Positions 1-64,000 of a stretch of 64,000 nucleotides of DNA are shown in pieces (the first letter of the stretch is position 1; every line of letters starts with the position of its first letter). Source of the stretch: an uncultured delta proteobacterium. GTDB taxonomy: Bacteria > Myxococcota_A > Polyangia > Fen-1088. Below the pieces are notes generated by a model. That model saw only the letters and a list, made by a program, of their open reading frames with translations. It was not told the origin of the DNA and ran no database searches. The position numbers were made by a program, and so were the translations under genes. The stretch lies in contig CAVYGB010000008.1 of assembly GCA_963767925.1 (NCBI GenBank), positions 1,024,001-1,088,000 on the forward strand. Direction: 5' to 3'.

Positions 1-2
1 TC

Positions 3-1367
<1,365 letters not shown>

Positions 1368-1420
1368 GCAAGCCCCGACTGGACGAAACGCCGGGTTCCT
1401 GAGGTATAAGGGCGACCCTT

Positions 1421-2290
1421 TTGTCGCCCTACACGCCCCCCGCTACGCAGTCCGACGAGATCGCGGCGCCGCTGACCGATCTCGGGCGGCTCTGCATCCA
1501 CACCGTCACCACCAAACCCTGGGCCCTCGAGCCAGCCTCCGAGGCCTTCGCCGCCGCCGGAGTCAAGGGCATCACCGTGTGGCGGGACGCCCTCGGCGAT
1601 CGGGATCCGGTCGCGGCCGGCGCCCGCCTGCGCGGCCTGGGCCTCGAGATCGTCTCCCTCTGTCGGGGCGGCTTCTTCCCCCACCGGGAGTCGAGCGGCC
1701 GCCAGAAGGCCCTCGACGACAACCGCAAGGCCATCGACGAGGCCGCCGCCCTCGGCGCCCCCATCGTCGTGCTGGTGTGCGGGGCGGTCCCCGGGCAGCC
1801 CCTGGCCACCTCCCGCGACCAGATCCGGGCGGGCATCGAGGCGGTGCTCCCGCACGCCGAGGCCAGCGGTGTCCGCCTGGCCATCGAGCCGCTCCATCCG
1901 ATGTACGCCGATGACCGCTCGGCCATCAGCACGCTCGGTCAGGCCAACGACCTGGCCGAGGCCATCGGCTCCCCCCAGGTCGGGGTGGCGGTCGACGTCT
2001 ACCACCTGTGGTGGGATCCGGCCCTGGAGGCCGAGATCGCCCGCTGTGGCCGCAACGGCCACCTGTTCGCCTTCCACGTTTGCGACTGGAAGACCCCCAC
2101 CGAGGATCTGCTCCTGGATCGCGGCCTGCCCGGCGAGGGCTGCATCGACCTGCGCCGCATCCGGCGCTGGGCCGAGGCAGCCGGGTTTCGCGGATTCAAC
2201 GAGGTGGAGGTCTTTTCCCGGAAGCACTGGGCGAGCGACCAGGGAGAGTTGCTCAAGAAGATCACGCGCTCATATCTGGAGCACGTCTAG
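1421..2290 (+). CDS. Sugar phosphate isomerase/epimerase (xylose isomerase-like TIM barrel)
   Basis: LAIEPLHP, DVYH, FHVCD, GEGCID and EVE metal-binding motifs. Start uncertain. Confidence 0.88.
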   Translation: MSPYTPPATQSDEIAAPLTDLGRLCIHTVTTKPWALEPASEAFAAAGVKGITVWRDALGDRDPVAAGARLRGLGLEIVSLCRGGFFPHRESSGRQKALDDNRKAIDEAAALGAPIVVLVCGAVPGQPLATSRDQIRAGIEAVLPHAEASGVRLAIEPLHPMYADDRSAISTLGQANDLAEAIGSPQVGVAVDVYHLWWDPALEAEIARCGRNGHLFAFHVCDWKTPTEDLLLDRGLPGEGCIDLRRIRRWAEAAGFRGFNEVEVFSRKHWASDQGELLKKITRSYLEHV

Positions 2291-2299
2291 GACGGTGAC

Positions 2300-3445
2300 A
2301 TGAAGACACACAAGATCGGGATCATCATGAACGGCGTGACCGGCCGCATGGGCACGAACCAGCACCTGCTGCGTTCGATCGCGGCCATCATCCGCCAGGG
2401 GGGTGTGGCGGTGGGCTCCGACGAGACCATCCTGCCCGAGCCGATTCTCGTCGGCCGCAACGTGGACAAGCTGCGCAAGCTGTGCGAGGCGGCCGGCGTC
2501 GAGAAGATGACCACCGACCTCGACAGTGTCCTCGGCGACCCCAAGTACCAGATCTACTTCGACGCCCAGACCACCGGGCGGCGCGCCGAGGGCGTGCGCA
2601 AGGCGGTGGCGGCCAAGAAACACGTCTACTGCGAGAAGCCCACGGCGGTCGACACGAAGACCGCCCTCGAGCTTTACCAGCTCGCGACGAAGGCGGGCGT
2701 CAAGAACGGGGTCGTGCAAGACAAGCTCTGGCTGCCCGGTCTGGTGAAGCTGCGCCGGCTCAAGGAGAAGGGCTTCTTCGGGAAGATCCTCTCGGTCCAG
2801 GGCTCCTTCGGCTACTGGGTGTTCGAGGGCGACACCGTGCCGGCCCAGCGCCCCTCCTGGAACTACCGCAAAGAGGACGACGGCGGGATCATCGTGGACA
2901 TGCTCTGCCACTGGCGCTACGTGCTCGACAACCTGTTCGGCAGCGTCAAGGCGGTGAGCTGCCTGGGGGCCACCCACATCCCCGAGCGGGTCGACGAGCA
3001 GGGCAAGCGCTACAGGTGCACGGCCGACGACGCGGCCTACGCCACCTTCGAGCTCGAGGGCGGCGTCATCGCCCAGTTCAACTCCTCCTGGACCACCCGG
3101 GTGCGGCGCGACGACCTGCTGACCTTGCAGGTCGATGGCAGCCTCGGCTCGGCGGTGGCGGGGCTGCGCGAGTGCTGGGTCCAGCCTTACGGGGCCACCC
3201 CGCGCCCGGTCTGGAACCCCGACGTGCCCCAGCCGATCGACTTCATGAACGGCTGGGCCAAGCTGCCCGACCAGGAGACCTACGACAACGCCTTCAAGGT
3301 GCAGTGGGAGATGTTCCTGCGCCACGTGGTCAAGGACGAGCCCTTCCGCTTCAGCCTCAAGGAAGGGGCCAGGGGCGTTCAGCTCGCCGAGCTGGGGCTC
3401 GAGAGCTGGTCCAAGCGAGCCTGGGTCTCGGTCCCCGAGCTCTGA
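2300..3445 (+). CDS. Gfo/Idh/MocA family NAD(P)-dependent oxidoreductase
   Basis: N-terminal Rossmann GVTGRMG, HVYCEKP and GGIIVDMLCH motifs; 9 bp after the epimerase. Confidence 0.92.
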   Translation: MKTHKIGIIMNGVTGRMGTNQHLLRSIAAIIRQGGVAVGSDETILPEPILVGRNVDKLRKLCEAAGVEKMTTDLDSVLGDPKYQIYFDAQTTGRRAEGVRKAVAAKKHVYCEKPTAVDTKTALELYQLATKAGVKNGVVQDKLWLPGLVKLRRLKEKGFFGKILSVQGSFGYWVFEGDTVPAQRPSWNYRKEDDGGIIVDMLCHWRYVLDNLFGSVKAVSCLGATHIPERVDEQGKRYRCTADDAAYATFELEGGVIAQFNSSWTTRVRRDDLLTLQVDGSLGSAVAGLRECWVQPYGATPRPVWNPDVPQPIDFMNGWAKLPDQETYDNAFKVQWEMFLRHVVKDEPFRFSLKEGARGVQLAELGLESWSKRAWVSVPEL

Positions 3446-4038
3446 TCCTGGGTCCGACTCTCCATCCAGCTCCGGGCGCGGTTGAAGCGCCGGCGCACGG
3501 TGGAGATCGACAGCTCGGTCAGGCGGGCGATCTCCGGCAGATCGCAGCCGTGTAACACGCGCAGGAGGTAGATCTCCCCGTCCTGGCCCAGCTCCTCGAG
3601 CAGGCGGCCCATGGCGGCGGCGCTGGCTCCCCGTTCCGGGCCGGCACCGTCGTCGGTCTGCCGCTGCCGGAAGTGCGTCTCCACCAGGCCGCGTAGCGAG
3701 CGCTGCACATGACGCCGGCGGATCTCCTCGCGGGCCCGCCGGAAGGCGATGCCGACAACGAAGAAGCGCAGCGACTCCGGGCTGCGCAGGCTCGTGATGC
3801 GGTGGAAGAAGCGGGCGAACACGTCCTGGGTCAGGTCGGCGATGTCGTCGCTGGCGCCCAGCATCCGGCGGAGCGTCCCCTGGACCATGGGCCGGAAGCG
3901 CAGCCAGGCGGCGGCGGCGGCGGCGCTCTCACCGTTCATCAGGGCGCGGGCCAGGGCGGCGTCGTCGGCGAAGGCCGCCTTGCTGTCTCCGGAGGTCCGT
4001 CCCGCCGCCCCGTTTCCGTCAGCCGAGGAGTAATACAC
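3379..4038 (-). CDS. ECF sigma-70 factor
   Basis: Region 2 (DIADLTQDVF...SLRFFVVGIA) and region 4 HTH (LPEIARLTELSISTVRRRFNRAR). GTG at 4038 chosen because TATCAT lies 7 nt upstream; start uncertain. Confidence 0.85.
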   Translation of the reverse strand: MYYSSADGNGAAGRTSGDSKAAFADDAALARALMNGESAAAAAAWLRFRPMVQGTLRRMLGASDDIADLTQDVFARFFHRITSLRSPESLRFFVVGIAFRRAREEIRRRHVQRSLRGLVETHFRQRQTDDGAGPERGASAAAMGRLLEELGQDGEIYLLRVLHGCDLPEIARLTELSISTVRRRFNRARSWMESRTQDQSSGTETQARLDQLSSPSSAS

Positions 4039-4045
4039 AACACGT

Positions 4046-4066
4046 ATGATAGGACGAAATGTCCTA
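4046..4066 (-). promoter_or_regulatory. Putative -10 box (TATCAT) of the ECF gene, overlapped by palindrome TAGGAC-N5-GTCCTA
   Basis: Perfect 6-bp inverted repeat at 4050-4066 in an AT-rich intergenic stretch. Confidence 0.45.
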
Positions 4067-4184
4067 CACGCCACTTCGGCTGACGATGAAAACGTATTCT
4101 ACATGACAGATGCCCACCCGCCGTCGGGAGCCCCGTGCCGGGTCGCGGCCCCTTTTAGACCAGGGCGCAAAGCGTCGCGACCGG

Positions 4185-6188
4185 TCACGGCGCGGCGGCG
4201 GCCGCCGCCGCAGGTGCGGCGACCGCTGGCGTGGGCGCCGCGGTGGGCGCTGGCGCCGTCTCCTCCCCGCCGCCGCTCATCTTCTCGCGCGCGCGACGCT
4301 GCCGGGCCCGGATCGACCCGTCGCCAGGGGCCAGCGCCATGGCGCCCGCATATGACTCGAGGGCGTCCTTGAACTTCCGCAGCTTGAAGTAGGCGTCGCC
4401 GATGAGCGCTCGGGTGCTGGCATCTTTGGGGGCCAGGGAGGCGGCCTTGCGCGCGTGGCCCAGCGCCCTGCTGTACCGGGCCAGCTCGAACTCGGCCTCG
4501 GCCAGGGCCTTGAGCGCCTCGTGGCTGGACGGCGCGGCGAGCACGGCGACCTCCAGCTCCTGCACCGCGAGGATGTATTCGCCGGTGCGCAGGGCCTGCA
4601 CCCCCCGGCTCAGGGCGCGGCGGCCCCGGCCGGGATCGACCGTGCTCGAGGCCCGGGAGCCAGAGTCCTCCCGGCGGGCGCGCGCCGGTGCCGTTGCCGG
4701 TGCACGCGCGGGAGTCGGCGCAGGTGGGGGCGCCGCCTCGACGACCTCCGGCTCGGGCGCTGGCTCGGTCAGCGGCGGCGCTGCCGGCTCCTGGCGGGGC
4801 CGCAGGGGGGGCGTGGTGGCCGGCTCGATCTCGATGCCGGCCTGGGAGGTTGCCGCCTCGATCAGCTCCGGGATCGCCGGGCCGGAGGGGGCATCCGGCG
4901 AGCCGGGGTTGACCGCCGCCAAGGTGGCGACCGGAGCCTTGTTCCAGAGCATCCCGGGGCGGGCCCCCGGCACGGCGAGCGTCACCGCCGCCAGGGCCCC
5001 CACGGTCATCAGCCCGGCCGCCGAGACCTGCAGCAAGCGCCGGCGCCGATGTCGCCCGGCGAGCTCGGCCAGGCGGTGCACCGAGCTCACCGTGGCGTAG
5101 TCGTTCACGGTGTCGTCCTCGTCGACCATCGGAGCGGCCGCGGGGGGCACCGACTCGCTCGGGGGGGCGCTGCCGCGGGTCGCGGCGGCCGGCGGCCGCA
5201 GAGCCGACGCCTCGCCGATCAGGGGAAGCTCCCGGGCCGAGTCCTCGCCGGCGAACAGCTCCTCGAGCAGCCGGACCACCGACTCGGGCGAGAAGCGACA
5301 CTCACGCAGGTAGTCTTCCAGCTCGAGCGCCATCGACGCCGCGTCGGGGTAGCGCCCGTCGAGGCTGCGGCTGAGGGCGCGCGCGGTGATGGTGTCGAGC
5401 GCGGGCGGCACGCCCCGGCAGATCTCCGAGGGCCTCGGGATCACCCGATGCAGCACGTTGCGCATCGTCTCGAGGTCGTTGGGGTCGTAAAATAGCCGCA
5501 GCCCCGTCAGACACTCCCAGAGCACGACCCCCAGCGAGAAGACGTCGGAGCGGGCGTCGACGCCCTGTCCCCGCACCTGCTCGGGCGACAGGTAGGAGAG
5601 CTTGCCCTTGACCAGCCCGCCGATGGGCGTCACCGAGCGCAGCTTCATCGTCGCCCGGGCGATCCCGAAGTCGAGCAGCTTCACGCCGCCGGTTCGCAGC
5701 AGCATGATGTTCGAGGGGCTGACGTCGCGGTGGACGATACCGAGGGGCTTGCCCTGATTGGTGAGAGAGTGGGCGTGGTGGAGCCCCCGCGCCACCTCCC
5801 GCGCCACGTAGCCCGCGAGGTCGGCGGGCATCTCGGCGCCCTGGCTGCGCAGGCGGCGTCCCAGCGCCAGCAGGTTGCGCCCACGCAGGTACTCCATGGC
5901 CAGGAAGTAGTCCCCCTCGACCTGACCGAAGTCATAGACCTGGACGATGTTCGGGTGCTCGAGCAGCGCCGAGATGCGCGCTTCGTTGATGAACATCTCG
6001 ACGAACTCTCGCGAGGTCGCCTTCTCCTGGCGGATGCGCTTGATGACGAACTGTCGCTGGAACCCGCCCGGGCCCTGAGTCACCGCCCGGTAAACCTCCG
6101 CCATGCCGCCGCGATCGATCGCCTCGAGCAGGATGTACCGCCCGAACCGCCGACCGGCGGGCTCAGAGGACGAGCCATTGCCGTTCAC
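4185..6188 (-). CDS. Ser/Thr protein kinase with TM, Pro-rich linker and C-terminal TPR repeats
   Basis: GGMAEVY, VIKRI, HRDVSPSN, DFG, GKLSYLSPE; TPR-like ALIGDAYFKLRKFKDALESY...ALAPGD. Confidence 0.93.
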   Translation of the reverse strand: MNGNGSSSEPAGRRFGRYILLEAIDRGGMAEVYRAVTQGPGGFQRQFVIKRIRQEKATSREFVEMFINEARISALLEHPNIVQVYDFGQVEGDYFLAMEYLRGRNLLALGRRLRSQGAEMPADLAGYVAREVARGLHHAHSLTNQGKPLGIVHRDVSPSNIMLLRTGGVKLLDFGIARATMKLRSVTPIGGLVKGKLSYLSPEQVRGQGVDARSDVFSLGVVLWECLTGLRLFYDPNDLETMRNVLHRVIPRPSEICRGVPPALDTITARALSRSLDGRYPDAASMALELEDYLRECRFSPESVVRLLEELFAGEDSARELPLIGEASALRPPAAATRGSAPPSESVPPAAAPMVDEDDTVNDYATVSSVHRLAELAGRHRRRRLLQVSAAGLMTVGALAAVTLAVPGARPGMLWNKAPVATLAAVNPGSPDAPSGPAIPELIEAATSQAGIEIEPATTPPLRPRQEPAAPPLTEPAPEPEVVEAAPPPAPTPARAPATAPARARREDSGSRASSTVDPGRGRRALSRGVQALRTGEYILAVQELEVAVLAAPSSHEALKALAEAEFELARYSRALGHARKAASLAPKDASTRALIGDAYFKLRKFKDALESYAGAMALAPGDGSIRARQRRAREKMSGGGEETAPAPTAAPTPAVAAPAAAAAAAP

Positions 6189-6225
6189 GGCCCTACTATC
6201 GGCAGTAACCGTTACATCTTTTATT

Positions 6226-6261
6226 AAGAAAACAATCGACGTCCGGCCACACCCGGACGTC
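6226..6261 (-). terminator. Probable intrinsic terminator downstream of the 6333-6986 gene
   Basis: Perfect 9-bp stem GACGTCCGG-N6-CCGGACGTC (6238-6261), followed on the minus strand by GATTGTTTTCTT. Confidence 0.55.
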
Positions 6262-6332
6262 CGTACGCAGAATTCCCGCGAAAACCGAGCACCGGCGCGA
6301 CGTTGCCAGGTCGCGGCAGAGGCCCCGACGCT

Positions 6333-6986
6333 TCAGGACCCGACGGTGAACGTCACGGGCTGGGTCGATCGGAAGGGCCCGCTGGTGACCCGACCGCCCG
6401 TCAGGCCCGCGCGGATCAGGGTCAACGTGAGGGTCTGACCGGCCCGTCCTTCCAGGGCTTTTCGCCAGGCCTCGGCCCGCGGGGTGAAAGACGTGACCGA
6501 CGCAACCGCCGTGTAGACCGAGCCGGGATCGCCCACTCGACTGAGACGGAACAGGAAATTGTCGCCGGTCACCCCCGGGCAGTGGGCGTATGCCGTGCCG
6601 ATGGGGGCGAGCCAGGTCAGCACCCGGCGCCACAGAGGGCGGTGGGGTGGGGCCGTGGGGAGCACCGGGCCAGGGGCCGGCCCGAGGCGGGCCATGGGCG
6701 CGTTGAGCACGAAGGTGGGAGGGGTCGCCGCAGAGAGGGTCGTCCCCGAGGCGGGTGTCATGAGGGTGGCGGCCTCCGCGTCCTTGGCCTCGACCTCGCC
6801 GGCCGTCTCCTTGTCGAGGATGGCGCGGTAGCTCTCGTCGGTGGCGTAGACGGTCACCCCTCCGGGGGCGTCGTCGCAGGAGAAGAAGTAGTCGCTGGCG
6901 TCGTCGCCGCCGCTGCCGTGATCGTCGCAGGAGGAAACCAGCAGGGCGCCCGCGAGCAGCCAGAGCACCGGTTGGCGGGTTGTCAT
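6333..6986 (-). CDS. Hypothetical lipoprotein
   Basis: Signal peptide with lipobox-like LVSSC; GC3-biased frame. Confidence 0.7.
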   Translation of the reverse strand: MTTRQPVLWLLAGALLVSSCDDHGSGGDDASDYFFSCDDAPGGVTVYATDESYRAILDKETAGEVEAKDAEAATLMTPASGTTLSAATPPTFVLNAPMARLGPAPGPVLPTAPPHRPLWRRVLTWLAPIGTAYAHCPGVTGDNFLFRLSRVGDPGSVYTAVASVTSFTPRAEAWRKALEGRAGQTLTLTLIRAGLTGGRVTSGPFRSTQPVTFTVGS

Positions 6987-7067
6987 GTCCGGAAATCTGC
7001 CCCAGGAGACCCCTGGCGTCCAGGCTCGCGCCGCCGTGTTACCTTGCCGGCCGGAGGAGAAACCTGG

Positions 7068-7685
7068 ATGAGCGCATACCGATTGGCGCTGACCTGCACC
7101 CTGGCCCTCGTCGCGGCCGGCGCCGCCTGCAAACGCGACAAGGCCGCGAGCGCGCCCGCCGAGGCGGTCTCGAGCCAGGGTGCCCCCGCGTCGCCGGCCA
7201 CCCCGCCGCCGAGCGCGCCCACCCCCGCCGACGACGAGACCGTGCCCGCCGCGCCCTCCTCGAAGGAGACGGTCAGCGGCACCATCACGGTGCCCGCTTC
7301 TCGCCGCGAGGGGCTGGCCAGGACGGACATCGTGTTCATCATCGCCCGCCGGGCCGGCGCCCCGCCGGGACCGGGGTCAATGATCGCGGTGCAGAAGCAC
7401 CCGCTCGGCGAGTTTCCCATGCCCTTCACCCTCAGCGGCCGCGACTCCATGTTGCCGGGTCGGCCGTTCGACGGCCGGATCGACCTCACCGTTCGCATCG
7501 ACAAGGACGGCGACGGCCTCACCCGCAAGAAGGGGGACCTGCACGGGCAGGCCAACGACATCGCGGTCGGCACCCAGGACCTCGCGATCTCGGTGGACAC
7601 GCTGCAGACCGAGGACCAGGTCCTGCCGGGCCTGCCTCCGGGAGAGGCGCGCCGGACCCGGCGGCCATCCCTGGCCCATCCCTGA
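7068..7685 (+). CDS. Lipoprotein with a CcmI/CycH C-terminal Ig-like domain
   Basis: GGAG upstream of ATG 7068; lipobox GAAC; pattern VSGTITV...VFIIARR...AVQK...FPMPFTLS..DSM...VRIDKDGD....GDL.G. Confidence 0.7.
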   Translation: MSAYRLALTCTLALVAAGAACKRDKAASAPAEAVSSQGAPASPATPPPSAPTPADDETVPAAPSSKETVSGTITVPASRREGLARTDIVFIIARRAGAPPGPGSMIAVQKHPLGEFPMPFTLSGRDSMLPGRPFDGRIDLTVRIDKDGDGLTRKKGDLHGQANDIAVGTQDLAISVDTLQTEDQVLPGLPPGEARRTRRPSLAHP

Positions 7686-7778
7686 GCGGCACCCCGGCGC
7701 CGGGCGCCGCGCGCAAAAGCACCCCCGCCTCCGCGCACCCGTTGTAGAGTCCCCGCCTCTCAGGGAGAACTGCGACGC

Positions 7779-8021
7779 ATGCCCGACTACAAGAAGATCC
7801 GCGACATGGTGAGCCACCGGGTGACCCTCGAATACGATACCGGCGCGAAGATCGTCGGCTACCTGGCCTCCGTGGCCCCCACCCAGGGCCCGGTCCAGTA
7901 TGCGGTGCTGTCCAAGGTGCAGATCCTCGACGCCTCCAACAACGTTGTGGCGCGATACGAGGAGCTGCCGGTGGTCCCCAACAACCTGATCGGCGTGAAG
8001 GTGACCGAAGGCCCGCTCTGA
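7779..8021 (+). CDS. 80-aa hypothetical protein, possible Sm/LSm-like fold
   Basis: GGGAG upstream; strong codon bias; helix plus five-strand pattern resembling Sm1/Sm2 motifs. Confidence 0.7.
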   Translation: MPDYKKIRDMVSHRVTLEYDTGAKIVGYLASVAPTQGPVQYAVLSKVQILDASNNVVARYEELPVVPNNLIGVKVTEGPL

Positions 8022-8064
8022 CCCCCGGCGGCCTGCCAGGCTTCCTTCGGCCTCGATCTCGGAG

Positions 8065-9582
8065 GTGGGAGTGATGGTGAACTGGATTGGGACGGCGCTG
8101 ACCCCGGCGGGGCTGTCGCTCCTCCTGGCGGCTTGCGCAACGTCAGGCGCCGGCACGGCCGTCGAGCCCCGGGACCTCGACCCGGCCGGCGGTCCCCCGC
8201 GCATCGGCGCGGTCGAGGACCTCGGGGGCATCGACATTCCGGCCATCGGGCAGGTCCGGCCCCACGCCAGCGATGGTGTCGCCGTCATCGGCGAGACCCT
8301 CTGCATTCGTGGCCGGCACTTCGGCCGGCAGCCGACCGTCTCGGTGGGCGGGCAGGTGGCCGCCGTCGTCTCCCGCACCGGAGACGGCGGGATCCTCGTG
8401 CGGGTGCCGGTGGGCACGCCGGTGGGGCGGCAAGCGGTGGCGGTGACCCAGGAGTACGGCACGTTCGAGCACCCGATCGAGGTGCGCCGGCTGGGCGCCC
8501 TGCATGCCGCGGAGCGGGTGGTCTGGTTCGAGCTGGGCGCGGACGGTCCCCGCGCCCGGGGGGCGAGCCCCATCGCCGGGGTCCGCCACCTGCAGCTCTC
8601 GGCCGACGGCCGCGCGGCCTACCTGATCGACGGGCAGGGGACCCTCACCTCGTACGAGCTGGCGGCGGCGGGCGCGCCCGCCTCGGCCGGCAAGCTGGCG
8701 CTGGGGCCGGCTCCGCTCCGGGCGCTGCTGGCGGCGAACGCTGCCCACCGGCTGCTGGTGCTGCGGGAGCGGGATCTGGTGGTGCTCGATACCTCCGCCT
8801 CGCTGCGGCCGGCGATCCGGGAGACGCGACCGCTGCCCGCCTGGCTGCGCGGCAGCCGCAAGCTGCGGACCGCGATCTCTCCCGACGGGCGGTTGCTGGC
8901 GGTGGGTTTCCCGGAGCGCAACCGGGTGGCCGTGATCGGGGTAGATCGGCTGAACGCCGAGGTGGCGGCGCCGCACGATCTGGTGCTCGTCTCCGAGGTG
9001 CGGGCGCCCATGCTCGTCGATCTCGCCTTCGCCCCCGACGGGGCGACCCTGTGGGCTCTCACCGGCAGCAACGAGGACAACCGGGGGCTGGGACCCTTGC
9101 CGACCACCTTGCACGCCTTGCGCCTGGACGCGGCGGGCGGAGCCGACACCAGGCTCGAGCGCACGCGCGCGGTGGTCCTCGCGTCTGCGACCTTCCCGGT
9201 CGCGCTCTCGGTAGGGCGGGGCCTGGCGCTGGCCAGCGGCGCCGCCATCCGCCTGCCCCCGGAGCGGGCGACGGTCTATGTCTCGGCGCGCACGCGCGAG
9301 GGGGAGCGGGCGGCCCTCTTCGCGGTGGGGGCCGAGGACACCGCCACGCCGCTGCACACCGAGGCGCGGGCCGCCGCCCCCGGCCGCCCCGACGTCACGC
9401 CCGACGGCCGCTGGTTGCTGGGGCCGCTGGTCGAGGGGGCAGGAGAGATCCGCCTGGCCTCGGCCCGGGCCGACGGCCGCCCCGGCGCGTCCTCTTCGGT
9501 GGTGGTGGCCAACCTGGCCCCGCTGCCAGCCGCCGCCCCGGACGCCCCTGCAGCGCTGGCGGAGGTGAGGCTGCAGCCGTGA
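8065..9582 (+). CDS. Lipoprotein with IPT/TIG-like domain and probable beta-propeller
   Basis: Lipobox LAAC; GETLCIRGRHFG..PTVSVGG; repeated S/APDG blade motifs. Confidence 0.7.
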   Translation: MGVMVNWIGTALTPAGLSLLLAACATSGAGTAVEPRDLDPAGGPPRIGAVEDLGGIDIPAIGQVRPHASDGVAVIGETLCIRGRHFGRQPTVSVGGQVAAVVSRTGDGGILVRVPVGTPVGRQAVAVTQEYGTFEHPIEVRRLGALHAAERVVWFELGADGPRARGASPIAGVRHLQLSADGRAAYLIDGQGTLTSYELAAAGAPASAGKLALGPAPLRALLAANAAHRLLVLRERDLVVLDTSASLRPAIRETRPLPAWLRGSRKLRTAISPDGRLLAVGFPERNRVAVIGVDRLNAEVAAPHDLVLVSEVRAPMLVDLAFAPDGATLWALTGSNEDNRGLGPLPTTLHALRLDAAGGADTRLERTRAVVLASATFPVALSVGRGLALASGAAIRLPPERATVYVSARTREGERAALFAVGAEDTATPLHTEARAAAPGRPDVTPDGRWLLGPLVEGAGEIRLASARADGRPGASSSVVVANLAPLPAAAPDAPAALAEVRLQP

Positions 9583-9875
9583 CCACGACGGGGTCCCCCG
9601 GACGGCTGCGGGCGGTGGTGCGAGGCCGCGTCCAGGGCGTCGGGTTCCGGGCGAGCGTGGCTCATGAAGGCCTGCGCCTCGACCTGGCCGGCTGGGTGCG
9701 CAACCTGTCGGACGGCGCGGTCGAGCTGGAGGCGGAGGGGGAGCCGCCTGCGCTGCAGCGCCTGCTGGCCTATCTCAAGCAAGGTCCGCGCACCGCTCGG
9801 GTCGACAGCGTCACCTCCGAGTGGCTGGCTCCAGTGGGGCTGACACGGCCATTTTCGGTCGGGCGAACCACCTGA
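9579..9875 (+). CDS. acyP: Acylphosphatase
   Basis: GRVQGVGFR and GWVRN..DG.VE motifs; GTGA overlap with the upstream stop. Confidence 0.92.
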
Positions 9876-9946
9876 TCGAGCCAGCCCCGTGCGGGCTGTA
9901 CATTTCTTGTTACCCTGCACTTCGACCTTCCGACGAGGGCCACACC

Positions 9947-11932
<1,986 letters not shown>

Positions 11933-11951
11933 GCGGGGGGCTCCGCCGCCA

Positions 11952-13667
11952 TCAGGGCGGAGCGCCGGCCCGGCGAGGCCGTTCCCGGCGGGCCTTGGTG
12001 GTCGCCGGCGCCGGCCTGGCCGGCGCGGCGGCGGCGGCGGCCTTGCGGCGGTAGACCAGCCAGGAGCCCTCGCTGGCGATCAGCTCGAGCCGGTCGAGAG
12101 AGGCTCCGAAGATGGGGCGGTTGGGCGGCAGGCGGACGAAGAAGTACTCGAAGAAGTCGATAGCCGACTCGGGCTGCAGGGCGCTCGGCGCCCAGGGGCT
12201 GAGGTCGGGCATGGGCCGGGGCGGAGTCAGGCGGCGGCAGGGCATGTGGCGCATGCCGCAGTAGAAGATGGGCACCATCGCCGTGCGCGCGGGACGCAGC
12301 ACCGGGTAGAGGCTCGGCAACCCCACCAGCGCGGACTCGATGCGCATGACCCGGGAGTGCCGATCGAACACCAGCCCCAGGGCCCGACCGCCCGGTGGGG
12401 TGCGGGCCACCACCGCATCGAAGTCGGCGACCTCCTCGTCGTAGAGCCGGTAGTGCTGGAAGAGCTCGAGGCCGTAATACAGCGAGACAACCAGCGCCGG
12501 CAGGAGCAACAAGGGGCGGGAAGGGCCCTGCAGCCGCCGCAGCGCCGCCGGCACCAGCAGCAGCGCGGTGGCCACCGCCAGCACCGAGAAGCGCGGGTGG
12601 AAGGTCATCAGCTCGTATTCGGGCAGATGGTGGGGAAAGACGAGGTAGGCGAGCAGGGCGCCCAGGAAGGTGATGGTGCCGGCCACCCGCAGCCGGGGCC
12701 GGGGCGTCTCCGGGCGATCCGGCTCGAGCAGCCCCACCAGCCCGAGCAGCAGATAGCCGGCCAGCACCAGCAGCAGCGCCTTGCCCACCACCACGTCGAC
12801 CTGGTCGGTGAACCCGCGCAGCAGGTGGGCGGGCAGGAGCTCGAGGCGGGTCAAGAGGTCCTGGCTCAGGCTGTGGTTGCCCATGTCGGCGCGGCGCTTG
12901 GCCCAGAGCAGCTCCCAGGCGTAGGCCAGGGTCTTGCGCGCGGCCGGCTCCGGTCCGGCGAAGTCGCTCGAGAGGTGCCAGCGCGCCAGCAGGAACAGCG
13001 CCGGGGCGAAGGTGGCGGCCGCCAGCAGCCGGCGCCGCCAGGAGGCCCGGGCGAAGGCGACGAAGGCCACCGCCGCGCAGACCCCGTAGAGGAAGTTCTG
13101 CAGGTGACAGAGAAAGAGCAGGACCGCCGCCAGGGCGGTCGCCACCGCCAGGCCGAGCTTGGCCCGGGGCTCGGTGAGGAAGCGGGCCAGGCAGGCGAGC
13201 AGGGCCATCAGCACCGGCAAGGAGAGGGCGAAGGTGACGAACCCGTAGTGCAACGTCAGGTTGTAGGCGAGGGGAAAGGCGAGCAGGGCGGGCAGGCGGC
13301 TGCGCCCGCAGGCCGAGAGGAGGAAGGCGGTGGCCAGGGGAAAGGCGGTCACGTAGAGCCCCACCACGACCTTGTGCGCGGCCATGAGCGGCAGCACGCC
13401 GGCAAGGACCCGCAGGGTCAGGTAGTGGGCCGCGTAGGGGGCGACGCCCAGCCCGCCATCGTAGTAGGGCGCGTAGGGGCTGGCGGCGTCCGCCGCCTTG
13501 CCCAGCATGTCGGCCATCGCCAGGTGAAAGGGGAGATCGAGCCCCGGCAGATACCGGGTCGCCAGCAAGGGCGCCAGGTAGAGCGGCAACAGGAGCAGGA
13601 ACCCGAACCCGAAGAGACGTGCGTCGGGGTCGAGGCGACGCCACTGGGCAACCGCCCGCATCGTCAC
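11952..13667 (-). CDS. Polytopic membrane protein, possibly a GT-C-type glycosyltransferase
   Basis: About 10-11 hydrophobic helices; Asp in first loop (PGLDLPFH); soluble C-terminal domain. Confidence 0.55.
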   Translation of the reverse strand: MTMRAVAQWRRLDPDARLFGFGFLLLLPLYLAPLLATRYLPGLDLPFHLAMADMLGKAADAASPYAPYYDGGLGVAPYAAHYLTLRVLAGVLPLMAAHKVVVGLYVTAFPLATAFLLSACGRSRLPALLAFPLAYNLTLHYGFVTFALSLPVLMALLACLARFLTEPRAKLGLAVATALAAVLLFLCHLQNFLYGVCAAVAFVAFARASWRRRLLAAATFAPALFLLARWHLSSDFAGPEPAARKTLAYAWELLWAKRRADMGNHSLSQDLLTRLELLPAHLLRGFTDQVDVVVGKALLLVLAGYLLLGLVGLLEPDRPETPRPRLRVAGTITFLGALLAYLVFPHHLPEYELMTFHPRFSVLAVATALLLVPAALRRLQGPSRPLLLLPALVVSLYYGLELFQHYRLYDEEVADFDAVVARTPPGGRALGLVFDRHSRVMRIESALVGLPSLYPVLRPARTAMVPIFYCGMRHMPCRRLTPPRPMPDLSPWAPSALQPESAIDFFEYFFVRLPPNRPIFGASLDRLELIASEGSWLVYRRKAAAAAAPARPAPATTKARRERPRRAGAPP

Positions 13668-13677
13668 CGGGTCGGGC

Positions 13678-15789
<2,112 letters not shown>

Positions 15790-15877
15790 GTCTCCCGTAA
15801 CCAGTAGCACGGGCTCGCTTGCAGGTCGAAACCAGGGCGCTTGCTGGCCGCGGGCTCCGGTCCTAATCTATCGGACC

Positions 15878-16048
15878 ATGCCACTTTCCCGTGAGCTCAT
15901 CGAGCTGCTCGCCTGCCCCAAGTGCCGGGGGAAGCTCGACCTGCGCGCCGACGAGAGCGCGTTTTCGTGTGGGCGCTGCAGGCTCGTCTACGCGGTGGTG
16001 GACGAGATCCCGAACTTCATCATCGAGGAGGCCAAGCCGCTCGAGTGA
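15878..16048 (+). CDS. Trm112/YcaR family protein
   Basis: LIELLACPKCRGKL...CGRC.LVYAVVDEIPNFIIEEA. Confidence 0.9.
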   Translation: MPLSRELIELLACPKCRGKLDLRADESAFSCGRCRLVYAVVDEIPNFIIEEAKPLE

Positions 16049-16160
16049 TCCGGTCCCCGCGCGCCGGTCGCCGCGCGGCGTAACACCGTCGGAGGGTGGC
16101 CTACCCGGAAGCCCGCAGGTTTTTTGCCTGCTCCCGGGACTGGACCTAGACTCGCCGACC

Positions 16161-16538
16161 ATGGCCGTGGACCGCCGACGAAGTGAACGGGAGCGCCGGG
16201 CCGCTCTGCGCGTGCCGGCGGTCTTCGCCGTGAAGTGCGTGGTCGGCGATTGCATGCAGCTCGGCCAGGCCGAGGACGTCGGCCCGGGCGGCCTGACGAT
16301 GCGCCGGCCCGAAGACCTGCCTCTGGCCCCGGGGGCCGGCGTCTCCCTGACCTTCGGCCTGCCCGGCGAGCCTGCCCTTGTGGCCACCCACGGCGTCGTG
16401 GTCAGCGACAACCTGGTCGGCTCCTGCCGGCGCACCGGGGTGAGGTTCCTGGCGCTCCCGGCTGACGAGGAGCATCAGATAGCAGCCTTCTGCCGGATCG
16501 CGCTAGCCGATCTCTTCCCGGAAGCCAGCGTCGCCTAG
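16161..16538 (+). CDS. PilZ domain protein
   Basis: RxxxR (RAALR) and D-x-G-x-G-G variant of the DxSxxG motif; GVRF near the C-terminus. Confidence 0.8.
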   Translation: MAVDRRRSERERRAALRVPAVFAVKCVVGDCMQLGQAEDVGPGGLTMRRPEDLPLAPGAGVSLTFGLPGEPALVATHGVVVSDNLVGSCRRTGVRFLALPADEEHQIAAFCRIALADLFPEASVA

Positions 16539-16619
16539 CAGGCCAGTGCGGCTTGCACCGGCCGCCGCCCCCCCGCTATACAGGTGCCGGCGCCCCCGCT
16601 GCCTGACTGCGGAAGAGAC

Positions 16620-17486
<867 letters not shown>

Positions 17487-17494
17487 GCTGCCCC

Positions 17495-18730
17495 ATGGGC
17501 GAGGGCGCGGCCTACGAGCGGATGCTCGCCCGCCTGGAGGGCACCCGTGTTCTGGGCGTGGAGCTGGGCCTGGGACCGATGCGGGCGGCGCTGGCGGGGC
17601 TGGGCGGGCCGGAGCAGCGGCTGCGGGCGCTCCATATCGCCGGGACCAACGGCAAGGGCTCGACGGCGGCGATGACCGAGGCGATCTTGCGGGCCGCCGG
17701 TCTGCACACGGGCCTCTTCACCTCCCCGCACCTGGCTCGCTTTACCGAACGGATCCGCCTCGACGGGCGCGAGGTGCCCGGGGACGAGTTGGCCCGCCTC
17801 GACGCGCGCGTCGTGGCCACCGGCGTGGCGCTCACCTACTTCGAGGTGGCGACCGCCCTGGCCTTCCTGGCGATGGACCAAGCCCGGGTCGACGTCGCGA
17901 TCCTGGAGGTCGGCCTGGGTGGGCGGCTCGACGCCACCAACGTCTGCCAGTCGGTGGCCACGGCCATCACGAGCATCGGCTTCGACCACACCGACCTCCT
18001 GGGCAACACCTTGACCGCGATCGCCGGTGAGAAGGCGGGGATCGCCAGGCCGGGGGTGCCGCTGCTGCTGGGCGCCCTGCCGGCCGAGGCGGCGGCCGAG
18101 GTCGGGCGGGTGGCGGCGGCGGTGGGCGCCCCGCTCGCGCGCCTGGGCCAGGAGATCCAGCCGGCCCCGGTGTCGCCCGCCCTCGCTGGCCCTCACCAGG
18201 AAGGGAACGCCGCCCTGGCGGTGGCGCTGGCCCGGCTGGGGGCAACCGCCTGCGGCCGCTCCCTGACCGAGGGTGAGGTGGTGGCCGGCCTGCGGGGGGT
18301 GATCTGGCCCGGGCGCCTCGAAGCCGTCGCCCCCGACGTCCTGCTCGACGCGGCCCACAACCTCGAGGGGGTCGAAGTCCTGCTGGGGGCCCTGCCCGCG
18401 GTCCGGCCCCGGGCCCTGCTGTTCGCTGTCGTGCGGGGAAAGCCGGCGCCGGCCATGCTGGCCCGGCTGGCGCCCTGGTTCGATTCGGTGTGGCTCACCC
18501 GCTCGCACAACCCGCGCTCGATCGCGCCGGCCGGTCTGGCGGCCCACGCCGGGGGGACGCCGGTCCAGGTGGTTGACGACCCGCTGGTGGCGCTGGTGGG
18601 CGCCCGGACGGCGGTGGCCCCGGGGGGGCAGGTGGTTGTGTGCGGCTCGATGTTCCTGGTCGGTGAGATTCGGGCGCACATCCTGGGCGAGCCCGTCGAT
18701 CCCATCCTTTCCGGTGATCCGCTGCCCTGA
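17495..18730 (+). CDS. folC: Folylpolyglutamate synthase/dihydrofolate synthase
   Basis: HIAGTNGKGST, FTSPHL, EVGLGGRLDATN, WPGRLE and DAAHN motifs; conserved accD-folC order. Confidence 0.95.
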   Translation: MGEGAAYERMLARLEGTRVLGVELGLGPMRAALAGLGGPEQRLRALHIAGTNGKGSTAAMTEAILRAAGLHTGLFTSPHLARFTERIRLDGREVPGDELARLDARVVATGVALTYFEVATALAFLAMDQARVDVAILEVGLGGRLDATNVCQSVATAITSIGFDHTDLLGNTLTAIAGEKAGIARPGVPLLLGALPAEAAAEVGRVAAAVGAPLARLGQEIQPAPVSPALAGPHQEGNAALAVALARLGATACGRSLTEGEVVAGLRGVIWPGRLEAVAPDVLLDAAHNLEGVEVLLGALPAVRPRALLFAVVRGKPAPAMLARLAPWFDSVWLTRSHNPRSIAPAGLAAHAGGTPVQVVDDPLVALVGARTAVAPGGQVVVCGSMFLVGEIRAHILGEPVDPILSGDPLP

Positions 18731-18733
18731 AAC

Positions 18734-19396
18734 GTGAGGCTCTCTCGAGGATCTGCCGATGTCGAAGGCGGAGGGCTAGGATCCTTGAACATCGCGAACG
18801 TCGCGTCATTGGCAGGGCTGTCGTTGTTTGTCGCGCAGGTTGCTTCGGCCCAGGACGAGCCGCCGCTGCCCGCGCCGGGGCCATACCAGGGGGTGGTCCC
18901 GGGCACCGGCGCGCGCAACCCGCTGCCGCATCCACGCTCCGACCCGCCCCGGCTGATCTGGACCGGCTTCAAGATGGCGGGCGAACGCTCGGAGATCTTC
19001 CTGCAGACCACCCGGCCAGTGACCCACGAGCTGGGGCCCGCGGGCAAGGTGGCCCCGAAGCCAGGCGCCCTGTCGGTCGTCCTGCGCAATTGCCGGATCC
19101 ACCTCAAGAACAACGCCCGCCGCATCGACACCCGCTTCTTCGCCACCCCGGTGCAGGGGGTCTCGGCCCGCCAGCGGCGCCGGGACGTCGAGATCAGCAT
19201 CGCCCTCAAGGACGCCGCCGCGCCCGACGTGCGGGTCGATCCCGGCCCCGACGGCACCCAGTTCGTCGTCCTCTCGTTCGGCCCCGGCCGGGCCGAGCGC
19301 GCCGCGGTCGCCCCGGGCGCAGCACCCGAGCCCACCCCGGCGGACCCCGAGCCGACCGGCCCCCCGTCGCTGAGCCCGCCCAGCCTGAGCCCCTGA
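18734..19396 (+). CDS. Secreted protein, possible AMIN-like domain
   Basis: Signal peptide ending ASA-Q; beta-rich core; Pro-rich termini. Start uncertain. Confidence 0.55.
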   Translation: MRLSRGSADVEGGGLGSLNIANVASLAGLSLFVAQVASAQDEPPLPAPGPYQGVVPGTGARNPLPHPRSDPPRLIWTGFKMAGERSEIFLQTTRPVTHELGPAGKVAPKPGALSVVLRNCRIHLKNNARRIDTRFFATPVQGVSARQRRRDVEISIALKDAAAPDVRVDPGPDGTQFVVLSFGPGRAERAAVAPGAAPEPTPADPEPTGPPSLSPPSLSP

Positions 19397-19444
19397 TCGC
19401 GCCCGCCCCCCGGGCGGCTCGCTCGACCCTCCGCTGCCCGTTTG

Positions 19445-19565
19445 CCCTCTCCTGCGGCCGTCTTTGGCCGTGGGAGAGGGAAAGGGTGAGGGCGCTTGCC
19501 GGCCCGGCTGGGACCAGTCGAAGGAGTCGGGTTCCGCTTCGCTCGTGCGGGTTCCGCTTCGCTCG
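19445..19565. repeat. Intergenic REP/boxC-like mosaic element
   Basis: CCCTCTCC...GGAGAGGG hairpin followed by AAAGGGTGAGGG (19445-19492); two copies of the 18-bp CGGGTTCCGCTTCGCTCG (19528-19545, 19548-19565). Confidence 0.6.
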
Positions 19566-19572
19566 GGCCCGA

Positions 19573-21627
19573 CTAGCGCGAGCGCCGGATCTCGCTGGCC
19601 GGGAAGGCCGCCCAGGGCTGGCAGGCGATGGTCGAGTCGACGACGACGTTGGGCCGGCTGGCGGTCTGGGTCCCCGTGCAGTTGGGGATGGCAGGGCGAC
19701 CGGCGCCGCACTCGTTGCCCTGGCCGTCCTTGTCCACGCAGACCCGCAGGGGTCGGGACACCTGCAGGTTGCCGAGCGTATCGGCCACCGCCACCGCCAG
19801 GCAGACCCAGCCGTCCTCGACGTGGTTGCCGAGGGTGTCGAACTGCCGTCCCACACATTGCAGGTTGTCGGTCACGACCGGGGGGATGCCATAGATCGCC
19901 GGCGTGGTGGTGCTCGCGTAGTAGAGGACCTCGGTGAGGTTGCTGGTGATGCAGCGGAGATCCGGCGGGTTATCGGAATCGCCGTGCTCACAGATGCCGG
20001 TCACGCCGCCGCCGGGCCTGAAGTCGCTGTCGCCGGCCGGGGGGATGGGCACCAGGTTCACCAGGAGGGCGTCTCCCGAGGACATCGGGGTGGTGGTCGG
20101 GGTGAGGAGCGGGTTGACCGAGTCGCAGAGGCCGTCTCCGTTCGTGTCGACGACCAGCGCCTTGGTCGTGTCGTTGAGGATGAGGAGCTGTGCCCTCGTG
20201 TTGTCGATGCCGGCGATGGGGGTAAAGTCGGTGCCGCCGAACAGAGGTTCGTTGCCCTGATCCTCGATCCGGGCCCGGACGTCGAAGAGCTGATTCACGT
20301 TTTCGCCGTCGTCGACCGCATCGCTGCCCAGGGGGTCGAAGGTGTTGCTGCAGCGTTCGACCCGGTTGACGTTCCTGATCATCCGGAAGTTGGTGGGGGG
20401 ATCGAGATCGGCCAGGGGCGGGGTGTTGTCCAGCGACACGAGGTAACCCACCGAGGACTGGTTGCCGAGGACATCGGAGGCCCGGAAGGAGATGCTGGGA
20501 AACAGGGCGTTGACCGGCAGGCGGGCGGTGTCGAACAGCGCCTGGTAGGCCATCGATGACGATCCGACGGCCGGTGGCTCGAGCTTGACCTCGAACATCT
20601 TGTCGCCGTGGGCGATGACCGCCACCACCGAGGACTCCAGGACCCCGGCCGGATCGTTGACCTCGGCGGAGATGGTGATGACCCGGCCGATGAGCGCGCC
20701 GGTCTCGGGGACGGTGGCGCTGATGACGGGGCCGTCGTTGTCGCTGATGAACCTCTGGCGCGCCACCGCCTCGGTGCCATTGACGTTGGACGCCCGCACG
20801 GTGAGGAGTTGGTCGCCGTCCAGGGGCGGGTCGAAGCCGTCGAACTGTATGGTGCCGCTGTACTGATTGTTGGACGGGCCGCTGAAGGTCAGGGCCTGCT
20901 GCCCCAGGAACATCGAGACCTGCTGGACGGGCCCGAACATGGGGTCGGTGACCGTGACGTTGATGGTGACCGCGTCGCGGTAGTACTGGTTCTCCTCGGG
21001 AGAGTCGATGCGGATCACCGGGCCGGCGTCGATGCGGAAGACCCTGGTCACCGATTCCATGTCGCCTCCTCTGGTGCGGGCGTTGATCTCCAGCTCGTAC
21101 ATCCCACTCGCCAGCTTGGCGATGTCGAGGGGGGTGTCGCTGAAGTGGTGGATTTTGGTGGGCGTCTCCGGCACCGACTCCAGGCCGGTCTCCTTGAGCT
21201 CAGCCGACGTCTCAACGGTCGTGCTGCCCGCCTTCCTCACGCTGGCCGTCACCCCGCTGAGGGTGTCGGGGGCGGCGTCGCTCGACGAATCGCTGGTGAC
21301 GGTGACGTCGACTTTGGGGGTGAAGCGAGTGGCCGCCACCCGGATCTCGTTTGCCGCCGGGCTCGCGATCACAATCGTCAGGTTGAGCGTGTCGTGGGCC
21401 CCGTCTCCACCCCCGTCGTCAACCGCCCCATCGTCGCCGGCCTCGCCCGACCCGTCGCCGACGTCGCCGGAGATGCGGTCGCCGCTCGAGTCGGTGACGA
21501 CGCGTTCGGGCAGGCCCCCGTCGTTGGTCGGGGGAACGGGGTAGTCATCGCCGCCGCCGCATCCGATCGACAGCACCAGGAGCACGGACAGCAGCAGCCG
21601 CTGCGAGCGAGCTTTCTCTCGATTCAC
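19573..21627 (-). CDS. Lipoprotein with tandem Ig-like domains and Cys-rich C-terminus
   Basis: Lipobox SIGC; repeated D..GP.I..P / D..GN Ig-like motifs; Ca-binding-like DTNGDG. Confidence 0.75.
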   Translation of the reverse strand: MNREKARSQRLLLSVLLVLSIGCGGGDDYPVPPTNDGGLPERVVTDSSGDRISGDVGDGSGEAGDDGAVDDGGGDGAHDTLNLTIVIASPAANEIRVAATRFTPKVDVTVTSDSSSDAAPDTLSGVTASVRKAGSTTVETSAELKETGLESVPETPTKIHHFSDTPLDIAKLASGMYELEINARTRGGDMESVTRVFRIDAGPVIRIDSPEENQYYRDAVTINVTVTDPMFGPVQQVSMFLGQQALTFSGPSNNQYSGTIQFDGFDPPLDGDQLLTVRASNVNGTEAVARQRFISDNDGPVISATVPETGALIGRVITISAEVNDPAGVLESSVVAVIAHGDKMFEVKLEPPAVGSSSMAYQALFDTARLPVNALFPSISFRASDVLGNQSSVGYLVSLDNTPPLADLDPPTNFRMIRNVNRVERCSNTFDPLGSDAVDDGENVNQLFDVRARIEDQGNEPLFGGTDFTPIAGIDNTRAQLLILNDTTKALVVDTNGDGLCDSVNPLLTPTTTPMSSGDALLVNLVPIPPAGDSDFRPGGGVTGICEHGDSDNPPDLRCITSNLTEVLYYASTTTPAIYGIPPVVTDNLQCVGRQFDTLGNHVEDGWVCLAVAVADTLGNLQVSRPLRVCVDKDGQGNECGAGRPAIPNCTGTQTASRPNVVVDSTIACQPWAAFPASEIRRSR

Positions 21628-21751
21628 CAGGTTCCTCCCGCTGATACAGCAGAGGATTCTCGGCAGTTCAGCCGGAAAACTGGCGTGGCCCGACCGGTCC
21701 CCGATCAGGGCCGGGCCGGCACACCTTGCCCTACGGCGGCGGCGGTGGGGC

Positions 21752-23020
21752 TCAGACCTCGGTCGCGCCCTTGAGCACGGCCTTTATGTCGGCGATCCCC
21801 ACGCCCGGTCCGGTCGGCACGCTCATCTTGCCGTCCTTGACGCGAATCGGAGTATCAAACCAGCCGTTGTATTTCTCGATCCCCAGCTTGTACTCCTGGT
21901 AGCGGCCGATGTCGGGCACCGCCGAGGCGAAGTGCAACATGTAGACGAACCCGAAGCCGCCCGACAGGTGCACCGTGGTGGGCATCTTCGCGAGCTGGGC
22001 CATGCGCGCCACCCGCACCGCCCGGATCATGCCGCCATAGTAGTGGAGGTCCGGCTGGACGATGTCGACCCCCCGGTTGAGGATCATCCAGCGGAAGCGC
22101 CAGTCGCTGTACTCCTGCTCGCCCCCCGCCACCGGGATGGTGAGCTTGTCGGCCACCTCTTTCGTCTCCTCCAGGTGGTCGAACTGGCAGGGCTCCTCGA
22201 AGTAGACCGCCTTGATGTCCTCGAGCATGCGCCCGACCTTGATGGCGTGGGCCGCGTCGTAGGAGCTGTTCGAGTCGGCGTGGATGTCGATGGCGTCGCC
22301 CAGGGTCTTGCGCACCAGGGGGATGAGCCTGTCGGTCCGGTTGGGCATCGAGTCGACGTTGAGGTTCATGCGTCCGCCCACCCGGAACTTCACCGCCTGG
22401 GCCCCGGACTGCTTGACCAGCCCCTGCAGCTTCTCGACCTCCTGCTCGGGCGTCGTGTCGCGGCTGCCGCTGGCCACGTAGATCGCCACCTCCTTGCGCA
22501 CGATGTCTCCCAGCAGGGCGCCCATCGGCTTGCGCGCCACCCGCCCCAGCAGGTCGAGGACGGCGAATTCGACCCAGGCCTGCGGCGACCAGAGGGCGAT
22601 CCCGTAGAGCTTGTAGTTGTCCCGCGCGCGGTAGAGCTCCCAGAGCAGCTTCTCGAGGTCGCGGGCGTCCTTGCCGATGAAGGTCGGGATGACGAGCTGC
22701 TTGAGGATCTTGTCGAGGTAGTCCGCCCGGGGCGGGTTGGCCAGCGAGATCCCCTCGGCGCCGTCCTTGGAGCGGACGTGGACGAAGTGGTCTCCGTCCT
22801 TCTTCAGGAAGCGGATGGAGTCGATGATGATGGGCGAGGTCAGCCCCTCGAGGCGCAACACCGGCTCGGCGGCGGCCCGATCCAGCTCCTCGCCGGTGGG
22901 ACGGCCCCGGCCACCCGCGCCGGGACGTTTGCTTTCGCGCTGCGCCTGGGCCGAAGCACCCAGCCCGATCGCGCCCAGCCCACCGGCACCCGCCAGAAAA
23001 CGACGACGGTCGAAGCGCAT
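21752..23020 (-). CDS. Mandelate racemase/muconate lactonizing enzyme family protein with Tat signal
   Basis: DRRRFL Tat motif; DLLGR..KPM..LLG, KFR, DSN, FEEP, GGE and VQPD motifs. Confidence 0.9.
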   Translation of the reverse strand: MRFDRRRFLAGAGGLGAIGLGASAQAQRESKRPGAGGRGRPTGEELDRAAAEPVLRLEGLTSPIIIDSIRFLKKDGDHFVHVRSKDGAEGISLANPPRADYLDKILKQLVIPTFIGKDARDLEKLLWELYRARDNYKLYGIALWSPQAWVEFAVLDLLGRVARKPMGALLGDIVRKEVAIYVASGSRDTTPEQEVEKLQGLVKQSGAQAVKFRVGGRMNLNVDSMPNRTDRLIPLVRKTLGDAIDIHADSNSSYDAAHAIKVGRMLEDIKAVYFEEPCQFDHLEETKEVADKLTIPVAGGEQEYSDWRFRWMILNRGVDIVQPDLHYYGGMIRAVRVARMAQLAKMPTTVHLSGGFGFVYMLHFASAVPDIGRYQEYKLGIEKYNGWFDTPIRVKDGKMSVPTGPGVGIADIKAVLKGATEV

Positions 23021-23052
23021 GGTTCACCTCCGGGGTTACAGAGGCCCCCCTT

Positions 23053-26000
23053 TTACCAGGTTCGCGTGTCGAGGCCGTAGCGGCGTTCGAAGCGGCGCCG
23101 GGGAGGGGGCTTGCCGTACCAGGAGGTCTGGGCGGCGGGCGCCGGCTCGAGCTGGAAGGGGATGAAGAGCAGCTTCAGGTAGCGGTTACGGCCGATCCGC
23201 TCGAACCCGAACAACCCCAGCAACGCCTCCCACATGTAGTCGCCCGGCCGCTTGACCGCAGATTCCCAGATGGGAAAGATGAAGAGCCGCGACGTGCCGG
23301 CCTCGGTGCCCAGCCCGGAGCGGTAATAGATGTTGGGGAAGACGTAACGGGCCACGTAGGTCGGCCGGCGAACTCCCACGAAAAACGGCACCAGGAGGGT
23401 GGTCCGCCGGTCGGGCCCCTTGAAGTCCCAGAACAGGGGGAAGGCCACCGTCGTCGAATCCTGAGGGCTCGAGCGCCGGTAGAACAGCAGCAGGGGCGCC
23501 ACGTTGTAGGCCGTCTGATCCTCCGCGGTCCAGTAGCGGAACAGCAGCGGGACGACCAGGGTCAGGCGGCTCTGGTGGAACCGGTGCACGTCGAACAGGA
23601 ACGGCAGCCCCAGCGTGGTGGTCGAGGTGATGCTGCGGTGGCGCCAGAACAGCAGCAGCCAGCCCTGCAGGCCCCGATCGGGCCGGCTGCGAGAGAAGTG
23701 CAGCAGGGGCGGGATCAGGCGGGTGTGGGTGTCGGTTGTCTTGTTGTGGTGGCTGAACCAGAGCGGCAGCACCATCGTGAAGCTGCTGGTGACGGAGCTC
23801 CGCCGGAAGACGTTGAGCGCGTACCACCAGCTCCGGTCGGGCTCGCGCCGGAAACCGAAGGGCAAGGTGAGGACGGTCTGCGAGCTGGGCCCGTGTTTCT
23901 CGTAAAACAGGGGCAAGACGGCGTGCGAGGCGGTGCGCTTCTCGTCGTCCCGGGAGTACCAGGCCAGCGGCATCAGGCCACGCGTGCGCTGACTTCCCTG
24001 GTTGGCCCAGTAGAGCGGCCCGACGAGGTTGGTCGAGGTGTTGGCCTCCCGATCCCGGAACATCCAGGCCACCGGGAACACGACGGTGTGGCTGCGACCC
24101 TTCTCGCGACCCGCCCAGAGCAGGGGGAAGAGGACCGTCGTGTGCCCCTCGGGGCGGGTGCTCCGGTAAAAGAGGAAGGCAGCGAACAGCTGGCTGGTGC
24201 GCTCCTTGAAGTTCTCCCGGCGGTAAAACAGGGGGGTGGCCAGGAACCGCCGCTCGCTGCTGTGGGCGTAGAAGTAGAGCGGAACCAGGCCGGTGGCGAA
24301 GCCCTCCGGACGCTTGCGCCGGTACCAGGGACCCACCACCGCCATGCTGTGGCTGGGCGACCGCGAGTACCAGAACAGGGGTAGCAGGGTGTCGAGGGCG
24401 TACCCCGCGCTCGGTCCGGCGTGCACCCGGCGGTGGAAGAAGGTGGGGAACACCCAGGTCCCCCGTTCCCGCTCGTCGCTGTAGCGGCCGAACACCGGGA
24501 AGAGCACGCGGGCCTTCGAGCGGGGCGTGTCGACGTTGACCCAGGGGCCGAAGATGCGGGTCCGCTCGCCGGTGTCGAGGCGCGTGATGTCGAACCAGAC
24601 CGGAGGCACCCCGCTGGCCGCCACCGCCTTGTCCCGGTACCAGAAGTAGGGCGGGATGAACCCCACCTTCGTGTTGGGGGTGCGGGCCGCCACCGCGATG
24701 GGGCTGGCGAAGATCCGCGTGTCCTCGGTGCGGCGGTAGTGGACCAGCGGGAAGAGGGTGAAGCTGGTCTCGGGCTTTCCGCCCGGGCGGGTCCCCCGCC
24801 GGAAGTGCAGCAGCGGGAACAGGGCGTGGGTCGTCTCCTGTCCGTGCCGGCGGTAGAGGTAGTTCAGGACCACCGTGGAGGAGCGGTCGATCCGGTCGTC
24901 GCGAAAGCGCCAGAGCAGCGGGAAGACCACGAAGTGGCCGTGGTCGCTCCAGTTGGCGGCAAACAGGAAGGGGAACAGGCCGACGGAGAAGCCGCGGGGC
25001 CCCGAGCGCAGGAACAGCGGCGGCACCACCGTGGTGGCGATCCCGCTCTTGCCGTCGGAGAACCGCCAGAACAGGGGGAACTGCACGTGGTAGCGATCGT
25101 CTCGCTCGCGCCCCTGGAAATACAGGAGGGGCGGGATCCCCATCGCGACCTTGTTCTTGTTGGCGAACCGGAAGAAGAAGGGGGCCGCCACCGTGGCGCT
25201 GCCCTCCCGATCGCGGAAGTGCCACAGCAGGGGGAACAGCACCCCATGGCCCCGGTCGGCCCGGCGCCCGAAGAACGCCAGCGGGAACAGGCCTCCGGCC
25301 CAGCCCCCCTCGGTGTAGCGCCGGTAGTAGCCCCAGAGGGGGAAGACGCCCGCGGCGGTCAGGGTCTGGTCGGGGTTGCTGCGGCGAAAATACAGGGGCA
25401 GCAGGGTGTGGGCGGTGGCGCCATTGGCCGTGTCCCGGAAGTGCCAGAACAGCGGGAACAGCGTGGTGGTGGAGCCCTCGGGATCCTGGCGCCGGTAAAA
25501 GGGGCCCAGCAGGTGGGTGGTGGCGCCGTCGGCGGGGTCGCGGTAGCGCCAGTACAGGCCCAGCACGACGTCGAGCTCGCGCCGGGGATCACGGCGGTGC
25601 ACGATGGGCGGGAGCAGCACGGTGAGGGTCCGCGTCTCCCGATCGTCGTCGCGCCGGTAGCCGCCCAGCGGGGTGACCCAGAAGAAGGTGCGCCCCCCCT
25701 CGCCGGTCCGGGAAAAATACAGCGGGAAGAGCAGCCGCCAGGCCGTGCCTCGCTGCGGATCGCGTCCCGACCAGTAGACCGGAAACAGGGTGGTCAGGGC
25801 GTAGGAGCGGCGCCGCAGGTGCAGGAACGGCGGCACCACCGTTGTGTTCGACTCGGACGAGCGGAAGCTCCAGAACGCCGGGAAGACGACGTCGTAGGCC
25901 GACCCGTTGGTCTTGCGTCCGAACCAGTACAGCCAGCCCACCGCGCCCCGGCGGTTGCCCCCGTCGCGGGAGAAGTAGCCGAGCGGCGAGCCGAGGGTGC

Positions 26001-26919
26001 CCCCCTTGTCGTGCCGGCTCCAGTAGAACAGGGGCAGGGCCAGGTCGTAGTTGCGCGTCCGACTGCGGCCGTACCAGTACAGCCACAGAATGGAGCCCGC
26101 CCGGCTCTCTCCGACCGAATGGCCGTACCCCAGCAACGACACGGTCGTGCTGCCCTCGGGCCGGGACGCCCGGTAGAGCAGGGGCAAGATCAGCAGGTTC
26201 GACCGTTCCCCCCGCCGCCAGTAGAAGTTCAGGGGGATGGCATAGGTGAAGGCGCGCTCGGGCGAGCGGCTGGAGGCGAAGAAGGGGACCAGGAGGTCCA
26301 GGGCCGAGCGGGCCTTGCCGTCCCGGTTCCAGTAGTAGAGGCCGCCGTAGAGCCCGTAGGCCGTCCCGGCCCCCGGGTCCTCGATCTTGAACGAGAGGAG
26401 CAGGGGCGCGGCCCAGCCGAACTTCGTCGAGCGGTAAAAGAGGGGCCAGATGGCCCAGGAGCGGGCGTCGGGCTGCACCGTCTGCGAGAACGGCGGGATG
26501 ACGGTGACCGTCCGCTGCGCCTGGTAGTTTTCGAACCGCCAGTAGAAGGGGGCCACGATGCGGGCCCGCCCCTCGGGGCTCCAGAAGTGCCAGTAAAAGG
26601 GGGTGACGACCCGGTGGCCGGGGTTGCCCCGCCGGTCGAAGTAGAAGGGGATGAACGAGGTGGCGCCGCCTTCCTTGCGGAACAGCAGGGCGTGGATGGG
26701 CGGCTCGACCGCGGTGCAGATCCCCTTTTCACAGATGGTGCCGCCGGGACACTGATTGTCGTCGCGGCAAGCCTGGCCCACCTGGGTGGGCGCGGCGGCC
26801 GGAGCCGGCGCCGGGGCGGCGGGGGTCTGAGCCCTGGCGCTCCCGCCCGCTGCGAGCAGCAGCAGGCCCGCGGCGAGCGCGCCGGCGAGGGTCGTCCTGG
26901 TCGGGGATGGGGCGGTCAC
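23053..26919 (-). CDS. Large secreted repeat protein (~65-70 aromatic xFPLFW-type repeats)
   Basis: Signal peptide, small Cys module, then ~17-aa repeats; GTGA coupling at 26919. Confidence 0.85.
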   Translation of the reverse strand: MTAPSPTRTTLAGALAAGLLLLAAGGSARAQTPAAPAPAPAAAPTQVGQACRDDNQCPGGTICEKGICTAVEPPIHALLFRKEGGATSFIPFYFDRRGNPGHRVVTPFYWHFWSPEGRARIVAPFYWRFENYQAQRTVTVIPPFSQTVQPDARSWAIWPLFYRSTKFGWAAPLLLSFKIEDPGAGTAYGLYGGLYYWNRDGKARSALDLLVPFFASSRSPERAFTYAIPLNFYWRRGERSNLLILPLLYRASRPEGSTTVSLLGYGHSVGESRAGSILWLYWYGRSRTRNYDLALPLFYWSRHDKGGTLGSPLGYFSRDGGNRRGAVGWLYWFGRKTNGSAYDVVFPAFWSFRSSESNTTVVPPFLHLRRRSYALTTLFPVYWSGRDPQRGTAWRLLFPLYFSRTGEGGRTFFWVTPLGGYRRDDDRETRTLTVLLPPIVHRRDPRRELDVVLGLYWRYRDPADGATTHLLGPFYRRQDPEGSTTTLFPLFWHFRDTANGATAHTLLPLYFRRSNPDQTLTAAGVFPLWGYYRRYTEGGWAGGLFPLAFFGRRADRGHGVLFPLLWHFRDREGSATVAAPFFFRFANKNKVAMGIPPLLYFQGRERDDRYHVQFPLFWRFSDGKSGIATTVVPPLFLRSGPRGFSVGLFPFLFAANWSDHGHFVVFPLLWRFRDDRIDRSSTVVLNYLYRRHGQETTHALFPLLHFRRGTRPGGKPETSFTLFPLVHYRRTEDTRIFASPIAVAARTPNTKVGFIPPYFWYRDKAVAASGVPPVWFDITRLDTGERTRIFGPWVNVDTPRSKARVLFPVFGRYSDERERGTWVFPTFFHRRVHAGPSAGYALDTLLPLFWYSRSPSHSMAVVGPWYRRKRPEGFATGLVPLYFYAHSSERRFLATPLFYRRENFKERTSQLFAAFLFYRSTRPEGHTTVLFPLLWAGREKGRSHTVVFPVAWMFRDREANTSTNLVGPLYWANQGSQRTRGLMPLAWYSRDDEKRTASHAVLPLFYEKHGPSSQTVLTLPFGFRREPDRSWWYALNVFRRSSVTSSFTMVLPLWFSHHNKTTDTHTRLIPPLLHFSRSRPDRGLQGWLLLFWRHRSITSTTTLGLPFLFDVHRFHQSRLTLVVPLLFRYWTAEDQTAYNVAPLLLFYRRSSPQDSTTVAFPLFWDFKGPDRRTTLLVPFFVGVRRPTYVARYVFPNIYYRSGLGTEAGTSRLFIFPIWESAVKRPGDYMWEALLGLFGFERIGRNRYLKLLFIPFQLEPAPAAQTSWYGKPPPRRRFERRYGLDTRTW

Positions 26920-27518
26920 TGGGGAGGGAGCATCTTCCATTCGCCGTTTTCTTTGACGAAGGCAATCTCCCCAGTGTCCGACTCCTCACCCTTCTTGCGC
27001 AACACCTTCAGGGTCGCCGAATCGCCCTTGACCGCCGCCCCCTTGACCTCGAACCGCCAGCCCTCCAGCTCCTTCTGCATCTTCTTGAGGCTGTCGGTGC
27101 TGCCGCTGACCTGGCTGGCCAGGAAGCCCTGGTACATGAGGGCGTAGCAGTCGATCATCTTCTCCATGTCGCCGTCGTTGAGGGCCTTCTTCCAGCGATC
27201 GAAGGTCTTCTCGGCGCTCGAAAACTCGGGGCGGGCAGGGGGAAGCTGGAAGGCGATCGACTTGACCTTCTCCCGGGGCAGCTTGACCAGGTTCCCCCCG
27301 GTATCGAGGGTGAACACCCCGTCGTAGTAGTGGACGATCTTGCCATTGAGCTTCGTCTTGTCGACCAGCTCGAAGATCTCGGCTCGGGCCACACCCGCCG
27401 ACAGGAGCAGGGTCACGAGGCCGGCCCCCAGGGTGGCGCCCAGGGTCCGCGCGGGGTTTCGACTGTTCATCGGCTCCGGTCTCCGTTTTCTCTCCATCAG
27501 GCCGTCCATGTCAGACAT
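26916..27518 (-). CDS. Secreted hypothetical protein (small beta domain plus NTF2/DUF4878-like domain)
   Basis: Signal peptide ending ARA-E; C-terminal FVKENGEWK; start may be 27518, 27509 or 27470. Confidence 0.75.
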   Translation of the reverse strand: MSDMDGLMERKRRPEPMNSRNPARTLGATLGAGLVTLLLSAGVARAEIFELVDKTKLNGKIVHYYDGVFTLDTGGNLVKLPREKVKSIAFQLPPARPEFSSAEKTFDRWKKALNDGDMEKMIDCYALMYQGFLASQVSGSTDSLKKMQKELEGWRFEVKGAAVKGDSATLKVLRKKGEESDTGEIAFVKENGEWKMLPPQ

Positions 27519-28791
27519 TCGTCAAGCCGGGAGCGGGGAAACGCGCGGTGACCTCCCGGACCTCGCCAAAGACCTTCTCGCACACCTCGTCGCTGGGGTC
27601 GCGGATGACCCGGTCCATCCAGTCGGCGAGCTGTTTCATCTCGGACGGGCCCATGCCCCGGCTGGTGACGGCGGGGGTGCCCAGGCGGATGCCCGACGGG
27701 TCGAACGGCTTGCGGGTGTCGAAGGGCACCGAGTTGTAGTTGAGCTCGATGCCCGCCCGATCGAGGGCCTTGGCCGCCAGCTTGCCCGGGACGCCCTGCC
27801 GGGTGAGATCGATGAGGATGAGGTGGTTGTCGGTTCCGCCCGAGACGAGGTCGTAGCCGCGCGCCGTTAGCCCCTCGGCCAGGGCCCGGGCGTTGCTCAC
27901 GATGTTCTGGGCGTAGTCCTTGAAGGATGGCTGGGCGGCCTCTCGCAGCGCCACCGCCAGGGCAGCGGTGGTGTGCTGGTGAGGACCACCCTGCAGGCCG
28001 GGGAAGACCGCCCGGTCGATGGCCTGGGCGTGGTCGGCCCGGGCGAGGATCATGCCGCCTCGCGGTCCCCGCAGCGTCTTGTGGGTCGTCGTGGTCACCA
28101 CGTCGGCGAAGGGCACCGGCGAAGGATGGGCTCCGCCCGCCACCAGGCCGGCGATGTGGGCGATGTCCGCCGCGAAGCGGGCCCCCACCTCGCGCGCGAT
28201 GTCGGCCATGGCCCCGAAGTCCCAGGTGCGGGAATAGGCGGTTCCGCCCGCCCAGAGGAGGGCCGGCCGCTCTTTCCGGGCGAGGTCGCGGACCTCGTCG
28301 TAGTCGATGCGGCCCGTGTCCTTGCGCACGCCGTATTGCACCGACTGGAAGTAGCGGCCGGTGATCGAAACGTTCCAGCCGTGGGTGAGGTGCCCGCCCA
28401 TGGGCAGGGCCAGGCCCATCACCTTGTCCCCGGGCTTCAGGAAGGCCAGGTAGACGGCCAGGTTGGCCGGCGAGCCCGAGTAGGGCTGGACGTTGGCGTG
28501 AGCCGCCCCGAAGAGGTCGGTGGCCCGCTTGCAACAAAGCGACTCGAGCGGGTCGACGAACTGCTGTCCCTCGTAGTAGCGCTTGCCCGCGTAGCCCTCG
28601 CTGTACTTGTTGGTGAAGACCGAGGCCGAGGCCTCCAGGACCGCTCGCGAGACGTAATTCTCCGAGGGGATCAGGCGGATCTTCTCGCCCTGGCGCCGGT
28701 CCTCGCTGCGACAGAGGGCAAACACCTCGGGGTCGGCGGTGGCGAGCGCGGGATCGCCTGTCCTGGTGGTCTTCTCCTCCTGGGCGGCCAT
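27511..28791 (-). CDS. glyA: Serine hydroxymethyltransferase
   Basis: LIPSENY, NKYSEGY..KRYY.G, GGHLTHG and [14 protein letters not shown] motifs. Confidence 0.97.
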
Positions 28792-28855
28792 GGCCCCGGC
28801 AAGCTAGTCCGCCGAGGGTTCCTAGTCAACGCGGGTCGCGCCTGGCTGGTCCGGT

Positions 28856-30744
28856 TTACGCCGGCGGGGGTGTGACAGTGGCAGCGCGTGTGGGGGCCCC
28901 GTTTTCCTTGACCACCCGCCCGAACAGGGTGGCCAGCTCCGCCTCGGCGAGCGTCTCCTTCTCCAGCAGGGTGCGCGCGCCCTCCTCGAGCAGGGAGCGG
29001 TTGCGGTCGAGGATGGCCCGCGCCCAGACGAAGGACTGATCGACGATGCGCCGGACAGCCCCGTCGATCTCCCGGGCGGTCTCGTCGCTGTAGTCCCGGC
29101 GGGACAGCGACCCCAGCCCCGGACCCAACATCCCGATCGGCTCGTTGTCGTAGGTCACGTGGCCGAGCTCCGGGACCATCGCGTAGCGGGTCACCATGCT
29201 GCGGGCGATCTCGGTGGCCTTGTTGCAGGTCGTCGGCCGCGCCGGTCGACAGGTGGCCGAAGATGAGGTGCTCGGCCGCGCGGCCGCCGAGCAGCACGGC
29301 CATCTTCTTCTCGAGCTCCTCGCGGATCATGAGGTAGCGGTCCTCGGTCGGGCGCTGGATGGTGTAGCCGAGCGCGCCGACTCCCGCGCGGGATGATCGA
29401 GACCTTGTGCACCGGATCGGTCCCGGGCAGGGCGGCCGCGACCAGCGCGTGGCCCATCTCGTGGTGCGCCACCACCCGGCGCTCCTGCGGGGAGAGCAGG
29501 CGGTTCCGCTTCTCCAGGCCGGCCACGATGCGCTCGATCGCGGCGGTGAAGTCGGCGAGGATGACCTCGCTGGCGCCCCGCCGGGTGGCGACCAGCGCCG
29601 CCTCGTTGACCAGGTTGGCCAGATCGGCGCCGGTGAAGCCGGGGGTGAGCCCGGCGACGTCGTCGAGGTTCACGGCCTCGCCCATCGTGATCTTCTTGCT
29701 GTGGACCCGCAGGATCTCGGCCCGCGCCCCGCTTGTCCGGCCGGTCGACCAGGACCTGCCGATCGAAGCGGCCGGCCCGCAGCAGGGCCGGATCGAGGAT
29801 CTCGGGCCGGTTGGTGGCGGCGATGATGACGATGCCGCTCGAGGCGTCGAAGCCGTCCAGCTCGACGAGGAGCTGGTTGAGCGTCTGCTCCTTCTCGTCG
29901 TGGCCGCCCATGGCGCCGCCGGCGTGGCGCGCCCGCCCGAGGGCGTCGAGCTCGTCGATGAAGATGATGCACGGCGCCTTCTGCCGCGCCTGCTCGAACA
30001 GGTCGCGCACCCGGGCCGCGCCCACGCCCACGAACATCTCCACGAACTCCGAGCCGCTGATGGAGAAGAAGGGCACGTCGGCCTCGCCCGGCCACCGCCC
30101 GGGCCAGCAGGGTCTTGCCGGTTCCGGGCGGGCCGACCAGCAGCACGCCCTTGGGCATGCGGGCGCCGAGCCGGCCGTAGCTGCTTCGGATCCTTGAGGA
30201 AGGAGACCACCTCCTCCAGCTCGTCCTTGGCCTCGTCGACGCCCGGCCACGTCCTTGAAGGTGACCTTGATGTCCGTCTCGACGTAGACCTTGGCCTTGC
30301 TCTTGCCGATGGCCATCAGCCCGCCGCCCGGTCCGATCCGGCCGGCCATCCGGCGCATGATGAACATCCAGACGGCAAAGAACAGCACCAGGGGCACGAC
30401 CCAGGAGAGGATCGCGGCCACGAAGGTGCTTCTCGCGCTGGGCGGAGAACTTGACCTCGTGCTGGCTCGAGCTCGTTGGCCAGGTCGGGCTCGACCCGGT
30501 TGGTGACGAACTGCTTCTTGCCGTCGATCGGCTCCTTGAGGGTGCCCCGGATCTCGCCCGAGGAGACGATGACCTCCTCGATCCTGTTTTCCTTCAGGAG
30601 CCGCTCGAACTCGCTGTAGGGCAGGGGGGTAACCCCCTGCACCCGGGACCAGACGTCCTGGAGCAGGAGGATCGCGAGCAGCGCGACGATGATGTAGCTG
30701 ATACTGAAGCGCGTACGATCGGGGCCGGGGCTGGCTGCAGGCAT
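28856..30744 (-). pseudogene. ftsH: ATP-dependent zinc metalloprotease FtsH, interrupted by eight +1 frameshifts (probably sequencing errors)
   Basis: Walker A GPPGTGKT, Walker [35 protein letters not shown] and LGGRAAE are spread across frames. Removing 8 nt gives 1881 nt = 627 codons. Confidence 0.9.
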
Positions 30745-30812
30745 GGCGTTATTGTCCTGGTCCTACTATGCGATGCCGTGGAGGTTCCGGCACACGCCGC
30801 ATAGCACGATAT

Positions 30813-31787
30813 TTATTCCCGGGGCGAGACCGCGTCTAGCCTCGCGCGGAGGGCGGCGCCGGCCGGGGTGTCGCGCAGGCTGGCCAGTCGTCGCAGGTAG
30901 TGGGCCAGCGCCCAGAGGTCCGGATCTTTGATGGCGCCCTTCCAGGTGGGCATGGCGGCTCCGTCGATGCCAGCCGCCACGGTGCGGAAGATGGCCCGCG
31001 GGGACGACCCGTTCTTTAGGTGGTGGAACAGGAAGTCGGTGGGCAAGATGCTCAGCTTCGTCTCGCCCGCCTTGTAGTCGCTCTCCTTGAGTATGGGGCG
31101 GGTCGGGCGTTCGCGCTCCTGGGCCGGTTTACCGAGCACCGCCTGCGACAGCGCGGCCAGCTCCTTCGCGGGCAGGTAGCTGGGGTGGCAGGCGATGCAC
31201 CCGGCCAGCACCGTCCGGGGCTGCTGGGTGGCGGGGTCCATCTCCACCCCGGACAGGTGGTAGATCTTCTCCCCCAGCTTGAACGCCTCCTCCTCCCGGC
31301 CCACCCAGGGGTCGGGGACGTCGGGCTGGACCAGCTCACCGGGGGTCTCGTTCTTCCAGCGGGGCGAGAAGGTCTTGATGTACGCGACGACGGCTACCCG
31401 GGCCGGTTCGCTGAGATCCCAGGGCAACATCGAGGTCCCGGCCAGGCCGTTGCGCAGGAGGGCCAGCAGGTCGGCGTCGTTGGGGAGCTCCCCCGCGGCC
31501 ACCCCCGGGAACTTGAACTTGCCCGCGGTGAAGTCCCGGGGCGGGGGCCGCATGCCGGCGGCGGCGGGCCCGTTGCCATCTCCCTTTTCCCCGTGGCAGG
31601 CGTAGCAGAATTGCAGGTAGACCTCGTGGCCCTGGTTCAGCAGGTCGGAGGGGATCACCTGGCCGCCCAGCTTCTGCGCCTCGCGGAACTTCGGCTGCTC
31701 CCGGCAGCCGGTGGCGGTCAGCCCCAGCCCGCCGGTGAGCGCGACAAGGCCCGTGAACGCGACGAGCTGAGCAGGCTTTCCCTTCAT
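30813..31787 (-). CDS. Di-heme c-type cytochrome, probably a lipoprotein; likely electron donor to the oxidase
   Basis: CYACH and CIACH; PRDFT.GKFKF; GTSMLPW and GAAMPTW Met-ligand regions; lipobox-like ATGC. Confidence 0.88.
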   Translation of the reverse strand: MKGKPAQLVAFTGLVALTGGLGLTATGCREQPKFREAQKLGGQVIPSDLLNQGHEVYLQFCYACHGEKGDGNGPAAAGMRPPPRDFTAGKFKFPGVAAGELPNDADLLALLRNGLAGTSMLPWDLSEPARVAVVAYIKTFSPRWKNETPGELVQPDVPDPWVGREEEAFKLGEKIYHLSGVEMDPATQQPRTVLAGCIACHPSYLPAKELAALSQAVLGKPAQERERPTRPILKESDYKAGETKLSILPTDFLFHHLKNGSSPRAIFRTVAAGIDGAAMPTWKGAIKDPDLWALAHYLRRLASLRDTPAGAALRARLDAVSPRE

Positions 31788-31792
31788 CGCGC

Positions 31793-32362
31793 TCACACCA
31801 GGTAGACGGCCACGAAGACCAGCCCCCACAAGATGCCCACCATGTGCAGGTAGAGGGTCCACAGGCGCAGGGGGATGGGGCGCACGCCGCCGCCCAGGGC
31901 GCCGGCCGCGAGGAGGCTGCCCAGCCCCACCAGGCCCACCAGGACGTGCAGCGCGTGAAAGCCGGTCAGCCCGAAGAACACGGATCCGTAGGGGCCGGAG
32001 TCCAGGCGCAGCCCCCGCTGCCAGAGATCGCGCCAGACGAAGGCCTGCAGGCCCAGGAAGCCCGCGCTGGCCGCCCAGGCCAGGACCAGCCCGCCCGGGC
32101 CCACCCGGCGACCCTGCCGGGACTGCTGGCGCGCCCGCTCCAGCCGGTAGCTCGCCAGGGCCATCAGGCCGGTGGCCAGCGCCGGCAACCCCAGGGGCAA
32201 GGTGGGCAGGTCGGCGGGGGGCCAGGCGGTCGAACGGACCCGCACCAGCCCATAAGAGAAGAAGAGGGCCGCAAACAGCATCGCCCAGGAGGCCAGGAAC
32301 AGGGTCATGCCCAGCAGGGCCGTCGTCTCCTGGTGCTGGCCGTCGGCACGGGCGGTGGCCAT
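31793..32362 (-). CDS. Heme-copper oxidase subunit III (second copy)
   Basis: LGMTLFLASWAMLF, YGSVFFGLTGFHALHV and YLHMV motifs; TGATG coupling to subunit I. Confidence 0.85.
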   Translation of the reverse strand: MATARADGQHQETTALLGMTLFLASWAMLFAALFFSYGLVRVRSTAWPPADLPTLPLGLPALATGLMALASYRLERARQQSRQGRRVGPGGLVLAWAASAGFLGLQAFVWRDLWQRGLRLDSGPYGSVFFGLTGFHALHVLVGLVGLGSLLAAGALGGGVRPIPLRLWTLYLHMVGILWGLVFVAVYLV

Positions 32363-34125
32363 CAGGTTCCTCCGGCGGCCGCCGGCCGCCCCTCGGGCAG
32401 GTCCTCGGTCTGGGCGATCCAGTCGCGGCCCAGGGTCGCCTTCACGGCGGGGTTGGACAGCTCGTGGGGTCCCCGCACCACGGTGGGGATGGGATCGAAG
32501 TTGTGGACCGGGGGCGGGGAGGGCACCGTCCACTCGAGGGTGCCGACCTTCCAGGGGTTGGCCTCGGCGTTGGGCTTGCGAAAGACGTTGGCGAAGAAGT
32601 TCACGACGAACAGGAGCTGGCTCGCCCCCAGGGCGAAGGCGAAGTAGCTCGTCAGGCGGTTGAGCGGGGCCAGGTGTTTGAGGAAGCCGTACTGGTGGGG
32701 ATCCCAGAGCCGGCGGGGCTGCCCGGCGTACCCCGTGAAGAGCTGCCCGCAAAACAGCAGGGTGATGAACACGAGCGAGAGCCAGAAGTGGACCTTGCCC
32801 AGCCGCTCGTCGAGCATCCGGCCGAACATCTTGGGGAACCAGAAGTGGATGGCGGCGAAGATGGCGAGGAAGGTGGCCGCCGCCATGATGAGGTGGAAGT
32901 GCCCCACCACGAACATGGTGTCGTGCAGGTAGAGGTCGGTGGAGATAGTCGCCAGGTATAGGCCGGTCAGCCCCCCGATGGCGAACACCCAGACCACCCC
33001 CAGCGTGAACAACATCGGCGTCGAGGTGCGCATCGACCCCTTCCAGATGGTGTGCAGCCAGTTCAGGAACAGCAGCTCGGCGGGGGCGCTGATGATGAGG
33101 GTCAAGGTCATGAACGCCTTGCCCAGCATGGGGTTCATCCCGGTCGTGAACATGTGGTGCCCGTACACGACCGCCGAGAGCACGGTGATGAGGACCATGG
33201 CTCCCACCGAGCCCTTGTACCAGTAGGCGGGCTTGCGGGAGAAGAAGGCCACCAGGTCGCCGGTGAACCCCCAGGCCGGCAGGATCAGGATGTAGACCTC
33301 CGGGTGCCCGAAGATCCAGAACAGGTGCTGGAACAGGATGGGGTCGCCGCCGCCCCGCACCGAGGCGGCGCCGGCGATGAAGAACTGGGTCCCCAGCTCG
33401 CGATCGCTGAGCAGCAGCAAGGTCGCCGCCCCGAGCACGGGCACGAACAGGATGTTGAGGATCGACGTGAGCCACAGCCCCCAGACGGTCAGCGGCATCC
33501 GCAGGTAGGTCATCCCTGGCGCCCGGAAGCGGATGACCGTCACGACGTAGTTGATGGCTCCCATCACGGTGGCCACACCGGTGAAGAACAGCGCCGCCAC
33601 GACCAGGGTCTGCCCCATCCCGGGGGTGCCCACCCGGGTGGCGAGCGGCGGGTAGGTGGTCCAGCCGGCGGCGGCCGAGCCGAGCTGCACGAGGAAGGAG
33701 GCCACCACCAGGCAGAGCGACAGGGCGAAGGTCCAGAACGAGAGCATGTTGAGCCGGGGGAAGGCCATGTCCCGGGCCCCGATCATGAGGGGGATGGTGA
33801 AGTTGCCGAAGGCCCCGATCAGCAGCGGCGTCACGGCGAAGAAGATCATCACCAGGCCGTGCATCGTGAAGATGGCGTTGTAGGCCGCCGGGGAGATGAC
33901 CCCGCCCGATCGACTCAGCAGGAGGTCGCCCACCAGGGGGACCTTCTGGCCGGGATAGGCCCACTGCCAGCGGATGAGCATCGCCAGCAGGCCCCCGAAC
34001 AGCAGGAAGAGCAGCCCCGACCAGAGGAACTGCTTGGCGATGACCTTGTGGTCGGTGGAAAAAACGTAGCGCCGGACGAACGAGGTCGGCGGCGGGTGGA
34101 TGGGCTGCAGCTCGTCGCCGGTCAT
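32362..34125 (-). CDS. ctaD: Heme-copper oxidase subunit I, A1-type core with altered K-channel
   Basis: STDHK, TMHG, DMAFPRLN, GWTTYPPL, GHPEVY, GHHMF, HDT..VVGHFH and GQPRR motifs. Confidence 0.95.
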   Translation of the reverse strand: MTGDELQPIHPPPTSFVRRYVFSTDHKVIAKQFLWSGLLFLLFGGLLAMLIRWQWAYPGQKVPLVGDLLLSRSGGVISPAAYNAIFTMHGLVMIFFAVTPLLIGAFGNFTIPLMIGARDMAFPRLNMLSFWTFALSLCLVVASFLVQLGSAAAGWTTYPPLATRVGTPGMGQTLVVAALFFTGVATVMGAINYVVTVIRFRAPGMTYLRMPLTVWGLWLTSILNILFVPVLGAATLLLLSDRELGTQFFIAGAASVRGGGDPILFQHLFWIFGHPEVYILILPAWGFTGDLVAFFSRKPAYWYKGSVGAMVLITVLSAVVYGHHMFTTGMNPMLGKAFMTLTLIISAPAELLFLNWLHTIWKGSMRTSTPMLFTLGVVWVFAIGGLTGLYLATISTDLYLHDTMFVVGHFHLIMAAATFLAIFAAIHFWFPKMFGRMLDERLGKVHFWLSLVFITLLFCGQLFTGYAGQPRRLWDPHQYGFLKHLAPLNRLTSYFAFALGASQLLFVVNFFANVFRKPNAEANPWKVGTLEWTVPSPPPVHNFDPIPTVVRGPHELSNPAVKATLGRDWIAQTEDLPEGRPAAAGGT

Positions 34126-34967
34126 GGTGTGGGGTGCCCCTCGCGATCGTGGTTGGCGTGGCTCTCGGAATGGTCCTCTCCGTGTTGCTCGGCGTGGGCG
34201 CCGTGGCTCCCCTTCCAGTTCCAGCCCCACTGGGCGCCCTTGTCGTTGGGGTCGAAGCTCTCGCTCGAGAGGGCCGAGGCCTCGGCGGCCCAGGCGGCGT
34301 AGGCCTCGGCGCTCAGCACGACGAGCCGACCACGCATCTTGTAGTGGTTGACCCCGCAGTGCTGGGCGCAGGCGATGTCGAAGGCGCCGGTCTCCTTGGC
34401 CTGGAACCAGAGGCGGTTGATCATGCCCGGCACGGCATCCTGCTTGACGCGGAAGTTGGGCAACGAGAAGCTGTGCAGGACGTCGGTGGCGGCGAGCTGC
34501 AACAAGATGGGGGTGCCCACCGGCACCCGGATGTCGTTCATGCTGACGATGTCGTCGCGGCTGTTGAACCGACCGTCCGGGCCGGGGTAGCGGGCGTCCC
34601 AGGCCCACTGGCGGGCGTTGATCTCGATGCGCACGGCCCGGGGATCGGCCTCCACCGCGTCGAAGTTCCAGAAGGCGGCGTCGAGGTCGCGCAGGCCGTT
34701 GACGAAGAGGTTCCCGTCCACCACCACGAAGATCAGCAGCGAGAGCCCCAGGGCCTTGACCGTCTGCTTGCGGGCGTTGCCCTCGTCGTATTCGGCCCGG
34801 TGCCGGGGGCCGTGGAAGAAGGCCGCCCACAGGATCCAGACCAGCGTGGCGCCGAACATGATGAGCACGAACACGGTCGTCGACTTCAGCAGCCAGTCGA
34901 CCCGCCACCCGTCGACCGAGGCGTCGTGGGGCAACCCCCACCAGCCGGTCGAGGCCAGGGCGGTCAT
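34122..34967 (-). CDS. ctaC: Cytochrome c oxidase subunit II (CuA)
   Basis: Two TM helices; QWAW, DVLHSF, KQDAVPG and CAQHCGVNHYKM motifs; His-rich tail. Confidence 0.93.
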   Translation of the reverse strand: MTALASTGWWGLPHDASVDGWRVDWLLKSTTVFVLIMFGATLVWILWAAFFHGPRHRAEYDEGNARKQTVKALGLSLLIFVVVDGNLFVNGLRDLDAAFWNFDAVEADPRAVRIEINARQWAWDARYPGPDGRFNSRDDIVSMNDIRVPVGTPILLQLAATDVLHSFSLPNFRVKQDAVPGMINRLWFQAKETGAFDIACAQHCGVNHYKMRGRLVVLSAEAYAAWAAEASALSSESFDPNDKGAQWGWNWKGSHGAHAEQHGEDHSESHANHDREGHPTP

Positions 34968-35167
34968 CGACCGCGCTCCAGCTTGCGCACCACCTTGAAG
35001 GCCACCGCCGCCACCAGGTAAGGCACCGCGACGAGGGCGCCCACGAGCGCCAGCACGCCGTTGCCCGGCCCCTCCCGGGCGGCGCAGGCCGGGCAGGCCA
35101 GCGCGGCGCCCGGAGTCAGGCAAATCGCCAGAGCGGCGAGGGCGGCCAGGGCCCGCAGGAGGGTCAT
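34964..35167 (-). CDS. Small membrane protein with CxxC, within the oxidase operon
   Basis: Signal-like segment, ACPAC, then one TM; ATGA overlaps on both sides. Confidence 0.75.
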   Translation of the reverse strand: MTLLRALAALAALAICLTPGAALACPACAAREGPGNGVLALVGALVAVPYLVAAVAFKVVRKLERGR

Positions 35168-35484
35168 GGCCCCGCCCTCCAGGCCGCCTCGGCGATGAGC
35201 ACCCCCGCGAAGAGGGCGGGCAGCAAGAACGGGATCACGACCGTGAGCTTGAGACCCCGGGTCTCGGCAGACAGGTGCATGAACTGCATCAGCACGAGCC
35301 CCGCCTTGGCCAGGGCCATCAGCACCAGGGCGGCCACCAGGAGCCCCTGGCCGATCCCCGGGATGTACACCACCCCGATCTCCAGGGCGGTGAGCAGGGT
35401 GAGCAGGCCGAACACCTGGAGATAGCGGCGGCGCGGGCTTCCGGTCGGGCCGTGGCCGTGGTCGTGGGTCTGGCTGTGGATCAT
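35164..35484 (-). CDS. Cytochrome c oxidase subunit IV family protein
   Basis: Y..VF.LL..LT.LE and KA.LV...FMHL motifs; ATGA-coupled. Confidence 0.85.
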   Translation of the reverse strand: MIHSQTHDHGHGPTGSPRRRYLQVFGLLTLLTALEIGVVYIPGIGQGLLVAALVLMALAKAGLVLMQFMHLSAETRGLKLTVVIPFLLPALFAGVLIAEAAWRAGP

Positions 35485-36149
35485 CGGCCGGCCCCCGGGG
35501 GCGGGCTGGGGATGAGGTACACGAAGGTGAAGACGAGGATCCAGACCAGGTCGACGAAGTGCCAGAACAGGCCGACGCTCTCGATGGCGTCGGCGCGGGC
35601 CTCGACCGAGGGGCTGCGCAGCACCCGCGCCAGCATGACCCCCAGCAGGACGACGCCGGTGAAGACGTGGGCCCCGTGAAAGCTGGTGATGGCATAGAAG
35701 GTTGTGGCCCGGTGCGAATGCCCGAGCTGCAGCCCGCTGCCCGCGAGCCCACCCCCCACGATCCCGAAGTATTCGTGGTACTGCCCGACGAGGAAGAGCA
35801 GCCCACCCAGCATGGTGAGGGCCAGGAACCGGGCGCTGGCGCCCCGATTGCCCTCCCGGGCGGCGGCCACTGCCAGGACCATCGTCACGCTCGAGCAGAT
35901 CAGCAGGAAGGTCAGCCCGGCGGTGAAGTTGATCCCCAGGGGGGGCTCGCCGGGGGGCCACCAGCGGACGGAGGCTGCGCGCAGCACGCCATAGGCGATC
36001 AGCAGCCCCGAAAAGGAGAACGCGTCGGAGATGAGGAACATCCACATCCCCAGCTTGAGCGCCGAGGCGCGGCCGACGAATCGCTCGGGAGGCCACTTCA
36101 CAGCGGCGGTCGGAGCAGGGGAGGTCACGACGTCGCGCTGCCATAGCAT
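35481..36149 (-). CDS. Heme-copper oxidase subunit III (first copy)
   Basis: KLGMWMFLISD, LICSSVTM, TSFHGAHV and GLFWHFVDLVWI motifs; start uncertain. Confidence 0.9.
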   Translation of the reverse strand: MLWQRDVVTSPAPTAAVKWPPERFVGRASALKLGMWMFLISDAFSFSGLLIAYGVLRAASVRWWPPGEPPLGINFTAGLTFLLICSSVTMVLAVAAAREGNRGASARFLALTMLGGLLFLVGQYHEYFGIVGGGLAGSGLQLGHSHRATTFYAITSFHGAHVFTGVVLLGVMLARVLRSPSVEARADAIESVGLFWHFVDLVWILVFTFVYLIPSPPPGAGR

Positions 36150-36214
36150 GCGCCGCTGCGGGCTCGCAAGGCAGACTCTTCTCGGAAGGGCGCCCGCCGA
36201 CGTATACCTGCCGC

Positions 36215-37573
36215 ATGGAGCGCGCGGAGGAAGACCCCTATCGGCTCACGGCGGCCGACGTGCTCGAGCCGCCCCGCAGCCTGCCCGAGATCCTCCGCCG
36301 CATCGGACCCGGGATGATCCTGGCCGCCGCCATCGTGGGCTCGGGCGAGCTGATCGCGACGACCACGCTGGGCGCCGAGGAGGGTTACCGCCTCCTCTGG
36401 CTCATCATCCTGTCCTGCCTGATCAAGCCCATCGTGCAGGCGGAGCTGGGCCGCTACACAATCGCCACCGGGGAGCCGACCCTGGAGAGCCTCAGCCGGG
36501 TGCCGGGGCCGCGCTGGAAGGTGGGCTGGGTGGCCTGGGGCTGGGCGATCACGGTCCTCATCACGCTGCTCCAGGTCGGGGCCATGTACGGAGGCGTGGC
36601 CCAGGTGATGGCCTTGCTGGTTCCGGCGGTGCCCGTGCGGGCCTGGGTCGGCGTGTTCCTCGTGGTGACCCTCTTGCTCCTGCTGGGCGGCGGCTACCGG
36701 CGGGTCGAGCGGCTGGCGGTGGTCAAGGTGGGGCTGTTCACCTTGCTGACCGTGCTGGCCGCGGTCTTGCTGGTGCGGCGGCCGGAGTTCTCCGTCGCCC
36801 CCCTCCTGCAGGGCTTGCGCTTCGATCTGCCGATCTACGGCGTGGCGACCGCGGTGGCCGTCTTCGGGATCACCGGCGTCGGCACCAACGAGCTGGCCAT
36901 GTACCCCTACTGGTGCGTCGAGAAGGGGTACGCCCGCTTCAGCGGACCGCGCGACGGCAGCGCGGCCTGGGTTCGTCGCGCGCGCGGCTGGATCCGGGTG
37001 ATGCATGTCGACATCGTCGTGTCGCTGCTGGTCTACACCCTGGCCACCATCGCCTTTTACCTGCTGGGGGCGGGGGTGCTGCACAGCCAGGGGCTGGTAC
37101 CCCGGGGCAGCGACCTCATCGTCGTGCTGTCGCGCATCTACACCGAGACCCTGGGCGCCTGGGCGCTGCCGGTGTTCTACGCCGGGGCCATCGTCACCCT
37201 CTACGGGACCATCTTCGCCGCCACCGCGGCCCACGCCCGCATCTATGCGGATCTGTTTCGCCTGATGGGCGCCTTTGCCCGCGAGGACTTCGCGGCCCGC
37301 AGCCGGTATCGGCGCCGCCTGACCTGGGCCCTGACCCTGGTGCCGGTGGGCCTCTATTACCTGTTCGAATCACCGGTGAAGATGGTCGTCATCGGCGCTC
37401 TGGCGCAGTCGTTCATGCTGCCGGTGTTCGCCTTCGGAACCCTCTACCTGCAGCGCCGGCAGCTCCCGATCGAGCTGCGGCCCCGCCGCTTCGTGCGGGT
37501 GGCGCTCCTGCTGGCGGCCGTCGTCATCGCGCTGGTCATGTCCGTGTCGCTCGGAATCACCCTGCTCCGTTGA
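36215..37573 (+). CDS. Nramp-superfamily membrane transporter (GSGE-type)
   Basis: IGPGMILAAAIVGSGE, E.GRY..ATGE and YPYWC.EKG motifs; about 11 TM. Confidence 0.85.
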   Translation: MERAEEDPYRLTAADVLEPPRSLPEILRRIGPGMILAAAIVGSGELIATTTLGAEEGYRLLWLIILSCLIKPIVQAELGRYTIATGEPTLESLSRVPGPRWKVGWVAWGWAITVLITLLQVGAMYGGVAQVMALLVPAVPVRAWVGVFLVVTLLLLLGGGYRRVERLAVVKVGLFTLLTVLAAVLLVRRPEFSVAPLLQGLRFDLPIYGVATAVAVFGITGVGTNELAMYPYWCVEKGYARFSGPRDGSAAWVRRARGWIRVMHVDIVVSLLVYTLATIAFYLLGAGVLHSQGLVPRGSDLIVVLSRIYTETLGAWALPVFYAGAIVTLYGTIFAATAAHARIYADLFRLMGAFAREDFAARSRYRRRLTWALTLVPVGLYYLFESPVKMVVIGALAQSFMLPVFAFGTLYLQRRQLPIELRPRRFVRVALLLAAVVIALVMSVSLGITLLR

Positions 37574-37621
37574 TAGCCCTGGGCTTGCCCGACGGGGGGT
37601 GCTAGCGTCCGGGCCCGTTGC

Positions 37622-38299
37622 ATGTCGGCGTCGCTTCCGCGGGAAAACCAGCCCGTCCAGACGGCACGCCGGCGGCGCTGGTCCTGGCGCTTCGCCGGTA
37701 GTGCGCTCTTCTGGGGCGCGATCGTGGCGATCGGTCTGATCGTCCCGATCGCCACCCGGGTGTGGCGATCCGCGCCGCCGCCGCTGCCGGTGCTGGGCAC
37801 CTTGCCGGCGTTCAGCCTCGTCGACCAGGACGGCCGCACCACCGGCTCGGCCGACCTGCGCGGCTACGTCTGGGTGGCGAGCTTCCTCTTTACCCGCTGC
37901 CCGACCATCTGTCCCGCGCTGATGACCACCCTCGGCCGCGTGCAGCACCGGGCGCGCGGCATCGAACACGGCTTCCGGCTGGTCAGCTTCAGCGTCGATC
38001 CCCAGCACGACACGCCCGAGCGCCTGGCGGCCTACGCCCGGCAGCACCGGGCCAGCCCGCGCATGTGGAGGTTTCTCACCGGTCCCTTCGCCAGCGTGCA
38101 AAAGACGGTGGTCGACGGGCTGAAGATCGCCATGGGCGAGGTCGAGGGCCAGCAGGACTTCGCCAGCATCATGCACGGGACCCACTTCGTCCTGGTCGAC
38201 CAGCAGGGACGCATCCGCGGCTACTACGACTCGACCGGCGCCGACGTCGTGGACCGCCTGCTCATCGACGCCTCCTTGCTCATCAACCGCGGCGACTGA
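37622..38299 (+). CDS. SCO family copper chaperone
   Basis: FTRCPTICP, SVDP..DTPE and HGTHFVLVD..G.IRGYY motifs. Confidence 0.92.
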   Translation: MSASLPRENQPVQTARRRRWSWRFAGSALFWGAIVAIGLIVPIATRVWRSAPPPLPVLGTLPAFSLVDQDGRTTGSADLRGYVWVASFLFTRCPTICPALMTTLGRVQHRARGIEHGFRLVSFSVDPQHDTPERLAAYARQHRASPRMWRFLTGPFASVQKTVVDGLKIAMGEVEGQQDFASIMHGTHFVLVDQQGRIRGYYDSTGADVVDRLLIDASLLINRGD

Positions 38300-38310
38300 G
38301 GAGGAGTCGG

Positions 38311-39640
38311 ATGGCCGAAGACCTGCAAGCCATGACCCGGGCCCGGTCGGTACGAGGCAAGCGCTTCGGCCGCTACCTCCTGCAGGAGCACCTGGCCTCG
38401 GGAGGCATGGCCGAGATCTTCCTGGCCCGCCTGCCCGGAGAGGGCGGCTTCGCCAAGGACCTGGTGCTCAAGATCCTGCAACAGCGCTACGCCGAGAGCC
38501 CGCAGGTCGTGCAGATGTTCATCGAGGAGGCGCGGCTGGGCGCGGAGCTCCGCCACCCCAACGTCGTCGACATCTACGAGAGCGGGGAGGAGAACGGGCT
38601 CCGCTTCATCGCCATGGAGTACATCGAGGGGCGCACGTTGACCGATTCTCGTGACCCGCGCCTTCGAGGTCTCGCAGCCGCTCCCCATCTCGTTCGCCGC
38701 CCACATCCTGGGGCAAGTCGCCGAGGGCCTAGCCTACCTCCAGGAAGGCCTACCGGGGCGGCCATACGCCCCCGGCCCGTCGGGGATCGTCCACCGCGAC
38801 ATCTCTCCGCCCAACATCCTCATCAGCTTCGCGGGCCACGCCAAGATAATCGATTTCGGCATCGCCCGTGCAGGCACCTCGGTCACCGTCGAGACGGGGG
38901 CACGGCCGGGCAAGTTGTCCTATATGTCTCCGGAGCAGGCGCAAGGGTTCCCCCTCGACGGGCGGTCCGACATCTTCTCCCTGGGAACCATCCTCTACGA
39001 GGTGACGCTGGGCCGACGCCTGTGGCGAGGGACCCCCGAGAGCGTGCTCCGCCGGATCGTTCACGAGGACCCCGAGCCGCCGACCTTCGTCAACCGGGCC
39101 TATCCTCCGACGCTCGAGCGGATCGTGCTGCGGGCCCTGGCCAAGCGTCCGGCCGATCGCTACGGCTCCGCCGGGGAGATGGCCCGGGACCTCGATCGCT
39201 TCCTCGGCGAAAGCGGTGAGCGGGTGGCTGATCGACACATCGCGCAGTTCATCCAGGGGCTCTACGTGCCCACCGCGCGCGTGAACGACGGCGGCAGCCA
39301 GCGGGCCCGCGACTTCCGCGACGAGGACGTCGCCCCCGATGAATACGATCAGCCGCTCGACTTCGACGGGCTTCGACCCCCGCCCGGCGTGGCGCACGCC
39401 CTTCGCGATTCGAACGTCTTCGACCTGGCGGCCCGGGCAGTGTCTGCGCCGCGGCAGGCGAGCGGAGTCCCCTGGGCCACGCCGCCTATCGGCGCCGCGG
39501 CGACGAGCCCCGAGCCGCTGACTCGTCTGTCCCTCGCGTCGGAGGAGCCGAGCTCCCGGGGGCGCCTGGCGGTGGGCATTCTGCTCATTTTGACGGCGCT
39601 CGTCCTCAGCGGCCTGTTTTTCGTCCTGAAAGGACCATGA
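38311..39640 (+). pseudogene. Ser/Thr protein kinase with one +1 frameshift near 38647 (likely sequencing error)
   Basis: GGMAEIF...AMEYIEG in one frame; HRDISPPN/DFG/YMSPE in the next. Removing 1 nt gives 443 codons; C-terminal TM. Confidence 0.85.
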
Positions 39641-39842
39641 AAGGTCCATGAGCAGGTCGAGAACAAAACTGCTAATTTGGGCAGGCCTGCGCCGCGGTCG
39701 CCTGCTCCTGTGTTTCCCTGTTGACCCGACCGCAACAGCACGTTGTCGCTTCAAAAAGCAAACGCGATGGTTATAGTAGCAACCCGGCTCTGCCGAAACC
39801 CTGTGGTAGGCTGGGCCGCGAGGTAGCCCCCGGAAATTACGG

Positions 39843-41600
39843 ATGAAGTTTGTCTGCGAGCGCTGCCACACCAAGTACTCCATCGCGGACGACAAGGTCA
39901 GGCAGAAGATCCTGAAGATTCGCTGCAAGACCTGCGAAAACGTGATCACGATCCGCGACGCGGTGGTGGTCAACGAGGCGCGGGCGATGAGCGAACCTCG
40001 GGGGGTGCGTGCGGTTCCACCACCGCCGCCGCGAGGCCCACGTGTGATCGAATGGCACGTGGCCATCGAAGGCCGGCAGGAGGGTCCGCTGCCCATGGCG
40101 GCGCTCGTCTCGCGCATCTCCGGCGCCCCCAAGGGCAGCGAGATCTACGTCTGGAACGAAGGCCTCGACGGCTGGAAAGATCCCAAGACGGTCCCCGAGA
40201 TCGCGACCGAGCTGCGGGGGCGGACGGTTCCGCCGCCCATCCCACCGCCGCTTCCTCCTGGCGGACCCAAGCGGCTGCCGAGCCCCCCCGGGGGCAGGCC
40301 GGCGGTCTCCGCGGTCGGTCTTCTTACCCGACGATCGGGCGCCCACGGCAGCGTGGACGGGGGCAAGTCGATGTCGGGCGGTGGCCCGGCCGCGAGCGTG
40401 GCCACCGCGGCCGCGCCCGCGCCACATCACGAGGGCGGATTCGCAATCGGGGGAGAGGGCGACGGCGAACGGACCCAGATCCAGGCTCCCGACGCGCAGC
40501 TCTTGCTGGCCAACGACCTCGGCGGCCACACCGCGCCGGGGCCCGCGTCGGCCTTCGCTCCCCGGTCGACCGATCTCGGGCCCGACATCCAGCCTGGCCG
40601 GTCCGGCTCGTTCCCCAAATCCATCGGATCGACCAACGGATCGTCGGTGCCGGGAGGCTCGTCGAGCGGTCTCGAGGCGCTCGACTTCGTCCCCGCCTCG
40701 CCCCCCGCCGCCGGACCTCCCCCGCCCTCCGGCCTGGGCATGCACCCCATGGGTCCGCCGATCGGGGCGGTGTCCTCACCGATCATGGGCGCCTCGACCT
40801 CCACCATGCTGGCGCAGGTGGGGGGCCTGGGGGCCCGGACACGACACCCGGCCTTCAAGTTCGTCGTGACGGGCGGCCTGCTGCTGGGCCTCGTGATCGT
40901 GGTGGCCGTGCTGGCCCTGAGCGATCGCGACCGGCCGGCCGGTGTGGGTAAGCCCGCCCTGGCCGAGGCCAACCCGCCCGCACCGGCCCCCGAGGCCGAG
41001 GCGCGCGCCCGCGCCGAGGCGGAGAAATACTTCAAGAGCATGGTCGGCGAGAAGCCGGCGCCGCCCGCGCCCGCCAATCCGGTGGCCGCCCGCTCGGTCG
41101 GTCCACCCCCCCGCCGGGCGGTGGCTCGCCCGCGGAACAGCCAGGACAGCTCCCTGGCGCCGCCTCCCCTGGCCCCACCGCCGATCGGCGCCGGGGGCCA
41201 GCCGGCGGGCGCCGACAGCTCCGGGGTGGCCCGGCGCTTCGACCAGGACGAGCGCAAGGTCTCGGCCCCCAGCAAGGACCGGGCCGGTCGCCGCGGCGAC
41301 GCCACCTTCGATCATCAGAAGTTCATGGGTGTGTTCAAGCAGCAGGACCACCACACCGCCATCAAGAGCTGTTACGAGCGGGCGCTCAAGCGCGACGAGA
41401 GGCTCAAGCTGGCCCGCCTGGACATCTCCGTGAACGTCGGCGAGACCGGCTCGGTCAAGCGGGTCCGGGTCGACGCCCCGCCCGAGTTCAACGGCGTCTC
41501 GAACTGCATCCGCGAGGCGGTTCGCCGCTGGCGCTTCCCGGCCAACTCCGAGGAGTACGAAGCCAGCTTCCCGCTCATCCTGCACGGCAACGCCGACTGA
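39843..41600 (+). CDS. gltJ: GltJ/AgmX-like gliding motility protein (Zn ribbon, GYF_2, TM, TonB-C-like domain)
   Basis: MKFVCERCHTKYSIADDKV...CKTC; WHVAIEGRQEGP...VWNEGLDGW; CYERALK...CIREAVRRWRFP. Confidence 0.75.
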   Translation: MKFVCERCHTKYSIADDKVRQKILKIRCKTCENVITIRDAVVVNEARAMSEPRGVRAVPPPPPRGPRVIEWHVAIEGRQEGPLPMAALVSRISGAPKGSEIYVWNEGLDGWKDPKTVPEIATELRGRTVPPPIPPPLPPGGPKRLPSPPGGRPAVSAVGLLTRRSGAHGSVDGGKSMSGGGPAASVATAAAPAPHHEGGFAIGGEGDGERTQIQAPDAQLLLANDLGGHTAPGPASAFAPRSTDLGPDIQPGRSGSFPKSIGSTNGSSVPGGSSSGLEALDFVPASPPAAGPPPPSGLGMHPMGPPIGAVSSPIMGASTSTMLAQVGGLGARTRHPAFKFVVTGGLLLGLVIVVAVLALSDRDRPAGVGKPALAEANPPAPAPEAEARARAEAEKYFKSMVGEKPAPPAPANPVAARSVGPPPRRAVARPRNSQDSSLAPPPLAPPPIGAGGQPAGADSSGVARRFDQDERKVSAPSKDRAGRRGDATFDHQKFMGVFKQQDHHTAIKSCYERALKRDERLKLARLDISVNVGETGSVKRVRVDAPPEFNGVSNCIREAVRRWRFPANSEEYEASFPLILHGNAD

Positions 41601-41673
41601 TCGCCCCTGGCCCCCGGGGTCGGGAGCGCCGGGAGTGTCATCAGCGCGGGGATCAGGCTAGACTTCGCGCCCC

Positions 41674-44493
41674 ATGTCGTCGCGGTTTGCGCACCCTTAC
41701 GCCGAGTTCCTCGATGCGGTGGAAAAACCCACCCGCTACATCGGGGGCGAATACCAGGAGGCGCGCAAGGATCCCGCCACCATCAAGGCCCGGGTCTGTC
41801 TGGCCTTTCCCGACACCTACGAGATCGGGATGTCCCATCTCGGCACGAAGATCCTCTATTCGGTGCTCAACAAGGTGCCGGAGATCGCCTGCGAGCGCGC
41901 CTTCGCGCCCTGGTTCGACATGGAGGCGGAGCTGCGCCGCCGGGGCCTGCCCGTCCTCACCCTGGAGAGCGCCTCACCGCTGGCCAGCTTCGACGTCGTC
42001 GGCTTCTCGCTGCAATACGAGCTGACCTATACCAACGTCCTCGCCCTGCTCGACCTGTCGGGGCTGCCCCTGCGTGCGCTCGACCGGGGGGACGAGGCCC
42101 CGCTCGTCATCGCCGGGGGACCCACCGCCACCCATCCCGAGCCCCTGGCACCTTTCATCGACGCCTTCTTCATCGGGGAGGCCGAAGAGAAGCTGCCGCC
42201 GCTTTGCCTCGAGGCAGCGGAGCTGCGGCGCGCGGGGATCCCTCGGCGCGAGCGCCTGATCCGCCTGGCGGAGAAATACCCCCTCTACGTCCCCGAGCTT
42301 TACCGGCTGCAGGTCGACGGGGACACCGGCTTCCTCGTCGTCGACGAGCCGCTGGATCCCCGGGTGCCCGCCCGTCCCAAGCGGGTGTGGGTCGCCGACA
42401 TCAACCGCTTCCCGTTCCCCGACGACTCGCCCTTGCCCTATTCGGAGGCGATCTTCGATCGCATGGCGGTGGAGATCGCCCGGGGCTGCACCGAAGGCTG
42501 CCGCTTCTGTCAGGCGGGCATGATCTACCGGCCGGTGCGCGAGCGCGATCCGGTGGCGGTGATTGACGCCCTCGTGCAGGGCGTGCGCAAGGGTGGGTAC
42601 GACGAGACCGCCTTGACCTCGCTGTCGACCGCCGACTACTCCTGCGTCACGCCGCTGGTCAAGGCGGCGATGGACAAGCTCCGCGACGAGAAGGTCTCGC
42701 TGTCGGTCTCCTCGCTGCGGGCCTACGGGCTCAACGACGAGCTGCTGGCCGACATGGCGACCATGAAGGCCCAGGGCCTGACCTTCGCGCCCGAGGCGGG
42801 CACCCAGCGCATGCGGGACGTGATCACGAAAAACGTCACCGAGGCGGACATCACCGATTCGGCCCACCGCGTGTTCGGGCGGGGCTTCCAGCGCATGAAG
42901 CTCTACTTCATGATCGGCCTGCCCACCGAGGAGGAGGCCGACGTGCGCGGCATCGTCGAGACCGCCTCCCAGGTCAAGCAGATCGGCCGCTCCTACTTCC
43001 GAGGGGCCGAGGTCACGGCCTCGGTCTCGACCCACGTGCCCAAGCCCCACACCCCCTTCCAGTGGGCGGCCATGGACAGCGAGGCGGACACCACCCGCAA
43101 GCAGGCCCTGCTGGCCGAGGGGGCGCAGCAGCTCCGGGTGGCCCTCAAGATGCACGAGAACTATCAATCCCACATCGAGGGGATCTTCTCCCGGGGGGAT
43201 CGGGCCTGCGCCGACCTGCTCGAGCGCGCCTTCCGCCTGGGCTGCCGGTTCGACGGCTGGGACGAGGGGCTGCGCCCCGACCTCTGGGAGCAGGCCCTGG
43301 GCGAGGAGGCGGCCGCCTCGGGGTTCGAGCCGGGCCGCTACCTGGGCACCATCCCGGTGACCGCCCGCTTGCCCTGGGACCACATCGACATCGGGCTCGA
43401 GCCCGACTTCCTCCTCAAGGAGTACCGCAAGGCCCTCAAGGATCGCCTCTCGCCCCCCTGTGGCAAGCCCTTCAAGCAGCTCCTCCACCCCAACAACGTG
43501 GAGACCGCCGAGAACGAGCGGGCCCGCAAGCTGGTCTGCTACGACTGCGGCGTGGCCTGCGACCTCCAGGCGATGAAGGAGGAGCGGCTGTATTTCCTCC
43601 GGCGCATGAACGCCTGGATGCCGCCGCCCCCGCCGCCCCCCCGGATCCGCAAGATCGCTCCAGGCGACAGCCAGCCCACCCGCAAGTCGTCCCGGCCGCT
43701 GACCGCGATCGTGCAGGACCTCCCACGCCGCTACCGCCTCCGCTACACGAAGCTCGGGCGCATCGCCTACCTGGGGCACCTCGATCTCATCCGCCACCTG
43801 CCCCGGATCTTCCGGCGGGCCGGGGTGGAGCTGTATTACTCCAGCGGGTTTCACCCCAAGCCGGAGCTCAGCTTCGGCCCGGCGCTGGGGCTGGGGATCC
43901 CCTCGCTCGGTGAGCTGCTCGACGTCAAGCTGGCCGAAGACGTCGACGCCGACGGGCTCATCGATCGGCTCAACGCGGTCACCCTCGACGGGATCGACTT
44001 CCTCGGGGCGGTCCGCCTGGGGGAAAGCGACCGGGCCCTGGGTCGGGTGCTGGCGGGCGCCACCTTCGCCGCCCGCCTGCCCGCGCCGACCCGCGCCGCC
44101 GCCCTCGTCGCGCGCTTCCAGTCGGACGAGCCGCTCTCGGTGGTGCGCGCCTCCTCCCGGGTGGGCGGCCGCGGTCAGGCCAGCATCGGCCGGCGGGTCG
44201 ACGTCCGCAAGTCGCTGCGTTCGGTGACCCTCCCGTCGCTCGAGGCCTTGCAGCGGCTCGATCGGGCGCTGGGCTGGCCCGGCGAGCCGACCCTGGTGTT
44301 CGAGCTGGCCATCAGCGGGGAGGGGAGCGCCCGGCCCTACGAGGTCATCGAGGCGCTGGCCGGCGAGGAGGCGGCGGACGGCAGCGCCTTCGCCCGCCTC
44401 TCGCTCACCGCGGGGGTGGCCGGGGAGGTCGAGCAGGATCCCCTCGATCTGCCGGCCCTGCGATCGCCGCCCCCGGCGGCCGTTTCGGTTTGA
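41674..44493 (+). CDS. B12-binding radical SAM protein (TIGR03960-like) fused to a radical SAM-linked domain (TIGR03936-like)
   Basis: FPDTYEIGMS, RGCTEGCRFCQAG, TFAPEAG and PKPHTPFQW motifs; C-terminal GHLDL...GFHPKP.LSFGPAL.LG. Confidence 0.9.
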   Translation: MSSRFAHPYAEFLDAVEKPTRYIGGEYQEARKDPATIKARVCLAFPDTYEIGMSHLGTKILYSVLNKVPEIACERAFAPWFDMEAELRRRGLPVLTLESASPLASFDVVGFSLQYELTYTNVLALLDLSGLPLRALDRGDEAPLVIAGGPTATHPEPLAPFIDAFFIGEAEEKLPPLCLEAAELRRAGIPRRERLIRLAEKYPLYVPELYRLQVDGDTGFLVVDEPLDPRVPARPKRVWVADINRFPFPDDSPLPYSEAIFDRMAVEIARGCTEGCRFCQAGMIYRPVRERDPVAVIDALVQGVRKGGYDETALTSLSTADYSCVTPLVKAAMDKLRDEKVSLSVSSLRAYGLNDELLADMATMKAQGLTFAPEAGTQRMRDVITKNVTEADITDSAHRVFGRGFQRMKLYFMIGLPTEEEADVRGIVETASQVKQIGRSYFRGAEVTASVSTHVPKPHTPFQWAAMDSEADTTRKQALLAEGAQQLRVALKMHENYQSHIEGIFSRGDRACADLLERAFRLGCRFDGWDEGLRPDLWEQALGEEAAASGFEPGRYLGTIPVTARLPWDHIDIGLEPDFLLKEYRKALKDRLSPPCGKPFKQLLHPNNVETAENERARKLVCYDCGVACDLQAMKEERLYFLRRMNAWMPPPPPPPRIRKIAPGDSQPTRKSSRPLTAIVQDLPRRYRLRYTKLGRIAYLGHLDLIRHLPRIFRRAGVELYYSSGFHPKPELSFGPALGLGIPSLGELLDVKLAEDVDADGLIDRLNAVTLDGIDFLGAVRLGESDRALGRVLAGATFAARLPAPTRAAALVARFQSDEPLSVVRASSRVGGRGQASIGRRVDVRKSLRSVTLPSLEALQRLDRALGWPGEPTLVFELAISGEGSARPYEVIEALAGEEAADGSAFARLSLTAGVAGEVEQDPLDLPALRSPPPAAVSV

Positions 44494-45215
44494 TCGAGAC
44501 CTTCGCCCTAGGCAAGCGCTTCGGCGACAAGGTCGCCCTCGACGATCTCTCGATCCGGGTAGAACCCGGCGAGGTGCTGGGGTTCCTCGGCCCCAACGGC
44601 TCGGGCAAGACCACCACCATCCGGCTGCTCATGGGCCTTTACCGGCCCTCGTCGGGCCGGGCCACCATCCGGGGCCTCGATTGCCACCGCGACGCCGTCG
44701 CCCTGAAGCGCGAGGTCGGCTATCTGCCCGACGAGCCGTTCCTGTACCCTTATCTCACCGGCCTCGAGCTGCTCGAGCTGGTGGCCGGCCTGCACGGCCA
44801 CCGCGGCGGCGCGGCCAGGCAGCGGGCGGGGGCGGCCATCGAGCGGTTCGGCCTGGGGCCCGAGGCCAACGCCTTCACCGCGACCTATTCGCTGGGGATG
44901 CGCAAGCGTCTGGCCCTGGCCGCCGCTCTGCTGCACGAGCCGCGGGTGCTGATCCTCGACGAGCCGCAGAGCGGGCTCGATCCGCGCGGCGCGCGCGACA
45001 TGCGGGAGACCGTCGCCCAGCTGGCCCGGGAGGGCCGGACCGTGTTCCTGGCGACCCACCTGCTCGACGTCGCCGAGCGCCTGTGCCACCGCCTGGCCAT
45101 CGTGGAGGGCGGTCGGCTGCGCGCTCTGGGCACCCCGGCCGAGCTGCGGGCCAGGCTGGCCGCCGACGCCGACCTCTCGCTCGAGGAGGTGTTCCTGCGG
45201 GTGACCGAGCCGTGA
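44490..45215 (+). CDS. ABC transporter ATP-binding protein (exporter type)
   Basis: GPNGSGKTT, YSLGM, ILDEP and H-loop ATH motifs. Confidence 0.93.
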   Translation: MIETFALGKRFGDKVALDDLSIRVEPGEVLGFLGPNGSGKTTTIRLLMGLYRPSSGRATIRGLDCHRDAVALKREVGYLPDEPFLYPYLTGLELLELVAGLHGHRGGAARQRAGAAIERFGLGPEANAFTATYSLGMRKRLALAAALLHEPRVLILDEPQSGLDPRGARDMRETVAQLAREGRTVFLATHLLDVAERLCHRLAIVEGGRLRALGTPAELRARLAADADLSLEEVFLRVTEP

Positions 45216-47338
45216 CCGGCGGCGCGGCCTCCGGAGGTCTGTCTCCGCTGGGGCTGTGCCGGCTGCTGATCGGCCTGCGGCTGCGGCTGCTGCGCAACCG
45301 GCTGGCCGGAGGACCCCAGGTCGCCACCGCGCGCCTGGCGGCCCTGGTCGGCTTGCTGGTCCCCCTGGCTTACCTGGGGCTGTTCGCCACCGCCTTCGAG
45401 GTGCTGGGGCTGACCGGCGGCGTGGCGGTGCAGGGGCGGGCGGTCGCGCTCGTGGCCACCGCCATCGCGCTGTCGAGCTGCGCCCTCAAGATCGCCGGGC
45501 GCGAGGCCGTCACCGGGATGGGCGGCGAGAGCGCGTTCCTGCTGACCCGCCCGGTCTCCCTGTCGTCCCTGGTCCTGGCCCGCGGGCTGGCCGGCGTGGC
45601 CACCGACCTCTACGACGCCTTCTTCCTGGTGCCGATCCTCGCCGCCGCGGCCGTCGCCTGGAACCTCGGCCTCGCCGGGTTCTTGCTGGCGGCGGTCGCC
45701 TCGGTGTTCGTGCAGATGGCGGTGACGGCGGTGGCCCTGGCCGCCCAGATCCTCGTCGTCCGCCTCGTCCCGCCTGGCCGCCGCCGGCTGCTCTGGACGG
45801 CCGGCGCGCTCACCGCGGCCGCGGCGATGGCCGGGGTGTGGATGGGCGGCAGCGCGGTCCTGCGGGCGCCGGCCGCGCCCGCGCAGCTCCTCGCCGAGCA
45901 GGCCTGGATCGGGCGCCTCCCGGGTGGCCTCATCGCGGCGCCCCTGGTGGCGTTGCGAGAGGGCGCTCCGCTGCGCGCGGCGGGGGCGTTGCTGGTGCTC
46001 GCGGCCGGCAGCGCGGCCGCCCTGGCCCTCTCCTGGACGCTGGCCCGCCTCTGCGCCCGCGGGGGCTGGGAGCAGGCCGACGCGCCCTGGGTGGGCGGGG
46101 CCCGGCCGGCGGGATCCGGGGCGCGCTTGACCCTGTTCGGGAAGGACTGGCGGCTGTTCCGGCGGGACCCGGTCCGCCTGGCCGCCTTCCTCGCCATGCC
46201 CCTGCTGTTCGTGGGCATGCAGGTGTTCGGCAGCGCGGGCTGGAGCTGGTTGCGGGGGGACGCCACCCGGGTCGCCCTGCTGGCCTATTCCCTGGCCGCT
46301 TACGCCGCCACCTTCGGACCGCTGCAGCACATGGCGGCGGAGGGGCGGGCCTTCTGGATCCTGCGCACGGTCCCGGTTCCGCTCGGGCGGCTGCTCGCCG
46401 GGAAGGCGGCCTTCCAGACCAGCCTGGTGGCCGGGATGGCCGCCGCCGTCTACCTCCTGCTGGCGCTGCTCGCGGGTGTGCCGGCGGGCGCGGCGGCCGT
46501 GGGGCTGGGCCTGCTCGTCGTCGCGGGCGCCGCTGTGGTCTCCTGGCTGGCGGTGGGCCTGGCCGCCGAGGTGGCCGACCTGTCGGACGAGCGCCGGCCC
46601 GGCGTGGGCATAGGCACCACCTATCTGTTCCTGCTCGTGGCGGGGCTGTTCAACGTCGCGCTCCTGCAGCCGAGCCCCGATCGGCTGCGCGCCCTGCTGC
46701 TCTACCTGATCGCCGCCGGGACAGCCTGGACCGCCGGGGTCGAGCGCGCCGCCCTGGCCTTCGACGCCGAGGCCACCCGACGGCGCGTCTTGTCCCCGAC
46801 CGTGGGGGCGCTGGCCGCGGTCTCTCTCTTCCTCGGCGAGCGGGCCACGACCTCCCTGACCGCGACCCTGGGCGGTGCGGAGGTGGCCTGGGCGCAGCTC
46901 GCCTGGATGGTGCTGGTGGGCCTCGCCGCCCTGGCCCATCGGAGGCGCAGCCCGCCGTCCGTGCCACCCCGGGGTGGCGCACTCCGGGCCGGCGTCCTGG
47001 CCCTGGGGGTGGGGCTGCTCGGGGCGCTGGCGGTCCAGCTCTCAGGGCTCGTCCGCCCGGTCGACCTGCCGCTCGCCGCGCTGCTGACACGAGCCCTGGC
47101 GCAGGAGGTGGTCGTCCGGGGGGTGTTCCAGGCCGGTCTGGCCCGCCCCCAGGACGGGGGCTCGCGGCGGGTCGCCGTGGCCGCGGTCTCGGCGCTGGTG
47201 GCCTGGTCGGCCGGCGCCGGCCCGACTTGCATCGCCGCCGTCGCGCCGGCGGCGGTCGCGGCCTTGACCGGCCGGCTGTGGCCCGCGCTCGTGACCCGCG
47301 CGCTCCTGGAGATCCTGTCCGTCGCGCGCCTGGCTTGA
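45212..47338 (+). CDS. Putative ABC exporter permease with a degenerate CPBP-like C-terminus
   Basis: Many TM helices; GTGA-coupled to the ATPase; EGRAFWILRTVP motif; QEVVVRG. Confidence 0.7.
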   Translation: MTGGAASGGLSPLGLCRLLIGLRLRLLRNRLAGGPQVATARLAALVGLLVPLAYLGLFATAFEVLGLTGGVAVQGRAVALVATAIALSSCALKIAGREAVTGMGGESAFLLTRPVSLSSLVLARGLAGVATDLYDAFFLVPILAAAAVAWNLGLAGFLLAAVASVFVQMAVTAVALAAQILVVRLVPPGRRRLLWTAGALTAAAAMAGVWMGGSAVLRAPAAPAQLLAEQAWIGRLPGGLIAAPLVALREGAPLRAAGALLVLAAGSAAALALSWTLARLCARGGWEQADAPWVGGARPAGSGARLTLFGKDWRLFRRDPVRLAAFLAMPLLFVGMQVFGSAGWSWLRGDATRVALLAYSLAAYAATFGPLQHMAAEGRAFWILRTVPVPLGRLLAGKAAFQTSLVAGMAAAVYLLLALLAGVPAGAAAVGLGLLVVAGAAVVSWLAVGLAAEVADLSDERRPGVGIGTTYLFLLVAGLFNVALLQPSPDRLRALLLYLIAAGTAWTAGVERAALAFDAEATRRRVLSPTVGALAAVSLFLGERATTSLTATLGGAEVAWAQLAWMVLVGLAALAHRRRSPPSVPPRGGALRAGVLALGVGLLGALAVQLSGLVRPVDLPLAALLTRALAQEVVVRGVFQAGLARPQDGGSRRVAVAAVSALVAWSAGAGPTCIAAVAPAAVAALTGRLWPALVTRALLEILSVARLA

Positions 47339-47440
47339 TAGCGTGGGCGCTACTTGACGCAGGACAATTACCTGAATCGGCGAACCCTGCCAGGGCCACT
47401 GTCAGGGGTGGATCGTCGCCGGTCCAGCGGTCGCGCTGCG

Positions 47441-49546
47441 ATGAGATGCGCCAGGAGCAGCACCTGGCACCTGGCTCGCGGGCTGACCTTGCTCGGGCTC
47501 CTGGCCTCCTGCGAGGCGCCGCCGGACGGCGGAGGGCCAATCTTTCCGGGCGACGCGGGTAGCCGCGCCCGCCGCCCGGACGGGCCGGTGGGGCGCGAAT
47601 TCGACGCCGGCCGCCTCGACGGCCCCGACCCCACGCGCCTCGACGCGCCGCCGGTCGCTGCGGACGCGCCGCCGCTCGACGCCAATCTCGCGGGGCCTCG
47701 GATGCCACCGCCGGCAGCTTGCCGCCCGGGCGAGCCCGTGCTCGTGGTGGCCGACCGCGAGGTGGCGATCGGCAAGACCGCGGGGGCGGCGCTCCTGGGC
47801 TGCGCGGGACCGCTGCTCGAGGTCTCCTGGACCCAGACCGGCGGTTCCCCGGTGACCCTCCTCGCCGCCCGGACACAGGCGATCAGCTTCGATCCGCCCG
47901 ACCCGGGCGGCTACCGGTTCACCGTCTCCTACCGCACGGCGGACGGGGCCACCGGCAGCCGGACCGCGACCGTCGGCGCCTCGGCGAACCCCTCGAGCAG
48001 CCGCCTCACCGTCCGCAGCGACCAAGCCGTGCGAAAGCGGGGCAATGCCTCGGTCCGCGCCTGGCCGACCCTGGCGGTCGGAGAGGTGATGGCCGGCCTC
48101 ACCTGGCAGCAGCTCGAGGGCCCCGCCGTCAAGCTCGACCTGGCCGACCCCCGCCGGATCGTCTTCGCCGCCCCCGAGGTCGACCGCGACACCCTCCTGC
48201 GGTTTCGGGCCACCGTGCGCACGACCGGCGGGGCCAGCGACAGCGACGACGTGCTCGTCGTGATCGAGGACGCGCCGCAGGCCGCCGACGACGGATTTTT
48301 CGCCCGCATCCACGTGTCGCGGGTCCACCCCTTCCGGCCCGCGGGCCGATACGCCGACCGGCTGACCACCTGCGTGTTCGACGCCCGGCTCGATCCGAGC
48401 AACGGCTGCTCGCTGCAGCGCCTGCCTCTCATCTCCCAGGAGGCCCCGGGCAATCAGCCACCCAGCGTCGACGACATCCTGGCCCGGGTGCTCGTCTCCC
48501 ACGACTTCCTCGGCGCGAGCTTCGAGCAGTTCCTGCGCACCCAGGACCCCGAAGGAGACTTTCGCCGCATGCTGGGGGCGGTCACCGCGGTCGTCATCGG
48601 GGCCCACGTGCGGCCGCCGATCTACTACGGCGCCACCGGGGCCATCTACCTCGACGCCACCGACCTGTGGCTGACCGCCGACCAGCGGGACCTGATCGAC
48701 GAGGCGCCCGATTACCGCCTGGGCTTCGGCGACGGCCTCACGTTCTCCGGGCTGACGCGCTGGACGGTGGCGAACGACTTCGCCTGGCCCTTTTACCGCC
48801 GGGACACCCGGGCCAGCCGGAGCGTCGCCGCGCTGACCAACGAGTTCGGCCGCGTCCTCTACCACGAGCTGACCCACGCCGCCGACTTCTTCCCGCCCGC
48901 GCTCCACGGCTCGCTCGACACGAGCAAGACGCCCAACGACCTGTACCTGCCCCGCTTCCGCGCCGGGCAGCTCCCGTCCTCCCTCCTGGCGAACCGGATA
49001 CCCCTGCAGTCGGCCGAGATGAAGGCGCTCGGCCAGGTGCTGTTTGCCGGCGCGATGGCCAGCGACAGCCAGAAGGGGTTCCCGCCCGCCCAGGTGGCGG
49101 ACTTCTTCCGCAGCGACCAGGCCAACGACACCTACAGCTACGCGACCTCCCGGGAGGACCTCGCGATGCTGGTCGAGGAGTTCATGATGGCGCACCGGCG
49201 CGAGGTCCGCCGCGACGTGGCCATCACGAACAAGTACCGGACCGGGATCCCCAGCGACCAGCTCATCGTGGCCTGGGGGCAACGTGGTCGCATCGGGGAG
49301 GCGGCGATAAAGGCCCGGGTTCGGTTCGCTCTGGGACAGATCCTGCCCTGGGTCGACCCGGTCCAGGTCGACCGCCTGCCGCCGCCGCTCGCGATGCCGG
49401 CCGGGAGTAGCTGGTACGCCACCGTCCGGCTGCCGGTAGCGCCCCCGCCCGGGACCGCGTTCCGGCTCGGTCCCGGCGACGAGGAGCGGGCCCTGCTGGA
49501 GCAGGAGCTGGCCCGGCAGGCCCGGCACCGGGCCGCGCTCCCCTGA
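47441..49546 (+). CDS. Lipoprotein with PKD/REJ-like domains and an HExxH motif
   Basis: Lipobox LASC; WTQTGG and WQQLEGP Ig/PKD motifs; YHELTH and REDLAM. Confidence 0.75.
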   Translation: MRCARSSTWHLARGLTLLGLLASCEAPPDGGGPIFPGDAGSRARRPDGPVGREFDAGRLDGPDPTRLDAPPVAADAPPLDANLAGPRMPPPAACRPGEPVLVVADREVAIGKTAGAALLGCAGPLLEVSWTQTGGSPVTLLAARTQAISFDPPDPGGYRFTVSYRTADGATGSRTATVGASANPSSSRLTVRSDQAVRKRGNASVRAWPTLAVGEVMAGLTWQQLEGPAVKLDLADPRRIVFAAPEVDRDTLLRFRATVRTTGGASDSDDVLVVIEDAPQAADDGFFARIHVSRVHPFRPAGRYADRLTTCVFDARLDPSNGCSLQRLPLISQEAPGNQPPSVDDILARVLVSHDFLGASFEQFLRTQDPEGDFRRMLGAVTAVVIGAHVRPPIYYGATGAIYLDATDLWLTADQRDLIDEAPDYRLGFGDGLTFSGLTRWTVANDFAWPFYRRDTRASRSVAALTNEFGRVLYHELTHAADFFPPALHGSLDTSKTPNDLYLPRFRAGQLPSSLLANRIPLQSAEMKALGQVLFAGAMASDSQKGFPPAQVADFFRSDQANDTYSYATSREDLAMLVEEFMMAHRREVRRDVAITNKYRTGIPSDQLIVAWGQRGRIGEAAIKARVRFALGQILPWVDPVQVDRLPPPLAMPAGSSWYATVRLPVAPPPGTAFRLGPGDEERALLEQELARQARHRAALP

Positions 49547-49548
49547 TC

Positions 49549-50019
49549 CTAGCGCTTGCGCGCCGAGCGGGCGCGGGCGGCGGCCGGTCTCGCCGCAGCC
49601 ACCAGCCGGTGGCTCTCCTCCACCAGGGCCTCCACCTCGGCCCAGTCCACCTTCTTGCTGAGGTCGAGCGACACCCAGCCGTGTTTTCCGACGTAGGCGG
49701 CGATCGTGAAGCGTTCGTCCGAGCTCACCAGCGCCGCCTGCAGATCGAAGCTCGTCTTGACCGATATCGACGCCGTCTCCTCGTCGGCCCCGAAGCCGGC
49801 GAAGATCTTGCCCGCTACCCGGAAGGTGGGGTGGCCCCAGGCCTCCACCTCGGTGCTGTCGGGCAGCGACAGGCAGATCGGTCGCAGCTTCGCCAGCAAG
49901 CGCCGCGCGAGCGGGGAGCTGTCCAGCTTGGCGGGTTTCTTGGCTGGAGGGGCGGCCCTGGCGGGGGGAGGGGGGGCGGGCCTGGCGCGGGCCGGAGGGG
50001 CTTTCTTCTTGGCAGGCAT
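49549..50019 (-). CDS. MmcQ/YjbR family protein
   Basis: CLSLP..E..WGHPTFRV.GKIFA, AYVGKHGWV and LVEES motifs. Confidence 0.88.
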   Translation of the reverse strand: MPAKKKAPPARARPAPPPPARAAPPAKKPAKLDSSPLARRLLAKLRPICLSLPDSTEVEAWGHPTFRVAGKIFAGFGADEETASISVKTSFDLQAALVSSDERFTIAAYVGKHGWVSLDLSKKVDWAEVEALVEESHRLVAAARPAAARARSARKR

Positions 50020-50052
50020 GCGGACAGGTTACGTCAGGAGACCCGTGGCCGG

Positions 50053-51201
50053 TCAGGGTGCGCCGGCCCCCGACCGCCGGGAGCAGTGGCTGGCGGCGGT
50101 GCCACCCAGACAGATGCCGGCCGGCGCGCAGGGCGCGTCCGAATCGCAGGGCTTGGGCGCGCACAGGGTGGCCGCGCCGGCGCCGCCCGAGGCGGCCTCC
50201 CAGCCCAGAGGACCCGCCCGCCCGGGGGGCGCGCAAGCGAGCAGGGGGTCGCCCCGACAGGCTTCGGGCGTGTCGCAGGGGCGCAGGCAGAGCTTGCGTC
50301 CATCCCGGAAGGAAGCGCAGGTGGTCCCGGTGGGGCAGGTTCGCCCGGTGCAGTCGAACGAGCAGACGCCGAGGGCGCCGAGATCGGCGCAGAGGCCGCT
50401 CAGGCACAGGTCCTTCTGGGGCTCGCCGGTGCCACCGCGGCAGGCGGCCCCCAGCTCCCCGGGGAATCGATAGAAGCAGGCCCGCTCCCAGCGCTCGGGC
50501 GTTTCCGCCGCGGGCAGGGCCCGGCAGGCCTGACCGGTGGCGCAGTCGCCGTCGTCGGTGCAGCGCCGGAGGCAGCGCCGTCCTCGCCAGGCCTCGCCCT
50601 CGGCCGAGGCGGGGTCGGCGCCCAGCCCCAGGTCGGCGCAGAAGGCGTTCTCCGGGCAACCGGCGCCTCCCTCACAGGCCTGGGTGCACAGCCCGCGCGG
50701 GAAGGCGCTGGGGCACTGTGAGGCCAGGCCACAGAGACAGGAAAACCCCGGCTCGCACTGCCGCTCGAGGTCGCAGACTCCGCCGAGGGGGTTGGGCGTG
50801 ACAACCACGAACGCCTTGCGCGTCTGCATGGCCAGGGCGGGCGCGCCGAGCAGGCTGACGTCGTAGCTCTCGGGGAGGGTATAGGTGTGCGTAGGCAGAG
50901 CCTCGAACGACTTGGCCAGGTCTCCGAAGTCCCAGAGGAAGCGGGTGACCACCCCGGACGTGATGGGGACGAAGGTCAGGGTCAGCGGCGCGGGCCCGCG
51001 ACACCGCGGAACGCTGGCATCGAAGTCGGGGCAGCCGATCACGGTGAAGTCCACCGCCAGCACCGTGGGCGGGCCGTCGGGTGACGGCGTGTCGAAAGGA
51101 CTGTCGACGGCGGCATCGACAACCGCCCCCGTCTCTCCCGAGCAGGACGCTGGCAACGCCCCGAGCAGGGCGAGCGCGGCAGGGGCAGCGCAGCGGCGCA
51201 T
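50053..51201 (-). CDS. PKD-domain lipoprotein with Cys-rich repeats
   Basis: WDFGD...PTHTY..P..YDVSL; many C..D.DC..G..C modules. Confidence 0.82.
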   Translation of the reverse strand: MRRCAAPAALALLGALPASCSGETGAVVDAAVDSPFDTPSPDGPPTVLAVDFTVIGCPDFDASVPRCRGPAPLTLTFVPITSGVVTRFLWDFGDLAKSFEALPTHTYTLPESYDVSLLGAPALAMQTRKAFVVVTPNPLGGVCDLERQCEPGFSCLCGLASQCPSAFPRGLCTQACEGGAGCPENAFCADLGLGADPASAEGEAWRGRRCLRRCTDDGDCATGQACRALPAAETPERWERACFYRFPGELGAACRGGTGEPQKDLCLSGLCADLGALGVCSFDCTGRTCPTGTTCASFRDGRKLCLRPCDTPEACRGDPLLACAPPGRAGPLGWEAASGGAGAATLCAPKPCDSDAPCAPAGICLGGTAASHCSRRSGAGAP

Positions 51202-51428
51202 GGACCCTATAATCGTCCCGGGTAACCGTGCCGACGTCAAACGGTCCATGGATCGAAACGGGCTGCTTTCACCCTGCGCGTTAGCTGGTCGCAAACTGCC
51301 AAGGTTCTTCCTGTCGGGCGGCTCACGTGTGAAAAGGGTTGTCTCACCGACGGTTGGCAGGTCCCTGGGACCGGGCTAACATCAACCATCATTGGGCCCC
51401 CGCCGGGTCTAGAAAAAGGAGTGGGGGG

Positions 51429-52481
51429 TTGTCCGGGACAGGCAAGAACGGCGCACGCAAAGAATCCGACTTGAGCACCATCGGCTGGGTTGGACTGCGC
51501 CTTCTGCTGGAGAAATCTCCTTCCATCCTCTGGACCACCGACCGCGAGCTGCGCGTGGCCCGCAGCCTGGGCTCGGGGCTCACCGCCCTGGGTCTGCGGC
51601 CCGGCGACTCCGATGGGCTGACGATCTACGAGTTCTTCGGCAACCGCGACGACAGCTTTCCTCCCCTGGCGGCCCACGTCGCCGCCCTGCGCGGCGAGTC
51701 CCGCGACCTCGAGTACCGCTGGAACGGGCGGCTCCTGGGGCTGCACATCGAACCGCTGCGCGACGAGGGAGGCCATTGCATCGGGGTGGTGGGGGTCGGT
51801 CTCGATATCACCGATCGGCGTGATGGCGCCGGCGAGACCCGCCAGCTCCAGGGGGAGGCGGAGGAGGCACGCAACGACCCCGCGCTGTACCAGCTCCTCC
51901 GGTTGCGCCTGGCCGAGCTGTCCGAGGTTCTCACCAGTGTCCTGGACAACGCCGAGAGGCTGGCCAGCCACGGCGTGGGCCACCAGTCCGAGCCCCTCAT
52001 CCAGCTCACCCGGAAGGCCGGGCGCGGCGCGGGCCTGCTGCAAGAGTTGCAGCAAGCCCTGCTCGATCAGCCCCGGTCGGAGAAGCCAGCCGCGGTCGTC
52101 CTGCCGGCCGATGGCGGCGAGACCATCCTCCTCGTCGACGACGAGCCACAGGTCCGCGGCTTCGTCCGCCGGGCCCTGGAGGAGCACGGCTACCGGGTGC
52201 TGGAGACGTCGGCGGTGGACGAGGCGCTGGCGCTCGGCGCCTCTTACCCGGGGCGGATTCACCTGCTGCTGACCGACGTTGTGTTGCCGGGGATGAGCGG
52301 GCCCCAGCTCGCCGCCCGGCTCGCTCCCCTGCGCCCGGAGATGCGGATCCTGTACATGACGGGCTACGCCGACGACGCCATCGTGCACAGGGGCGTCATC
52401 TCGGCCGGCCAGGCCCTGCTGGTCAAGCCCTTCACCTCGCTGGGCCTGGCCCACGAAGTGAAGAAGGCCCTTCGCAACTGA
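51429..52481 (+). CDS. PAS plus degenerate HisKA plus receiver-domain protein
   Basis: PAS (ILWTTD...PLRDEGG..IGVVG..LDITDR); REC (LVDDE, LLTDVVLPGMSG, MTGY, KPF). Start uncertain. Confidence 0.85.
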   Translation: MSGTGKNGARKESDLSTIGWVGLRLLLEKSPSILWTTDRELRVARSLGSGLTALGLRPGDSDGLTIYEFFGNRDDSFPPLAAHVAALRGESRDLEYRWNGRLLGLHIEPLRDEGGHCIGVVGVGLDITDRRDGAGETRQLQGEAEEARNDPALYQLLRLRLAELSEVLTSVLDNAERLASHGVGHQSEPLIQLTRKAGRGAGLLQELQQALLDQPRSEKPAAVVLPADGGETILLVDDEPQVRGFVRRALEEHGYRVLETSAVDEALALGASYPGRIHLLLTDVVLPGMSGPQLAARLAPLRPEMRILYMTGYADDAIVHRGVISAGQALLVKPFTSLGLAHEVKKALRN

Positions 52482-52497
52482 GCCGCCCCGAAGCTGG

Positions 52498-53715
52498 TCA
52501 GTCGGAGGGGCCGACGTGGAGCTGGCAGACCTCGAGGTAACGCGAGTCGAGCCAGTCGGGTGGCGTCGGGTAGTCCGGAGGCAGGCCACCTAGCTCGAGC
52601 AGGGCGCCTCGCCGACCCGCCCGGCGCAGCCCGAGCGCGACGTGCTCGAGCACCGAGGGGCCCCGCCGCGGATTGCCCGAGACCCAGAGCAGCCCACCGC
52701 TGGCCGGGAGCAGCTTGGCTCCCAGGGCGATCAGATCCGGATAGTCCCGCTTCATCGACCAGGACGAGGCCCGCGCCGCCGAGACCGTCGGTGGGTCGAA
52801 GATGATGGTGTCGTATTCGACCTTGCGCTCCTCGGCCTTCTCGAGAAAGCGCCGGACGTCGGAGGTCTCGAACCGGAAACGACTGTCCTTGGGGTCGAGG
52901 CCCGCCAGCCGGAAGTTCTCCTCTGCCCAGGCCAGCACACCGGACGAGAGATCGACGCTGGTGACCTCGGTGGCCCCGGCCAGCGCCGCCGCCACCGATA
53001 GTGCGCCGGTGTAGGCGAACGTGTTGAGCACCCGCCGCCCGGCGGTGAAGCGGGCGATGTTGCGCCGTTGCTCGCGCATATCGGTGAACAACCCGACGTT
53101 GAGCGCGCCCAGCAGGTGCACCTCGAACGGCACGCCCCGCTCCCGCACGACGAGCTTGCGGGGCGGCTCCTCGCCGAGGATCTCCTCCTTGGCCGAGCGG
53201 TCCTGGGGGTCCTTGCCCCGCACCTTGATCACCGCGCCCTGCCAGCCCTGTCCCCCTTCGCGCCCGAGCTCGAGCGCCGCCTCCCCCAGCGTGCGGCCGA
53301 TCGGCAGGAGGCCCCGGGAGGGAACCGACACGACGAGGTAGCTCCCGTAGACGTCGGCGGTCAGGCCGGGGAGCCCATCGCCCTCGGCGTTGACCAGCCG
53401 CCAGGCCTCGTCGGTCCGGTCACCCACCCCCGCCAGCCCCACCGCCTGCCGCAGGGACAGGGCGGTCTTCAGGCGGGTCCGGAAGAAGGCGCCGTCGAAG
53501 CCGCGCACCTCGTGCCGGCTGAAGACGCGGACCAGCCCGTTCTCCGGATCGGCCACCCCGCAGGCCACCACCGCGGCGTCCCGGTCGATGAGGCGCACCG
53601 GGCGGCCCGGCTCCAGCTCCTTGCCGAGCGCCAGCTCCTCCACCCGCAGCTCGGGAGCCCCGCTCTCGAGCCGGATGCGGGCCGTCTCCGGCAAGCTGAT
53701 TCCGAACAGGGCCAT
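52498..53715 (-). CDS. RlmI/RlmK-family SAM-dependent rRNA methyltransferase
   Basis: NAEGDGLPGL..D.Y, GLFTDMRE.R, VLNTFAYTG, VDLS and DPP motifs. Confidence 0.88.
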   Translation of the reverse strand: MALFGISLPETARIRLESGAPELRVEELALGKELEPGRPVRLIDRDAAVVACGVADPENGLVRVFSRHEVRGFDGAFFRTRLKTALSLRQAVGLAGVGDRTDEAWRLVNAEGDGLPGLTADVYGSYLVVSVPSRGLLPIGRTLGEAALELGREGGQGWQGAVIKVRGKDPQDRSAKEEILGEEPPRKLVVRERGVPFEVHLLGALNVGLFTDMREQRRNIARFTAGRRVLNTFAYTGALSVAAALAGATEVTSVDLSSGVLAWAEENFRLAGLDPKDSRFRFETSDVRRFLEKAEERKVEYDTIIFDPPTVSAARASSWSMKRDYPDLIALGAKLLPASGGLLWVSGNPRRGPSVLEHVALGLRRAGRRGALLELGGLPPDYPTPPDWLDSRYLEVCQLHVGPSD

Positions 53716-53719
53716 CGTC

Positions 53720-55204
53720 TCAGCCCACCGCTCCGGCGGAGACCGGCCCGGGCAGGACGATCTCGTCGCGGTGTCCCTCGCTCCGGAGCGTGGGGGAGGG
53801 CGCCTTGCCCAGCATCTCGCGCAGGGCGGGCTCCAGCTCCGGATGCTGAAAGCGAAAGCCAGCCGCCAGCAGCGCCCGGGGCAAGACCCGGGCGCCCCCC
53901 AGGACGATCGAATCGGCCATCTCTGCGCCGAACAGCAGCCGCAGGGCGAAGGCGGGGACCGGCAGGGCCGCCGGTCGCCCGAGCACGCCGGCCAGGGTGC
54001 GGGTGAAATCCGCGTTCGTCACCGGCTCGGGCGCTGTCACGTTGACCGGACCTCGCAGCCGGTCGTCGTGCAGCATCTGGTAGAGGGCGCCGACGGCATC
54101 GTCGAGGGCCACCCAGCTCATCGGCTGACGGCCGCTGCCGAGCCTGCCCCCCACCCCCGCCCGGAATGGCGTGAGGAAGCGGGGCAGGGCACCGTCGTTC
54201 GGATCGAGCACCGCCCCGAAGCGCGGGTGGACCACCCGGATCCCGCGCGCCGCGGCCGGCGCGGCGGCCGCCTCCCAGGCCGCGGCCACCTCGGCAAGGT
54301 AGTCTCCGGCGGTAGGAGCGGTCTCGTCGAGCGGCGCGTCGGTCGTCGTCCCGTAGATGTTGATCCCCGAGGCGCTCACCAGCACCTTCGGCGGCCGGAG
54401 CAACGAGGCCAGGGCCTCCGCCAGCAGGGACGTCCCCCGCACGCGGCTCTCCCGGATCCGCCGCTTGCGCTCCGCGGTCCAGCGGCCGCCCGCCACGCTC
54501 TCGCCGGCGAGGTGCACGACGGCCCCTAGCCCCTCGAGCGCCTGGGGGTCGAGCTGGCCCCCCTCGGGATCCCAGGCCACCTCGTCGGGACCGAGCTCCG
54601 ACCCGGGACCGCGCCCGCGGACCAGCCGGATCACCCGGTGGCCGGCCGTGCCGAGGAAGGCGGCCAGCGTGCGACCCAGCAGGCCCGACGACCCGCTGAT
54701 CGCGACCGGCAAGCGCTCGCTGTCTCCGGCGGCCGCCTGGCGCGACAGGTCGCGTGCCGTCTGACGGTGGCGGTAAGCGAAGGTGGACACCAGGCGCTCG
54801 CGCAGGAGGACCGGCCCGAGCCAATCACCGAGAGCCCCCGCGGGGAGCTGGTAGCGGATCCGATCTTCCAGCCAGGCCGCGCTGGTGCCGTCGGGTTCGA
54901 CCCGGTGGCGGTGCTCCCAGGCGGCGAAGGGACCCTGGAGCTGGCGATCGTTGAACTCCAGGCCGTCGCGGAAGCCGAAGTGCTCGACCTCCCAGCGCAG
55001 CGGCACCGGTCCCATCTTCATGCGCAGCGAGACGCGGCCGCCGTCGGAGACGCCGCCTTTCCGGGCCAGCACCTCCACCGGATCCCAGGGCGGCGTCAGC
55101 CGCTCGAACGCCCCGGGCCGGGTGTGCCAGGTGAAGACGGTCGGCGCCGGAAAAGGCAACCGCGAGCGCACGAGCAGCTCGCGGGTGGGTTGGGTGGACG
55201 ACAC
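53720..55204 (-). CDS. TIGR01777 (YfcH-like) NAD-binding epimerase with N-terminal SRPBCC domain
   Basis: WHTRPGAFERLTPPW...GPFAAWEH.H; SGSSGLLG, HLAGE, GSGRQPMSWV and GPVN..APEPV motifs. Confidence 0.9.
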   Translation of the reverse strand: MSSTQPTRELLVRSRLPFPAPTVFTWHTRPGAFERLTPPWDPVEVLARKGGVSDGGRVSLRMKMGPVPLRWEVEHFGFRDGLEFNDRQLQGPFAAWEHRHRVEPDGTSAAWLEDRIRYQLPAGALGDWLGPVLLRERLVSTFAYRHRQTARDLSRQAAAGDSERLPVAISGSSGLLGRTLAAFLGTAGHRVIRLVRGRGPGSELGPDEVAWDPEGGQLDPQALEGLGAVVHLAGESVAGGRWTAERKRRIRESRVRGTSLLAEALASLLRPPKVLVSASGINIYGTTTDAPLDETAPTAGDYLAEVAAAWEAAAAPAAARGIRVVHPRFGAVLDPNDGALPRFLTPFRAGVGGRLGSGRQPMSWVALDDAVGALYQMLHDDRLRGPVNVTAPEPVTNADFTRTLAGVLGRPAALPVPAFALRLLFGAEMADSIVLGGARVLPRALLAAGFRFQHPELEPALREMLGKAPSPTLRSEGHRDEIVLPGPVSAGAVG

Positions 55205-55247
55205 GGGAGCGGGACGTTAGCGGCCGCCGCCGCACCTGTCGAGAGCC

Positions 55248-56252
55248 TCAGGCCAGCAGGGCGGTCGCGCGCGTGGCGGCTTCCTCGTGCCGGCTGGCCT
55301 CTCCGCTGTTGCTGTCTGGTGTGGACCCGATGCGGGCGAGCACGCCCGCCGGATCGGAGGTGGCGCCCAGCCAGGCCAGCAGCCGCTCGGGCGTGCCGCA
55401 GTCGAACCAGCCCGAGCCTACCACCGGGACCACCGCCAGACCGGGGGCCGCCTGCAGCAGATCCCGGCTGAGGTCGGCGGCCGCCATCCGGTCGTAGCGC
55501 AAGGAGAGCACCTGGTAGGCGCGCCGGTGATGGAGCGCGCGCAGGTACCGCTCGAAGTGGGTCATCATCGCCGGCACGCGGGCGCGGCCGAGCCGCCACA
55601 TCGCCGAGACCCGGCCCACCACGACCATGGTGTTCCAGAGGCCACCGGCGGCCAGCAGCTCCATCGCCTGCTCGTGTGGGGGCTTCTCAGCGAACTCGCG
55701 CACGTCCGAGGCGAAGGAGGCCGACAGCCGTCCCCCCGGGACGATCCAGCCGAGGTCGGTGGCGGGACGGTCGGCGGGCGCGCCCAGCAGGGCGATGCCG
55801 CTGGGGGTGATGCGCGAGGCAAAGCGGGCCTGGCGAATGGCGTTGCACCAGGCGGCGGGAAACTGAACGTGGTGGTCGGCAGGGAAGATCGCGACCTCGG
55901 CCTGCGGATCGCGAGCCCGGACGTGGGCCAGTCCGAGCATCAGGCCCGCGGCGGTCCCCCGGTCCTGCGGCTGGCGCACCAGCTCGATGCCGGGGTAGCC
56001 GGCGAGCTGCGTCCGGGCGGTGGGCTCGTCCTGCTCCGACACGACGACCACAGTGCGCATCGGCGGCGTAAGGCTGGCCGTCCGCTCGACCGTCTCCTGG
56101 ATCAGGGTGCGGGGAGTGGTCAGCGCCACGAACTGCTTCGGCAACCAGCGGCCACACAGGGCTCGGGTGATCGATGCCAGACGTTTCCCCTGGCCCGCAG
56201 CCAGGATGATCGACCAGAGAGCGTTGCCACGGTGTGGCCTTGTTTCCATCAT
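55248..56252 (-). CDS. Sugar-phosphate nucleotidyltransferase (mannose-1-phosphate guanylyltransferase-like)
   Basis: IILAAGQGKRL, PKQF, QP.DRGTA, FPADH, F.EKP, LWNT and GWFDCGTP motifs. Confidence 0.85.
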   Translation of the reverse strand: MMETRPHRGNALWSIILAAGQGKRLASITRALCGRWLPKQFVALTTPRTLIQETVERTASLTPPMRTVVVVSEQDEPTARTQLAGYPGIELVRQPQDRGTAAGLMLGLAHVRARDPQAEVAIFPADHHVQFPAAWCNAIRQARFASRITPSGIALLGAPADRPATDLGWIVPGGRLSASFASDVREFAEKPPHEQAMELLAAGGLWNTMVVVGRVSAMWRLGRARVPAMMTHFERYLRALHHRRAYQVLSLRYDRMAAADLSRDLLQAAPGLAVVPVVGSGWFDCGTPERLLAWLGATSDPAGVLARIGSTPDSNSGEASRHEEAATRATALLA

Positions 56253-56581
56253 GGGTCCCCCTCGCTGGCGTCCCGATTGATGGACGCCTGAGCCGCTCCG
56301 ACTCCGCACGCTCCGTGCCAGGCTGTGACGCGGGCAACGCCGGCGGCCTCGACCCAGGGCGAAGCGCGGCTTGTCGCGATTTCCTCGGGGATCGAGCGGA
56401 TTTTCCGCGGCAGCCCTCAGCGGGTGGGGAGAACCCCTGGCCGCCAGGTATTACCAATCCGAGACACGCGGTCGGGAGCCGTTCCGGTCAGGTAACTGCG
56501 GGCCTGGGGGGCCCGCGCGACCGCTGGGCCATCGATTGGCTCGGGGTCCGCGCTCGAAGTCGCCAGTGTCGGAATTACCCT

Positions 56582-56658
56582 TGGGGGTGAGCGACGGGGA
56601 TTGAACCCGCAGCCCTCGGAGCCACAGTCCGATGCTCTACCATTGAGCTACGCTCACC
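56582..56658 (-). tRNA. tRNA-His(GTG)
   Basis: GGTGAGCGTAGCTCAATGGTAGAGCATCGGACTGTGGCTCCGAGGGCTGCGGGTTCAATCCCCGTCGCTCACC; G-1:C73 identity pair; 3' end reads CCCA. Confidence 0.95.
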
Positions 56659-56929
56659 GTGCCGCCCTCGCGGACGGTGCCCATGTATGCCGCGCGGCGA
56701 GGGGCCCCGTCAAGGCCTACAGGCCTCCACACGACCGCCGGCAGGGCGAATGACGCTCCGGCGAAACCACGGGCGAACCGGCTGTCGAAGCGTCGACGAG
56801 GTGTCGGTCGAGGTGCGGATCCATGCTCGCCGGGTAACGTTCACGTATCCGTGTCCGACGGGATCCCGGTCGGGTTTCCCCTTGCGGTTGCGAGGGTTTG
56901 TCCATTAGCTTCAAGAACGCAAAAGGCCC

Positions 56930-57364
56930 ATGTACGTAAAGATTCGAGCTTTTTTGAGCGGGGTGGTCCTGGTCGGAGCGGTGCTGGTCGGGGATGCCGC
57001 CACCGCAGGCGAAGCAGACGATTTGCAGGTCATGATCGACCGGGCTCGTAACGGGGTGCCCGACCTGGAGCGCCAGGACGATCGTGGCGCGACCCGCGAC
57101 GAGACGACGGTCCTCCGGGTGTGGCTGGACGAGGCCTGGCGGCTCCGCTCGGAGCAGCGGTACGACGACGTCCGCATCGTGCTGGATCGCTGTGAGGCCC
57201 AGGCCGAGCTGATCCGCCAGAAGATCCAGGCCTCGAAGGTGGCGGCCCGCGCCGCCGAACGGGAGAACGACCTCAAGCGCCTGCGCGACAACATGGATAA
57301 GACCAAACGCGCCATCCAGCAGGCCACCCTGGCCAAGGCGGCGCTCGAGGCCCGGTCCAAATGA
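56930..57364 (+). CDS. Secreted coiled-coil protein (DUF4398-like partner)
   Basis: Signal peptide; all-helical; ATGA-coupled to the OmpA-domain gene. Confidence 0.7.
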   Translation: MYVKIRAFLSGVVLVGAVLVGDAATAGEADDLQVMIDRARNGVPDLERQDDRGATRDETTVLRVWLDEAWRLRSEQRYDDVRIVLDRCEAQAELIRQKIQASKVAARAAERENDLKRLRDNMDKTKRAIQQATLAKAALEARSK

Positions 57365-58515
57365 GCGGCCGCTGCCGCTCGCGCGTGCACCTGACCGGGG
57401 GGCTCGCGCTGGCCGCGCTCGTCTCCTGTGCCACCCCCCCCAAGCCGCCCGAGCTGGAGGCGTTCGAACGCATGCGGGCCGATCCCACGCTGGAGGCCGC
57501 CGCCAAGCGCCAGCCCGATCTGGTCAGCAGCTCTGACCAGCTCATGGCCCGGGCCCGCGAGCAGTGGGAGGACAATGAGCTCAACGAGGCCCGGAACTCG
57601 GCCCTGCTCGGACAGATCAAGCTCAAGCACGCGCTGGCCCTCGCTGAACAGGAGAAGTCCCGGCAGCGGATCGCCACCGCCGAGACCGAGATGCAGACCG
57701 CGCAGGAGGAGTACGGCCGTCTGCAGAAGGAGCTCAGCGGGGTCAACGAGCAGGTCGCCCTGCTGAAGCGGCTGCAGGAGTCCACCGTCGAGCGACAGAA
57801 GCTCGCCCAGCAGATAACCACCGAGCAGCTCCGGGCCCAGGCCTCGGATCGGATCTCGGACGCCGAGCTGGCGGTCAAGACCGCGGACACGGTCAACGCC
57901 GGAGCCCACGCCAAGGACGCCTACAGCGCCGCGGTGGACAACCTGGCGCGGGCCCGCCAGGAGATGCAGAGCGGCAACTTCCAGGCGGCCCAGACCAGCG
58001 CCGAGATGGCCAAGGCCAAGGCCGACGAGGCCAGCTCGGTGGCCAAGCCTCTTTACGAGCAGGAGGCCCAGGCCTCCGAGAACAAGGCCCGAGCCGAGGC
58101 GCTGGCCCGGGACGCGGCCGCCATCCCCGGCATCGTCGTCCGCCGGGAAGCGCGCGGCTCGCTGCAGCGGCTGGTGATCCCGCTGGCCGCCGAGCGCCTG
58201 TTCGTCCGCCGGGGCACCAGCGTGGCCCGCGAGAAGGACGCCGGCCTCGATCCCATCGCCAGCTTGCTCAAGAAGTACTCGAGCTATCCGGTGCAGATCG
58301 TCGGTTACACCGACAACCGGGGGCGTCCTGGCGAGCAGCTCGCGTTTTCCCTGGCCCGGGCCGAGTCGGTCTTTTCCTCGCTGGCTCTGCGGGGCGTCGA
58401 TGCCAAGCGCATGGTCGTGAGCGGGCAGGGCGCCGCCGACCCCATCGCCGACAATCGAACCGCCACCGGCCGGGCCCAGAACAACCGGATCGAGATCGTC
58501 TTTCTGTATCAGTAG
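57361..58515 (+). CDS. Lipoprotein with long coiled coils and an OmpA-C peptidoglycan-binding domain
   Basis: Lipobox LVSC; IVGYTD..G, S.ARAESV and PIADN.T..GRA.N.RIEI motifs. Confidence 0.88.
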   Translation: MSGRCRSRVHLTGGLALAALVSCATPPKPPELEAFERMRADPTLEAAAKRQPDLVSSSDQLMARAREQWEDNELNEARNSALLGQIKLKHALALAEQEKSRQRIATAETEMQTAQEEYGRLQKELSGVNEQVALLKRLQESTVERQKLAQQITTEQLRAQASDRISDAELAVKTADTVNAGAHAKDAYSAAVDNLARARQEMQSGNFQAAQTSAEMAKAKADEASSVAKPLYEQEAQASENKARAEALARDAAAIPGIVVRREARGSLQRLVIPLAAERLFVRRGTSVAREKDAGLDPIASLLKKYSSYPVQIVGYTDNRGRPGEQLAFSLARAESVFSSLALRGVDAKRMVVSGQGAADPIADNRTATGRAQNNRIEIVFLYQ

Positions 58516-59036
58516 CGGTTCCGGGGGTGGGCGAACCACAGCCCGGCGTAGGTCTGGAGGGAGACCAGCCCGCCCTCCCGCACCCGTTCCTCGAGCCAGG
58601 CCGGCACCCGCTCGAGCGGCACGGCGTGCACCCGGATCTGCTCGCCGCCCACGCCGCCGCCCGGCCCCACCTTGTGCAGCCCGCTGGCCCGGACGAAGGT
58701 GATGACCTCGCTCGCCAGGCCGGGCGCGGTGGCGCAGGAGGTGATGATCTCCAGGCGCTGGGCGCTCCAGCCGGTCTCCTCGGTGAGCTCGCGTCCGGCC
58801 GCCTCCAGCAACGGCTCGGCGCTGTTGGCCGGGTCGTCGCCGACCAGCCCGGCGGGCAGCTCGATGATCCAGCGGGAGAGGGCCGGGCGGAACTGCTCGA
58901 GCAGCAGGAGCTCTCCGGCCGGGGTGAGGGCCACCAGCAGGACCACCCCGCCGGGGTGGGGGCGCTCGACGAAGTACCAGCCGTCGCGATCGATGAAGCG
59001 GAGGTAGGGCGTTTCCTGGAGGATCCGGTCGGACAT
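58509..59036 (-). CDS. NUDIX hydrolase (ADP-ribose pyrophosphatase-like)
   Basis: QFRP, ELPAGLV and AAGRELTEETG motifs. Confidence 0.9.
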   Translation of the reverse strand: MSDRILQETPYLRFIDRDGWYFVERPHPGGVVLLVALTPAGELLLLEQFRPALSRWIIELPAGLVGDDPANSAEPLLEAAGRELTEETGWSAQRLEIITSCATAPGLASEVITFVRASGLHKVGPGGGVGGEQIRVHAVPLERVPAWLEERVREGGLVSLQTYAGLWFAHPRNRY

Positions 59037-59041
59037 CCCGA

Positions 59042-61069
59042 TCAGAACTCGTACCCCAGGGAGGCGTTCAGCGCAAACGTCCAGCGGGAGTGGAAGTTCT
59101 GGTCCTGCTCGAAGGTCAGCTCGTGCAGGTCGACGTCGGTGAAGCGCTGGACGAAGAAGTAGCGCCGGCCCTCGCCCTGGATGAAGAAGAAGGGCAGGAC
59201 CATGAGGCGGGCCCCGCCGAAGAACACCTCGTTGTCCCCGTCGAAGCGGAAGGCGCCGAGGCCCTTCTCGGTCGTGGTGCTGAACACCTCGTAGCTGGCG
59301 AAGGCCTGCAGGAAGCGCCGGAAGGGCAGCTCGGCGTGCAGACGGAGCGACCCGAACCCCGGCTCCCGGGCGAGGCCGATCTTGCCGTTGCAGGTCTGGG
59401 TGCCCTTGGCGTCCGGCTGGCAGGTCGCGCCGAGGTCGGAGAACTGGGGGGCCATGTAGCCGGCCGTGCGGGGCTCGCCGTAGGGGGTCCAGCCCCGCAG
59501 GAAGGCCCCCACCGTGAGGTAGTCGCGCAGCGAATAGGTCAGCTCGGCGTAGCCGCCGACCCGGCGGCGCCCCTGCCGGCTGGCCTCGAGGAACTCGAGC
59601 TTGGTGGGGTAATAGGTCATGCCGCTCGACGACTGGTAGCCGGCCGGCAGGTACTGGTACTGGAAGATGTCGTGGAAGGTGTCGAAGTAGCCAGGCAGGA
59701 AGGCGGGCCCGAAGGAGGACACCTCGGTGCGCGCGCGCAGGGCCTGGTGCGCGGGTTTGCCGAAGCTGAAGCGCCAGAGCGAGCCAACGGTGACGCCGCT
59801 GTCGTAGGCCAGCATCTTGTCGTAATCGGCGTAGACCTTGATGTCGGCCCAGTCCCGGCGGAGGACCTTGGCCTCGACGTTGATCCCGATGATGCTGGCC
59901 TGGTGGAAGGTGGACCCTTGCAGGTCGAGGTTGGAGTCGAGCTCGGGAATGAGCTGATCGTAAGACCGCCGGAACAGGCCCCGCTCGTAGCGCAGGCCCA
60001 GCGGCTGGTTGCCGCCCCGGATCCAGGAACCCCCGAAAGAGAGGCTGCGCAGCAGCACCTTGTCGCTGAAGGGACGGAAGGGCCGCACGAAGCCCATCAG
60101 ACCGATCACATCGGGGCGGACGAGGTCGTTGGCCAGCGCCTGCACGCCGATGGCCGACTTCGACAGGTCGATGGTCGCGCCGAGCCGGGAGGTGTTGTAG
60201 TCGATGTTCGGGTTGTAGTGGCGGACCACCGTGCCGTGGCCGAAGCTCTGGTCGTAGAGGCGGCTCAAGCTCAGGTAAAAAGGCTGCTCCTGGCCCCCCA
60301 CCTGGACGTTGCGGATGATCTTGGCGAAATCGGAGGGCTCGTCCCAGTCCTCCCGGCGCAGCTTGCCGAAGTTCTGGGTGATCTGACCCTTCTTGTCGTT
60401 CATGCAGGTCGGGATCGCGCTCTCGATGGCGGCCCGGGACTGGCCCTGCATGCGCAGGACCTTGGCCTCTGCGATGCACGTCTCGAACGGGCCGCGCAGG
60501 TCGACCATCTCGAACTGCAGGGGGGCGCCCAGCGAGAGCTTCCAGTTGAAGCGCTGGCTGGACAGGTCGATCAGCGGCTCGACCGTGAAGAAGAAGGAGT
60601 TGATGACGGTGTTCGTGTCGCGCGGGATGGCGCTAGCGCCGCCGGCCACCCCGATGAAGTTGCGCCGGGGACCGGGGCGGAGGCTGAAGTTTTGCAGGTC
60701 GCCCTTGACGAAGTGGGGCCGGGCCCAGGGGTCAACCTCCTCCAGGGTCGGCCGCCGGACGGGCAAGCCGGGGGGCAACGCCGGCGGCTGGGCAGGGGTA
60801 GCCGGGCCGGTGGCGGGGGTGGCCGGGCCGGTGGTGGGGGTAGCCGGGCCGGTGGTGGGGGTAGCCGGGCCGGTGGCGGGGGCCGCGCCGTTCGGACCGG
60901 TGCTGGTGGGACGAGCCGGGCGGGTGGCCCCCGTCGGCCCGCTCGGGCTGGCCGCGCTCGCCCCGCCTGGCCTGGCCGGCGTCTGCTGCGCTGCTCCGTC
61001 CGTCCCCGTCTGAGCCGCGGCGAGGCCGCACCAAAAGACCGCCACGAGAGTCCCGCCGCCGATCGCCAT
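59042..61069 (-). CDS. Putative outer-membrane beta-barrel protein
   Basis: Signal peptide, Pro/Thr linker, alternating beta strands, C-terminal LGYEF. Confidence 0.7.
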   Translation of the reverse strand: MAIGGGTLVAVFWCGLAAAQTGTDGAAQQTPARPGGASAASPSGPTGATRPARPTSTGPNGAAPATGPATPTTGPATPTTGPATPATGPATPAQPPALPPGLPVRRPTLEEVDPWARPHFVKGDLQNFSLRPGPRRNFIGVAGGASAIPRDTNTVINSFFFTVEPLIDLSSQRFNWKLSLGAPLQFEMVDLRGPFETCIAEAKVLRMQGQSRAAIESAIPTCMNDKKGQITQNFGKLRREDWDEPSDFAKIIRNVQVGGQEQPFYLSLSRLYDQSFGHGTVVRHYNPNIDYNTSRLGATIDLSKSAIGVQALANDLVRPDVIGLMGFVRPFRPFSDKVLLRSLSFGGSWIRGGNQPLGLRYERGLFRRSYDQLIPELDSNLDLQGSTFHQASIIGINVEAKVLRRDWADIKVYADYDKMLAYDSGVTVGSLWRFSFGKPAHQALRARTEVSSFGPAFLPGYFDTFHDIFQYQYLPAGYQSSSGMTYYPTKLEFLEASRQGRRRVGGYAELTYSLRDYLTVGAFLRGWTPYGEPRTAGYMAPQFSDLGATCQPDAKGTQTCNGKIGLAREPGFGSLRLHAELPFRRFLQAFASYEVFSTTTEKGLGAFRFDGDNEVFFGGARLMVLPFFFIQGEGRRYFFVQRFTDVDLHELTFEQDQNFHSRWTFALNASLGYEF
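60795..60878. repeat. Intragenic 21-bp tandem repeat x4 (encodes TGPATP[T/A])
   Basis: GGGGT(A/G)GCCGGGCCGGTGG(C/T)G repeated four times head to tail. Confidence 0.9.
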
Positions 61070-61138
61070 CTCCGATCGCGTTCGGCGCCCGACCGGCCCG
61101 ACTTGAGGGGAGGCCGGCTCGGGGTGGGTGCACGGGCG

Positions 61139-62059
61139 TTAGCGGTTCAGCTCCTCGTTGATCCAGTCGCGCAGGCTCTCCTGGTCCCGGTTGTCGGTGA
61201 ACAGTCGACCATTGATGTAGATGGTGGGGGTGGCGGCGAGGCCCAGGGCCTGCCCCTCGTTCCGGTCCTTCTCCACCCGGGCCTTGATCTCGGCCGACTC
61301 GAAGTCGGCACGCCACCTGGCGACGTCGAGCCCGACGTCCTTGGCGAACTGCTCCATGGCGGCCGGTGTCAAGCTGTCGGCGTTCGCCCACAGCTTGTCG
61401 TTCAAGGGCCAGAACTTGCCCTGCTTGTGGGCGGCCATCCCCGCCTCCGCCGCCGCGCGGGCGTTGGTGTGGCCCCCGAGCGGGTAGTGCTTGAAGAACA
61501 CCCGGACCTCGTCGCGGTACTCTTCCAGGATCTGGCGCAGGACGGGCTGCACCCGCTTGCAGTGGGGGCACTCGTAGTCGACGAACTCGACGATGGTCAC
61601 CGGGGCGGCCGGGCTGCCTTTCCAGGGGGAATCGCCGAGCTCGAGCGTCTTGCGCCCGCCCTTGAACCGCTTCTCGATCGATTCGCCGATCTCCGAGTCG
61701 GTGTAGCCCCCGTCCACCAGCCGGGCGACGTAGCGGGCGGCGTAGAGGGACTTGCGGCAGGAGCGGTCGGTCTTGACCGACTTGATGAGGCTCTCGCCCT
61801 TCCCGCAGGCGGAGGACTCCTTGTTGAGCACCCGGAAGAAGACCTTGCGCTCGAAGTCGTCCAGCTTGCTCAGATCGACGCCCGGGGGGGGCGTGGTGTC
61901 CTCACCTTCGCTCTTCTTGTCGCTGGCCCGCGGGTCGGCGGAGGGGGAAGCGCTGGCGGAGGCCGGGAGGTCGGCCGAGCCCTTGGCGCACGCCGAAGCG
62001 GCAGCCAGCCAACCGGCGAGCGCCGGCACGAACGCAGCGCGTACCATTTCGGAGAGCAT
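61139..62059 (-). CDS. DsbA/thioredoxin-fold lipoprotein
   Basis: TIVEFVDYECPHC, KHYPL, QGKFW and TPTIYING motifs; extra N-terminal helical domain. Confidence 0.9.
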   Translation of the reverse strand: MLSEMVRAAFVPALAGWLAAASACAKGSADLPASASASPSADPRASDKKSEGEDTTPPPGVDLSKLDDFERKVFFRVLNKESSACGKGESLIKSVKTDRSCRKSLYAARYVARLVDGGYTDSEIGESIEKRFKGGRKTLELGDSPWKGSPAAPVTIVEFVDYECPHCKRVQPVLRQILEEYRDEVRVFFKHYPLGGHTNARAAAEAGMAAHKQGKFWPLNDKLWANADSLTPAAMEQFAKDVGLDVARWRADFESAEIKARVEKDRNEGQALGLAATPTIYINGRLFTDNRDQESLRDWINEELNR

Positions 62060-62198
62060 CGCACAGAGTTTTAGGAATGGCTTGCACCGGTGTCAATGTG
62101 CGCGTGGGCGCGCGAACGCGCGCGATCAGCCGACCCGACCGACATCGAGCGCGGTCCGCGCCGGGGCCCTGGCCTCGACGCCGCGCCCGGCTTTGCAA

Positions 62199-62227
62199 TT
62201 GACGGGCGACCGGTCAACCACTATAAA
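62199..62227 (+). promoter_or_regulatory. Sigma70-type promoter of the nuo operon
   Basis: TTGACG-17 nt-TATAAA, ending 21 nt upstream of the nuoA ATG. Confidence 0.7.
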
Positions 62228-62248
62228 TCCCGGCGTTCGAGAGACACG

Positions 62249-62650
62249 ATGAGCTCCGACTACCTAGCAGCAGCGATCGCCATCATCGCCGGGGTCGGAA
62301 TGGCGTTGCTCCTCACCCTGGCATCCAAATACCTCGGACCCAGCCGTCCGACCAAGGCGAAGGCCATCCCGTACGAGGCCGGCTCCGATGTCATCGGCAG
62401 CCCGCGCGCACGGTTCTCGGTGAAGTTCTACCAGGTTGCCATTCTGTTTCTGGTGTTCGACATCGAGGCGGCCTTCCTCTACCCCTGGGCGGTCAACTAC
62501 CGCGCGCTGTCCTGCAAGGGACCGCTCGCCGGTGGCGTCTGCACGGCGGGCGTGTCCTTGTTCGGTCTCGGCGGCGTCCTGGTCTTCATGAGCCTCCTCG
62601 TCGTGGCGCTGGCCTACGTCTGGCGGAAGCGCGCGGTAGGCTGGGAGTAA
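62249..62650 (+). CDS. nuoA: NADH-quinone oxidoreductase subunit A
   Basis: PYEAG and FSVKFY.VAILFLVFDIE..FLYPWA motifs. Confidence 0.95.
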   Translation: MSSDYLAAAIAIIAGVGMALLLTLASKYLGPSRPTKAKAIPYEAGSDVIGSPRARFSVKFYQVAILFLVFDIEAAFLYPWAVNYRALSCKGPLAGGVCTAGVSLFGLGGVLVFMSLLVVALAYVWRKRAVGWE

Positions 62651-62664
62651 AGGAGCAACCGACC

Positions 62665-63189
62665 ATGGGATTCGACGTCTACACCAGCAAGCTCGCCGAC
62701 GCGGTCAACTGGGCCCGGAAGTTCTCCCTCTTCAACTACCCGTTCGTGACGGCCTGTTGCGGGATGGAGTTCATGGCCACCGCCGGCCCGAAGTACGACC
62801 TCGCGCGCTTCGGCTCCGAGTTCCCTCGCTTCTCGCCCCGCCAGGCCGACATGCTGGTGGTGGTCGGCACGATCACCGAACGGCAGGGGCCGGCCCTCCG
62901 CCGCATCTACGATCAGATGTGCGAGCCCAAGTGGGTAATGGCCTTCGGCGTCTGCGCCTCGACGGGGGGCTTTTACCAGAACTACTCGACCATGCCGGGC
63001 TGCGACCAGGTCATCCCCGTCGACGTGTACATCCCCGGCTGCCCGCCCCGGCCCGAGCAGGTCCTCGATGGCCTCATGATGCTGCAGGAGCGCATCCAGC
63101 GCGGCGAGGGCCACAGCCAGGTCACCCTCAAGGCAGAGCGGGGCTACGACGTGCCGATCGCCGCCATCCGGCCGATCGGCCAGCGTTGA
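62665..63189 (+). CDS. nuoB: NADH-quinone oxidoreductase subunit B
   Basis: TACCGME, SPRQAD, GVCASTGG and IPGCPPRPE motifs. Confidence 0.96.
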   Translation: MGFDVYTSKLADAVNWARKFSLFNYPFVTACCGMEFMATAGPKYDLARFGSEFPRFSPRQADMLVVVGTITERQGPALRRIYDQMCEPKWVMAFGVCASTGGFYQNYSTMPGCDQVIPVDVYIPGCPPRPEQVLDGLMMLQERIQRGEGHSQVTLKAERGYDVPIAAIRPIGQR

Positions 63190-63247
63190 GCGCGAGCACC
63201 CCCCCGAGACACCCGGCACGAGCAACCCGACAGACGAAAAAAGGGCC

Positions 63248-63742
63248 ATGGCGCAGATCATCCTCGACCGGCTCAGCCAGACCTTCACCGGCGGTGAGAT
63301 CCTCGAGAGCGGCTCCTCGCTGGGAAACGAGTGGGCCCGCATCCGGACCGACGCCTGGGCGGCGGTGGCGCGTTTCCTCAAGGAAGACACCGTCACCAAC
63401 CTGGACATGTTCGTCGATCTGACCTGCGTCGATCGCTTCGGGCGAGAGCCACGGTTCGACGTCGTCCTGCACCTCTACTCCCTGGACAAGAAGCACCGGG
63501 TGCGGCTCTACGCCGGGGTGTCCGAGGAAGATCCCACCATCGAGACCCTGGTGCCGATGTGGCTGGGCGCCGACTGGTTCGAGCGGGAGGCTTTCGATCT
63601 CTATGGCGTCCGCTTCATGGGCCACCCCGACCTGCGGCGCATCCTCATGTACCCGGAGTTCGTGGGCCACCCCTTGCGCAAGGACTATCCCAAGGAGAAG
63701 CGGCAGCCGCTGGTCCGCCGCGAACCAGGTAAAGTGGACTAG
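63248..63742 (+). CDS. nuoC: NADH-quinone oxidoreductase subunit C
   Basis: [21 protein letters not shown] and GHPLRKDYP motifs. Confidence 0.95.
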
Positions 63743-63748
63743 GTAACG

Positions 63749-64000
63749 ATGGCGACCAACAGCAGCACGACCAGCGGGGTGCCGGCCACGACCGCCACTC
63801 CGACCAGCCGCCGGATGGTCCTCGGCATCAAGGACGCGGCCGACCTCGACGAGCCGGAGCTCCCCTCCGAGACGATGCCCCTCAACATGGGCCCCTCCCA
63901 CCCGGCCATGCACGGAACCGTGCGGATGGTGCTGGAGGTCGAGGGGGAGAAGATCGTCTCGGCCGACGTGCAGGTGGGGTACCTGCACCGCTGCTTCGAG
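63749..64000 (+). CDS. nuoD: NADH-quinone oxidoreductase subunit D (5' part; runs off the window)
   Basis: [16 protein letters not shown]...GYLHR.FE. Confidence 0.93.

Follow-up and report, generated by a model that had tools for sequence, protein, structure and literature searches.

An A-family haem-copper oxidase without the K-pathway lysine, and its candidate re-lined proton route

Results

The window (the whole 64,000-nucleotide stretch of DNA analysed) encodes a haem-copper oxidase in seven tightly coupled genes on the reverse strand. The operon starts with a COX3-like subunit of 222 amino acids (35481..36149; Pfam COX3, E 1.8e-19), followed by prokaryotic oxidase subunit IV (35164..35484; Pfam COX4_pro; NCBIfam caa3_sub_IV, 41.1 bits against a cut-off of 37.25). 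A 67-residue ORF lies between cox4 and coxII (34964..35167) and shows a signal-like N-terminus, a CPAC motif and one hydrophobic stretch. It had no Pfam or NCBIfam match, and tblastn placed it at the same position in 5 of 22 related loci (L002, L003, L004, L005 and L012). Subunit II (coxII, 34122..34967; Pfam COX2) carries a CuA site, H-x34-C-x3-C-x3-H-x2-M (residues 165-211), with neither a fused cytochrome c nor the K-channel entry glutamate. Its stop codon overlaps the start of coxI (32362..34125) by 4 nt. Directly after coxI come a second, shorter COX3-like subunit of 189 residues (31793..32362; Pfam COX3, E 2.9e-11) and, last in the operon, a dihaem c-type cytochrome (30813..31787; Pfam Cytochrome_CBB3 over two stretches, and Cytochrom_C). 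The translation of the latter contains two CxxCH motifs, CYACH and CIACH, and this protein is the likely point of electron entry.

Gene order from cox3L to the cytochrome c was complete in related loci L001, L003, L004 and L006-L008. The upstream position of the first COX3-like gene is conserved in related loci; the second COX3-like gene and the dihaem cytochrome gene kept their positions in 18/22 and 14/22, respectively. A SCO1/SenC copper chaperone gene (37622..38299, forward strand; Pfam SCO1-SenC, E 2.8e-26) is the divergent neighbour of the operon, and a homologue was found no more than 6 kb away in 10 of the 22 related loci. Flanks were scanned in eight related loci: in L017, DUF420-CtaA-CtaB immediately precede coxII, and the flank of L004 includes a UbiA/CtaB-like gene. 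The neighbouring FtsH gene of the window is broken over four reading frames.

The coxI frame is full-length (587 residues) and free of internal stops. Its product matched Pfam COX1 with E 2.8e-130 and scored 577.1 bits against the NCBIfam CtaD_CoxA equivalog (TIGR02891), below the curated cut-off of 670.75. The best PDB matches were aa3 oxidases, and all nearest PDB and representative matches belonged to the A family. An AF2 model (pLDDT 92.9, pTM 0.93) returned R. sphaeroides aa3 (2gsm_A) as top Foldseek match, with TM 0.83/0.90. R. sphaeroides (Rs) numbers around helix VIII are taken to be query + 10, which is consistent at H274, H323 and L352.

The six histidines of A-family subunit I ligate haem a, haem a3 and, with three of them, CuB. 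The corresponding residues, H89, H274, H323, H324, H409 and H411, were invariant in a 70-sequence alignment and in 260/260 sequences of the clade described below. The motif GHPEVY spans residues 273-278; its tyrosine, in helix VI, was kept in all 260 and would form the covalent cross-link. The D-channel motifs comprise D (RDMAFP), N (FGN), N (RLN) and N (GAIN). Residues D119, N108, N126, N192 and E276 (Rs D132, N121, N139, N207 and E286) were likewise present in 260/260, as were R481/R482 (Rs numbering); T or S stands in place of S201. The catalytic and D-channel residues listed in the initial annotation were thus all found, in the window and in its relatives. A D-channel ending in E286 is the A1-type feature. 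The D-channel and the helix VI location of the tyrosine speak against membership of the B or C families. Several records of related proteins are named 'cbb3-type'.

Helix VIII of the window protein reads P-A-E-L-L where canonical enzymes have P-T-G-I-K. A phmmer alignment to PDB chains, gapless from GHPEVY into helix VIII, paired 'tliisapaellflnw' with 'tmiiavptgikifsw', bearing out the T359A, G360E and K362L substitutions proposed initially. The A349-E350-L351-L352 codons (Rs T359, G360, I361 and K362), assigned to 33070..33081, are indeed gcc gag ctg ctg when read on the reverse strand from 33081 to 33070. Lysine occurred at position 362 in 0/260 relatives, the residue there being always L or F. 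The canonical K-channel positions K362, T359 and S299 are thus occupied by L352, A349 and G289, and alanine at T359 is shared by the window's subclade. E101 of subunit II is also gone: this column holds E in 54/54 canonical loci and in 0/21 clade loci, with Q in the window. WGFTGD and YGHH, both remarked on previously, are present. Glycine at the S299 position is however a minority state, found in only 24 of 121 close sequences, against S in 50, T in 37 and C in 5.

These 121 sequences comprise the query and its 120 best matches, all at least 71% identical to it. P-A-E-x-L was conserved in 115 of them, many more than chance would give, and the other six replace E with M (4), Q (1) or I (1); none has K. 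Conservation of the motif, which the initial annotation had proposed to check across a clade, therefore holds among the closest relatives but not in the whole set, where E occupies position 360 in only 127/260. The glutamate is confined to a Myxococcota subclade; the wider lysine-free clade has G, A, S, T or V there. Eight sequences inside the subclade show M, Q, I or V, and a quick IQ-TREE tree implies at least five losses of the glutamate.

E360 is accompanied by a basic residue at position 368. The window has H358 there (Rs A368; codon 33052..33054, computed from the start at 34125), and H or R was seen in 127/127 sequences with E360 versus 3/133 without it. Column 368 had the highest mutual information with E360 of all columns (0.94), and in four sequences the change of E to M was joined by H to M at 368. 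Independent contrasts between E360 and H/R368, too few in number, were not significant (5 pairs, ~3.8 in the same direction, 0 opposite, median p 0.125). The remaining high-scoring columns of the mutual-information scan were rejected as partners: members of the subclade without E keep the E-group residue there, so these columns merely track phylogeny. Simple helix geometry puts E360 ~100 degrees off the face carrying T359 and K362. We read the E360-H/R368 pair as an additional relay or a polar clamp specific to this lineage. Since it is missing from the rest of the clade and was repeatedly lost, it is no essential stand-in for the lysine.

A second set of polar residues is shared by the whole clade (Rs numbering, n=260): D300, S327, N365 and S/T316 in 260 each, S356 in 259, Y331 in 258 and K/R314 in 255. 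At these seven positions (300, 314, 316, 327, 331, 356 and 365) the clade residues were rare or absent among 73 K-bearing representatives. S346 (Rs A356; codon 33088..33090, reverse strand) sits one turn above the T359 position, where the K-bearing set has A in 89% and S in 1%. D290 (Rs H300; codon 33256..33258, reverse strand) is an invariant aspartate near the N-side end of helix VI; position 300 is mixed in the K-bearing set (E 26%, H 26%, T 21%). K304 (Rs L314; codon 33214..33216, reverse strand) is basic and conserved, and lies where helix VII starts on the N-side. In the AF2 model it is the second residue of helix 303-316, at the cytoplasmic surface, and for this reason it appears to fit the role of an entrance residue better than that of a mid-channel substitute for K362. 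The conserved polar residues may be there for packing and not for proton transfer. When K362 is substituted in laboratory enzymes, turnover is nearly abolished, so we assume a functional replacement in the clade. The canonical pathway is better called re-lined than dismantled.

We placed the protein in a FastTree tree of 127 sequences, comprising the query, 116 of its 150 nearest 50%-identity representatives and 10 close matches. K362 was missing from 54 of the 127 rows, and the starred branches force at least eight changes of the K label. The lysine-free clade around the window was monophyletic with FastTree (100*, 20 rows) and with IQ-TREE in quick mode (100*, 43 rows), where it includes L017, a Bacteriovoracaceae locus. 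The lineage is large and mostly uncultured, spans Myxococcota, Bdellovibrionota, Omnitrophota and Planctomycetota, and lost the lysine long ago. Cultured carriers were sought in 10 clusters, and the only name seen was a 'Bdellovibrionota bacterium' MAG.

The proposal of a divergent subfamily is upheld: it is conserved, and canonical K362, T359 and the subunit II glutamate are gone. The accompanying premise that K362 is near-invariant in A-family oxidases does not stand, given the tree above and the many K-less A-family COX1 proteins tabulated by Degli Esposti et al. 2021 (PMC8239418). In the supplements of that study, the A1 subclade 'Oligoflexia - Bacteriovorax and other taxa' is entered as 'no, KC' for the K-channel; it shows the pattern Y S F S N D, and its COX2 Glu position is taken by I or A. 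Bacteriovorax/Halobacteriovorax A1 COX1 are classed there as 'KC-channel' or 'hybrid' (Table_3.xlsx, Data_Sheet_2.pdf). The window pattern is Y / G / L / A / N / D with COX2 Q, and that of the wider clade Y / S,T,G / L,F / S,A,T / N / D. Judged by the tabulated pattern and by L017, the window enzyme belongs with this 'Oligoflexia' type. A literature search found no assay of any enzyme of this clade, and on K-less A-family oxidases in Planctomycetes/Myxococcota or Bacteriovorax oxidase biochemistry the only relevant find was PMC8239418. The lysine-free A-type variant is therefore already catalogued and, as far as this search shows, has never been studied biochemically.

Discussion

The locus probably encodes a working, proton-pumping A-family (A1) cytochrome c:O2 oxidoreductase with a re-lined, lysine-free K-pathway, which by comparison with other families most likely resembles that of B- and C-type oxidases. 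We infer O2 as the substrate from the cross-link tyrosine, CuB, CuA, the adjacent SCO1 gene and the haem O/A synthesis genes of two related loci. Electrons would pass from the operon's dihaem cytochrome c to CuA, and O2 would be reduced at haem a3/CuB/Tyr. Pumped and oxidative-phase protons would use the intact D-channel and E286. Reductive-phase protons, the task of K362, T359 and E101(II) in canonical enzymes, would instead take a lysine-free polar or water route in the same region. D300 and K/R314 are candidates for the cytoplasmic entrance, N365, S/T316 and S327 for the stretch beyond it, and S356 and Y331 for the part near Tyr288. In the Myxococcota subclade, S359 would have become Ala and helix VIII would have gained a Glu360-His/Arg368 pair that is in register with S356 and T352 (i+4 spacing).

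Three other accounts were weighed against this pathway, and a sequencing error or pseudogene is practically excluded. FtsH next door is split over four frames, so changes that break reading frames do occur in this assembly or genome. Yet coxI is in frame and full-length, and the same substitutions recur in 115/121 close homologues from many independent assemblies. Conservation among homologues rules this account out for coxI, in line with the initial view that indel errors do not explain the substitutions. Nor do close homologues retain PTGxK, which had been named as a sign of error or decay; K occurs in 0/260. A switch of substrate, making the enzyme an NO reductase or a peroxidase that uses H2O2, with its helix VIII Glu acting like the NOR glutamates, is very unlikely. 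K362 mutants of model oxidases do still react with H2O2, and cNOR and qNOR, of the same superfamily, have conserved Glu residues, one of them in helix VIII. That Glu in cNOR, however, presumably lies some five residues before position 360, at a different position; half of the clade lacks the Glu of the window, and Met can replace it. The A family does show weak NO reductase activity, according to Murali et al. (PMC11214002). The same paper describes NORs as having no cross-link Tyr, CuA or conserved proton channels and a Glu ligand to FeB, whereas the window enzyme keeps the tyrosine motif, the three CuB histidines, CuA, the D-channel and E286, with SCO1 alongside. With the O2-reductase signature intact and no NOR feature seen, the suggestion of H2O2 or NO as substrate is not borne out.

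A stronger contender, though still improbable, holds that the K-pathway is simply gone from an O2 reductase that takes all its protons through the D-channel, the polar residues of the clade being structural only. It would agree with a K362 position that is purely hydrophobic (L or F, 260/260), Ala at T359 in the window's subclade, loss of the subunit II Glu, perfect D-channel conservation and a dispensable E360, lost at least five times. Packing alone is nevertheless hard to credit for seven polar positions that are 98-100% conserved across phyla, unlike in canonical enzymes. A K-type channel is, moreover, kept in every known O2-reducing family (Murali et al., PMC11214002). The re-lined pathway is therefore preferred. 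Rewired proton delivery, as first proposed, survives in that the canonical K residues are lost; its proposed element, the Glu, does not, being absent from the wider K-less clade. We regard as doubtful a more elaborate version for the Myxococcota subclade: a new carboxylate proton ladder, T352-S356-E360-(water)-H/R368, on a neighbouring face of helix VIII in place of K362/T359. Were it true, the enzyme would be a naturally occurring A-type oxidase that has a full D-channel and a reductive phase fed by a Glu/His relay instead of Lys, and joint losses of E360 and H368 would mark lineages returned to the older clade-wide Ser/Asn/Asp route.

The canonical A1 aa3 oxidases of R. sphaeroides and P. 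denitrificans (2gsm, 1ar1) share with the window enzyme its fold (~39% identity), the six histidines, GHPEVY, the D-channel, R481/R482 and the CuA of subunit II. They differ in having K362, T359 and E101 of subunit II, and where they carry W331, A356, H300 and G327 the window has Y, S, D and S. Two COX3-like subunits, COX4_pro, a separate dihaem cytochrome c and the sub-cut-off CtaD score further set the window apart. Closer are the 'Oligoflexia' A1 enzymes of Bacteriovorax/Halobacteriovorax (PMC8239418), which L017 and the tabulated pattern place in the same wider clade. They share a hydrophobic residue in place of K, N in place of S357, D at the residue after S291 and a non-acidic COX2 Glu position. 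Unlike them, the window's subclade has A rather than S at T359, L rather than F at K362 and W at G312. It also has the E360-H/R368 pair; position 360 lies outside the table of PMC8239418.

The K-type channel of ba3 and cbb3 oxidases is built of Ser, Thr, Tyr and Asn with an acidic entrance residue. These B and C families resemble the window enzyme in reducing O2 with a lysine-free K-type channel, as set out by Murali et al. (PMC11214002). They lack the D-channel and E286, whereas the window enzyme has both and lies phylogenetically inside the A family. The aa3 oxidase of the Acidithiobacillus rus operon reportedly passes electrons to O2 in Fe(II) oxidation. It and other A-family oxidases with a 'modified K-channel' are also hydrophobic at K354/K362 (K to I; PMC8239418). 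Their losses are independent and in unrelated subclades, of A2 type with T351 kept and without the D300/S356/N365 set.

Textbooks treat the K-pathway lysine as essential to A-type oxidases, and its role is debated: proton carrier, charge-compensating switch, or both. The present clade is abundant in the environment and has L or F at position 362 across at least four phyla, with the D-channel, E286, Tyr and CuA kept; with everything but the lysine retained, it offers a ready-made natural experiment. D300, S356, S327, N365 and K/R314 make a short, testable residue list for a lysine-free route, and the coupled E360-H/R368 pair, which only some lineages carry, offers another test. The findings also carry a warning for annotation: the NCBI equivalog model misses proteins of the K-less clade, some of which are labelled 'cbb3-type'.

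The oxidase operon

The coxI gene (32362-34125, minus strand; 587 uninterrupted codons; Pfam COX1 E 2.8e-130) is the fifth gene of a compact minus-strand operon of seven, most junctions overlapping by 1-4 nt. It is preceded by a COX3-like gene (cox3L, 35481-36149), COX4_pro (35164-35484), a 67-aa ORF with a CPAC motif (34964-35167) and coxII (34122-34967), and followed by a second, shorter COX3-like gene (cox3S, 31793-32362) and a terminal dihaem cytochrome c gene (30813-31787). An SCO1/SenC copper chaperone and an Nramp transporter (Pfam) are divergently transcribed beside the operon. The 64-kb surroundings (~70% G+C), with Ser/Thr kinases and nuoABC, are Myxococcota-like. Six related coxI loci (L001, L003, L004 and L006-L008) retained the full gene order, cox3L through cytochrome c, and the coxII-coxI-cox3S core was common to most others.

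Several minor features of the operon and its flanks were observed. Haem synthesis genes occurred in two of the eight related loci with scanned flanks, L017 and L004. In L017 (Bacteriovoracaceae; 2691-5906, plus strand), DUF420, CtaA (haem A synthase) and a UbiA/CtaB-type prenyltransferase lie immediately upstream of coxII; L004 carries a UbiA/CtaB-like gene (1778-2836, plus), and L016 a DUF420 gene (7648-8064, minus). In the Planctomycetia relative L019 (5986-8238, plus), lysine-free CoxI and a COX3 domain are fused in a single 750-aa ORF. The window CoxII ends in a His-rich acidic tail behind the cupredoxin domain (34122-34210, minus; ~9 His in the final 30 residues). This tail seems unconserved, as most tblastn matches in related loci end near residue 252. 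Directly downstream of the operon, an FtsH protease gene (28856-30744, minus) is broken into four overlapping ORFs in differing frames (FtsH_ext; AAA; AAA_lid_3 with the start of Peptidase_M41; remaining Peptidase_M41), implying at least three frameshifts, through either assembly indel errors or pseudogene formation. A Ser/Thr kinase (37762-39640, plus) also appears divided between two frames: ORF 38651-39640 begins at Pkinase profile position 100, and the overlapping ORF 37762-39219 (plus) has an N-lobe-like stretch by eye and no Pfam match at 1e-5.

A lysine-free clade of A-family oxidases

The closest solved structures (phmmer against PDB chains, E 1e-118 to 1e-111) were aa3-type cytochrome c oxidase subunits I from plants, mycobacteria, Paracoccus and Rhodobacter. 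The window protein scored 577 bits on the NCBIfam CtaD equivalog, under the cut-off of 670.75, and is thus a divergent member. Every sequence element listed in the initial annotation was found (six His, GHPEVY, RDMAFP, FGN, RLN, GAIN, WGFTGD and YGHH), as was helix VIII reading FMTLTLIISAPAELLFLNW with AELL codons at 33070-33081. Alignments to the PDB chains were gap-free from GHPEVY through helix VIII and placed A-E-L-L opposite T-G-I-K, bearing out T359A, G360E and K362L under R. sphaeroides numbering, which we take to be query + 10 along this stretch.

The best 120 database matches were all at least 71% identical to the query. With the query included, P-A-E-x-L was present in 115 of 121 sequences, Glu being replaced by Met (4), Gln (1) or Ile (1) in the remainder, and GHPEVY and YGHH in all 121. 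Such conservation rules out sequencing error; the initial annotation had argued that indel errors could not explain the substitutions. Scanning species-representative genomes yielded 22 related coxI loci (L001-L021 and L054), all from MAGs; apart from single Bacteriovoracaceae, Planctomycetia and Omnitrophota entries, these carried Myxococcota or Deltaproteobacteria labels. Lysine at 362 was found in none of the 22, and E360 in 13. The other 58 loci of the scan were canonical enzymes (41-47% identity), mostly betaproteobacterial.

An exhaustive phmmer search covered 1.84 billion 50%-identity representatives, and a FastTree phylogeny of 127 sequences was built. The query fell inside a group of 20 rows with 100% support, all without the lysine, in which 11 E360 rows formed a subclade supported at 99%. 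A second tree (IQ-TREE quick, 50 rows, lysine-bearing outgroups) recovered a lysine-free clade of 43 rows with support 100. The initial annotation had envisaged a possible divergent subfamily, and P-A-E-x-L is indeed largely conserved in the Myxococcota-dominated E360 subclade. With the root set by outgroup choice, and both methods short of full searches, the deepest lysine-free branches were Planctomycetia, Omnitrophota and Bacteriovoracaceae, with G, A or S at 360. A homologue search from the Bacteriovoracaceae protein added 120 members reading P-S-[G/A]-[I/V]-F...N-W, one cluster member being named 'Bdellovibrionota bacterium'. In several public records, clade members are called 'cbb3-type cytochrome c oxidase subunit I', which looks like generic domain-based naming that misstates the A family.

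Residues of the former K-pathway

Conservation was assessed in a pooled set of 260 clade sequences (121 + 120 + 19 loci, some sequences occurring in more than one set). Lysine at 362 was absent from all 260, L or F always taking its place. Conserved in 260/260 were the six His, Y288, E286, D132, N121, N139, N207 and R481/R482. The clade also has a characteristic polar set, of which D300, S327, N365 and S/T316 were present in 260/260 and S356 and W295 (259 each), Y331 (258) and K/R314 (255) in nearly all. At these positions, 73 lysine-bearing representatives mostly have H/E/T (300), G (327), S/N (365), M (316), A (356), F (295), W (331) and L (314). For the K-channel entry Glu of subunit II, whose column lies in a weakly aligned region, E was present in 54/54 canonical loci and 0/21 clade rows, with Q in the window. 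Separately, CoxII D84 (within 34122-34967, minus; loci L001-L020), in the outer third of the second transmembrane helix (VVVDGNL), was Asp in 21/21 clade rows versus 0/54 canonical rows, which mostly have Pro.

An AlphaFold2 model of the window CoxI from a 70-sequence alignment was confident (pLDDT 92.9, pTM 0.93) and superposed on R. sphaeroides aa3 subunit I (2gsm_A) with TM 0.83/0.90 and rmsd 2.6 Å. Helix VIII spans residues 332-360 in the model, so E350 (E360) sits about ten residues inside the cytoplasmic end and H358 (H368) close to that end; helix VII has K304 as its second residue. By helix periodicity, T352, S356, E360, L364 and H368 would form an i+4 ridge on helix VIII, ~60-180 degrees round from the T359/K362 face.

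Glu360 and its partner

Glu360 was confined to the Myxococcota-dominated subclade, whose 359 hydroxyl (Ser in the Bdellovibrionota branch) is now Ala. Position 368 was His (119) or Arg (8) in all 127 E360 sequences and H/R in 3 of 133 without E360, giving this column the top mutual information with E360 (0.94). Other high-scoring columns only tracked phylogeny and were rejected as partners. Glu360 was replaced in eight subclade sequences: M360+M368 (4), Q360+Y368 (2), I360+H368 (1) and V360+R368 (1). On the IQ-TREE quick tree of 50 rows the E360 label changed six times, at least five on strongly supported branches, and independent contrasts with H/R368 gave five pairs and none opposite (median p 0.125), too few for significance. 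Because E360 never occurs without H/R368 and Glu was repeatedly replaced, the pair looks like a coupled yet dispensable unit.

Substrate and proton delivery

The initial annotation had also raised NO or H2O2 as substrate. A substrate change is unsupported: the active-site ligands, cross-link Tyr motif, E286, D-channel and CuA, all parts for O2 reduction and pumping, are kept, with a copper chaperone adjacent and haem synthesis genes in two related loci. According to Murali et al. (2024; PMC11214002), O2 reduction in the superfamily requires the Tyr cofactor, and NORs have neither that cofactor nor conserved channels. Taken with the retained parts, this makes the window enzyme most likely an O2-reducing cytochrome c oxidase. 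As to its protons, the main rival explanation holds the K-region to be inert, with every proton passing through the D-channel, which is intact. We favour a re-lined, lysine-free route of the B-/C-family kind in the old K-pathway region, since seven clade-specific polar residues (D300, K/R314, S/T316, S327, Y331, S356 and N365) are 98-100% conserved around it and the canonical ones are gone. Along such a re-lined route, the myxobacterial E360-H/R368 pair could act as an extra relay or clamp.

For Oligoflexia, sequence cataloguing already covers the lysine-free A1 clade; the literature searched contained no biochemical work on it. Degli Esposti et al. (PMC8239418) classified K-channel variants in ~90 bacterial COX1 (Table_3.xlsx). 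There, 'Halobacteriovorax' and 'Bacteriovorax stolpii' A1 enzymes are labelled 'KC-channel' and 'hybrid'; they read Y S F S N D and carry I or A in place of the COX2 Glu. Their Data_Sheet_2.pdf gives the K-channel of one A1 subclade, 'Oligoflexia - Bacteriovorax and other taxa', as 'no, KC', and the wider lysine-free clade shares this pattern. The only myxobacterial row of Table_3.xlsx is Nannocystis, with a lysine-bearing A2 enzyme, and its columns do not include position 360. Absent from the literature searched are the clade's extension into a large radiation of Myxococcota, its set of invariant residues and the coupling of E360 with H/R368.

Lysine loss elsewhere in the A family

K362 had been considered near-invariant in A-family oxidases. 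It is not: 54 of 127 tree rows lacked the lysine, in a sample biased towards the query's neighbourhood, and strongly supported branches forced at least eight label changes. Degli Esposti et al. had already published such variation, tabulating many lysine-free A-family COX1. One further group has Gln at 362 (~845-aa proteins, WVHH...P-[ST]-G-[IV]-Q) and another combines WMHH with P-F-[D/E/G] in helix VIII (50%-identity representatives of the two lineages: P0207, P0213, P0234, P0235, P0243, P0254, P0258, P0259, P0261; P0195, P0198, P0209, P0220, P0236, P0268). The A-family-like representatives P0143, P0269, P0260 and P0250 have altered active-site motifs (WGQH, WGHK, GQPGLH and THPALY); lacking either the Tyr or one CuB His, they are possibly not O2 reductases.
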